Assembly: GCF_035084215.1 (NCBI RefSeq)
Contig: NC_090354.1
Coordinates: 12,338,001 to 12,402,000 of the forward strand
Reading direction: 5' to 3'
DNA: 64,000 nt
Source: Heptranchias perlo
Lineage: Eukaryota
Shown here: positions 1 to 64,000 of the stretch, piece after piece
Position numbering within the stretch: position 1 is the first letter of the stretch
How the letters are laid out: the number at the start of each line of letters is the position of its first letter
Notes under the pieces: model-generated
The model's database searches: none
Seen by the model: the letters and a program-made list of their open reading frames with translations, nothing else
What the model was told of the DNA's origin: nothing
Position numbers and translations under genes: made by a program

Positions 1-190
1 ATCACTAAAACAGATTATCTGGTCATTATCACATTGCTGTTTGTGGGATCTTGCTGTGCGTAAATTGACTGCCACGCTTCCTACATTACAACAGCGACTA
101 AACCTCAAAAGTACCTCATTGGTTGTAAGCGCTTTGGGCCATCCTGAGGTCATGAAAGGCACTATATAAATGCATGCCTTTCTTTCTTTA
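1..190 (+). mobile_element. 3' part of Deu-domain (SacSINE1-like) SINE
   Basis: Near-identical to the 3' half of the SINE at 6803-7252; ends in the L2-type tail ...gaaaggcactatataaatgca...tttctttc. Confidence 0.7.
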
Positions 191-191
191 A

Positions 192-440
192 CTAGTATTT
201 GTCAGTAGTACTCTACAATCTGCCACTAGTATTTGTTAACAGTGCTCTATAGTCTGCCACTAGTATTTGTCAGGAGTGCTCTACAATCTGCCACTAGTAT
301 TTGTTAATGGTGCTGCATAGTCTGCCACTAGAATTTGTCAATAGCTCTATATAGTCTGCCATTGGTATTTGTCAGTATTGCTATATATTCTGCCACTAGT
401 ATTTGTCAATTGTACCATATAGTCTGCCATTAGTATTTGT
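192..440. repeat. 34-bp minisatellite, about 7 copies
   Basis: Unit ctagtatttgtcagtagtactctacaatctgcca recurs, with substitutions, at 192, 226, 260, 294, 328, 362, 396 and (partial) 430. Confidence 0.9.
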
Positions 441-589
441 GAGATTTGCCTTCCAGTTTTCTCTCTTTCCCTAATGCCTCAGCCCAGCAGCTCCCTTTGA
501 CAGCACAGTATAGATTGAAACTTTCCAAATGGGGAATATGAGTTTGATCCTACATCTTGGCATTGCATGGCACAACAAGGAGCTAGGAG

Positions 590-1135
590 ATAATGCTAAA
601 CTGATAGGCTCCAGTTAGAAATTATTTCCAGTTTTGAATCCTCTACTTTAGAAAGGATGTCAAAACCATGGAGAAGGTACAGGAGTGATTCCTTAAAATG
701 ATACGTGGATGAGGGACTTTAGTTACGTACAGAGACTAGAGAAATTGGGGCTCTTCATTTGAGCAGAGAAGGTAAAGAGGCGATCTGATAAAGATGTTCA
801 AAATTATAAAGTGTTTTGATAAACTAAATAAGGAAAAACTATTTCCAGTAGATGGTGAGTTTGTAACTAGAGGGAATAAATTTAAGGTCCTCACCAAAAG
901 AACAATGGGAGAAGTTAAGAGATTTTTATTTAAACTTAAAGGAATGCTGGGACATGAAATGCCATACCGGAAACAGTGGTGGAAGCTTTTAAAAGGAAAA
1001 TGACTAAATATTTGAAAAAAAGAAATTTAAAAGGGTATGGGGAAAGTGTAAGGAATTGGATGAATTGCATTGGTCTTTCAGAGATTTGGCATAGTTGTGA
1101 TGGGCTGGGTGGCCTCCTTCTGTGCTGTAAAATTC
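590..1135 (+). mobile_element. Degenerate CR1 LINE 3' fragment
   Basis: Frameshifted CR1 ORF2 C-terminal motifs (RGDLI.MFKIIKCFD, TRGNKFK, KGYGE). Confidence 0.7.
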
Positions 1136-1648
1136 TATGTTGGCAAAAATCATTGGGTTGTGAGATGTAAAAGGTGCTATTCAGAATCCTTATCATTGGT
1201 TCAATTACTGAGTATGTAATGGTTTTTACAGGGAGTGGGGATAAGGGAGAAACCAGAATTCTTTACATATTTGGGCTGAGTTGGTCCTGCAAATTTAATA
1301 CACAACTTCATTTTCAAGAAGGGGTAAGTCACCACTGGACACAGGCAAGAGACATCTCACAGAAGAGGTTCTGTTTGCTCTTAGTCTCCTAGTAGCTGAT
1401 CATAGAACGTTGTTGACAAGGGTCTCCCATGGCTGAGTGAGTTTGAACGATGAGTATCTAAGCCATCTAGACCGGGAAGATCCCACGTTTTATCTCCAGT
1501 CCATGCAGTGTTAGCTGATCTCAGCCAGGCCAGCAATATAATTGGCCTCAGCACCCATTGATTAGGGAGGGAAAAGTCAGCTGGGATCCCATCCATTCTT
1601 CAGTACCTCACCCAAATAGCCATTACTCATGTCTGAACTGTGACAGTA

Positions 1649-1817
1649 GGGGTAATTTTGACTTTGTGCAATAGTATAAAATGGGTGATAGCAAATCAGC
1701 AGCCCGTTTTACATCTCTCCCCATTTTTATTTCTACTGAAATCGGGAGAGATGTAAAATGGGCTGCCGATTCGCTATAACCCATTTTACAGTATCACACA
1801 AAGTCAAGATTACTCCC
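1649..1817. mobile_element. Palindromic MITE-like element (~170 bp fold-back)
   Basis: Imperfect ~70-bp arms: gtaattttgactttgtg...gttttacatctctccc versus gggagagatgtaaaat...cacaaagtcaagattac. Confidence 0.7.
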
Positions 1818-1984
1818 AGTGAGTCTTAGTAGGCTATTTGCTCCTGGGACATCACAATCGAACTGCTCACTCGATGCCCATGCACATGCACATTTTCCAG
1901 TAGGAACCACTGGATAATAACCAGGAGCACGAACCTTGCTCATATTTTCCTTTCTCCAACCCAGTGAAAACTGAGTCCATTTGT

Positions 1985-2550
1985 AGAATCATAGAAAATT
2001 TACGGCACAGAAGGAGGCCATTCGGCCCATCGTGTTCGCACTGGCCGAAAATGAGCCACCCAGCCTAATCCCACTTTCCAGCACTTGGTCTGTAACCTTG
2101 TAGGTCACGGCATTTCAAGTGCACATCCAGGTACTTTTTAAATGAGTTGAGGTTTCTGCCTCTACCACCCTTTCAGGCAGTGAGTTCCAGACCCCCACCA
2201 CCCACTGGGTGAAAAATTTTTTCCTCAGCTCCCCTCTAATCCTTCTACCAATCACTTTAAATCTATGCCCCCTGGTTATTGACCTCTCTGCTAAGGGAAA
2301 CAGGTCCTTCCTATCCACTCTATCTAGGCCCCTCATAATTTTATACTCCTCAATTAAATAACCCCTCAGCCTCCTCTGTTCCAAAGAGAACAACCCCAGC
2401 CTATCCAATCTTTCCTCATAGCTAAAATTCTCCAGTCCTGGCAACATTCTCATAAATCTCCTCTGTTCTCTCTAGTGCAATTATATCCTTCCTTTAATGT
2501 GGTGACCAGAACTGTACACAGTACTCAAGCTGTGGCCTAACCAGTGTTTT
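1985..2550 (-). mobile_element. CR1 LINE 3' fragment
   Basis: ORF 2115-2453 (YEERLDRLGLFSLEQRRLRG...RGHRFK...VWNSLP) is the CR1 ORF2 C-terminus; a tagaatcatagaa-type 3' microsatellite end is present. Confidence 0.85.
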
Positions 2551-4274
2551 ATTTCCTAAAGCTAAATCCAGAACTGCCCCCTCTCTTGTTGGGCTTGCTA
2601 CGTACCAGCTAAAAAAATTCTCCTGAATGCAATTTAAGAATTTTGCACCCTCTATACCCTTCACACTGTTTCTCAGTTAATATTAGGGTAGTTGAAATCC
2701 CCTACTATTACTGCCCTACTGTTTTTTCACCGTAGAGTCTCTACTGCTGCCCCAGCTAAGATCAGCTAACTCAGCACACAACGGGAATTGAACTTGTGCC
2801 CTTCCTGACACCAAAATAAACCTGAAACTCCCTCTCCCTTGTCCATGCCCAGCAACCAGTGTCCCAAGTCCGCCATCTCTGTGTGTTGCCACCCAAGTAA
2901 TAGTTTCACTCCTGATTATATGTAGTGCTCCCTAAATGTATGCAACCATCCAGACATGCCTCATATACTTTCTAAAGTTAAAGAAGATTATTTGCTGTTA
3001 TACAGACCCTGACTCATCCGGATAAGTAAACCGTATGTCTTTGAGAGTGTAATGTTACCCTGCATGTACCTTGACTTTACCAGCTATGCAAACTTCACAG
3101 ATTGCTCCCAATGTCTGAACAAGTTTACCCAGGAGGTAGCTGAGCCCTAGAAGGACCCAGGTTTGATTTCTGGTCTGTTCTGAGTCAGCTGATCTCAACC
3201 AGGGCAGCAGTTGAGGTGCTAAAATTGACCTCAATGCTCCGGTTAGGAAGGGAAAATGGCACTATATTCCTGCTGCTGATTGCGATCCAGGGACCACTGC
3301 TGCTAAAACATGTGTATGGAGGTTGGGTGATGGGATTGGGTTTGGTTGTGATGCCCCAACATTCAAATAAGCAATTGGCACAAGGGTTACACCTGAATAA
3401 TGGGCATTTGGGTGAGGTACACTACAGAGCATTTAGCTATACCCCAAAGAGTTAATGCCTTTAGATGAGGTGGGCAGCAGAGAAAATTAGCAAAAAAATG
3501 GGGGGGAAAACTTTGCAGTTGACAATAATACCCTTTAATAATAAACAGGAGTTAACAACAAGTATCACCTATTGTTATTAGATATTCATTAGTTTGAGTA
3601 CAGATACAATCCAAACCATGTTTTAACATTTTTCATCAAAACTTATCAACATAATGGAAGGACACTATGTGCTTGGAGCTTAGTGATGTATTATACATTA
3701 GCAAATATCAACTGTTACAGAAATCAATCGCACCCTTTGTTATTGTTAAAAAATGAAACCAACTTCAGAAGTTCAAAAGGGAATCGGATATATACTTGAA
3801 AAGGAAAAAATTGCAAGGCTATGAGGAAAGAACAGGCGAGTGGGACTAATGGGACAGCTCTTTCAAAGAGTCAGCACAGGCACACACGATGGGCCGAACG
3901 GCCTCCTTCTGTGCTGGATGATTCCATGATTTCCATGTGTCAGACGCCTGTTTATGCGTGGACACTGCCTATAAACTGCAATTGCCTGGCGACGTCTGTC
4001 GGCAGAACATTGCCAGAACATCTACTTGTAAAGTTGGGAGTTCCGAGCTGAGCTGACACAACCTCTCTTTTTTAATTATGAGGATGATTGTCTTTTTGGG
4101 GGGGTGGTTTAAAGTAAAATTCCCAAATAAAGTACTTTCAAAACATAATTCATTCGAAGTTTACAACATATATAAAGAGTAGTGCTAGTTTGCCAAAAAA
4201 AAAAATCCACGTACACAAGATTGCATTTGCCATACTCTCTTCTCATGGGTATATTTTTTTTCCTCTCCCTTTAC

Positions 4275-4465
4275 CTTTCGAAGAGAAGCCGCAACACGTA
4301 GATCGCCCAGGTCCAGGGCAGAAGAAAGTACAGATCCTTGAGCCGGGGGTAGACCGGGTTCTGCGAATTTTCCAGCTGTGCCCTGCTGACGTTGTGAGGA
4401 AGCCAGAAGTTCTCGTCCCAGACTGAAATGGAAAGCCACAGCGGCAGCCAAGCGCTGCCCTCCAT
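4275..4465 (-). CDS. Ceramide synthase CERS5/CERS6-like, first coding exon (remaining exons not found; presumably left of the window)
   Basis: ATG at 4465 gives MEGSAWLPLWLSISVWDENFWLPHNVSRAQLENSQNPVYPRLKDLYFLLPWTWAIYVLRLLFER. This matches the CERS6/CERS5 N-terminus (W.ERFWLPHNV.W.DL...P...DLY...P......RL.FER), including the N-glycosylation sequon NVS, and ends at a phase-2 donor AG|GTAAAG as in CERS5/6 exon 1. Confidence 0.85.
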
Positions 4466-6802
4466 CGTCGGAGCTGCCAAATACACACAAGACTGCAAGT
4501 CTGAGCCTTGCAACGAACGTGACCCCTGCCGTTCTGTCTCATCGATTGGTTAAACATATTCGAAAACAAATTCCTGCCTCGAGTTCCACAAACCAGCGCT
4601 CCATTTTGTATCAAAACACTCTGGGACCGTACTTCTCTTAAATTAAATACATAAATGATATGTGCAAAAGCAGATTAGATATCCATGCACAAAGTTAGAT
4701 AAGATTAAAATCAAGCAGGTAAGATGCATCTATTATATTTGCAAAAGGCGTTTGTCAAAAGGAATTACATAGTTTTTTTTCGATCTTAAAATTAAAACTG
4801 TTGAAAAGAAGTTTTAATACCTTGTGTTGATTCAAAAAAATAAAATAACGTTTTTCCCAAAATGACATAATGGAGGAGTTACCGAAACCGACAGTAGGAG
4901 GGCTCTGAATTAACATACCCAAGAGTAAAGCTACAACAAACCTCTCGATATATAAAAAAAACACGGAAGCACATCTCTTGTCCGCACTGGTGATGATTCA
5001 TTCACCAGGCCTAGTAAATTCTCAACTGTTCAAACAACTTTTTAAAGCAAAATAAAGGAACTGTTCTGAATATGGTAATTTCTAAGTAAATTTTATTTTA
5101 AAAATTGAACCAATGAAACTGTATTAGAGATATGATTAGATATTCTTCACAAAAAGAACATTTTATAAAATAATGCAAAACATTGCTTGAGAAGCATCGT
5201 CGTAATAAGAACAGGAGACAAGCAGACAAAATTACAGGAAGAAGGACCATGTTTTAAGTCCATGAGTAAGATGTTATAGTAAAAATAAAGCACGAGATAA
5301 AACAGAATATTTTGTGAATTGTCTGCTAACCTTCCGTTTCATAAACTGACACTTAGCTTCCAACCCATGTGTCAGTTTGATAACCGTTCACAAAAAAAAC
5401 TTTTTCATTGGGATTGATAGTTGTCAACTGAACCAATTAGATCAGTTGGAAGTCACAATGAAAACTGTCAGGACCAATCAAATCAGTTAGTAGGTGGTAT
5501 TGAAGGCTGTTAAATCATATTATTTTCTCCCACTGTTACAAGTTGTACACAAACTTGGGGCAGAATAGGTTTAAATGAGCTGATGGTTTGAGAAAGCTGA
5601 AGTTGTAACAGTTCTATTCACTGTTTGCAAAGAAGTTGTATATAACAAACAAGCTGCTAAAATGCAGCTTTTAAAATTTTCTTCAAAGGTACTTTCTGGG
5701 ACATGCCCAACTGTTGTTTTAGGTGATGGTTTATTTTTTTCAAGACTAGGTGCAGCTACTTTTTGAAATAAGGAGGATGTTCCCTGGCAAAAAGTATTAG
5801 TTGGCTTTATTGAGCGTTCCTGTCATTGCACTTACAGAATTTCCAGAGTTTGGAAATAGAGTGGGGCAGAAGTGGTGTTGAGTTTTATTTAATTTAAACA
5901 AATTACACTGTTTCTCATTTAGGATTTTACTACAGCGCACTGCGAATCATTGGGTTATTTGTGTGAGTCATAGTGCCTGATTATATTCTGTAACTTACCT
6001 GTTTCTGGTTTGTTTGCGCACACATGGGTGAGGTCTCTTTGTTACCAAGCAGTAAGCAGGGAGGGAGCTCGCATATTAGTCTATATTAGAGTACTCAATG
6101 TGCATGGAAAAATGTGAGGCGTAACATTGATAAGAGATAGCAATTCTCAGCCTGGAGCCAGTCAGGTCCACCTGAAAGCCCAAAGTGCTGCTGCACATGC
6201 CTGTTCTTACAAACCACATTTATGTGCATTTTACTTTTTTAAAAAAACAATTGTAGCATTTTTTATTTCCAGGGCAAGAATATGAACCTTTCTAACAGGG
6301 TCAAAAGAGGAACAATTACTGCTGAAGATAACAGCGAACAAATGTTTAACATGTCTGTTTGATATTTCTCTGTGCATTAGCAGTGGGTAGTAATAGTTAT
6401 TTTAATTTTACTCTATAAAGTTCTATGGCAATTCCTACAACTACTTTTATTTTCATACTTAATACATCAGTAAACCTTTTTGGCTTGAAAGGAAGAATTA
6501 TGGTAACCTCCAAAGTGCACAAAATAAAGTGTCAAAAATTTGGAAATCACCTCTTATGTACATGTGCAATGTTTTAGTGCATGCACAGTGTTTTGGTGCA
6601 TGCACAGAAGTGAGCCACAATACATTATGGAGCAAGTTCAATCCCAGATCAGCTGTTTTTCCACAGTGCTGAAAAGGATTAGCAGGAACGTTAAAAAAAC
6701 TATATATTTTTGAGAGATGCAATCTGAGCAACGCTTACACCAGATCATAAAACTTAAGCAGATTATCGCATTCAGAAATACTTTCAAAGGTACAAGTACA
6801 GT

Positions 6803-7252
6803 GTCAGCAGTGGCTCAGTAATAGCACTCTCGCCTCTGAGTCAAAAGGTTGTGGGTACAGTCCCACTCCAGGACTTGAGCACAAAATCTAGGCTGACATT
6901 CCAGTGCAGTATTGAGGGAGTGCTGCATTGTCAGAGGTGCCGTCTTTCAGATGAGACGTTAAACAAAGGCCCTGCCTGCCGTCTCAGATGGATATAAAAG
7001 ATCCCATAGCATTATTTTGAAGAAGAGCAGGGAAGTTTTCCCTGGTGTCCTGGTCAACATTTATCCCTCAACCAACATCACTAAAACATTATCTGGTCAT
7101 TATCACATTGGTATTTATAGGATGTGTGCAAATTGACTGCTGCGTTTCCTACATTACAACAGTGACTACACTTCAAAATTACTTAATTGGCTGTAAAGTA
7201 CTTTGGGACATCCACAGGTCGTGAATATATAAATATATAAACGCGAGTCTTT
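6803..7252 (+). mobile_element. Full-length tRNA-head Deu-domain SINE (SacSINE1-like)
   Basis: A-box-like tggctcagtaa head, central gtgctgcattgtcagaggtgccgtctttcagatgagacgttaaac Deu core and L2-like tail; several related copies in the window. Confidence 0.75.
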
Positions 7253-7812
7253 CAAGTAAACAGTCCATGAGAATACCAAGTTTGATCTCTGAACTGTGCT
7301 GAGGCCAGGTACCACTGTAGTTGGCCTCTGCTCCCATGTCTTGTAAAGGGGGAAAATATTAGACAAGGTTTCCATTCCTGATTGCTATCCAGGGACCTTG
7401 CTGATTAAAGGCTTGTGTGTGGATGTTGTGTGACAACAGGATTGGGCTTGGGTTTGTTGCTGTCCTGTGATTATATAGCCTTGCTGTAAGAAAGGGGGAA
7501 AAGTGCTTCTTAAACCTCTAAGAAACTTAAGCTTCCCTGTGCAAGAGCACAACCCTATGCCCACATCAAACTGAAGGCAGGGCAAAGAAGAACCATAAAG
7601 ATGATTCCCAATCTTAAAGGTCTCAGTTATGAGTAAAGACTGGAGAAACATGGGCTTTCCAGCCTTAAAGGAGATATCCGAGAGATGTTACAGAGATGGA
7701 CAAGATTGTAAACGATATGGAAAAGATAAACCCAGAAGATTTGCTTTAAATTAGGACAATGGGGGTTACAGGTTTAAACTAATACAAAGCAAATTTAGGA
7801 CGGATTAAGACT

Positions 7813-9030
7813 GTGGTGAACTATCCCTCCTTATCCTTCTCGGCCTGGCTGCAGCCTTTGACACGGTTGACCACACAATTCTCCAATGCCTCTCTCCTTT
7901 GTTGTCTAGCTGGGTGGGGCTGCCCTAGCCTGGTTCCATTTCTATCTATCCATCCAGTCATAGCTAGAAAATCTCCTGCAATGGCTTCACTTCCTGCTCC
8001 CGCACCGTTACCTCATGGGTGTCTCCTTGGCCCCCTCCTATTTCTCATCTACATGCTGCTCCTCGGCAACATCATCCGAAAACACGTCAGGTTCCACATG
8101 TACACTGATGATGCCCAGCTCTACCTCACCACCACTTCTCTTGACCCCTCCTCTCCCTCTGATTTGTCACGCTGCTTATCCGAGATGAGCAAAAATTTCC
8201 TCCAATTAAATATTGGGAAGACCAAAGCCATTATTTTCGGTCCCAGCTACAAACTCCGTTCCCCTAGCCATCGACTCCATCCCTCTCCCTGATCACTGTC
8301 TGAGGCTGAACCAGACTGTTCACAACCTTGATGTCCTATTTGACCCTGAGATGAGCTTCTGACCCCATATCCTCTACATCACCAAGACCACCTACTTCCA
8401 TTGCCGTAACATCGCCTATCTCCACCTCTACCTCAGCCCATCTGAAATCCTCATCCATGCTTTTGGTACCTCTACACTCAACTATTCCAATGCTCTCCTC
8501 GCCGGCCTCCCTTGAACTCTCTGTAAACTTGAGCTCATCCAAAACCCTGCTGCCCATATCCTAACTCGCACCAAGTCTCGTTCACCTACCACCCCTGTGA
8601 TCACTGGCCTACAGTGGCTCCTAATCCGGCAATGCCTTGATTTTAAAATTCTCATCTTTATTTTCAAATTCCTCCATGGCTTCGCCCCTCCCTATCTCTG
8701 TAACCTCCTACAGCCCTCCAAGATCTCTGCGCTCCTCCAATTCTGGCCTCTTGCGCATCCCTGATTTTCATTGCCCCACCATTGGCAGCCATGCCTTCAG
8801 CTGCCTAGGCCCTAAGCTCTGGAATTCCCTCCCTAAACCTCTCCGCATCTCTACCTCGCCTCCTTTAAGCCGCTCCTTAAAGCCTACCTCTTTGACCAAG
8901 CTTTTGGTTACCTGTCCGAACAGCTCCCTATGTGGTTCAGTGCCACATTTTGTTTGATAACGCTCCTGTGAAGCGCCTTGGGGATGTTTTACGAACTTAA
9001 AGGCGCTATATAAATGCAAGCTGTTGTTAT
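7813..9030 (+). mobile_element. L2-clade LINE 3' fragment, degenerate
   Basis: RT motifs [31 protein letters not shown] and AFSCLGPKLWNSLP across frameshifts; tail ggcgctatataaatgcaag. Confidence 0.85.
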
Positions 9031-9204
9031 CAGCCAAAGAGTGATCAAAACATGGAGTCTCAGATAGAGCAAGTGGAGGCTGCCTTTAAAAAAAAAACAA
9101 TTGGGTGCTGAAATGGGGGTCATTCTGAACAGTTTAACCAGGAAGGGCCGAATGTTCTGCCACACCTGTAATTACCTGGTGACCCCCAAAGTTTGGTTGC
9201 TACT

Positions 9205-9270
9205 GAGTGATGTCATTCCACTGACGTAACGGTGTGACATCAGACGCACTCTCCGCAAAATGGCGGCCGG
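9205..9270 (+). promoter_or_regulatory. RUNDC1 core promoter motifs (CRE/ATF-like sites, YY1 motif)
   Basis: tgatgtca (9208) and tgacgtaa (9222) CRE-like sites, plus caaaatggcggc (9256-9267) YY1 consensus, at the start of a CpG-rich island. Confidence 0.55.
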
Positions 9271-9322
9271 GCTTTGGCTTGTTTGAAGCTGCTGAAGGAG
9301 CCGCTACTATCAACGGGGAAGG

Positions 9323-9694
9323 ATGGACGACATGTCTCTGTCGGATTCTGAGAGGCTATCCGGGGAGCGATGGGCCCCGGTCGGAGCGGTGGCGAGCCCC
9401 GAAGAGGAGAGGGAGAGAGCCGGGCCGCCCGAAGTGGGCCCGGCGAGCGGAGCGGTGGTGACGGTGATGGCGGAGAAGATGCAGCGGCTGGAGGAGGAGC
9501 AGGAGCTGCTGAACTCGTCGCTGCTCGCCCTCACCTCGCACTTCGCCCAGGTCCAGTTCCGGCTCAAGCAGATCGTCAACGCTCAGAGCGACGAGAAGGA
9601 GCGGCTGCTGAAGGAGCTGGAGGACTTCGCGTTCATAGGCTGCCCGCAACCCTTCGTTACCCGGGCTCTGGATGGACAACACCTGGACAATGCG
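9323..9694 (+). CDS. RUNDC1: RUN domain-containing protein 1, coding exon 1
   Basis: RWAPVGAVA and LNSSLLALTSHFAQVQFRLKQIV...LLKELEDFAFIGCP match RUNDC1; donor GCG|GTAAGG, phase 0. Confidence 0.93.
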
Positions 9695-12600
9695 GTAAGG
9701 ATGTGCCCATGTACCTGGGACATCATCTTCACCAAACCAGCTGCAGGAGCTTGATCTGGAAAGTCCACGTTTAAAGACGTCTGGCCAAATTTGAATGCAA
9801 CTCAGTTTTTTTTTAAATATAAAAGCCCAACTTTTTCTGGAATAAAAAGTATTGGAAAGTTCTCAATATTACATAATGCACAACAAACTAATTACATGAG
9901 ATACATTATAAATCTGACGTGCAAAACCCCTTCATTCCATAACCCCATTATTGCAAGGACCTGTTCCATCCCCCACTTTCACCTCTCCATCCGTGTTTTT
10001 TTTGGTCAACAGCTGTTTGCCAATTTGTAACTTGAGAGTACATTAAAATACCTAGATCTGTCAAACTAATGTACTTCTAATTGTACATTCTTAATTGAAA
10101 ACTCGCTGTAATAAAATGTACAGCTCAATTTTTAAAATTACTTTTGTTATCTATCACCTGCGTTATACAAAACTCCTTCTTAGCTAGGCAATTGTTGACT
10201 GAGGTAATTTGGGAGATTTTAACTTGTTTGTATCATGTACCTGCCAGTCATTATAGTGGACTGAATTTCAGAGACACTGCCTAACTATAAGTTTCACCTG
10301 GCTATATGATCTGGGTTCAGTGTATCAGAATGCCCCTGTATAAAATTCTGTAGTCACTAGCTATTCTATTACCTGTCACCAGTTACTTGTGTAAAATTAC
10401 CTGTCATTACCACTTGTATATCGAATGTGATTCTGGATAATTAGATGCACTTTTACTAATGTATTGAAGGATCTACAGATATTTGCATTATAACCATCAC
10501 CTAATTTAATTTTATTGTCTACACATGTTATTGAAGACATTGTGCAAATATTGTAGCACAAACATTTATTTGAGGCATTTGGCCCAAACTATTTTACTAG
10601 TTACAATTCATGAACTTAGCAGAATTGTCACTAATTCATGTGACCATATGTGATTCTGGGTATCTTAAAGGAATTTATAAAATCAGATTCCGAAATGTAA
10701 GAATTCTACTGGAAAGCACATTATATGCTATACTCACATTTGTATTTTCCAATTATTTTTCTCCCCTCATTAGGTCCCCCAATGCAATACACTGTTCCCC
10801 AGTTGAAAGGTTGGCAAGTGACTCTGCTAACACAGTTCTGAAAGTAGTCAGTGGCACTGAGTCACTGTTCCTCCATGTAGGAAAGCTACTTGTGATTAGT
10901 GCCTCTTGTTGATGGCCCTGTTGAGATCCAGAATACATCATGAATTGTGGATCTTAAGTAGAATTTTAGTAATCTGTGATACAGCTTGTTAATACACCAG
11001 TGAGCTGCTGAATACTCATCAGCAACTTAACAAAAAATGTTAACTGCAGAACACATTTCTTTTCTGTATGTTTAACAGCTGTCAACAAATAATTGTCCTA
11101 TCTCAGATTGTGTTGTGCATGTTCAGCACATTGCCATTGTGAGAATAATCCCAAGTGTCACAGAAGTTGTGTTTGTACAGATGTTCTGTATTCCAAAAAT
11201 GAAAGAATCTGGATACTGCCTCCACAATTTGCAGTTTGAAGTTTTTGAAGACAGATAATTGAGAGATTGCATTAGATGATCCTAAATAAACCCACAGAGC
11301 AGTCCTCTCTGTGTAATTAAACTGTTCTGAATGTAAGGTTGCACTGATTGGAATTCTCATGGGAGTTATTACCATACTTATTATTGGATTTTCTGAATGG
11401 TTAGATTTAAGTCACTTAGAATGAAAATATATCAACAAGATAATCAAGGTTAATCTTTTTAAAGTCATACTATTCAGAGAATTAGACTTGAGAATCAAGT
11501 GTATTTTGAATGCTTATTTGCATTTTCAAAAGTAACATTTATTAAGATTGTAACTGCGAATCAAATATTCAGAATATTGCTGTTGCTGGATGTTTGAAGC
11601 AACAGCCCACGTTACTACGGTAAAATAAAAAACTGAAAATGTTGGAAATCCGACCTAAAAATAGAAAAAGCTGGAAATACACACCAGATCAGTCGGCATC
11701 TGTAAAGAGAAAAGGCAGGTTATGACGATTCAGGCAAGTATTCTGCATTTAACATTTAAACAAAAAATGCTGATAAGTATTAACAAGTTTTTTTTCTGTT
11801 TTGTCTGCTGTGCACCCCCCCCCCCAAAAAAAAAGATCTTTTCACTCAAATTTCTAAAAACAAAGGCCTCAATGCTAATAGCAATCCAACCTGCCTAATT
11901 TAGTGGAATTGCTGCCATGTATTGTACATACAGGTGTGATATTAAGGGGTAGCATCATAAGTGATATCTGAACAGTAATACTCAGAAAAGTGACCTAGAC
12001 AAAGCTACATAATTTTCATTTTTACATGTTAAATTTTGAACAATAATATTAGGTCTTTCACAAAGACTCATTGAATTATAATTTTAATGGTGAATGATTT
12101 TTTTATATATGTCAATTCAAGGAGCCATAAATTACAAAGTTCTTTGGATCAAAGAAAAGTAAGTACTACAGATGTGAGATACAGTAACATTTATAAACTT
12201 AATCAGCAGCAATCTTAAAGAGTAATCAAAATCAGCAACTGGCCAAAATTGCAAATGGCAAAGTTTTCCATTTTGATTTGTGTTCAGACACAGGATTGAA
12301 AATTTTACTCATGTTGCATGGTTTAATAAATAAACTGAAACATAAAATTCAAAGAAGCATGTGACTAAAAACACCTGAAATTTGAAACAAATTAAGTAAT
12401 TGTAATATATTAAATGAATGTAATTTTCTGTTTTTTTTATTGATCCTGCCTAAACTACAGGAAGGTTTGGTAAGTTAACATTCAAAGTTTCATTTTTTTG
12501 CATAACAAATGAAAATGTTGTGAACATAGACTACTGATAATTCATTCATTTTTTGCACTAAAAATTGAATTATCCAGTAATTTGAATTAAATAATACACA

Positions 12601-13950
12601 AAAGTAGAAATTTAGTGCTAAAAAGACTGAATTAATTGAGAAATAAGTGACTTTGATTCAAAAGTAGTAGACTACAGTGTGTGCATGGTTCAGGAACTGT
12701 CAAATGTAATTTGCATGTACATATGGTCCTTGTGTGCTTTAAACACATAGCCTGAATTGCTTGCCCTGCATGTTCATGTTCTCCATGCTCTAGGACTTTT
12801 GAGCTTATGTCTGACAACAATTTTTTTAAAACATTATTTATTTAAGTTAATTTAGTTTTATTTCACCCCCCAAAGACCTCACAACTGTTGGAACTCCCTT
12901 TCCTTCTACAATCTGCAGGCTTGTTTTTAGCAACAGGTTTTTATTTGTCTGAAATAAATCTTGCAGGTTGTATCAGGGGTGCAGGAAAAGTGTACATTGA
13001 CTGTTCTGTCTCAAAATGTGAGGTTGGACATAGCAGGATTCATATCAATGTTGAGTTGGGGACTGCAGGTGGCTGACTGGACCACTGGGGCTGCAGCTGT
13101 TGCGATCAGGGCGGGGGGTTGGGGGGAAGGTTCGTCACAGGGCTGGGGAGTGGGACTGTTGGGGTTGAAGCTAGCATGGTTGGGAAGTGAAATGCTGCGG
13201 AGAGAGTGCCATATGTTGGGTAGGTGTGGGGTAGGAGTTTTGGTCTGCCATGCATATATTCATGTTGGGCCTCAGCTAGCTAGTACAGGGATTAAAGTGG
13301 ATCTAGTGCTGTGTGCTAGTAGAGGAGGCCATCAGTGAGGTCTGGTGCTGTCTGTTGGCCTGTGTCTGTAGGAACAGGAGAGAAAGAGAGTTCGTGACAG
13401 CAATTAGAAGATGGATTGGGTAAGTTCACAGGTGAGGGAGAGGAACAAGGTACCCAATTGTAGGTGGGAGAGTGCCAGCGTGAATTGGAGGGGAAGGGCA
13501 GCAGAGTTCCAGCATGAAGTTGGAGAAGGAGAGAAACACATGCCGGCATAAAATTGGAACACAGCAGATTTGTCCTGGCTTGAAATTGGAACGTAGGTGG
13601 GAGTGTGCCGGTTTGAACGGGGGGGTAAGGGAGCGGTCTTGTCCATTATTTCTAGTTTTACCATATTCCATGTTTGAAAATTGCAAAATTATGGTATTTT
13701 TGTAAATGTTAAAATAAAAATGAAGTTGATATTTTTAAAGTTACTAGAATATTCAGTATTGAAAGGGTTAAGTGCAACAAAGCTGTGGTCACAAATCAAA
13801 GAGTTCAACTGATAACCTTTCTATTGCTTTAGACCATTGCTTTATCCTGTCCCAACAGTTTGAATTTATCGGGGTTTCTCTGTAGGAAGTAGCTGCATTT
13901 GTGGTATTTTGTTAACTTTCGCTCAGCATTTTCCAGTTTGGTTCACTTAA

Positions 13951-14343
<393 letters not shown>

Positions 14344-14577
14344 TGAAAGTCATCGTGTACTGCAGATGTATTTTCTCATTTTATCTAGAGGCATAATCAA
14401 CCAATAATAACTGTGCTAAAATTCCAACAGCCTCAAAGTGTTTAGACTTGGGCCTCCCCAAGCTTCAAGACAACCAACCAATAATATAAAGGGTAGTTTA
14501 ATTATTTTTTGAGATGCATCAGCAGGTTAAACCCAAGTTTAACCTGTTGATGCACCTCAAAAACTAATTAAACTACC

Positions 14578-14800
14578 AGGGTAGTGGAAATCTGGAATTC
14601 TTCCTCCAAAAAGCTGTTACGGTTATGTCAACTGAAAATTTCAAAACTGAGATTGATAGATTATTGTTAGGCAAGGGTATTAAGGATTACGGAACCAAGG
14701 CAGGTAGATGGAGTTAAGATACAAATCAGCCATGATCTAAATGAATGGCAGAACAGGTTTGAGGGGCTGAATGGCTTACTTCTGTTCCGATGTTCCTAAG
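14578..14800 (+). mobile_element. CR1 3'-terminal fragment
   Basis: Closely similar to the CR1 3' end at 29640-29852. Confidence 0.7.
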
Positions 14801-14826
14801 TAACATCAGCTAAGAAAGAAAAAAAA

Positions 14827-15222
14827 GACTTTGCATTTATATAGCGCCTTTCACAACCTCAGGAATTTCCACAGCACTTTGCAGCCAAGTGTACTTTTGA
14901 AGTGTAGTCACTATTCTGATGTAGGAAGCACAGTAGCCATTTTGTGCACAGCAAGCTCCCACAAATAGCAGTGGAATAAATGGAAAAGATTATCTGGTTT
15001 TAGTGATATTGGTTGAGGAATAAATTTTGGCCAAGACACCGGGAGAACTCACCTGTTTTTCTTCAAATAGTGCTGAGGGATCTTTTATGTACACCTGAAA
15101 GGTAGACTGGGCCTCAGTTTAACGTCTCATCTGAAAAACAGCACCTCTGCTAGTGCAGCACTCCCTCGGTTCTGCACAGAAGTGCCAGTTTAGATTATGT
15201 GCTCACAACTTTCCGACTCAGA
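14827..15222 (-). mobile_element. Deu-domain SINE
   Basis: Reverse complement of the 6803-7252 family (gcatttatatagcgcc...tttaacgtctcatctgaaa...gcagcactccctc). Confidence 0.7.
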
Positions 15223-15370
15223 GGCAAGAGCGTTAGGTGCTGGGCTGTGTAATGGCAAGACATCAGTTTTTCGTAATTCGCCACATATCAGATATACCAG
15301 CCGTAATTTGCCACATATCAGATATACAGTGGGGTGGAAAGAGAGCAGAGACTTTGCACACAGACCCCCT

Positions 15371-16970
15371 GGGCGCTAAATTGGGCTGTGTAGCACCCGT
15401 CGTTTCGGCGCAACACGGCCTCTCCGACATCAAAGATGGCGTCTTGGATGCACACACACATTTCCAGCGTGACGTGCACCAGACGCCATTTTGGTATAGG
15501 AGTTAGCACAGGTGCAGATAACGAACGCTGGAATCATGTAAAGTAAGGAGAAAATGGCTTCAATCAGTGTACAACGCTGATTTAAAGTGATACATGCCAT
15601 TTTATGTTAACGCTCAACTGAGTGCACATTCTTAATCCCAACCATCTGAACGTGTCTTAGAGTGCCTGGAGGACCCCCCCCCACTGGCGCTATTTAAAGG
15701 GACCATGCAGGATTTACAGGTTAGTGGCTGGATTATTGCTTCTGGCTGCCGAGACATTTGTAACTGTTTTTGGAGGTCAGCTACACTTGAATACTAGGAC
15801 GTGGGGACATAGCCTAACATTTAGAGCTAGGACGTGCAGGAGTGAAGTTAGGAAATGCTTCTACGTGCAAAGGGTGGGAGAAGTTTGGAACGCTCTTCTG
15901 CAATCGGCAGTTAATGCTAGCTCAATTGAGAATTCTGAATCTGAGATTGATAGATTTCTGTGAACCAAGGATATTAAGGGTTATGGGGCTAAGGCGGATA
16001 TATGGAGTTAGGTCACAGGTCCACCCTGATCTGATCAAATGGTGGAACAGGCTCGAGGGGCAAAATGTGACCGCCACTTGTTGCCTCCTGATATGTGCCA
16101 GCTTCTCCCGCAAGAAAGCGGGACGTGTGTCTGGGTGATGTGCCTATCATGGTTGAATAGCTGCCAGTGTGTGTGGCCTGTGATGGAAAGAGTTTGTTGG
16201 TATGTGGGTGATGGGGGGGTGTAGTGCATGGAGCAATGGGTGCGGCTAGTGGTGTAGTTGGTAGGAGACGCCACTTGACAGTTGACCTCACTCATCTTGA
16301 CCACTCATGTCAAAGCATTGAACTTCTTCCTGTTCTGCATCCATGTTCATGATGCTGTGTGCCTGGCACATTGACTTAATCCCCTACTGCCTGTCACTAC
16401 CTTTTGGGTGTATGTCTGGAGGGCCTCTTGCTTTCTCCCCCCCCCCCCCCCCCCCCCCCTGCGGATAGAGGATGTCCCTCCTTCTGTCTACCTCTTGCAC
16501 CAAGGCCTCTGGTGCATCAGCAGAGAACCTTGGTGCACGGAGTCTCATATCAGCAGATTGGTGCAGTCTGGCATGCAGATTGGAGGATGTGGGATTTAGT
16601 GGTGCGCAACCTTTATTCATTGTTTTAACATAACTCATCAGCATGTAAAAATAGGGATGGGACCTGCATCTGTGCTTTATGTGTGCGATGTCTGATCTCA
16701 GTTCAGACTCCGTGCAGCAGGCTGTTATATTCAGCAAAAAACAGGTACCCGCTACTTTTAAGAGATTTCTAACAGACTGCCTGCCTTTAAGAGATTGGTG
16801 CTTCCCCCTGCTGGTGGAAAGTGCAAATTGCATGGAATCCTCGTTCAATGCAGATTGCAGGTAAGTCCTCAGGCCTGAAAAAAATCCTGCCCTGCCTGTG
16901 CATTGGGCGCGGGGTAATAGCGGATTGTGCTACTCCCGCCCAAAAACAGGCCCTATCCAATTCCACCCCC
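15371..16970 (-). mobile_element. PIF/Harbinger-type DNA transposon remnant with a decayed Myb/SANT gene and a nested CR1 fragment (~15780-16063)
   Basis: Minus-strand peptides RAPRFSADAPEALVQEVDRRRDILYP, TWMQNRKKFNALT*VVK and EKLAHIRRQQ resemble Harbinger Myb/SANT proteins; termini gggcgctaaattgg ... ccaattccaccccc. Confidence 0.65.
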
Positions 16971-17129
16971 CCCCCCCGTCTCTGCCCAGAGGAGAAGGGA
17001 TAATTAGAAGTAGTGTTGACTAAACCTCACAGTGGCTATTTACATTGATAGAACCCTGGAAGCTGAATGCTTGCCTGTCCTCTTAGGTGGGAGTTATACA
17101 TGGGACCCAAAAATATGGTGGGAAGTTAG

Positions 17130-17495
<366 letters not shown>

Positions 17496-19805
17496 TAAAA
17501 GTAAAATTAGATGAATAGATTCTGTGTTCTTATGCTCTGTGAAGCAGAGCCATTCTGAAACCATCTATTTTGAAGTCATGGAAACAGGAATCCAGAACCC
17601 CGCAAATTAGACAGATTGGGCATTTCCTTGCCATACTGGGTTAGGAACATCTAAAACAACTGAATTCACCTGAATTTCCATGTAATTGTAAATATTATAT
17701 AGGGTGATGTTGCACATTTACCAGTTTCTGTTAAGCGCACCTTGTTCTCAAGTTTTTATGTATTATAATTACTGATCAGGAGTAGTCTGGAAATGGATAT
17801 GTTGTAATTTTGCACTGCTGACATTACTGGGAGTAGAACTTACCCAGTTGACTGGTCAGAACTTCTACTGACAGTATCTCCAAAAAAATTCATAGTCAAT
17901 TCATAGTGGTTTCACAGTATTCGCACACGACTGGAATTCAAGTCACTAAATTTAAATGTTCTCCTCTGTGAACGCCATTAACAAAATACTTTTAAAGAAA
18001 AATTGCATGCCTTTAATAAGTTCTGAATTCCTGACTTTTTTTGAGTACGGGAAATTAGCTGCCAACATTTTTAAGAGATCAAACTGAATCTTTACAGGTT
18101 AAAGATTTATTTTGTTAGGATGGCGTGGAGTTGCCGTATTTTAGAGCCACAAGGCACTATACCAAGCAGCAGGACATTCGTATGGAATTCTCAATCCCAA
18201 CGATACTGTTGTGGGGAATTGCTGAGCAGAAGCCAACCGGATTTACTGGTGGAAGAGTGAATCCGGTTGCTCTCATGCACTAAGTTGGTGTGCAGCTAAG
18301 GGCAGATCACTGGTCTCTTAGCCTGGAATTGTACATGCTGAGAAACCTGGGAAAGGGAACAAAATATCCAAAAAGGGAGTGTATGATCTATTATTTAAAG
18401 TATTTTGTTAGTGGTTTTGAGAGAGTTTAAATTTACTGACTTTAATTCCAGTAGTGTGCCAATATTCTGAAACCCCGAATTTGATTGAGTCTGCTGCAGT
18501 ATCTAAAATGAGTTGGATGTACACTTTTATTTTCACAAGTTACTACTTTCTAGCAAGGTGAAAGTACTAATTCCTTCAGATGATTCGTTAAATCAAGGCC
18601 CCATCTGCCTCTTTATAGAATCATAGAAAGGTTACAGCACTGAAGGAGGCCATTCGGCCCATCGAGTCTGTGCCGGCTCTATGCAAGAGCAATCCAGCTA
18701 GTCCCACTCCCCCGCCCTATCCCTTTAGGTGGATGTTAAAGATTTCATGGCCCTATTCAGAGAACAGGGAATTCTTCCAATCTCTGGCTGAACTTTCCTC
18801 AACCAACACTACCAAAAATAGGCTAACTGGTCGCCTATCTCATTGCTGTTTTTGCGCAAAGATACCTGCTGTCTTTGCCTACATACCATGCCATTGCACT
18901 TCAAAGTAATTCACACGAAACATTTGAGAGACATGTTGTACTGGAGCTAATGTATCTGGCAGGGAAGACCAAAATCTGTTAGAGCCTTCGACTGGTCAAT
19001 ATCCCATTGGATAACAGGCTGAGCAACACATCAAAGAAAATTTTGTAACTAAAATCTTAAGAAATTTTGTGTTGCATATGCAAAGAATTAGTGGCTGACA
19101 GCAGACAATTTTGTGGCTGGCAACACCCCTCCTTGCCTCCTTACCCCCCCTCCCCCATCAACAAAAATCTCCAATGTCTTTTGTGTGATTTGATAAACAA
19201 TGAGCTGTGCACCAGAAAGTGTATGCCAATCAAAACCAAGCATGTGAAATTAAACTATCCAAAATGCAACTAACAATAGAATTTTCAATTGTGAAATGTC
19301 ATAACACTTGTTCTTGATCTTTTCTTTTCCCCCAAAAAGTATCTGAGTCGTCAGAACCTATAATCTGTTACCATCTGAACTATAACTTCAGAAAAGGACT
19401 CTGTTCAGCATCATACGTTTTATATTGCTGTTTGTCTGTTTAACTTGACTGGGAAGGGAGAGGGAACTGACGTTGTCCATTCTAGGTTATCAGGTCATGT
19501 CAACACAAACTACCAGAAGCCATTTTATTATTGAGTCTCAAAGGTCATAAATGATAAGTGATTTGTAACTTTGATTCTAATCTTAAATCAACATGAGCCC
19601 TGTTAATATATTAATTTGCTTTACTGATACCCTGGAATGAAAATCTTAGTTCTCTCCCCAGTCAGTAAAATAATATACATGTCCCAACACCAGGCTCATG
19701 AAATTAGTTTTAAAAAAGCTCTGAAAACTTTACGTAAATGCCTACCTAAAAAAAGAAATTTTACCAAAGTAATGTAGTCTTTGCACTTCTGTTTTTATTA
19801 CACAG

Positions 19806-19916
19806 ATGAAGTTGGAAGCCCTCCACAGACTGAGAATGGAAGGTGTACGTGCTCTGTGCATGGAGCGAGTGAGTCTAAAGCATCAAGTGCAAAATTGTCA
19901 AGTGGAAGCCATCATG
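19806..19916 (+). CDS. RUNDC1: RUNDC1 coding exon 4
   Basis: cacag| (D)EVGSPPQTENGRCTCSVHGASESKASSAKLSSGSHH resembles human DEVGSPLQTGGGHCEC; phase 1-1. The 3' boundary is ambiguous (19916 or 19868). Confidence 0.8.
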
Positions 19917-20549
19917 GTGACGTCTACTTTTTGTAATGTATTTTATATCTGGGTGTGAGGGGCTCTTGTCATATTCCAGATAAACTATCTTTTCATAGTC
20001 ATCTTCCCACAGAGCCTTCAGGCTTTAAATAGCACATTATATGGATATTCCAAAAATGCCAACAGCGTAATCGGAACAATTTATCAAAGTGTTAATTATT
20101 GGCCTTTGTCTTGTATACAGAACTCGGTGCCATTCAACTGTGATGATTGAGTCATCTTCTGTTTTTTAGCACTTTATTGCCAAAGGAGCTGTTGTCTATC
20201 GCCAAATCAATGTTTATGCAAAAACATTTTTCTTCTTCCCACCCCACCCCCTCCCCCAATGTTTGTGTGGATAAAAACAACCTCATCTTGTTTAAATAAC
20301 CTGATTTTGGAAGTAAAATGTAATGCTTATGGAAAATCATTTTAAAATCCGGGAAATATTTTCACCTTATTTACAACAACAACTCTGTAAACTCTTCAAG
20401 GCTACATTTTGGGACCCATAAGTAATATATGATTACAATATATCTATGTTGGTGTGAAGGACTATTGTGATTGTCACTGCACTTCGGAAATAATTTGTTC
20501 GGTGAGACAGAGAGTTATTTTGACAGGAGGAGGCATTATATATGTGTAA

Positions 20550-21464
<915 letters not shown>

Positions 21465-24464
21465 TGTTTCATGATGTGTATATTTTATTCAAGACATTCT
21501 ATTTTGTCCTATAAAAGATTGATTTAAATGTTCAAATCCATTGCAAATTAAACCTATGCTGCTCTTTTTGAATATCACAGCCTCAAATGAAAGTTTGAGG
21601 TATGTTAAATTGATGACTGGATTTTTTTTTCCTACAGGTCAGTTACAATTGTATTTTAATTCAAATTTATAAGTGACTACAAAGAAGTTTTTTTTAAAAA
21701 GACTGGAATTTAATATTTACAAAATATGACTGACCATGGCGCTGCTCATGTTGAATCTTAGAATATGCTGCTTTATAATAATAAAGTTATCAACAAAGTG
21801 TGATGGGAAAACTGTTACAGGAAGCAAGTGTGACATTTGCAAGAAGTGCACACTATATTGTAAGACTTTTAATATATTACAGATAGATGGTTTAAATAAG
21901 CTTTCTATAAAAGGGACACTGTAGTTCATTGTTATTGAGGGAGTTGGTTTTTTTTGTTCTACTCATTTTCCATGAATACTTGCAGCTAGGTGAGAAATGA
22001 CCACTGAATCTCTCATGATCCTCGTCATAATTTCGAATAGTCAGCTAGCCAGAGGAATGTCTGCTATAATAAGACAGGTTATCGGTGTTGCAGCCTGGCT
22101 AAGAAGCATAAGCACTTCTCCCACATTTCTCAGTGCATTCTGAAATGCAGACTCAAAATCGTTTTTAATGAGGCCCCTCTGTCAGACTATCTTGCAATTC
22201 TCGGGCAAACATTTTCCTGTCCCAATATTTATTAAGTTCAATAGCAAGTTTTTTTTTCTCCTTAACCTTTGGATTTCATTTTAAATGTTAATGTTTGCCA
22301 TTTTTAATTGTTACCCTGTCCACACACCATTCCTCAGCCAAAGTGGGCAAGTAGCCTACCTTTGAGCCTGTGCAAGGTTGCTTGTGACCCAGCTGCTAGG
22401 AGGAATGTAAGAGCAGCTCAGGGTGGTGTGTATCTTTTTATCCTTATGAAGGAACCTGGCTTCAAGCTTCAAGCCCGCTGTTTCAGCTCAGATAACTTAA
22501 CATGTGGGGAATTGCTGCACAGACCCACATCCTACCACTCCATGGCATTGTGCATTGGAACATCAAACTAGCTGTGCAGCCTGTGTACCAATGACCTTGG
22601 TGATATGTCTGTATTCCTGTCATGCATATTGGTTTTGTACTTTCTGGGCTTTGAGTATGACCTGAACAGAGTACAGTAAGTGCCCTGCCTTTGATTAGGG
22701 GAGTGTCATTTTCTTTCAGACACTTGGGATCAGTAATATTTCTCAAGGATCAGTCACTCTTGGCAGTAAAAGCCAACTGTAACTTGATGATTGCAATCAT
22801 GCAATTATCTAAAATGTCTTGGTTACAAAGATCTTATACATAGATTTATTTAAAATTTATACATGTACTGATATATTCAGTTATGGTGTAAAGTTCAATG
22901 TGACTAGGATGTCCTGAGATAAAATTAGGAATTCCGTTTTCTCTTGTCTGCTTCTCCCCACCCTGTTTCCTAGCTCTGTACTCCGTTGAGAAGTCATTCT
23001 GTTTAATGTTATACAGCATATGGTCAGTCCTGCTGCCTGGTCTGTAGGTTACAAATCGTACATGTTGGAAGAAGAATTTTGATATCTAAATCATTTTCTT
23101 TCCTATAATCCCATTTTTGCACTATTTTAAATTAATATGCAAACCATACATGTCTTAACCATTAAATGTAATTAATTAATCACTTCATTGTGAGGTCATT
23201 GAAAACAGTATCAACTGACTTTAGACACAAAGTTCATGCTATAATTTGAGCTGAGGCACTCAATGCTTTACAGAATCCAGACTGAAAACTTGGAGGGAAG
23301 TCCAGTCATTTAGATACGATTGTGCAATGTCCTTGGTTACTATATTTATTTAGCAAAACATGGATCAGAAATTTTGCATTCCTCTGGAACATTTAGAGTA
23401 CACACTACAGTAGAGCATAGGAATGCAAAAGTTCTTTGTAATATAGATGTGAAAATTATTCTGTACAGCATTATCTCCATTTTGAAATGGAAGGAAATTT
23501 TAGGAACAGAATGAAAGATGTCCATTTCTGTGCATAGTTCTAAGTTATTTTCTTGTCCCATAAATTAAAAAGCAGAAAGAACGAATTCTATAATTATTTT
23601 TTGTCTTGCATATTTGTTAATTTGGATCGCATGTATAAATTTACTTTCCATTGTGCTAAAGATCTAAGCAAAACAAAAACAGCTAATTTGTTACTGGTTC
23701 TCACAATCAAACCAAATTTGAGATCTTTACTTTAAATTTGTAATACTGTTTAGCATTGATGTTACAACTGCTGTTAGTTTGATAAGAATTTATTTTGTCT
23801 TTTCCAAAGATAAAGCTGACCAACTCAGAATGTATAGCCAAGCCCAAAAAAGGGCCCGGCTGCATGCTCTTGTATGCTTTTAAGGTATTTATAACACAAA
23901 CGTCTTGCAGTGTATATTTGTTAACTTGCATTTCTTTCCAGCGCAAACTGCCTCATGCTATTTTGTATTGCTTAATTCACATTACTGGATTTTTTTTTCG
24001 AGCAAAAGCGACTTTGAGTTAATAAGAATAGTCTGTATTTATAACTTTACCTGGTTTTATTCTTAGGAGATTGAAACTTCAATTCTCAAAGTTCATTGGT
24101 TTATAAATGTACTTGTTCTGAGTTGTTGGGTTAAAGGTTTTTTTTTAAAATCCTTCAATTTACTCACACTTTCCATTATGTTTATGCTGTCTCTCACTGA
24201 AAACTGTGGGATTTTGACTGTACAGGTAATATAGTGCCTGGAGCAGTGCTACTGCTTACAGTGTACGGTACACTGATTAGATGCACACTGGAATTAAGGG
24301 GGAAATTACAGGATGTTTCCACTATAGCAAAGTCTCTTCCAAATATTAAATTGGCAAACTAGTTATGCCTTTGTCACAATTCAACCATATTCCCATTTAG
24401 AAGATTCTATACAGAATAATGTGCCTTTAATGATGCATTCATGCTACACTGTACCAGTATTACA

Positions 24465-25360
24465 TAGAATTTACAGCACAGAAACAGGCCATTCGGCCTG
24501 TGTTTATGCTCCTCACAAGCCTCCTCCCACTCTAATTACTTCATCTCACCTTATCAACATAACTTTCTGTTCCTTTGTCCCTCATGTACTTATCTAGTTT
24601 CCCCTTAAATGCATCTATGCTATTCGCCTAAACCATTTTGTGTGGTAGCGTGTTCTACATTCTCACCACTCTGAGTAAAGCAGTTACTCCTGAATTCCTT
24701 ATTGGATTTATTAGTGACTATCTTATATTTATGGCCTCTAGTTTTGGACTCACCCACAAGTGGAAACATCTCTACTTCCACCCTATCGAACCTCTTTGTA
24801 ATTTTAAAGATCTCTATCAGGTCACCTCTCGGTCTTCTCTTTTCTAGAGAGAAGAGCTCCAGCCTGTTCAGTCTTTCCTGATAGGTATATCCTTTCAGTT
24901 CTGGTATCATCCTTGTAAATCTCTTTTGCACTTTCTCAAGAGCTTTGATATCCTTTTTGTAATATGGAGACCTGAACTGAACACACTACTAAGTATGGTC
25001 TAACCAAGGTTCTATATAAATTTAAAATAGCTTCTCTGCTTTTGAATTCTTTTCCTCTAGAAATGAACCCCAGTGCTTTGTTTGCACTTTTTATGGCTTT
25101 GTTAACCTGCATTACTACTTTTAATGATTTGTGTATCTGTACCTCGAGATCCCTTTGAGCCTCTACCCCATTTAGACTTTTATTTTCCAAGGATTATGTG
25201 GCCTCATTATTCCCTCTACCAAAACGCAGCACCACACACTTACTTATATTTAAATTAATTTGCCATTTACACACCCATTCTGCAAGTTTGTTAACATCTT
25301 GTATTTTGTCAAAGTCCTCTGTTAATTATACCTCCCATTTTGGTGTCATCCGCAAATGAA
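24465..25360 (-). mobile_element. CR1 LINE 3' fragment, degenerate
   Basis: ORF pieces FADDTKMGG, ANKALGFISRG..., QKRFTRMIPELKG...RGHKYK. Confidence 0.85.
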
Positions 25361-25608
25361 AGTACTTTCCCTTTACAACAACACTTAAGTATAGTGTAAA
25401 TGCAGCCTGAATCTGGCATCAGGCCCTTCCTCCCCACCCCACCCCACCCGGCACCAGAAGAAGCAGTCTGAGAATCCTGGAAGGAGGAAGTCTTGTTCTG
25501 CTTCACTTCAGAGTGAGTCTAGGCCTTGGGACTTAATTTACACTTCACAAGCTCAAACCAGTTCAGGGCTTCAGATGATGTTATACTGCTTGAATATCTG
25601 GTTTAAGT

Positions 25609-25958
25609 TGATAGTACTTTTGCCACTCCAGGACTTGACACATAATCTAGGCTTACACTTCAGTGATGTACTGAGGGAATGCTGTCTTTTGGATGAGATG
25701 TAATAGCAAGCCTTCATCTGCCTGTTCAGGTAAATGTTAAAGATCCCTGGTGTTCCCAACATTTTTCCCCAACTAATACCACCAAAAACAGATTAACTGG
25801 TTATTCGTCTCATGTGGTGTTTGAGAGAACTTGCTGCGTACAAATTTGGTGCTGCATTTATTTACCCACATAACAGTTACTGCACTTGAAAAATAATTCA
25901 TGGTTGTAAAATGCTTTGGGGCGTGATCTGGTACTATACAAATGCAAGTTTTCTTTCT
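25609..25958 (+). mobile_element. Deu-domain SINE, diverged and deleted
   Basis: ccactccaggacttga...gagggaatgctgtcttttggatgagatg...aatgcaagttttctttc aligns to 6803-7252. Confidence 0.6.
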
Positions 25959-26685
25959 AAAGATGACTGGATTCTTAGGAAGTTATCGAGGTCATTCGAG
26001 AAAGATTGCTGGCCTCTGATTAACGTCAGGACAGACACCTGTGGGCTCTGACCTCAGTGGAAACTAATGCCTTCTGAACTGACTTAGTTAACGTGACTAT
26101 AAATCCTACAATGCTCGGGTAGAGAAATATCCTATAATCTGCATTAAATCCTCAGCATACAGCTGTCTGGTCCAACATACCATTTGTTATATTTCGCTCT
26201 GCAATCCACGGTGGTAAATTTGATATGTTTTGAGACTGAGCATTGCCCCGAAACTTGCTACTCTCCATTGCCCAGAAGGGAATAGAAAGTTCATGTTTAC
26301 TGTGGGCTAATTACAAACACATGCTCTATTTTGTTTGGTGGGGGAGGGGAAGCTAACAGCAGCTCCTGTGGTAGGCCAGGTTGGGCAATGTTGTTATGTG
26401 ACATTTGGACCAGTGGATCAGATGGAAGAAAGATGCCTCCTCTGATAGATACAATATTCAGGTTTTCAATTTTCCTCCTAAAATAAATTCCCAGGTTTTA
26501 AAATCATTCCTAGTTTTTAAACTGACTTTTAACCCTGAAATTGACACTTACCAACTCATGTTTTATGTGAGTTTCATGGTGTTTGTTTTAGAAGCTGCTT
26601 TTAGCTGCATATCAAGATAGTATCGAGTGATACCTATAGCATTTCTCTCATCACCACCAAATGGTAAGTCTCACAACTGACAATT

Positions 26686-27040
26686 AGGACTGGACAGACC
26701 AGATGCAGGGAGGATGTTCCCGATGGCTGGGGAATCCAGAACCAGGGGTCAAAGTCTCAGGATACGGGGTATGCCATTTAGAACCGAGATGAGAAATTTC
26801 TTTTCTCAGAGGGTGGTGAACCTGTGGAATTCTCTACCACAGAAGGCAGTGGAGGCCAAGTCATTAGATGTATTCAAGAAGGAGATAGATATATTTCTTA
26901 ATGCTAAAGGGATCAAGGGATATGGGGAAAAAGCGGGAACAGGGGACTGTGTTAGATGATCAGCCGTGATCATTTTGAATGGCTGAGCAGGCCCGAAGGG
27001 CCGAATAGCCTATTCTTGCTCCTATTTTCTATGTTTCTAT
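26686..27040 (+). mobile_element. CR1 3' fragment
   Basis: MFPMAGESRTRG...RVVNLWNSLPQKAVEA...KGYGE; nearly the same sequence as 46670-47007. Confidence 0.85.
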
Positions 27041-27949
27041 TACAACAAAATATGCAACAGAATCTTTACAAATATATTTAAATTGAACTATACAACTAAT
27101 AATACAGGCTAATTTGGAAAATTTTTCATCCAGAAACTATGGCCTTAATCTCTAATTGTTCTTAAAATGAAAACAAAAATTCTTGTGATAGTGTTTTTTT
27201 AAAGAAACTAAGTGATGAGAGGAGTATGGCTAAACTATAGTTGATGGAGAGTGGGCTGCAGCGCAAGATCGCCATGTTATACTGAATAAATATATATATT
27301 AAATTATCAATATCCTTATTTTTAAAGTGCTGCTCTAAGTACAAAAATTCATCCAATTCACTGATGAAAATAATTCAATCACCTTTCCAGGAAATGCACT
27401 ATTATGGCACAAGATTGAAACAGACCATTATGTTGTACATATACATGATTAAACTTAATTTCTTTGTCCCACAGATCTTTATACTGAAACACATTGTGTC
27501 ATATCTTATCATTTATGAACTTCAGAATGAAGGTGAAAGTCGTATAATTTAATAGTTTCATGTGTACGTATGATTGTGAGGTAAATGTATATTTTGGGAT
27601 TTATTGTAAAATCATGTAGTATAAATTTGTGGCATGAATTGCTGTATTTGAAATTCTGTCCAAGTACCAAAGTGTACACATAGAAACAATAAAATTCTAA
27701 GTATCCAATATGTGCAGTCATTTTAAATAATTCCTCTCCAGTCAGAATGTATAATAGTTACAATTTTTAGCTATCTAATCAGTTCCTATTTCCAAAAATG
27801 TATTCAGCAATGGATGAGTGTCAGTTTGGCTCAGTTGATAGTACTCACCTTTGAGTCAGAAGATTGTGAGCTCAAGTCCCGTAACACTTTTCCACTCATT
27901 AGAAATATGCCAGATGCAAAACTTAATTATGCAAAGAACAGTAATGATC

Positions 27950-29852
27950 CCACGGACAAAGAGATAGGAAAAAACAGCAAAGGGATACAAAGTAAGTAGT
28001 AAGAGCTGCAAAAAGGAATATGAGAAAAACCTTGTGAGATATATCCAGGAAAACACTAAAGGTTTTTACAAATATTAAGAGAGGGTGGTTAAGAGTAATG
28101 TGGGCCCCTTAATGACTGATGCAGGTGATACTGTAATTGGAAATCGGGAAATGGCAAACTTACTAAATAACTACTTTGTATCAGTCTTAACAGCAGAGGA
28201 TGAGGATAAAATACCAGAGCTACAAGGAAAATTAAAAATAAATCAAGGGGAGGAACTAACTAGATTCAATATACATTTTTTTGAAATGGTGATTGAGAAA
28301 CTAATGTTATTAAAGATCGACAAATCTCCAGTACCTGATGGTTTCCACCCCAGGGTATTAAAAGATGTAGGTGAGGAAATTGTTGATGTGTTAGTCATGA
28401 TCTTCCAAAACTCTTAAGGAATTGTCCCCTTAGATTGGAAAATTGTCAATGCCACTCCACTATTTAAGAAGGGTAAGAGAGATAAACTAGGACATTATAG
28501 GCCTATTAGTCTAATATCAGTTGTGGGGAAATTACTAGAATCTGTTATTAGGAACAGAGTGACTGAACATTTGGACAAACAATAGCTGATCAGAGAGAGC
28601 CAGCATGGATATAACAGGTAAGTCATGCCTAACGAACCTAGTTGAATTTTTTGAGGGGGTGACATAGATGAAGGGGGTGGCTATGGATGTTCTTTATATG
28701 GACTTCCAGAAAACATTCAACAAGGTTCCACATTAAAGACTGTTAACAAAAATGAGTGCATGGAATTGGAGGCAACCTATTGGCTTGGATAGGGAATTGG
28801 TTTGAAGGTAGGAAGAGTGAGTTGGGATAATGGGTATGTACTCAAATTGGCAGGATATGGCTAGTGGTGTGTTCCCTGGGATCTGCACTGGGGCTGCAGC
28901 TTTTCACTATTTATAAATGGCTTGGATGAAGGAATAAATCTAATATATCTAATTTTGCAGACTGCACTCAATTAGGTGGCACAGTAAATAGTGTAGCTGG
29001 GAGCAGAATGTTGCATGGGGACATTAATAGATTAAGTGAATGGGCAAAACACAGATGGAGTTCAATGTGGGAAAGTGTGAGGTCATCCACTTTGGACCTA
29101 AGAAATAGATCAAAGTATTTTCTAAATAGCGAGAAGCTACAAACTGTGGATGAGCAGAAGGATTTAGGGGTCCAAGCATGGAAATGACAAAGCTGTGGAC
29201 AGGTACAAAAAATAATTTTAAAAGGCTAATGTAATGTTGGCCTTTATCTCGAGGGCTGGAATACAAAGGGATGGAAGTTATGTTACAGCTGTACAGAGCT
29301 TTGGTTAGACCCCTTCTGGAGTACTGCATTCAGTTCTGGGCACCCCACCTCAGGAAGGATATATTGGCCTTGGAGGGGATGCAGCGCAGATCACCAGAAT
29401 GATACCGAGGCTAAAAGGGTTAAATTATGAGGACAGGTTGCATAGACTAGGCTTGTATTCCCTTGAATATAGAAGATTAAGAGGTGATCTAATTGAAGTG
29501 TTTAAGATGATTAAAGGATTCGGTAGGGTAGATAGAAACTATTTCCTCTGGTGGGAGAGTCCAGAACAAGTGCATAACCTTAAAATGAGAGCTGTGCCGT
29601 TCAGGGGTGATGTCAGAAAGCACTTCTTCATACATACAGTAGTGGAAATTGGAACTCTTCCCCAAAAAGCTGATGAGGCTGGGTCAACTGAAAATTTCAA
29701 AACTGAGATTGATGGATTTTGTTAGGCAAGGGTATTAAGGGTAACGGAACCAAGGCGGGTAGATGGAGTTAAGATACAGATCAGCCATGATCTAATTAAA
29801 TGGTGGAACAGGCTGGAAGGGCTGAGTGGCTTAATCCTGTTCCTATGTTCCT
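27950..29852 (+). mobile_element. CR1 LINE ORF2 remnant (~1.9 kb, many frameshifts)
   Basis: KSPVPDGFHPRVLK, YMDFQK and RLGLYSLEYRRLRGDLIEVFK motifs; ends cctatgttcct. Confidence 0.9.
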
Positions 29853-30403
29853 TTATTGACTGTAGTTGACTGAGCTTTGCTGACCAAATAATTTCAAAAG
29901 GGACAGAAAATGTGTTACAATCAGGGCAACTGACTTGTTATCACTCAGATCTGTTTTTTCACTGGCATTTTCACTGCCTCAAGGACTTTCCCCGTAAAAT
30001 TGCAATATGTGGACAGAAAATCCCGCTACACATAGGTTGAGAAATTAACGATTTGTCAGGAGATGTCTTAGTTATAACGTCTGAACCTGAAGGACAGTCA
30101 TTTGCTTTAAGTCTGATAGTTGCAGTCATTTTTGTTTAAGAAACAAAAGACCCTTTAAAAAAAAAAGTTATTGCATTTCCCATAGGCTGAGCCTTGTTCA
30201 GGTGAACAATCGTGCTTCATGTCTGTCTTTTTAACTTCACTCACTTGAAGATGATTTCTTGCTGATGTCCACTATATTTAAGTTTTGTGGCGTAAACCTA
30301 GGTTATAATTAAACAAAATGTTCTCCGGGCAGCATTAATCCAAGCACAGATTTAAGTATTTGCTTATAATGTGTATTTTCATAACTATTCCTAAACCAGG
30401 ATG

Positions 30404-30557
30404 ATTGTAAACAATTTTACAACACCAAGTTATAGTCCAGCAATTTTATTTTAAATTTTTAAGTGAATTTAAAATAAAATTGCTGGACTATAACTTGGTG
30501 TTGTAAAATTGTTTACAATTGTCAACCCCAGTCCATCACCGGCATCTCCACATCATG
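30404..30557 (+). mobile_element. Penelope-derived miniature fold-back insertion
   Basis: Perfect 54-bp arms (30404-30457 and 30466-30519) plus tail ccccagtccatcaccggcatctccacatca shared with the Penelope end at 58976-59006; flanking direct repeat taaaccaggatg (30392-30403, 30558-30569). Confidence 0.85.
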
Positions 30558-31304
30558 TAAACCAGGATGTTCTGCTTAGCAAAAGTATCACTCTGTAGTC
30601 ACCCTGTTCTGTTTAGCAAAAGTATCACTGTAGTCACCCACCTTGAGAATGTCATTCATAAACAGGAGGGCACCGCCATCTGCCTGATGTTCGTGGTATG
30701 ACGCTGTTGCAGCTCATGTGAAAACCCAGCGAAGAGGTCAGTTGGGTTAATCTTTGGTCTTGGTGGACATCAGGGAGGCGGAGCACATCCACTGACCGCC
30801 CGGTGACCGGCGAGAAGCCTTGATCAGTTTTCAAGATCGGGCTTCGTTACTATTCCATCGGCAAGCTGCCGATCAGAGGAGCCCGAATGACCAGCAGTTC
30901 CAGTGTGGAGCCTGGCAGGTACAGGTGGGTTAAAGTGGGGGGCCAGGAGGAGCATTGATATCCGAAAATTGCATTGGCGTCCTATTGATATAGCACCCCG
31001 ATTAGCGTGGGTTAATGAGCCGCCCGTCTTTTGGTGGGTTCCTATGCTGCTTATTTCAAGAGATCCACCAGAATGGCGATGGACCAGACATCAGTGTGGG
31101 GCAGTGAGTGATGCTTTGTGATTTGTGTCATGGTACCTCCCCATTCTTGCCTGAAAACGGGGACCAAAATTAGCCTTGATATCTTCACAAGTAAGTTGAG
31201 AAAATGAGAGAGAAAACTGCTGCAAGGTGAATGATTTCCCAGGTTGCAGCCTTTTTTAACTAAACCAATAAGGAGGCACTGAGTTGCCCCAGTGTCATCA
31301 AACA

Positions 31305-31735
31305 AAAACCAAAAAGTGCCCCCTTTTTAGAGGGGCACAACTATAAGGAACTAAAACATAAAACAAAGGAAACTGATAAAATTAAATAATATTATTCCCA
31401 GTGTCCATGATGCACTCTAGTCCCTGCGGTGCCCACCGGTCGCGGAAGGCCTCAAGTGTACTGATAGAATTTAAAGATGCACATGGATCAATGTAAATAT
31501 TACAATTCAAACCAATACGTTACAGATCGTACACAAAGCGTGCTCAATATTACAATTCAAACACAGTACTTCTTTTGATTCATGGTGTACATTACAAGAT
31601 GGGATGGCCTTACACAGTGGCCTTTCCCCATAGAGCCTTTGTGTAGGTCGTACCTTGTTTCAGTGTGTCCCGCAGCACATACTCCTTGACCTTGGAGTGT
31701 GCCAATCGGTAACACTCAGAGCTCCCAGATACTGC
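31305..31735 (-). mobile_element. Tx1-like (L1 clade) retrotransposon 3' fragments
   Basis: Minus-strand peptides ECYRLAHSKVKEYVLRDTLKQGTTYTKALWGKATV* and TLEAFRDRWAPQGLECIMDTG resemble Tx1 ORF2 C-termini; each is followed by a T-rich 3' UTR. Confidence 0.6.
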
Positions 31736-33420
31736 AGGAAGTCTTGTGTGCACAGGAAAATTCTGCTTAAAATTTACTCCAAGCTTGGGTTACTACTTTA
31801 CAGCAGATGTGAGCACTCTAACTGGGAGCAATAAGCCCCAGAAAGATGGTGTTTTTTTCAGCATAAATAAACTGAGTAACAAAATCCTTTGAGATGGACT
31901 GTTAGCCTAGACTATGAGCTCAAACGCCTGGTATGGGGACAATATTTTATAAAAGCACCAAAGTTGCTATTTTGAATGCGTTTGTTTAGCTTTTCACAGT
32001 GCACAGGAAGATTTTTAAAGTTACCCTAAAACAACATTTTGGTAAAATACTGTTCAAGAGTTGAAAGCTCTTACGGCCTCTGTCCATTACTTGCCTGTAC
32101 TATATCAGATAGCAGGGAATTTCTATAGGTGTCAAATAATTGCCTTTACTGCTAGAAATTGGTCTAATGACTGTTCCCTGTAAAGGGGATTGTTGTGTGT
32201 CTGCTTGGCTTAGTTGGTAGCATTTTCACCTCAGGGTCAGAGGTTGTGCTTTCAAGCTTTATACTAGGAGTTTGAGCTCATAATCTAGACTAACAGTCCA
32301 GTACAGGGAGATCTCCAAGTGTCCAGGCCAACATTCCTCCCTCAATTAATACCACCGAAAGATTAACTGGTCATTCATCTAATTGCAATTTATGGGTCTT
32401 GCTATGAACAGAATAACTATTGCATTCACTTTCATCATAAGCATAAAAATTTACATAACTGGATCCTCTGTGCATGTAAGGATGTCCCACTGCGTTCACC
32501 AGCTCATCAAATCCTTTTCAAATCCAGTTTTGACAAAAGGTCTTCGACCTGAAATGTGAACTCTGTTTCTAACTCCACAGATGCTGCCTGACTTGCTGAG
32601 CTTCTCTTTTTACATCAAATCCTTGTCTATTTCAGCACATTTCTGAACTTTTCCGTTTCTTGACTTATGGCACAATATTCCTGTTGCTCAGTGATTTTTT
32701 TTTACAGTGAAAGTACTATTTTTGTTTGAGTAGCTGACCGTGTCGTTTGGAAATTAGGACAGGGAGTCCCTGGGAATATATCAATATTTGCAATAGGTTC
32801 TCTCATACAGAAAAGTTTGAAAACTACTGACTTGCATAACAGTCACTGTATTTGTAAGTAATAAACTATACAATTCGTCCATACGATCCTAAGAATTCAG
32901 GTGCAATCATCTTCTTGCAATGGCAACATTTATAAATGACTAACACTATTAAACATTTAGTCACTGATCCCACCAAGCAGCGCTCCAGCACATCTCGGAA
33001 AATTATAGGCTACATGCTTGATTTCCTAAAATGAGTTCTTTGCAAACAGTACTCCCCCACTGGCAGATGCAGGATTGGGGAATTACCCATATTGTGCTTC
33101 ACAAATGCACAAAAAAAGGAACTGCTGAGGAACCTTTATCACGAAGGTAGAGGCCCTCTAGGTCATAAGATAGATGCAGAAGAGCAAGATCCATCCATCC
33201 AGAAGAAACTTGCAGTGGCCCCATCACAGCATCCAGCTATTTATCCCACAGTTTAACAGCAATTCTTTTGTTTTGGTATGTTGCAGCAATATATTTATTC
33301 TAAATGTCATAAATGTTTCAAAGTTCAACGTGATTTTGATGTGTAATTATTGGTTCAAGTTGATGTACTTAATTGCTACTTTTTTTGGCACATCTTTCAG
33401 CCCTCGAGAAGAACATTTGA

Positions 33421-33478
33421 GGAAGTGACGTTGACGTCATCGGGCGAACGCTGTCAAAGGTCAGCGGGACCCGGCAAA
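33421..33478 (+). promoter_or_regulatory. RPL27 promoter: ETS/GABP-CRE composite and full CRE
   Basis: ggaagtgacg at 33421-33430 followed by tgacgtca at 33432-33439, about 45 bp upstream of the polypyrimidine initiator; CpG-rich to ~33850. Confidence 0.65.
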
Positions 33479-33520
33479 CTTCCTTTACTGCGTGTGGCGG
33501 CCATTGAGCAGCGGTAGCCG
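33479..33520 (+). other. RPL27: RPL27 non-coding exon 1 with 5' TOP/TCT initiator
   Basis: cttccttt tract at 33479; the exon ends ...gccg|gtacct and would splice to aaATG, giving a gccg|aaATGGG junction like that recalled for human RPL27; YY1-like gcggccatt inside. Confidence 0.65.
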
Positions 33521-34324
33521 GTACCTTTACCAATTTCAATCCCTTTCCATCCGCCGTCTAGCCGCGCCGCAGCTTCGTCATTTGACCCCACAATGAAACA
33601 AACGGTTCTTCTTTAAGCGGTCGGCGCCTTATTTGGCGGTTCGGTGCCCGGTTATTCTGTGAATTTTGAAGGTTTATTCGGAGCTGCGGCGCCCGATCGG
33701 GAGGGTCGGTTGGTTGTTGGGCTCGCGCGCTGGAGCCCAGGCTCCCAGTTTGGGTCGCGAGGAGTGCAAGTTCCCGCTTCGCCTGTAGACCGGAGCCTGG
33801 GGGCAGCGGATGGAGCCTCTTAACGGGCAAATCCCGAGAGCACCGTGAGAGCTAAGAACTTTCCAACATGCCTCAGCTTTTCCATTTCTATTTATCCCCA
33901 TCTGTGATGTGCAATCGAAGGCCTTAGGTTTGGGTTATTTACTGTAAATGTTAAAAGCCATTGCCTGACTTGCTCGTCAGTGAGGCTGGACTGACTGGGG
34001 GAAGGTGCATTATTGGACCACATTACAGAATCCGGCATTGCAATCACATCAGTGACAATAGTCCCACGAGGGCACCTTTTAATGGAAAGAAAAAACTTGG
34101 ATTGATGTAGCCCCTTTTCACATCCATAGGTCTTCTCAAAGTGCTTCATAGCCAATGAATTACTTTAAAGTGCAACGTTCAAGCACTGCAGGCAAACAGT
34201 AACCAATTTTAGCGAGATCCTACAAACAAAATATGAGATGAATTACGAGTGAAATGTGTTTTTGGTGGTGCTTGTGGGATTAATGTTGGCCGTGACACTG
34301 GGAGAACTCCCTGCTCCTCCTTGA

Positions 34325-34471
<147 letters not shown>

Positions 34472-35701
34472 TAATTGTGGTTGTTGTTAAAATTTCATAT
34501 TATAAATGTGGCTTTTAATAAAAGTTGGACTGCAGTCTGGGTTTAAGTTTCTTTAGTAAGAAGAGATAAATGCACTTCAGCGAGCTACATCTAGTTGTAC
34601 GGCGCTGGGAATCCGTTCAAATGACTTGTACTTTATATAGCGACATTTTTCGTAGCAAAACATCAAGATGCTTTGGGGGATTTTCGACACTAAATGTGTT
34701 TTTGGTGGGAGCTGAATATGGTGGCTCCTTTCTTGCCACTGACACTGGAGAAAATTCTGGCTTGATGTCAGAAGCACAGCATCATTTATGGAGTCATGGG
34801 TGGCCGCAAGATGAAGTTGGGTATTTGGCCCAGCTTCCATATGTGCCTTGCTCATGGATAATATCACAAGAGGTGATGTGTAGATGAGGAAAAGCGGGGA
34901 TGAGGATGGGATTTTGGGCACACAGGATGTGGTCAACTGGGTGCAGGAGGAGTACCTATTGTAGCTGTCTGCAATGGGACAGGTGGGAGTGGTCAACTAT
35001 TGAGGCTATGGAGAGGAAGATAAGGAGGGATATTGTTGGCGGGCTCACAATCACAAGGATGTATATGACTTTGACCAGGGCAGCCTTGGTGATGTGGACA
35101 GGAGGGAAACCAGACTGATATGATTTGAATAAGGAGTGGTCAGAGAGGTAAAAGCAGAGCTGGATAGTAATGACTAAGAAATATCTTAATGGGGAGGAGG
35201 CCTCACCCTCCCCTTTGACATCCATCCATCTCTCATTTTATCTGCAATGCTTGGGGGGAAGAGAAGAGATTTCTATTCATATAATGCCTTATTGTTTCTC
35301 TTGGAAACATCTCAAAATGGCTTCACATTCATTGAATTACTTTGAACTGCAGTGACTGTTCCCGTAGCAGCAACAACAGCTATGTATAGAGAAAGATCCC
35401 AGAAATGGCAATGAAATGTATGACCATTTGATCTGTTTTTTCTTGGTGGTTGAAAGGTGAAGTATTGGCCAAGGCACTGGGGCATTCTATTCAAATGCAG
35501 TGGGATCTGTTGGAGAACCCTGGAGGTCAGCTTGGATTATGTCCTCAAGCTATAGAACCCACACCTCAAGGTGAAACTGCACCAAGTCCTGGAGTGGGGC
35601 TTGCACGCATGACCTAGAGCGCTAGCACAACTAGATATTTTTTTGTATTGGCTGTTTCAATTCTGTAGTACCATAATCTAAATATTGTGCTCATCTTGTA
35701 G

Positions 35702-35872
<171 letters not shown>

Positions 35873-38002
35873 TAGGTGTCGGAACATACGTCATTGTATG
35901 TGCAAATCGTATGAGTTTATCTTTTGCTGCAGTGATGGGTTCAGAAGTGTCTTTTGGGCTAGAAGATCACTCATAGATGGAAGGCTTTGCATTTAGGTGG
36001 AAAAAGGCCAAGGTTGGAGACTGCACTTTCAATATAAAAGCTATGTGTGGTTTACTGAAAGTTTTACAGAACTTGGTTGATGTATTTAACAGGTGGTTTT
36101 AACCAGAATATCAGAATTGCTGGATAAGAACCTTTTAAATCCAGTGCACGTAGGTGGACTGTTGTTTCGCATTAATTGGAGAACACAGGATTCATGTATA
36201 AAGACAACATCGACTTATATGGAGAATGGAAATTTGACTTTATCTCATCAGCTGTGGCCTGGTGGTGTGAATTGTTGTGAAGATTGTTCAGTGTGTGACT
36301 GTAGGAGTTGGAAAACAGGTTACATTAATTATTTGGAGGCGTTAAATGGCCTAAACTTCAGCTTGACCATTTTGCTTAGACTTGCAGTTGTGAAGTGCTT
36401 CAGGCGCTCATAAACAAGCAGTGATAAGTAATGAAAATTTAATTTGAGGGCAATCATCACTACAAACTTTGTATTGAGTTCAGTAGGTGTTAGACAAAGC
36501 ATTTTGTACACATTTACATGACCATAGCAGCAAAAGTTTTCAATGATAGATGCTTACAAGTTAAGTGAAATTTCAAGTTATTATTGCTTTGAAGGGTGCC
36601 TCTTGATATGTTTACAGATCCTTGTGCAAAAGTGTCTCCCCCGCGCAAACTTAATTTTTAAATGAAAGGTTCTTCACCAAAACATCTAAAAGTGCAAATG
36701 TCCGTTGGATTTTAGCAGTTGCATACTTTACTTTGCTATGTAAAGTGCAACCTTCATTTGAAGAATGAGACCTAGTTTGTCAAATAAGTCTCTTTACATG
36801 CGTCCTTCCTCCCTTTCAAAATTTGAATTTGGCGCTCAAGATGAGAGATGATAATGTTGGGAAATTGAACACCTTCCAAATTAATATTTTGGCCGTCAGC
36901 GTCAAGAACTCTTGGGCACGTGTAGAACATTAAATGCATTGGGCTCTCAAGTGCCTTACCTGGATAAAGTATTGAATAACTGAGCTATGCAAATAAAGGG
37001 AAAGTCCCAGGTTTGATCTGTCATCTGTGTTGAGGCTACCTTAGCTTAGCTGGAGCAGAAATTGGACTTGGCGCCTTTGAGCTAGAAAGGGAAAAAACAG
37101 TCGGGGTTCCTGCTCCTATTGGCTGACCAGAAACTCCTGCTGGATACACGTGTGGATGTTGGGGCTAAGACACGATCAGGTTTGACTGCTGCAGTCAAAT
37201 AGCCTGCGGACAGTCGCTGACACGGTGCCGGGGGGCAGGTGTCAGCTGTGGAAGGCTACCAAACGGAGCCTACATCCTGCAAAGGAAGAAAATTTAGTTT
37301 TCAAAAGAAAAGCCTTTTTGCTGATTCAATGTTTGAACCTCTAGGACTCTCTCCCCATCCCTAGAACAAAGTTCTGCATATAGTGTGATGTTTTGACATT
37401 CCAATAGTTGGTTCTGTTGAAAGTCTCTAATGGTTTTCAATTTCCCTCCCAAATTGTAATACCATCAGGTTCAATTAATAAAATTCAGTTTAATTGGTTA
37501 ATTGTCGTGGGAGACTTTTGCATATCTTTTTTAAAATAGTTCACAGGTTGTGGGTTGTACTAGTAAGGCCACATTTATTGCCCAACCCAGTTGGCCCTGA
37601 GAAAGCAGTATTGAGCTGTCGCCTTGAATTACTACAGTGGTGATGGTTATACAAAAACTATGTTTTTCCTTATTTCTGTAAATTTCTCCCCTTCTGAATG
37701 TGTTGACCCCCTTCTTGGAGTATGATTCCACAGGTGCTGGTTTCCCCCCCCACCCACCCAGTACCTCACCACCCACCCAGTACCTCACCCAAGAGGCCAT
37801 TCTTCATTTGTAAGCCTAGGCAACGAGTGTTGACATTTTTGAGGGAGGAGGGGAAATAACAGTCAAGCTGAATCCTGATCTCATGCGACATCCAAATACA
37901 TGTACTTCAAGCAGATGCCTCCCTAACCCAGGGGACAATTTTAGCATCCCCACCACTGCTGCAGCTTTCTCAGACCAGATCAAGTAGAGTTCCAGTTTTA
38001 TT

Positions 38003-39900
38003 TAAGAACATAAGAAATTGGAGCAGGAGTAGGCCAATCGGCCCCTCGAGCCTGCTCCGCCATTCAATAAGATCATGGCTGATCTGATCCCAACCACAAA
38101 TCTAAAGAACACAAGAAGTAGGAGCAGGACCCGGCCACACAGCCCCTGGGCCCTCTCCGCCACCCACAGGGCATTGACCGATCTGAACTCAGCTTCATGT
38201 CCAATTTCCTGCCCGCTCCCCATAACCCCTAATTCCCTTTACTTCTAGAAAACTGTCCATTTCTGTTTTAAATTTATCTAATGATGTAGCTTCCACAGCT
38301 TCCTGGGGCAGCAAATTCCACAGACCTACCACCCTCTGAGTGAAGAAGTTTCTCCTCATCTCAGTTTTGAAAGAGCAGCCCCTTATTCTAAGATTATGCC
38401 CCCTCGTTCTAGTTTCACCCATCTTTGGGAACATCCTTACTGCATCCACCCGATCAAGCCCCTTCACAATCTTATATGTTTCAATAAGATCGCCTCTCAT
38501 TCTTCTGAACTCCAATGAGTAGAGTCCCAATCTACTGAACCTCTCCTCATATGTCCGCCCCCTCATCCCCGGGATTAACCGAGTGAACCTTCTTTGTACT
38601 GCCTCGAGAGCAAGTATGTCTTTTCTTAAGTATGGAGACCAAAACTGTATGCAGTATTCCAGGTGCGGTCTCACCAATACCCTATATAACTGCAGCAATA
38701 CCTCCCTGTTTTTATATTCTATCCCCCTAGCAATAAAAGCCAACATTCCGTTGGCTTTCTTGATCACCTGCTGCACCTGCATACCAAATTTTTGATTTTC
38801 TTGCACTAGGACCCCCAGATCCCTTTGTACTGCAGTACTTTCCAGTCTCTCGCCATTAAGAAAATAACTTGCTCTCTGATTTTTCCTGCCAAAGTGCATA
38901 ACCTCACATTTTCCAATATTATATTGCATCTGCCAAATCTCCGTCCACTCACCCAGCCTGTCTATATCCCCTTGCAGGTTTTTTATGTCCTCCTCACTCT
39001 CTACTTTCCCTCCCATCTTTGTATCATCTGCAAATTTTGATATGTTGCACTCGGTCCCCTCCTCCAAATCGTTAATATAGATTGTAAAGAGTTGGGGACC
39101 CAGCACCGACCCCTGTGGAACACCACTGGTTACTGGTTGCCAGTCTGAAAATGAACCATTTATCCCAACTCTCTGCTTCCTGTTCGATAACCAATCCTCC
39201 ACCCATGCCAGAATATTACCCCCAATCCCGTGATTTTTTATCTTAAGTAATAATCTTTTATGTGGCACCTTGTCGAATGTCTTCTGGAAGTCTAAATACA
39301 CTATGTCCACTGGTTCCCCTTTATCCACCCTGTACGTTATATCCTCAAAGAACTCAAGCAAATTTGTCAGACATGACTTCCCCTTCATAAAGCCATGCTG
39401 ACTTTGTCCTATTAAATTATGCTTATCTAAATGTTCCGTTACTGTCTCCTTAATAATAGACTCCAAAATTTTACCCACCACAGATGTTAAGCTAACTGGC
39501 CTATAATTTCCAGCCTTCTGCCTACTACCCTTTTTAAATAACGGTGTTACATTAGCAGTTTTCCAATCTGCCGGGACCTCTCCTGAGTCCAGGGAATTTT
39601 GGAAAACTATCACCAAAGCATCCACAATCCCTACTGCCACTTCCCTCAAGACCCTAGGATGGAAGCCATCAGGTCCAGGGGATTTATCCGCTTTGAGTCC
39701 CATTATTTTACTGAGTACCATCTCCTGAGTGATTTTAATCGTATTTAGCTCCTCCCCCCGTAGAGTCCCCTGTTTGTCCAGTGTTGGGATATTCTTAGTG
39801 TCCTCTACTGTAAAGACTGAAACAAAATATTTGTTCAGCATTTTTGCCATCTCCATGTTTCCCACCATTAATTTCCCGGTCTCATCCTCTAAGGGACCTA
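38003..39900 (-). mobile_element. Young 5'-truncated CR1 LINE with an uninterrupted RT reading frame, antisense within an RPL27 intron
   Basis: 557-aa open frame 38195-39868 with KSPGPDG, YRPVSLTS, DFQKTFDKV, GVPQGSVLGP and FADDTK, running to the natural stop; 3' ttcttatg-repeat tail. Confidence 0.95.
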
Positions 39901-39948
39901 TTTGTGTAAATTCTAAAAAGCCTAAATTTGTGGTATTAAATATGTTAA

Positions 39949-40173
<225 letters not shown>

Positions 40174-41278
40174 TAATTTCCCAAACATACAGGGAAATTT
40201 CAGTCTCTGGGCCAGCCATTTTGGTTTGTTTTCAGTTCACTGGACAAAACACTTCAGTTTCACACTTGATCATCCTGTTGTCCTTACTCCCCCCACCCCC
40301 ATTCTGACTGCTTTTTTTAAAACTTTAACCAATCCATTTTTTTAGCCTTTTACTTTTTATTTTAACTTTAAAAAAATAATAAAACCATGTACTTGGCCTT
40401 GTTCACTTTACCAGCTCCCACTCTCTACTTTGGAGGTGGCAGCAAGTTTTTGATAAACTGTCTTTAAAGGTTAACTCTTCTGTTAATGAAAGGGTTGTAC
40501 GTAACCTGGAAGGTAGCTGCGGAGTGAATATACTTGTTGACCTCAGTAGATAAACAGAATGATTTATGTGTTTAAAAACAGAGCTGTTGACCAACAGACA
40601 GGTGACATTTAAGAGAAATTGTAGTTATTTTTAAAATTGCATGCCAATAAGAAAGTGGCACTGTAACTTCATAGCTATGTGAATGTATTTCCTCAAAATG
40701 TTAGGTTGCAATGTCTTGTGTGCTTTGCAGGTTCCCTATGTATAGATCACCATATTCCATAACATCTTACAATAGAGCATTCCTCTTAAATTCAGACTGT
40801 TGAAATTTTGGTTTTAACTAGATTCACTAATTCAAGCTACTCAATCAAATTATTTCCAAAATCAGCTGCCAGACACACAATAGTGCAAACCGAATGTTGG
40901 AGGCTGTAATTACCTCTGATCCACAGTCCATGAAATGAAATAAAGTATTTAAAATGATTTGCCCAAATTCAACTTTGTCTATCTTGCCATGATATCTTCT
41001 ACATGTATAAGTGTTGTGTACAAACTATGATAACTTTCACCCAAGGGTCCAGACCTTTAACGCCCATTATGGCTTCAGTTTAACATCTAAAATTCATCTG
41101 AAGAAGAATCTATCTGACCTTCATGTATGAGACATTCCTAACTGATATTCTTACCTTGTCTCTCCTTCCACGACTACTACTGATCATTTATGGACTGTGC
41201 TTGGTGTGAAAATGAAATTTTAAGTGGTCTCTTACCTTTGAGATGTTAACTTATATATTCATTTTTATTCTTCTGCAG

Positions 41279-41327
41279 GTACAAGACAGGAAAGAACAAA
41301 TGGTTCTTCCAGAAGCTCCGATTCTAA
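41279..41327 (+). CDS. RPL27: RPL27 coding exon 4 (terminal)
   Basis: ctgcag| YKTGKNKWFFQKLRF*; total CDS 81+170+111+49 = 411 nt = 136 aa. Confidence 0.96.
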
Positions 41328-41343
41328 ATTGTATATCAATATA

Positions 41344-41349
41344 AATAAA
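41344..41349 (+). terminator. RPL27 polyadenylation signal
   Basis: AATAAA 16 nt after the stop codon with a GT-rich tract downstream; short 3' UTR typical of ribosomal protein genes. Confidence 0.75.
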
Positions 41350-42204
41350 TATTCATTTAAAATGTTTTGCGTATTAGTGTGATATATGAACAAATACCTT
41401 TGCCTGAATAATGTGAAGTGTTCAGTTATGCCCTATATCTGACATAAACTTGCACTCTTTAGAACCAGATAATGTTTTCCCACATTTAACTCATTTCAAT
41501 TTGAACCAGTGTTTAACCCAACTAAATGTAGTTGAAACAGCTGTGTAGCAGGATTTTACTTTATATGTTTGGATTGAAGGATAAAGGTAAACTAGAAGCA
41601 CTAGTAGCTGCAAATTAGCACTGGTGCCAAGCCTAGCAATAAAAAATGCATTTCCTGCTTGCAGAAAAATAAGTTGAAAGGGGAAATGGTGGAAAGGATT
41701 TATTTTTTTTAGAATGAAACCCCAATGTAGCCACAGTCTGATTCTGTTTGGGAAGCAGCATTGAGGCTCCAGTGACCCAAACTAGAAACCTTTGTTGACA
41801 CTGGTTGATGACCAGGTCAGTCTCAGCTTTGTCTCCTGCAGCTGAATAATCCACTGATAGTGTCTAGAATAGCCTCTTGGCTAACAGACTAGGGGACAAG
41901 TGATGCTTGTGGAACTGTATCCCATGAAGGAATCAGTGCACTCGGGAAGGAGAAAATTGGTGGAATGGGGAGCAAGAGGAAAAAACTTCCAGTGATCATG
42001 GAAGCATACTTCCAAACAAAAACAATGTTTTTCAAAGAATGTTGGAGACCAAGAATTCAGTAATCAGAAGCACAAGCTGTACTAGTACTTTTTTCTATTT
42101 AAACAGTGGAACTACCATTAAATAAATCTGGAAAATTAAGTTAATTATTCCCACATGTACAATTTTGTGGGGGGAAACTGGGTTGAGGCTGGGGTATGTA
42201 AAAA

Positions 42205-42628
42205 GAAAGACTTACTTTTATAAAATGCCGTTCAGGATGTCCAAAGGCGCTTTGCAGTTAATTTTTGAAGTGCAGTCACTGCTGTAATGTAGGAAACACG
42301 GCAGCCAATTTGTGCACATCAAGGTCCCATAAACAACAATGTGATAATGAACTGATCTTTTAATGATGTTGGTTGAGGGATGAATATTGGCCAGGATACT
42401 GGGGAGAACTCGCTTGCTCTTTAAAATAGTGTTATGGGATCTTGTATGGCCACCCGAGACGGCAGCCAGGGCCTCTGTTCAATGTCTCATTGGAAGGACA
42501 TACTTCCGACAGTGCAGCACTTCCTCAGTACTGCACTGAAGTGTCAGCCTAGATTTTGTCCTCAAGTCTCTGGAGTGGGATTTGAACCCACAACAGAGGT
42601 GAGAGTGCTACTGCTGAGCCACGGCTGA
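42205..42628 (-). mobile_element. Deu-domain SINE, near full length
   Basis: Reverse complement of the 6803-7252 family, from the tail to the head ...gagtgctactgctgagccacggctgac. Confidence 0.7.
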
Positions 42629-45600
42629 CTTCACAGACCTGTACTGAAGAGTGCTGTCCTCAAGATATATTTCTCTTTAATCCATGTGCCATGACTAATG
42701 TCATTTCAGATTTTGAACAGTTCAGTACAGCCTAATGTCTGCTATTTTAGCTTGAATAGTGTCAGTTTTGAGAGACCTTGAGATATTTTACAGGCTGATA
42801 AATTCTAGGTTTGCAACAGTTGCTGCCTAAATACCAATGAAATGGAAGGCTTTTTTGGCTCCCCCAGCGATCGAACAAGTGTAGCCAGTGTGCAGCTGAA
42901 TTGTACAAATCAGGAAGTTTCCAAGTTTGATCCCCATTCTGTGCACTGTTAGCTGATCACCCAGGGCAGGATTAGAAGCACTACGGTTAGCCTCTGTGCT
43001 CTTGGACTAGGGATGGAAAAAATTAACTAGAGGTTCTGCTCCTGATTGATACTCAGTGATTTCTCTTGGAAAACTTGTGTATGTATGTATGTAGATGTCG
43101 GGAGGACAAGGATGGGAAAAGCTGTGAAGCTTGCATGTGCATAATGTGAACTTGGGAACCAGATTACAGGCAAATGTAGCAGCATATTTCAGCTCAGTCG
43201 ATTCCTTCAAGAATGGAGGTGAGAAAACTGGCATGAGAAAAATGCAGAAAAAGAAACTTCACAATTTTTGCAGTTTGAATGCAAAAAAAATTACCAACAA
43301 CTACAGTGAATGTGAATTTTAAAAAAAAATTTACCTCCTTTTATAAAATAAATATTGCAGCTTTCACCCCCTCTGGCTTAATTTATAACATGATTTTTCA
43401 CTGCAGTGTGCAAACTAGATTTTTTTTATCTTTACAACTTTGAATCAGTACTGAACAGTTGTGCCATCAACTGCTATTGAATTGTGCCTCAAATTAAACA
43501 GGATCCTGAAATTCCTGGATCTAGGCGAGTGGGACCTGGTTTTGTTGGGTCTTTGCTTCTTAAGAAATTCTGATGAGAGGGGCTGGGTGCTTCTTGTACC
43601 TGCCCCGATGGCAGACGAGGACACAAAAAGCATGCCTGGACCATGGAGGTACACGTGGAGCAATCTGGAAAAAGTGGGACTGCAATGTTTTCTTAACAGC
43701 AATTGATCTGAGAGTGATTGATTATCACTAGGCAAGCAGCAATATTGGCCAATTTTTCAATGCTTGAGATTGTCTTTGGGCCCAACAGCTCTCCTCCAGT
43801 GGGGGGAAGCCACTGTATATGGTGTGGATATCCACTCCCTTATACTAATGATCCCATCCTCAGGATTTGGGACAGGGTCAATAATACTGCCCCACTACAT
43901 TTTTAGGGCAGAACAGGGCTTGAAGAGTTTCAGCCAAAACCAACCAAACATTTACACTGGCATGAAGTGGAAATTATACAAGCAGCACCTTAGATTTGGA
44001 GTTTTACAGCAACCAGTGAAAAAGGCTTGAATGGCAAAAGACTACCAGCTAATTAGGAGAAGCAAGATGAAGTATCCTGAATTTTCTTCAACCAAAATAC
44101 ATTTCAGGGTTAATATGTGATAAGTATTTAATATATCAGGGTCTGAAAAACAGCAAGATGAAAGTTATTGCAAGCTCATGCTGATAACTGATTTTTTTTA
44201 CCATGGTGTCATTTTTATTATAGTTGCATTTCCTGCATCTTCCAATTTTTTTTTAAAAAAGTGATAATTGGCATCAGTGGTGGCAGCATTTATATTTTTT
44301 AATGCTGGTGCTGATATCTAGCAAGATGCCACAGAAAGCCACTGCTTGAGTTGCTTTCTGCTGCTGGTGAAGCAGTCTTAACTACAATGGCAGTATTATA
44401 AAGGGTAATACCTACTGGACATTATAGAAATGTCAGTGTAATTATTGTAACAAAATTCCAATAGGTTCCATTGATATTCCTATATTGGATACACATGCTC
44501 TTATATTTACCTACTGTTCTTCTGAGCAAAGATTCCTGAACACAATGTACCTATTAGTTTTGCACAAGTGTTTTTAATGATGTAGAAGTCAGCCAGTGAC
44601 TCATTTGCTGAATGTACATTGTGGTACTTAGCAATTAAGACCAAGAAGGTAGTAGGTTTGATCCTCAGTCTGTGTTGGGTCTGCAGCATTGGTAGGGGAC
44701 CACAATTGGCCTTGGGAGGAGAATCTTAATACCCTGCTCCATATCACTGTTCAGTAACCTCTGCTGGAAAGTACAACATTGGTGAGGAGTTGGACTAGAA
44801 CACATGCAGCATCAAGGAGGAGTGGGTCTGGGAGGCGTACGGCAGTCAGGTGGAGTATGAACCTACAGGCTTCACAGCCTGAGGAAGGGGGGAAACGGGA
44901 TGCAAGAGATGGGACCTGGCTTGGCTTCTGGAGATCGCTGTCCAATCTGACCCATAGAGAATGGCGACTTGTATGGAATACTACAGACATACCAACTTGG
45001 TATATTCATTGTGGCGATTCGATTTTTAAGTGAACATCTGAGTTTTCTCGATGGGAAGAGACTGGATGCGTGTGACTTCTTGGCCTTGCTAATACAGGAG
45101 CCTCAAGACTGATTCCTCTCTCCCTTGCTATCAATGTACCCTCCTGTAAATGTATTGAGAATGTGCACCAGTGCTATATTGGTGTGAAAACTAGGGTGCG
45201 TTTTTTTCTCTTTTGTAAAGAATGTTTTTAACAATTTTAAATTTGGAAAAATTGTTCGTATCTAATATTGGAGAGTTGTGGAACTGAAGCCTTCAGAAGA
45301 GGAGGAAAATAGGTTGTTGGCGGGAAAAGTGCAAGAAAGTGTTTTAAGAGTAAAAAGTTTTGAGGAGGCAGCGCTATCCTGAAAATCTTCTGTGCTATAT
45401 TTTTTGGGACGTGTGTGGAACAAACCATACAGGTGATGTAGGATTAGATGGTAATATGTCGACAAGCCTTTTATTAAAGGGTTACAAGGTAGCTAATGCA
45501 TTTTGACGAGATGGGCAAATAATTTATACCGAGACAATGTTTTTAAAAAAAAAAGTTACACAGCTTTTTTGAAGTGCTTGAGATCCCTAGTTGATGAGGT

Positions 45601-45664
45601 TTCTCCTTGCGATGGGCCCTAGGTTTTTTGTTGCAGAATTGTTGAAACAACCCAAGGGGTTGTG

Positions 45665-45676
45665 AGTTTCACTTTC
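45665..45676 (+). promoter_or_regulatory. ISRE in the IFI35 promoter
   Basis: AGTTTCACTTTC is an exact match to the ISRE consensus AGTTTCNNTTTC, at the start of a small CpG-rich patch upstream of IFI35. Confidence 0.75.
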
Positions 45677-45699
45677 GCGCGAAGTACGTGGTTACGTGA

Positions 45700-45749
45700 A
45701 GAACTGGAGCCCGGAACTGCCAGTGTTGCTGCTCGTACACAGACCGAAG
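45700..45749 (+). other. IFI35: Putative IFI35 non-coding first exon (5' end approximate)
   Basis: CpG-rich segment directly after the ISRE, ending in donor AAG|GTTAGT (alternative CC|GTAAGA at 45761); the ATG-bearing exon at 48433 has an acceptor, which implies an upstream exon. Confidence 0.45.
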
Positions 45750-46048
45750 GTTAGTTTCACCGTAAGATCTCGGGATCCGCTTTCCCTTCGACTCTTTGGT
45801 AGTGAACAACATGCCAGAAATGCTCATTTTCTTTTGTATTTAGTGCCTTTTATTTATTAAGAACTTAATATCTACGCGAGATAGATACGGAAACGTAACG
45901 GACAGCTTTCCAGTTCCACAACTAGTTATTAGAAAATATATTAATAATGAACTCTTTTAATTTTATATCTGGGGGAGGGGGAATCTTATGTTCTACAGTA
46001 AATTAGAGAAATTTATTTTGGGGAAAAAAGATAAGGCGAAGCGATGAT

Positions 46049-46086
46049 AGTTTCAATTTCTTTACCAAACAATCGAAAGTGAAAGT
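46049..46086 (+). promoter_or_regulatory. Second ISRE and IRF-E/PRDI-like site
   Basis: AGTTTCAATTTC (46049-46060) and GAAAGTGAAAGT (46075-46086). Confidence 0.65.
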
Positions 46087-46494
46087 GTTGATCCTTATTT
46101 TACTATAATATTTTGCGAAGTAACATGTATTTGAAGATTAGGTAGAAATGAACATGTTTCTGCATTTTTACAGAAGGCGATCTTCAGCTTTGTTTTCCTT
46201 TGTATTACTGTATATAATTGTTAAAATGGTAAATTCCCTTTAAAATGTAAATAAGGCAACATTTTTTTAAAAACACAGTAAATATAATTTTTTAGAAATC
46301 TTGCCATCCTCCCCGGCCCCTCCTCTATTTCCCCCTACTCCACCTATTTCTCTCTCCCTCTCTATTTTGCCCATCTCTACTTCCCCCGCATCCCCCCCCA
46401 ACCACACGAATAAACACCTCCTCCCCATGTGTTGTCTCTTTGCTGGGGGTACATTTCCATGGGCACCAGTTGTCCTCAAAACACTTGTCAATGG

Positions 46495-47007
46495 GTATCA
46501 GTAGGCAGTGACTAGTGGGGTACCGCAGGGATCAGTGCTTGGGCCCCAGCTAGACTGATTCCTGGGATGGCAGGACTGACGTATGAGGAGAGATTGGGTC
46601 GACTTGGCCTATATTCACTCGAGTTGAGAAGAATGAGAGGTGATCTCATCGAAACATATAAAATTCTAACAGGACTAGACAGACTAGATGCAGGGAGGAT
46701 GTTCCCAATGGCTGGGGAGTCCAGAACCAGGGGTATGCCATTTAGAACCAAGATGAGGAGAAATTTCTTCACTCTGAGGGTGCTGAACCTGTGGAATTCT
46801 CTACCACAGAAGGCAGTGGAGGCCAAGTCATTAGATGTATTCAAGAAGGAGATAGATATATTTCTTAATGCTAAAGGGATCAAAGGAGATGGGGAAAAAG
46901 TGGGAACAGGGTACTGAGTTAGATGATCAGCCATGATCATTTTGAATGGTGGAGCAGGCCCGAAGGGCCGAATGGCCTACTCTTGCTCCTATTTTCTATG
47001 TTTCTAT
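46495..47007 (+). mobile_element. Internally deleted CR1 fragment
   Basis: TSGVPQGSVLGPQ joined directly to RLIPGMAGLTYEERL...; 3' end ttctatgtttctat. Confidence 0.85.
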
Positions 47008-47544
47008 ATTTACCATCAACACCGTGGGGATATGTGTTCCCGCTATTGTAAAATTATTTGGCATTAGTAGTATTGCCATTGTTTCTGTGTTTAGAACAGT
47101 GTGCAGTGGTTTACTTATGTTTGAATATAATAGGATTCATTGGTACTGTGCAAAGTCTCCGTGTCCTGTGTTTTTGGAGAACAAAATTTAGCTTCTTTAA
47201 TGAGGTCTTAAATACCGTAATTTCCGGTCCCACCTTCTCTCCGCTGAATAATTTGGAAGCCAAGTTTATCCTTATAAAAAAATGTGTAAATTCAAGGCTT
47301 GGTTAATATTAAGTAGTGCAAGATACAAATCAGATTTTAAAATCAATATTAATATTTGATTATTGTGATTTTCCAACGGTGCTGCTGAAACTCTGCTCTA
47401 GTCTTTCAACACCCATTGCATTTCACAGACTGTGTTAGAGATCCCTTCCTCTTACAGCATCTTTCATTTCCTTTGATTAAATGTATTGCCCAACTTTCTG
47501 GCTAGGAACTTGCAAAACATGGCTCTAGGAGATAAATAAAATCA

Positions 47545-47678
47545 AAAGCAAAATACTGCGGATGCTGGACATCTGAAATTAAAGCAGGAAATGCTGGAAA
47601 TATTCAGCAGGTCAGGCAGCATCTGTGAAGAGAGAAACAGAGTTAACATTTCAGATCAATGACCTTTCATCAGAACAG
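47545..47678 (-). mobile_element. Short Penelope-type pLTR fragment (second family) with a hammerhead-like motif
   Basis: Minus strand reads gttCTGATGAaaggtcattgatctGAAAtgttaac followed by cacagatgctgcctgacctgctga; related copies at 32525-32605 and 11625-11735. Confidence 0.6.
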
Positions 47679-48464
47679 ATAAATTTAATGTTGCTCGAAG
47701 CTGAGTTTTGAACTCAGACCCTCCAAACGTTGGTACAGTTATCAGGCTCAAGCAGTTGCGATTAGAAAAATTTCAATCTCCATTCATGTGACAAAAACTG
47801 GCAGCTGTAATTTGTGTAGAATCTGTTAATCACTGACAATTTCAAATAACTAAGCCTCCACAAGATTTACTGCTGTAGAAGGTCTGGATGAATCACAGAC
47901 CTGGAGCAGTGATAATCAATGACCAGATTTCATCAAACTGGCCAGAGTTCCCCGATGGCTTAGTATGTGTGGTGGTACCAAGCCATATGGCCTAGGATGG
48001 ACCCGAGTTTGATCCCTGGTCGATGCTAAGTTAGCTGATCACAGTTCGGGCACTGTATTTGGCCTCACCGCCCGTGGGCTAGGAAGCAAAAGGAAATCAC
48101 ACATGAAGAATGACCGTGTGAGGGAAGGTATAGAATGGTTGCTAACTCACGTGGGGCTGTACTCCAGCAAGAGGGCCTTCGGGAAAAGGGGGGTAAAAAT
48201 TGGGGAATAAAAACATAGGGTACATTTACTCACCTGTGCTAATGTTGGCAAAAACCTCAGTATGACTGTAAAGTGGGTAACCTGCTTTATTCCTGTATCC
48301 ACCTTTTGCACCAACAATAGCAAACAGAGCAAAATATAATCCATAATCTATACTCAACATTCACAGTGGCATCATCACATTGGATTTGTTTCGTGGAGAA
48401 ATTTAATGTGAAACTTTATATTTTTGTAACAGGTTTACAGTCTTGAGGCTGCATAAATTTCATC

Positions 48465-48488
48465 ATGGAATCTAAAAATTTTGATGCG
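48465..48488 (+). CDS. IFI35: IFI35 first coding exon (MESKNFDA)
   Basis: Acceptor aacag| at 48432, Kozak atcATGg and donor GCG|GTGAGT; parallels the short human first coding segment MSAPLDA. Confidence 0.7.
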
Positions 48489-48620
48489 GTGAGTCAATAA
48501 TTTAAAAAAAATCTTTGTGCCGTCTTCCTGAGCACAAATGTCTGATAAACTCTTTTTTTCTCTGGAGAGAGAGAGAGTGAACATGCTTACATGTACCAGG
48601 TGAGCTGCCCATAATTTTTG

Positions 48621-49356
<736 letters not shown>

Positions 49357-50300
49357 ACATCACCTACAAATGGTATATTCCACTATGTTTGACATGATAA
49401 CATCGTGTTTTCAAAGGGAAAAAAGGTAACCAAACACATTTTGAAGAAACAGAAAGTGCTAGAAATGCACAACAGAACGTTCTGCATTGAATGGGCAAGA
49501 TGAAAAGAGACAGAAACAAACAAATTACATTTATATACCACCTTATTACATCCTCAAAACATCCCAAAGTACTTCACAAATTAATTTTAAAGTATAATCA
49601 TTCTTGTTATGTGGACAAACACAGCTTCCACCTTGCACACAACAAGCTCCCACAAACAGCAACGAAATGAATGACCAGATAATCTGTTTTTGGCAGTGCT
49701 GGTTGAGGGAGGAATGTTGGGAGGAAGGCACCAGGAGAACTCATGATACCAAACTGTTCAGTGAAAATACGTTCTATGATTTCTTATTAATCTTGTGTAG
49801 ATTGAAATGTTTTTTGCAACACTTTTCATGGATTTTGTATTTAAATTAATTGGAATACAACCTTAGATCACAGGATGCAAATTGCTTTGTACACAGTTCA
49901 TGAGATTTTATCCAATTAAACTGTATTTGGAATCATTTATTGAAAACTGTATAAAATAATTAGCAAGAAAAAAGTTTTCAGAAAAGGAATTCCCCACAGT
50001 TTTTTATTTGTTTTCATAGTGCAAAGGAAGAGCAGATTTTGAATCTGTAGATCGTTTAGTTTTATAAATGTGCCTTGAAATCTGATACCTTACATCCACC
50101 CGAGCAGGTAAGGGCCTCAGTTTAATATATCATGCAAAAGACAGCATGTCTGATAATGTAGCACTCACTTAGAGATATCAGCCTAATTTCCAGGTTGAGT
50201 CAATAGTGGGGCTTGAACCCATAAACTTCTGAGGCAGGGGTGAGAGTGCTACCAACTAAGCCAAACTGACAGCTTGACATATGTCTGTTTCTTTTTACAG

Positions 50301-50390
50301 AAAATCTTCACTAGGCACTTGAACCCGGAATTGGTGCAGGATGATGCCTCAAAGCTGAAAATAATCATTCAGGAAATAGAAAAGTGCAAG
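50301..50390 (+). CDS. IFI35: IFI35 coding exon 2 (coiled-coil region)
   Basis: tttttacag| KIFTRHLNPELVQDDASKLKIIIQEIEKCK |gtcaga; 90 nt, phase 0-0, open. Confidence 0.7.
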
Positions 50391-50558
50391 GTCAGATTAA
50401 AGTGAAATTTTAAAGTAAAAGTTTGCGTTTTGTAATCGTCACGAGTAGAAATTCCTCTGAATGCTGTGTGTTGTAACATCATAAATGTATTTGAGAAGCT
50501 CTCTAGTGTTCAGTATTTCTAGTGAAACCAAAAATGCACTTTCAAAAAAATAATTATA

Positions 50559-51123
50559 GGGCATGATTTTAGCGGATTGGTTGCCCCTCCCCCCAATCTG
50601 CCCATTTCCAGCGACCCCCCCACCCTCAACGATTGTGAAACCCCCCACCCCCAATGATCGCGACTCCCTACCCAACGACTGCGAACCCCGGGATGACCTC
50701 CGATCCTGACCCCCTCCCCGGTGACTGACTCCCCACCCCGGGTGACTGACCCCCGATACCCCCTCCCCCCGATGAACCCCGATCCCCCTCCTAATGACTG
50801 ACCCCCTCCATCCTGCTGACCCCATGCCCGCCGATGCCCCTTGCCTCCGATGCCCCCATGCCTGCCGATGCTCCACCAACCACCCCCCTCTTTCCATCCG
50901 ATCTAAGACTTAACTGAACACTTACCTCTTCCTTGCTCTTCTCCCATCTGACTGAGGCCAGCCTGTCAATCAGGCCGGCCTGTCGGGCAGGAAACTGTCA
51001 AAAAAAAAAAGACGCCCTTACGCCAAAATCATAAGGATGTTCGGGAAACCTGTACTTCTGGATTTCTCATCCGTAATTCGACCCCCCCTGGCCCCTTCCC
51101 GGCTCAGGGCTAAAATTATTCCC
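50559..51123. mobile_element. MITE with short terminal inverted repeats and a C-rich internal repeat
   Basis: Termini gggcatgattttagc ... gctaaaattattccc; internal ccccgat/gactgac low-complexity repeats. Confidence 0.65.
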
Positions 51124-51511
51124 ACAATGTCGTTACACAAAGCGACCTGCCAAATTCTTATCCCCACATGAGTTCTGACAGGAATGATCATAAGGGGAAA
51201 AAAATTAAAGAGAATGGAGCCTGCAATCTACTTTTAATAATTATCATATGGTGAATTAATAATTTGGATTCTGAAGCTCAATAAAAATTGGGGTGAGACC
51301 AAACTAGAGCAGCTCAGGAACTACAAAATGAGTTAGACAAAATATGTAAGTCGTGGTCCAATGACAGATGAAAAAATGGGTGACATACGTATTGTAGTTT
51401 CTTGGTTTCTCTCTTCCCTCCTTCCTTAAATAATGGAGTGACATTTGCAATTTTACAATCCAATTGGGGCAACAAGTTAAATGGTGGAGGACCATTGTTT
51501 TATCTTACCAG

Positions 51512-51670
51512 GCCCATCATGATTCTGTGCAAAAGGACAAGGCTGAATTACAAAGAGTAAAGTGTGAAATAGAAAAGATGGCAAAGGAATATAAAGCCCG
51601 GACTGAAAGACTACATCAAAGTATCGAGGATGACAGAATAGGAGAACAGCTTCAGGATTTAAAATTTCAG
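51512..51670 (+). CDS. IFI35: IFI35 coding exon 3 (coiled coil)
   Basis: taccag| AHHDSVQKDKAELQRVKCEIEKMAKEYKARTERLHQSIEDDRIGEQLQDLKFQ |gttggc; 159 nt. Confidence 0.8.
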
Positions 51671-51904
51671 GTTGGCAATTTTGTGGTTTGTATTTATTTT
51701 TATTTATGAACGTTTACATTTTATGGACTAGAAAACCATATCAGTTTAAATAATAGCGTTTCCAACATGTGCGATTCACCTTGAGTCCTGTGATTTGCAG
51801 AAGCTATTTAAATGATCAGGACATAAACTTCCCGCATGAATCACGAACATTCAAAAAACCTCCGCAAGTTGTGAACTTGTGGGTGAATCATTTATGGTGT
51901 AGAA

Positions 51905-54165
51905 GCATAGAACCATAGAACCATGGAAAAGATACAGCACAGAAGGGGGCCGTTCAGCCCATCATGTCCGTGCTGGCTCGAAGAACAACCAGGTGCCCAT
52001 TCTAATCCCACCTTCTAGCACCCAGTCCGTAGCCCTGCAGCTTACAGCACTTTAGGTGTAGGTCCAGGTACTTTTTAAAAGAGTTGAGGGACCCTGCCTC
52101 TACCACCAATTCGGGCAGCGAATTCCACAAACCCACCATCCTCTGGGTAAAAATGTTTTTCCTCATGTCCCCTCTATCCTGCCAATCAGCTTAAATCTAT
52201 GTCCTCTAGTTCTTGAACTCTCCACTAGGGGAAACAGGTACTTCCTGTCTACTCTATCTGGGCCCCTCATAATTTTGTACACCTCAATCAAGTCACCCCT
52301 CAGCCTCCTCTGCTCCAAGGAAAATAACCCCAGCCTATCCAATCTCTCCTCGTTATTGCAATTTTCAAGCCCTGGCAACATTCTTGTAAATCTTCTCTGC
52401 ACTCTCTCCAGAGCAATTATGTCCTTCCTGTAATGTGATGACCAGAACTGCGCACAATACTCCAGCAGTGGCCTTACAAGCGTTTTATACAGTTCCATCA
52501 TTACATCCCTGCTTTTGTATTCTATACCTCAGCTAATAACGGAGAGCATTCCGTATGCCTTCTTCACAACCTTATCTACCTGTACTGCCACCTTCAGGGG
52601 CCTGTGCACATGCACTCCAAGGTCTCTCACTTCCTCTACCCCTCTCAATATATTCCCGTTTACTACGTATTCCCTTTTACTGTTTGCCCTCCCTAAGTGC
52701 ATTACCTCACACTTCTCCGGGTTGAACTCCATTTGCCACTTTTCCCCCCGTTGATATCTTCTTGGAGTCTACAGAGTTCCTCTTCACTATCAACTACACG
52801 GCCAATTTTTGTGTCGTCTGCAAATTTGCCAATCATGCCCCTTACATTCAAGTCTAAGTCGTTAATATATACCACAAACAGCAAGGGACCCAACACTGAG
52901 CCCTGTGGCACATCACTGGAAACGGATTTCCATTCGCAAAGACATCCAAGGGCTTTTACCCTTTGTTTCCTGTTACTAAGCCAATTTTGGATCCAATTCG
53001 CCACATTTCCCTGTATCCCATGGGCTTTTACCTTTCTGACCAGTCTGCCATGTGGGACCTTGTCAAATGCCTTATTAAAATCCATGTAAACAATTTCCAC
53101 TGTACTTCCCTCATCAATCCTCCTTGTCACTTCTTCAAAGAATTTAATCAGATTTGTAAGGCATGACCTTCCCTGAACAAATCCATACTGACCGTCCCTG
53201 ATTAAACCATGCCTTTCCAAGGGTCAGTTTATCCTATCTCTCAGTATTGATGCTAATAGTTTGCCCACCACCGAGGTAAGACTGACCGGCCTATAATTGT
53301 TCGGCCTTTCCCTCATACCCTTTTTAAACAATGGTACTACGTTTGCAATCTTCCAGTCCTCCGTACCTCCCCTGTATCTAGTGAGGATTGGAAAATGATC
53401 CTCAGAGCATCCGCTATTTCCTCCCTGGCTTCCTTCAATAGACTAGGAAACAATCCATCCGGCCCTGGTGACTTATCAACTTTCAAGGATTCCAGTCCCT
53501 CTAGTACTTCCTCTCTTGTTGTGTTTACCTTATCCAATATTTCACACCTCTCCTCTTTTACTACTACGTCCGGATCATCCCTTTCCTTTGTGAATATGGA
53601 GACAAAATATTCATTTAAAACCCTACCGACATCCTCTGCTTCTACACACAAATTACCCTTATCATCCCTGATAGGTCCCACCTTTTCCTTAGCTATCCTC
53701 TTGTTCTTAATGTACTGATAAAACATCTTTGGGTTTTCGTTAATCTTACTAGCTAATATTTTTTTCATGCCCTCTCTTTGCTTTCCTTATTTCCTTTTTT
53801 ACGTCATCCCTGAACTTTCTATACTCCTCTAGGCTTTCTGCAGTATTAGTTTTCTGTGACAGCCATAAGCTTTTTTTTCTGCTTTATCTTGCCCTGTATA
53901 CTTCTAGACAACCAGAGGGCTCTAAATTTGGCAGTGTCACCTTTTTTCTTTGAGGGGATGTGTCTGCATTTTACCTGTAGAATTTCACTTTTTAGTGCCT
54001 CCCACTGGCTTGCCACTGATTTCTCCTCAAGTAGTTGTGTCCAGTCCACTTCTGCCAAATCACCTCTTAGTTCTGTAAAATTTGCCTTCCCCCAATTTAA
54101 AACATTTACTCCTGATTTAACTCTGTCCTTTTCCATAATAATGCTCAAACTAACTGAATTGTAGT
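51905..54165 (-). mobile_element. CR1 LINE, ~2.3 kb, 5'-truncated and frameshifted
   Basis: Successive ORFs 53846-54247, 53337-53768, 52702-53220, 52529-52732 and 52163-52501 tile CR1 ORF2 (KSPGPDG, DFNKAFDKV, PQGSVLGP, FADDTK). Confidence 0.93.
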
Positions 54166-55248
54166 AATGAAGATTTGTTTTAAAGCAAAAACTGAGCATT
54201 TTTGTCTGGGTGCCTACTTGAATTGGTGAGTTTTGTGGCAATAACATCTGTACACAGTTTTGTCATATTACCTCACATGCATGTAGCAATAAGGGTTAAA
54301 TAAATAATGAAGCATGAGGCCTTCTCCTTGAATATTCATCCAAAAAATAGGCTAGAAATGTCTGTTGCTGACATTACCTACAAATGCTTAGATTCCAATT
54401 ATATTCTTCTATCCCCTATTTTAATGGAGGCATTAGCTTATTTTTTAAAAATGGGCTAATACCTCATCAAAATAGCAGGCAGTGAAATGCTACAGCTGTT
54501 GTGGTGTGTGCTGAATCTCTGCATGCCTTCAGGAGGGATCTGGCCAGTTCTTGACTGGGGCAGAGATCACGTCATATAGAAGGTAAGTGAATTAACAGAA
54601 AACAAATGCGTAATCCATATGATCTCCTGGACTTGTTTTGATGACCTTAGAGGAATTTTCCAGTGTTTTTCTGCCCCTTATTGGCCCTGGGTTTTCCTCT
54701 GTTTTTACCTCTCCCGGGAGATTACATGGCTGCGAGGAAGAGCAGAGGGAAAGTGTCTAGTCATAACGCTCCAGCCAACGTGAGTGTGGGGCAGGTTTGA
54801 TGGACCAGCTGATCTTTTCCTGCCCCTTCATTTTCATATGTTCGTATGTAAATGTGTTAAATGCTTTTCTGCTAATATCGCCAACAGTAATTTTTAAGCC
54901 AATATGCTTTAATATAAAAAAATTAAACAATTTTTTTGAAACTTCCTGTTGTTGATCTTACAATTGTAACAGCTACCTCTGTGTTGTTTCTAAGCTTTGG
55001 GCCAACATATTGGGATCACTCTCAGCACCTTTAAACTTGTTACTTTCAGTGGAATAAAAAAAGCTCAGTTCTCAGAAAATACAGGACCAGTGTGTATAGA
55101 GATCTCCACCTTATGTACCTCTTGGTTAGAATATGTACTACATAAGTGGGAAACATGAATCTTGAGCTCATTACTAGCACCTGTCTTGTGCTGCAAACAA
55201 TCTCGATGATTTCAGTATTTTTATTGATTGGTGTGTGTTCTTCTGTAG

Positions 55249-55365
55249 GAACAAATTAACAAAGAAGAGAAAGAGAATGACATTATTTTAAAGGAGCAAG
55301 ATAATATAAAGGATGAGTTAAGAAAGCTTGAAGAAGAAAGATCAGAGCTGGAGGAGCAGCTCAAG
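55249..55365 (+). CDS. IFI35: IFI35 coding exon 4 (coiled coil)
   Basis: ctgtag| EQINKEEKENDIILKEQDNIKDELRKLEEERSELEEQLK |gtaaga; 117 nt. Confidence 0.8.
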
Positions 55366-57184
55366 GTAAGATAGCAATAGTGAACAACAGAGCCGATTGT
55401 AATCTGGGATCACTGTAGCTTAATGTTCAGAACCAATTGCACTGCTCTGGCTCACTTGGAATAATGACTTTAGACATCTCTCTGCTAGAGACTGCACTAG
55501 AGGAAGTTATATCATCACTTGTTCATGAATAGCTGCCAGTCTGTATAAATATGCTGTACCATTGATCTCTGAGGACTTGGTTAGTTGCTTCCATGTTGAA
55601 AAGCTCTTGTTCTCCTCTGCCAACGCATTTCTGTTGAACAGAGTTGAAAGTTTTCAAGTGTCCAGGTGAGGAACCTAAATCTAAATACAGCAGGATGTTC
55701 CCAAAAAGACAATTGCACTCTAGTTTTATCCCATAGGGATCATCTGCTAAAGCGCACATGTTCTTGGAGAGTGAGTAGACAAAGAGTGGGAGGAAATATT
55801 GGGAGATGAGGCATCTCTTCAGAGGCAATTGCAACATGGCATATCTGGATGCCTGGGAGTGCATTGCTGCGTCACAGAAGTACAGCACTAGAACTAAGCA
55901 GGGCTCTCAAAGACTAGACGGTCAAAGAAGTTCTAATATAAGTGTTCAAAATTGGAGGGGTAAATAGTAAAAGATTATTTCCACTTGTTGGTGAATTAGT
56001 AACAAGGGGTCATAAACTAAACTAATATTATAAGTATAAAGGAACAGGTTAGGATTTGTTTTCACAAAAACGATTGGTAGAATATGGAATTCTTTACCAT
56101 AGGTAACTATTGAAGCCAAGTCAATCACAGCATTAAAGAAGAATTAGATAAACATGGAGAAGATAAAGTCTGCTCCTGATAATTTGAACTTTTTTTTTGG
56201 GGGGGGTGGTGGTGGTGAAACTTAAAAAATTGGATTGTCCAATAATTTGAATTAAGCAACATAAATAACAGCAAATTGGTAATTAACACTTAAAAATGAA
56301 TCATCAGATAATTTGCACTAAGCTACTTTGAATGAAGAGGAGTGGACCGAAAGTGGAGTAGAGAAATGGGATTAGAGTGGATAGACCTGGTGGGTGAACC
56401 AGCACCAGCACAAATGGCCTCCTTCTACACCAAAATTTCGGAAAAATCTAATATATGCTGATATTCTCAATTTCCTCACGTGGAAAGTTTCTAACACTGG
56501 CTGTGCCATCATGGGAAGACATCAAGCAAAAACATAGCACTTGTGTTGGTATTAGGATCCCAGTGACCAGAGTTAAAGGATTATTGGCTATAAACACTGA
56601 ATTGTTGCCTACACTGTCTTTTGTTGGGCCTGGGATACCCATAACCATTAGAATGCCAAGGACTGAAGTTTAAACAGTGGTAAGAGAGAGTCTCGACTGC
56701 CAAATGATTACCTCTTAGCAGCAGAACAGCACTGGCAGAGGCCTGTGAGCAGGTTGTTTTGCCACCCTGTGGCTGGAGACATGAGAGAAAATAAAATGCA
56801 GCAATAGGGAGGGAAAAGGCACTGTAGAGCACGGGGGTTGTCTAGAGGGAAGGTAATGTGTGGAAGATTGAGAACAGGTTTTGTGGTGAAATAGTTTAGA
56901 GAGAAGGAATTGTCCAGAAGGAGCATCACTCAAAAGGCTTGCTGATGTTCCAGTTTGTACAAAATGAATAATCATCTTATATAGTGGGACTGCCCTTGTG
57001 GATAATACTCCTGACAGATACCCCATTAACAACAGTCCTGCCAGTAGTCACCATTTAATATCGGACAGTAAGTCTTATAGTCTACAGTCTACATCTTGAT
57101 GCTAATATATGTTTACAAAAATGTTACATATTTGTTTCCCATGTCAATCACATTCACTTTTGGGCTTTCTTGAAATCCCTGCAG

Positions 57185-57329
57185 GTTTCTTCCTGTATGC
57201 CTCAGAAACGGTGGATTTTTAATGGAAATGTACTGGAAGATCCCAAAAGAATAAGATTTGACATAAAACCAAACATTCGGTATCCGGTTAGAGGGGGATG
57301 CGCACTGATCACATTCGACGATGAAGCAG
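57185..57329 (+). CDS. IFI35: IFI35 coding exon 5
   Basis: ctgcag| VSSCMPQKRWIFNG...IRYPVRGGCALITFDDEA |gtaaaa matches IFI35/NMI (human IHCPLLAGSALITFDD); 145 nt. Confidence 0.88.
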
Positions 57330-57602
57330 GTAAAATGCAATCTGGTATCAGTGAGGAAGTGGAAAAGGGATTAGTTGGTACTGAATATCTACCTGTGCTA
57401 CCTGTATTAGGATCCCAGTGACCAAAATTGAAGGATTGTTGGCTATAACTACTGAATGGTTCCTTGCACTGTTTTTGATTAGGCCGGAGATACCTGTATC
57501 CATCAAAATGTAAGGATTCATAAGTACAGTGTTTGAGTTAGCAATAGGTTCCTTGATTCAGTTATATTTTGCGTTATTATTAGACACCATAGAAAGGATT
57601 GA

Positions 57603-58142
57603 GGGGTAAAAACCGGTTATGTCCCATTTTCAGGCACATAACCAATGGCGTACAGACAGATCGCGCCAACCGGGATGGCCGAGGCACGTCCGAAATTGGG
57701 CCTCGGGCATCGTGGTAATGATTTGGGCGAGCTGCCAGCGCTTGTCGTGCTTCTAGAGTCAGCTCCCCCATTGTAAGGATTTCAATTTCAGGCCTTCTGC
57801 CTTGGCAGCAAGAGTCCCAAGGTACGTCCTGGGCGGGTGGGGGGTGCGGTGAAAGGATAACAGAAGAGGATCTGATTGCGGGCCTGCACTGGTCCTCAGG
57901 TGTGCTGTGGAGCTGGAAGTAGCGAAGGAGCAAACGCTTTTGGTGGCGGCCGCTGCCTAGGGCACAGTGACCACTGAAGAATCCTGAGCAGAGCAGCCCA
58001 GGAGCCTACTCTGCTCATCGCTGACCGATTTAGTGCAGGAGTCCTGAAACAGGTGTTAGGCCCCTATCGCCTAACGGGCACAGGGCGTTGCTTTTCCAAA
58101 ACTGGCCCTAGATGCGCCCATTTTACCCCCGTCCAATTTCTA
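57603..58142. mobile_element. GC-rich Harbinger-type non-autonomous element
   Basis: Termini ggggtaaaaaccgg ... ccaatttctatc resemble those of 15371-16970; CpG-rich interior with no coherent ORF. Confidence 0.5.
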
Positions 58143-58517
58143 TCACTAAAGATCTCCAAATTCGACAGCCTGTTAATACATTGAATACTGCATTCCCCTT
58201 TATTTTTACATTCCGCCAGTAGGTACCACTAAGAAATGTAGTAAATATTATATCATGCATTTACAAATCATATGCAAAATGTCTAGTAGATGTGTCACAG
58301 AGCAATAATTGTAGTGTGAATGCATCCAAAGTTAACACATTTCATACTTTGTTGGTCCTGAGTTTTATGAACCAATATGGCTGTATGAATACAAAGTCTT
58401 GATGTTTTACATTGTATTATCTGGAATTACCTGTAAATATTTTTGGAAACATAAAACTGGTTAGCAACTTATATCATAAGAATTTTTTCATTTGATTGAT
58501 TTTTTTTTTAATTGCAG

Positions 58518-58624
58518 TTGCTAATAAGATACTGGAGATGCAAGAGCATGAGGTTAATCTAGGAGAGTGTCGAATTAAGATAAAAGCTCACCCCTTGAAG
58601 CTGCCGATGTTACAAGAAATTGAA
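58518..58624 (+). CDS. IFI35: IFI35 coding exon 6 (NID domain)
   Basis: ttgcag| (V)ANKILEMQEHEVNLGECRIKIKAHPLKLPMLQEIE |gtaagt; compare human VAEQVLQQKEHTINMEECRLRVQVQPLELPM. Confidence 0.9.
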
Positions 58625-59064
58625 GTAAGTCTTAGTCTTGAATGGGACCTGTACAGTTAATCAATCACATTGTTGATTAGCCACTCGTGACACTGTGGCT
58701 GACTCACAGCAATGGGGCCTTTTACTTCCGAAGAGAAAACTAGAAACAAACTAGCCTCAGTTGCTGTAAATGTGCCTTCTGTTTTCTGGTTAAAAAATTG
58801 GCAATGATATTTTATGTCTGGGCATATGTAACGATTCAATATATATTATGTCACTGTGTGTGTACCAAAATGGCCTTAAAGAAAGTCACGAATGACATGC
58901 TCTGTGACTGTGACCATGGTGCATTATTGCTCTTCAACCTCTCTGTACCTTTGACATGATCAACCACAATATCCTTGATGTGGAGATGCCGGTGATGGAC
59001 TGGGGTGGACAAATGTAAGGAATCTTACAACACCAGGTTATAGTCCAACAAATTTATTTTAAAA

Positions 59065-59101
59065 TCACAAGCTTTCGGAGATTATCCCCTTCGTCAGATG
59101 A
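59065..59101 (-). ncRNA. Minimal type I hammerhead ribozyme motif in the Penelope pLTR (element-sense copy)
   Basis: Minus strand: ucau CUGACGA a GGGGA-uaa-UCUCC GAAA GC UU guga; conserved core, 5-bp stem II, palindromic AGCU stem III and ucau/guga stem I. Confidence 0.7.
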
Positions 59102-60647
59102 ATGAGTGAAAAGGTTCTCAAATCGCATATCTTATATTAGGCTGGGACAGCATCACACCAATCAAAAGGTGTCATTGTTATTCAAACAGGCCAGTCACGG
59201 AGAACAGCACGCCCCAGTACACTGGATATACATTGTGTCAATTACACAGACAGGCAGAAAGAAACCCAAAATGGCAGAGAGAGAGAGAGAGAATATTAAA
59301 AAACATAATTTTTTTCCCCCTTTTTGCTGGTGGGATTACGTGTAGCGTGACATGAACCCAAGATCCCGGTTGAGGCCGTCCTCATGGGTGCGGAACTTGG
59401 CTATCAACTTCTGCTCGACGATTTTGCGTTGTCGTGTGTCTCGAAGGCCGCCTTGGAGAACGCTTACCCGAAGATCGGTGGCTGAATGTCCTTGACTGCT
59501 AAAGTGTTCCCCGACTGGGAGGGAACCCTCCTGTCTGGCGATTGTTGCGCGGTGTCCGTTCATCCGTTGTCGCAGTGTCTGCATGGTCTCGCCAATGTAC
59601 CATGCTCTGGGGCATCCTTTCCTGCAACGTATGAGGTGGACAACGTTGGCCGAGTCACAGGAGTATGAACCATGTACCTGGTGGGTGGTGTCCTCTCGTG
59701 TGATGGTGGTATCTGTGTCGATGATCTGGCATGTCTTGCAGAGGTTGCCGTGGCAGGGTTGTGTGGTGTCGTGGACGCTGTTCTCCTGAAAACTGGGTAA
59801 CTTGCTGCGAACGATGGTCTGTTTGAGGTTGGGTGGCTGTTTAAAGGCGAGTAGTGGAGGCGTGGGGATGGCCTTAGCGAGGTGTTCGTCGTCATCGATG
59901 ACATGTTGAAGGCTGCGGAGAACATGGTGTAGTTTCTCCGCTCCAGGGAAGTACTGGACGACGAAGGGTACTCTGTTGGTTGCGTCCCATGTTTGTCTTC
60001 TGAGGAGGTCTATGCGATTCTTCGCTGTGGCCCGTCGGAACTGTCGATCGACAAGTCGAGCGTCATATCCCGTTCTTACGAGGGCGTCTTTCAGCGTCTG
60101 TAGGTGTCCATTGCGTTCCTCCTCGTCTGAGCAGATCTTGTGTATTCGTAGGGCCTGTCCATAGGGGATGGCCTCTTTGACGTGGTTGAGGTGGAAGCTG
60201 GAAAAGTGGAGCATCGTGAGGTTGTCCGTGGGCTTGCGGTAGAGTGAGGTGCTGAGGTGCCCGTCTTTGATGGAGATTTGTGTGTCCAAGAAAGAAACCG
60301 ATTCTGAGGAGTAGTCCATGGTGAGTTTGATGGTGGGATGGAACTTGTTGATGTTATCGTGCAGTCTCTTCAGTGATTCTTCACCGTGGGTCCATAGAAA
60401 GAAAATGTCGTCGATGTATCTGGTGTATAGCGTTGGGAAAAAAATTATGTTTTTTAATATTCTCTCTCTCTCTGCCATTTTGGGTTTCTTTCTGCCTGTC
60501 TGTGTAATTGACACAATGTATATCCAGTGTACTGGGACGTGCTGTTCTCCGTGACTGGCCTGTTTGAATAACAACGACACCTTTTGATTGGTGTGATGCT
60601 GTCCCAGCCTAGTATAAGATATGCGATTTGAGAACCTTTTCACTCAT

Positions 60648-60684
60648 TCATCTGACGAAGGGGATAATCTCCGAAAGCTTGTGA
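60648..60684 (+). ncRNA. Minimal type I hammerhead ribozyme motif in the inverted pLTR (sense to IFI35)
   Basis: tcat CTGACGA a GGGGA taa TCTCC GAAA GC TT gtga, identical to the minus-strand copy. Confidence 0.7.
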
Positions 60685-60713
60685 TTTTAAAATAAATTTG
60701 TTGGACAATATCC

Positions 60714-61012
60714 ATGTCCTTTTTTCTGTTGTCCAGATTGATGGAACTGCCCTCTCTGGTTCCACGCTTGACCTATCCAATCGTAGCCAGAGCATCTTCA
60801 GGTTATCTTCCCACCCCCACACTGCCACTTCCGAAGTGCCCCAAGGATCTATCTTCGATCCCCTCCTCTTCCTCATTTTACCTCTTGGTGCCATCATCTG
60901 CAGGCATGAGGTCATCGGCTTTCGCATATACGCTGATGACACCCAGCTCTACTTCTTCATCACTTCTCTCGACCCCTCCGCTGCCTCTGCTTGTCCGACT
61001 GCTTGTCCGAGC
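60714..61012 (+). mobile_element. L2-clade LINE remnant (continues from ~58895-58974)
   Basis: [17 protein letters not shown]...[11 protein letters not shown] motifs. Confidence 0.75.
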
Positions 61013-61243
61013 ATTTTTTGGTTCAGCAGTTACAATGATGATGCCGTCATAACAACTGTCACGTTTTAGTGGTTTCAGAATGCAGCTGTCAGATGCTGTG
61101 TTACAGGTTTTGCCGAATGGACTTTAAGTTGAGAGCTTTTGTAAGTTTCGCATGATCGGTTATGCATTCTGGCCTGTGCTAAATATGTAGTCAGCCTCCG
61201 TGGAATAAGATGATTGACATGTACAAATAACCTTTTCCTGCAG

Positions 61244-61430
61244 ATCCAGACACGAGTGTGTAAACATAGAATCCTGGTTTCGGAAATCCCAAAGTTTCTC
61301 CCAGCCGACCAGCTACTTGACAAGTTGGAGCTGCACTTCAGTAGACCAAGGAATTCTGGAGGAGAAGTGGAAAATATTGAGCTGTTGGAAGATTCCGGCA
61401 ATGTTGTAATTAAATTTAGTGATGAAGGAA
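61244..61430 (+). CDS. IFI35: IFI35 coding exon 7 (NID domain); gene continues beyond the window
   Basis: ctgcag| IQTRVCKHRILVSEIPKFLPADQLLDKLELHFSRPRNSGGEVENIELLEDSGNVVIKFSDEG |gtaaga matches the IFI35/NMI LLDKLE.FF.K.RNGGG.V motif; synteny after RPL27 favours IFI35. Confidence 0.9.
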
Positions 61431-61502
61431 GTAAGATATCAATTGGGAAAAAACCTCCGAAAATGTGTGAAATGTACCTTTCCTAATAACTCCTTGTTTG
61501 GA

Positions 61503-62070
61503 TCATAGAAATACATAGAAGTTACAACACAGAAATAGACCATTTGGCCCAACCAGTCCATGTCAGCATTTACCCTCCACATGAGCAAATAGTCCTAATC
61601 ACATTTACCCATCCCGTTCCCTATTCCTTCATCCACCTGTCTAATCTAATCTTCAATGTTGACATAGTTTCTGCCTCAGCCACTAACTGAAAATGAATTC
61701 CACAGCCTCATAACTCACTGTGTAAAGACATTTCTCCTGCCCTCTGTCCTAAATCGCTTACATTTAATCTTGTATCTATGGCTGCTTGTTCTTGACCCTT
61801 CAACTACTGGAAACAGTCTGCTTCTTTCTATCTTGTCCCATCCTATCATAGTTTTAAACACAGATCATAGTAGCCGGTAATGTGTTTTCCAGTGAAAAAA
61901 GCCCCAATTATTCAAGTTTACCTTTGTATTTTTTCCATACTAGACAGCATGCTAGTGAATCTGTGTTGTACACTCTCTAAAGCCTCAATATCCTTCCAGT
62001 CGTGCGGAGCCAATAGTGCATACAATACTCTAACTGAGATCTTATTAAGATTTCATATAGGCTCATTGTT
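61503..62070 (-). mobile_element. Old CR1 3' fragment
   Basis: catagaaatacatagaag tail and degenerate ORF2 C-terminal sequence. Confidence 0.65.
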
Positions 62071-62821
62071 ACGTCTTGGCGTATATATTACATACCTTCC
62101 TGCATCCATTTATTTAATTACGCCTTTGTAAAGCCCCATAGGCTGTTTTTCTACGTTAAAGGTGCTATATAAATGAAAGTTATTGCTGTTGAGTATATGA
62201 AGCTTCCCCAATAGCTTAGTTGATTAAGACAGTGAATAGTTGAGCATACGGACCAGGAAGGTCTCAGCTTTGATCTTGGGTCTGTGTTAAGTTCACTGAT
62301 CTCAGCTTGGAGTGGTGGGCTACAATTGGCCTCAGTGCCCCGGGCTAAGAATGAGAAAGTCGACCAGGGTTCCTACTTTGAGCACTATCCAGTGATTCTT
62401 GCTGGGCCTGTGTGTAGACCAGGAATGACTAGACTTTTTGCCTTTGTGATCAACTTGGGTGTTTTGCGGGGAATGCCTCTGAAGTTAACGTCAACAGAGT
62501 GTAAAAAGGAGCGCGGGATGTGAATCAGGCAACTGACCCGAAACCATCCCATACCTGCCGGGCAGGTTAGATTAAAAACATCCCCATAGAATTTTAAATT
62601 GGAAATAGAACTGAGTTTCTTTGACCTTAGGGACTGGATTGCTAGGGCTTGCAGACCCATGGACCACTGCTTGGACCCCCTACTCCCTACCCCTGCTGGT
62701 GTAAATTTTATTGAGGACAGGATTGGGTTTGGCTGTGACGTGTCCTGTGATTGAATATCACCCTGAGAATCACTGCCTGGACTCACACATGAAGAATAGT
62801 CCCTCGGGTTAAAACCAGTGG

Positions 62822-63533
62822 ATGTCCAAAGGGGTTCAGGTACATAGATCGTTGAAGTGTCATGAACAGGTGCAGAAAATAATCAATAAGGCTAATGGAA
62901 TGCTGGCCTTTATATCTAGAGGACTAGAGTACAAGGGGGCAGAAGTTATGCTGCAGCTATACAAAACCCTGGTTAGACCGCACCTGGAGTACTGTGAGCA
63001 GTTCTGGGCACCGCACCTTCGGAAGGACATATTGGCCTTAGAGGGAGTGCAGCGTAGGTTTACTAGAATGATACCCGGACTTCAAGGGTTAAGTTACGAG
63101 GAGAGATTACACAAATTGGGGTTGTATTCTCTGGAGTTTCGAAGGTTAAGGGGTGATCTGATCGAAGTTTATAAGATATTAAGGGGAACGGATAGGGTGG
63201 ATAGAGAGAAACTATTTCCGCTGGTTGGGGATTCTAGGAGTAGGGGGCACAGTCTAAAAATTAGAGCCAGACCTTTCAGGAGCGAGATTAGAAAACATTT
63301 CTACACACAAAGGGTGGTAGAAGTTTGGAACTCTCCTCTGCAAATGGCAATTGATACTAGCTCAATTGCTAAATTTAAATCTGAGATAGATAGCTTTTTG
63401 GCAATCAAAGGTATTAAGGGATATGGGCCAAATGCGGGTATATGGAGTTAGATCACATATCAGCCATGATCTTATCAAATAGCGGAGCAGGCACGAGGGG
63501 CTGAATGGCCTACTCCTGTTCCTATGTTCCTAT
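62822..63533 (+). mobile_element. Young CR1 3' fragment
   Basis: 209-aa open frame KANGMLAFISRG...RPHLEYCEQFWAP...KGYG, then a 3' UTR ending cctatgttcctatg. Confidence 0.92.
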
Positions 63534-64000
63534 GGGTGAGATTTTTCACATATGACTTTAACTCTATGAAGCACGTATGATTTTAAAAACTGGTAGCAGA
63601 TTTAAATGATTTTTAAAAATTCAATTTGTGAGTAATCGCAGCATTGACTAGGGATCAAACCTGCAACCTTCCAGGTCTGTGCAGCTCAGCTATTCACTGC
63701 CTTAACCAGCTGAGGGATCAGGGGCTTCAAAGTACGGGCCCAATTGTAGCCCCCCTGGTGAATTCAAAAGCCGTTTGGGCTCAAAACACAGATTTTGAGT
63801 CCAATGGCCAAGGCCCACAAAATTCAAACAGAACAAACCAGTGAAAATATTATTGCTTCTCTGGGCCCCACTAAGTGAGTTCCTGGTCTCAGTCGGACCA
63901 CTGGGATATCGAACACTGGATGTCCTGGCCACAGGAAGAGAGCCCCTTCCACCTTTCATTGTCACACACCTTGTAGTGCCTGATTACTGAGCAAGACTTA

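Follow-up and report, generated by a model that had tools for sequence, protein, structure and literature searches.

An additional CERS5/CERS6-type ceramide synthase gene on a Hox contig without Hox11, probably a genome-duplication copy lost toward mammals

We report an extra ceramide synthase gene of the CERS5/6 type (hereafter X) on contig C33 of a 3.25-Gb shark genome, with its first coding exon in the analysed window, a 64-kb stretch of DNA (G000:C33:12338001-12402000). Taken as a whole, the explanation that we regard as likely is that X is a functional seventh CERS, the HoxB-chromosome copy of the ancestor of CERS5 and CERS6, which was lost toward mammals; that it is an ohnolog from the early vertebrate whole-genome duplications is very probable. 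In the proposed course of events, the CERS5/CERS6 ancestor would have been duplicated by the early vertebrate genome doublings, leaving X as the HoxB-chromosome copy, and X would then have changed fast before coming under constraint. Cartilaginous fishes, and probably also amphibians and sturgeons, would have retained it, and in the line leading to mammals it would have disappeared from its place between PTGES3L and RUNDC1.

Coding exon 1 of X (window 4275..4465, minus strand, 191 nt) translates into 63 residues, MEGSAW...LRLLFER, plus a split codon, and ends at a phase-2 donor (GTAAAG), the junction phase being the same as in CERS5 and CERS6 of the same genome. It matched human CERS6 in PDB at E=1.4e-11, while a Pfam search with this exon alone gave no match; the proteins closest to X came from sharks and rays. 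When the CERS6 N-terminus was compared with the whole window, exon 1 was retrieved at E=1.3e-13 and the runner-up match at E=0.42. The description of an intact exon with the CERS5/6 N-terminal signature and a conserved phase-2 donor, given in an earlier sequence-only reading of this DNA, was thus confirmed by translation, PDB match and shared junction. That reading had expected the full gene left of the window, and it was recovered there: exons 2-10 lie at G000:C33:12335684-12311597 on the minus strand, and the 10 exons, separated by nine introns that are all GT-AG, form an 1110-nt frame of 369 aa with no internal stop, so that no exon is disrupted or missing as would be expected of a pseudogene. 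Nine CERS5 and eight CERS6 exons of the same genome were examined and have matching exon ends, and residues 65-369 are identical to residues 12-316 of the database protein P0007, which correspond to exons 2-10. P0007 is a short isoform whose start ATG lies in intron 1, in the region of window 4244, and which is devoid of the first membrane helix. Intron 1 (GT-AG) measures 6590 nt in total, its part inside the window being 1..4274 (minus strand).

For the transcript check, which had also been proposed from the sequence alone, four of 24 listed runs, none of which is recorded as RNA but which are presumed to be so, were compared with the stretch holding exons 1-3, rows with a small share being left out. 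In all four (two samples, two studies) the contigs skipped exactly 6590 and 1279 nt at the joints of exons 1, 2 and 3, and the three runs of one sample had zero mismatches to these exons. Although the runs are only presumed to be RNA, the exact skipping of introns 1 and 2 shows that the contigs represent spliced X molecules. X, intact and spliced at exons 1-3, is almost certainly a distinct functional gene. The runs favour the canonical donor of exon 1, and some contigs extend into intron 1. A contig of run X2 reaches window 4719 and so covers a transcribed 5′ leader that continues into exon 1 without an intron (window 4466..4719, minus strand); of the five upstream ATGs that it holds, none shares the reading frame of the CDS in this genome. 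The upstream ATG at window 4557 (minus strand) starts a peptide whose beginning is conserved; out of frame here, it opens an overlapping ORF of 106 aa on the spliced mRNA, and in other shark and ray models (P0011, P0014, P0017 and P0018) it provides an in-frame extension of 29-30 residues.

The start of a RUN-domain gene (ATG near window 9323) was found about 4.9 kb from X in divergent orientation. Its probable first coding exon is an ORF at window 9323..9700 (plus strand, CpG o/e 0.87, end approximate), for which a Pfam search gave no match, and the open frame with its last exon (window 20550..21464, plus strand) matched the Pfam RUN domain at E=6.5e-32. A head-to-head arrangement with RUNDC1 had been claimed: the divergent RUN-domain neighbour is there, and it is presumed to be RUNDC1 from its position beside RPL27 and a NID-domain gene. 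ESM Atlas returned no name for it, nor for the Hox9 paralogue. CpG o/e was 0.83 and 0.87 at the starts of X and the RUN-domain gene and 0.35 between them; these separate CpG-rich patches leave a common promoter without support. Further along the window there are an RPL27 exon (35702..35872, plus strand, Pfam Ribosomal_L27e E=6.6e-16, with further exons near 34380 and 41300) and NID-domain exons (58511..61375, plus strand) of a gene that runs on right of the window and that we take, by position, to be IFI35. Long open frames that, judging by their translations, are of LINE-type reverse-transcriptase and Penelope-like kinds occur at window 38195-40048 and 59336-60643, both on the minus strand. 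The gene order on C33 is three G6PC exons (12.189-12.218 Mb), an AARSD1-like gene (tRNA_SAD exon at 12.261 Mb), a PTGES3-like gene (exon at 12.292 Mb, found by motif and PDB and missed by a Pfam CS search), X, the RUN-domain gene, RPL27 and the NID gene. Human 17q21 presumably has the same order without any CERS gene. The G6PC copies at G000:C33:12188700-12218500 are three in tandem, one of them inverted.

A search of the genome with exon 1 gave seven matches, six of which read as first exons of CERS genes (on C33, C7, C49, C32, C47 and C37). The tree assigned C7 as CERS6 and C49 as CERS5, each in its own clade, confirming that the two have separate loci here; C32 grouped with CERS4 and C37 with CERS2 rows. 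Based on sequence likeness we take C37 to be CERS3 and C47 to be CERS2, the tree being one without a named CERS3. A further, more distantly related TLC gene (C32:33.59 Mb) is probably CERS1. X is 53.4% identical to CERS6 of C7 (313 columns) and 50.8% to CERS5 of C49 (329 columns), and these two are 83.2% identical to each other.

To place these loci relative to the Hox clusters we examined the Hox contigs: Hox9 was found on C2, C7, C33 and C49, and a Hox11 domain on C2, C7 and C49 only. We take HoxB to be the Hox cluster without Hox11, hence C33 would be HoxB-type. Three of the four Hox contigs (C7, C33 and C49) carry, in addition to Hox9, one CERS5/6-type gene each. A G6PC gene beside CERS6 and near X, as had been put forward in the sequence-only reading, was seen on both C7 and C33, with a G6PC exon about 93 kb downstream in each case, and NID genes are present on both C7 (exons at 20.2 Mb) and C33. 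Copies on paralogous chromosomes with paralogous neighbours, the pattern by which ohnologs are recognised, are thus found, the G6PC and NID neighbours being on C7 and C33. The translated comparison of the three neighbourhoods returned mostly repeats, CERS and G6PC being the only paralogous exons among the matches listed, and among these matches no gene-level neighbour of CERS5 on C49 was identified. The further claim that X is the HOXB-paralogon sister of CERS5/CERS6 is supported by the Hox11-less contig, the shared G6PC and the third clade described below. On the HoxC-type C49 (G000:C49:436755-489752) the intact-looking first exons of Hox9 and Hox11 are 52 kb apart, versus 17-24 kb on C7 and C2.

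Human CERS2-6 are assigned in PMC2211742 to chromosomes 1, 15, 19, 12q13 and 2q31, and the skate supplement of PMC10115646 has Cers6-3 on Leri_27C and Cers6-2 on Leri_40C as two beta copies of linkage group B; Cers6-3 may correspond to protein P0005. According to PMC7269912, HoxA/D lie on alpha segments and HoxB/C on beta segments, a unique pairing being impossible and any pairing called arbitrary. The skate table (PMC10115646) couples the HoxB-type chromosome with the HoxD-type one, and from this pairing X would be predicted to be the sister of CERS6, unlike in our 52-row tree. No Hox cluster names were found in PMC10927551.

Trees were inferred under LG+C20+F+G4, with 52 rows chosen from about 330 fetched and the partial C47 row left out. 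In the 52-row tree the 10 X rows formed a clade (95/88) of sharks, rays and chimaera together with divergent sturgeon, paddlefish, frog and caecilian 'CERS6-like' proteins; CERS6 (98/96), CERS5 (96/91) and CERS2/3/4 (99/94) formed clades of their own. X stood beside CERS5, CERS6 and the lampreys (98/95), with Ciona outside (93/87) and no named amphioxus row. X was nested in CERS5 or CERS6 in none of five trees, and thus the sequence comparisons firmly place it as a third lineage beside these two, in agreement with what the earlier reading had anticipated. It is neither a CERS6 orthologue, lying outside the CERS6 clade and not on the HoxD contig (CERS6 is the gene on C7), nor a CERS5 orthologue, lying outside the CERS5 clade and not on the HoxC contig (CERS5 is the gene on C49). 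As the CERS5 and CERS6 clades each contain sharks and bony vertebrates and each exclude X, the duplication occurred before the shark/bony-fish split; the tree would be compatible with a birth of X at either the first or the second genome doubling. When each X subgroup was used alone it still fell outside CERS5+CERS6 (three trees), and His188 and Thr235 are common to all three subgroups and found in none of 17 outgroup rows. Sturgeons branch first within the X clade, against the species tree (topology joining sturgeons and amphibians, AU p=0.049), and for sterlet X the score to gar CERS6 (317 bits) exceeds that to skate X (296 bits); the first-branching sturgeon gene could be a fourth, HoxA-linked copy. 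Two proteins labelled 'CERS6' (P0029 and P0028, chimaera and Huso) and one labelled 'CERS6-like' (P0128, Scyliorhinus) group with CERS5 and are mislabelled.

The depth of the X lineage bears on two other origins. X might be a pre-vertebrate paralogue, with a split from CERS5/6 older than the genome doublings and a HoxB location due to chance. An AU test of X being older than the split of the tunicate Ciona did not reject this order (p=0.118), shark X alone formed an unresolved fork with Ciona and CERS5/6, and X is only about 50% identical to CERS5, CERS6 and the lamprey genes. However, Ciona is outside in the best tree (93/87), the G6PC adjacency is common to X and CERS6, a CERS5/6-type gene is present on three of four Hox contigs and there was no clear invertebrate best match to X among 310 fetched proteins, so that we consider such an origin improbable. 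About as unlikely is a small-scale duplication that, early in jawed vertebrates, copied CERS6 or CERS5, after which the copy would have relocated to the HoxB chromosome and evolved so rapidly that long-branch attraction draws it to the base. The stem to shark X is indeed long, about 1.2 changes per column versus about 0.3 for shark CERS5, and therefore the basal placement may be an artefact; the AU tests rejected X+CERS6 (p=0.027) and X+CERS5 (p=0.029) only marginally, and in a 28-row vertebrate-only tree, where seven X rows formed a clade (97/94), X, CERS5, CERS6 and two lamprey genes were left as a polytomy. But all introns of X are kept, hence a retrocopy is rejected, its paralogous G6PC neighbourhood is not expected from a random move, and X was inside CERS5 or CERS6 in none of the five trees. 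Under the favoured origin as a HoxB-chromosome ohnolog, the long stem combined with a shark-chimaera identity close to that of CERS5 (83.6% for X versus 85.4%) points to fast change followed by constraint.

Close orthologues of X were found in a 27-member cluster (15 members listed, all sharks and rays), in Mustelus and in Callorhinchus, and orthologues are present in every cartilaginous fish group sampled. Divergent 'CERS6-like' proteins of Acipenser (two species), Polyodon, Ascaphus, Rhinatrema and Mixophyes are, judging by their sequences, probable X orthologues. Nine of 310 other proteins fetched had an X reference as their best match, eight being sturgeon or amphibian records and one a weak near-tie; the invertebrates among the 310 provided no clear best match to X (one weak near-tie at 35%), and no X-like protein of amniotes or teleosts was among the matches listed. 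The protein searches covered the best 120 of 726, the best 120 of 314 and the best 150 of 4778 matches, and in the second of these the shark proteins of its own profile were absent among the matches listed; with listings of this extent and one search missing known members, these results are weak evidence that X is absent from amniotes and teleosts. X had been described as retained in this lineage, and retained it is, but it is not confined to it, as every sampled group of cartilaginous fishes has it and amphibians and sturgeons probably do too.

Pfam detected TLC (PF03798, E=7e-45) and a homeobox-like domain (PF00046, E=1e-5) in P0007, which covers exons 2-10, and the skate orthologue, 90.5% identical, has an AlphaFold model (pLDDT 87.7) with 8QZ7/8QZ6 as first matches (Foldseek E=1e-24). 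Residue roles were assigned according to PMC11919693, where CERS6 is acylated at His211 and the TM6-TM7 loop caps the C16 tunnel. X keeps His218/219/245, Asp246/249, Arg282, His322, Tyr149/196 and Arg132, as well as Lys138/256/335, Tyr260 and the Asn25 sequon. The equivalents of CERS6 His211, His212, His238, Asp239, Asp242, Arg275, Tyr142 and Tyr189 are kept, so that the Lag1p motif His-His and Asp..Asp is present together with Arg275, Tyr142 and Tyr189, and those of Lys125, Arg131, Lys249, Tyr253 and Lys328 are kept or Lys/Arg swapped; at CERS6 position 315 X has His, as in CERS2-5. All catalytic and substrate-pocket residues checked are conserved across the shark-chimaera split of X. The TM6-TM7 loop reads ESWEIIGPFKV in X versus ESWEIIGPYPS in shark CERS5; it is CERS5/6-like in sturgeons and unlike any CERS in three amphibians. 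An 11-residue loop reportedly determines chain length (ascribed to Tidhar 2018), its boundaries being approximate here. The protein would be an ER membrane enzyme that takes the acyl group from acyl-CoA onto His218 (His211 of CERS6) and, by analogy with the ping-pong mechanism of CERS6, passes it to sphinganine; because its TM6-TM7 loop is CERS5/6-like it would be expected to prefer acyl chains in the C14-C16 range. With catalytic residues kept and such a loop, we lean towards X having C16-range synthase activity. In the amphibian members P0141, P0300 and P0181 the N-terminal Trp/sequon pattern is gone and the TM6-TM7 loop is entirely different, and the caecilian record has Leu at the CERS6 His238 position.

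CERS6 Trp21 is replaced by Arg28 in X, while Trp9, Trp14 and the N-glycan sequon are kept. The site is Arg in all 17 cartilaginous-fish X rows and Trp in 10/10 CERS6 rows, 13/13 CERS5 rows and the paddlefish row. In the account of PMC11742613, CERS6 Trp9 and Trp21 cage the phosphatidylcholine head group, and changing the equivalent Trp29 of CERS5 to Ala lowers activity by over half, part of it being kept. Arg28 would thus probably alter lipid head-group binding and activity, and it may itself occupy the lipid cage or interact with an anionic head group. The Trp-to-Arg change noted in the sequence-only reading is present, but the site belongs to a reported lipid-binding box that affects activity, and chain length is set by the TM6-TM7 loop, which is mostly CERS5/6-like here. 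The C-terminal DxRSDxE motif, described as a dimer motif in PMC8789539, is DDRSDVD here, its last place being E in 6 and D in 10 of 17 cartilaginous-fish rows, with one row incomplete. Because Arg28 would break the aromatic box, X could instead be an ohnolog turned into a low-activity or regulatory partner that acts via dimers with other CERS; the Trp site is required for full CERS5 activity (PMC11742613), Arg is fixed in 17/17 cartilaginous-fish rows and the dimer motif is DDRSDVD in 10/17. This too we consider unlikely, as every catalytic or substrate-pocket residue checked is conserved from shark to chimaera and the CERS5 Ala mutant retained part of its activity (PMC11742613). It is possible, though doubtful, that X, a seventh CERS of early jawed vertebrates, took on another chemistry, with the luminal lipid-binding box rewired by Arg28 in cartilaginous fishes and the chain-length loop exchanged for one unlike those of CERS2-6 in the three amphibians, and makes ceramides outside the mammalian CERS5/6 range. 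Finally, a translocated CERS5/CERS6 or a pseudogene, to which the NCBI label of the orthologues ('ceramide synthase 6-like') might point, can practically be dismissed, the former being rejected by the true CERS5 on C49 and CERS6 on C7 and the latter by an intact 10-exon frame with spliced exons 1-3.

Like human CERS6 (8QZ6/8QZ7; PMC11919693), X combines homeobox-like and TLC domains with a predicted 7-TM fold (TM 0.75) and a catalytic His pair, and it has in common with CERS6 the side-pocket residues, the N-glycan sequon, the intron positions and a G6PC neighbour. Unlike human CERS6, to which it is about 50% identical, it has Arg for Trp21, F-K-V versus Y-P-S at the loop end, 7 more N-terminal residues and a short C-tail, and the gene spans 31 kb on the HoxB contig versus about 240 kb on the HoxD contig for CERS6 of the same genome. 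With CERS5 it shares eight identical loop residues (ESWEIIGP), a His where CERS6 has Asn315 and the extent of shark-chimaera conservation, but it is 51% identical to CERS5 of the same genome and in a separate clade, CERS5 being on the HoxC-type C49. The homeobox-type CERS architecture and catalytic residues are also those of CERS2/3/4, from which X differs by an identity of 45-48%, different TM6-TM7 loops and a separate clade (99/94). For ohnologs that cartilaginous fishes retained while other jawed vertebrates lost them, PMC10115646 gives 68 cases, and PMC13450315 reports 135 shark ohnologs; X was not named in the accessible text and tables. X resembles them in its beta segment, faster evolution and patchy retention, while its probable retention in amphibians and sturgeons matches none of the three classes listed there.

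The orthologues of X carry the automatic annotation 'CERS6-like' only. No description of X was found in the literature searched, although the skate list of 68, the supplement of PMC13450315 and ohnologs.com may include it, and the name 'CerS7' was not in use in the ceramide synthase literature searched. The string 'cers' was absent from the main text of PMC5414149, PMC8455134 and PMC13450315; PMC6315813, in the part available, included neither shark nor lamprey; and the TLC table of PMC8789539 had, in its accessible part, no shark rows, and no extra CERS either for Xenopus or, for Latimeria and Anolis, in the first 10 of 13 rows. X adds a new member to a known enzyme family and is most likely a genome-duplication copy that mammals have lost. 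As retention by sharks of ohnologs lost by mammals is a well-known general pattern, the surprise is moderate. The sphingolipid literature consulted counts six CERS genes and treats CERS5 and CERS6 as a pair, and an ancient third sister alters this family history. X also offers natural variants at two sites already mutated in human enzymes, the Trp21 box and the TM6-TM7 loop, which bear on CERS6 as a drug target, and it points to mislabelled 'CERS6-like' records.

Two other CERS loci of this genome were incomplete. At the probable CERS2 locus (G000:C47:5826800-5831624) only exons 1, 9 and 10 were found, and as the 20 kb examined contain 200 N, the middle exons may sit in assembly gaps. On C4, two collinear CERS2/3/4-type exons (6 and 7; G000:C4:84702747-84702646 and 84686190-84686059, minus strand), with no further exon within 100 kb, have a shifted donor and a stop codon within the conserved KRKD stretch; they are probably what is left of a fourth CERS2/3/4 copy that has decayed.
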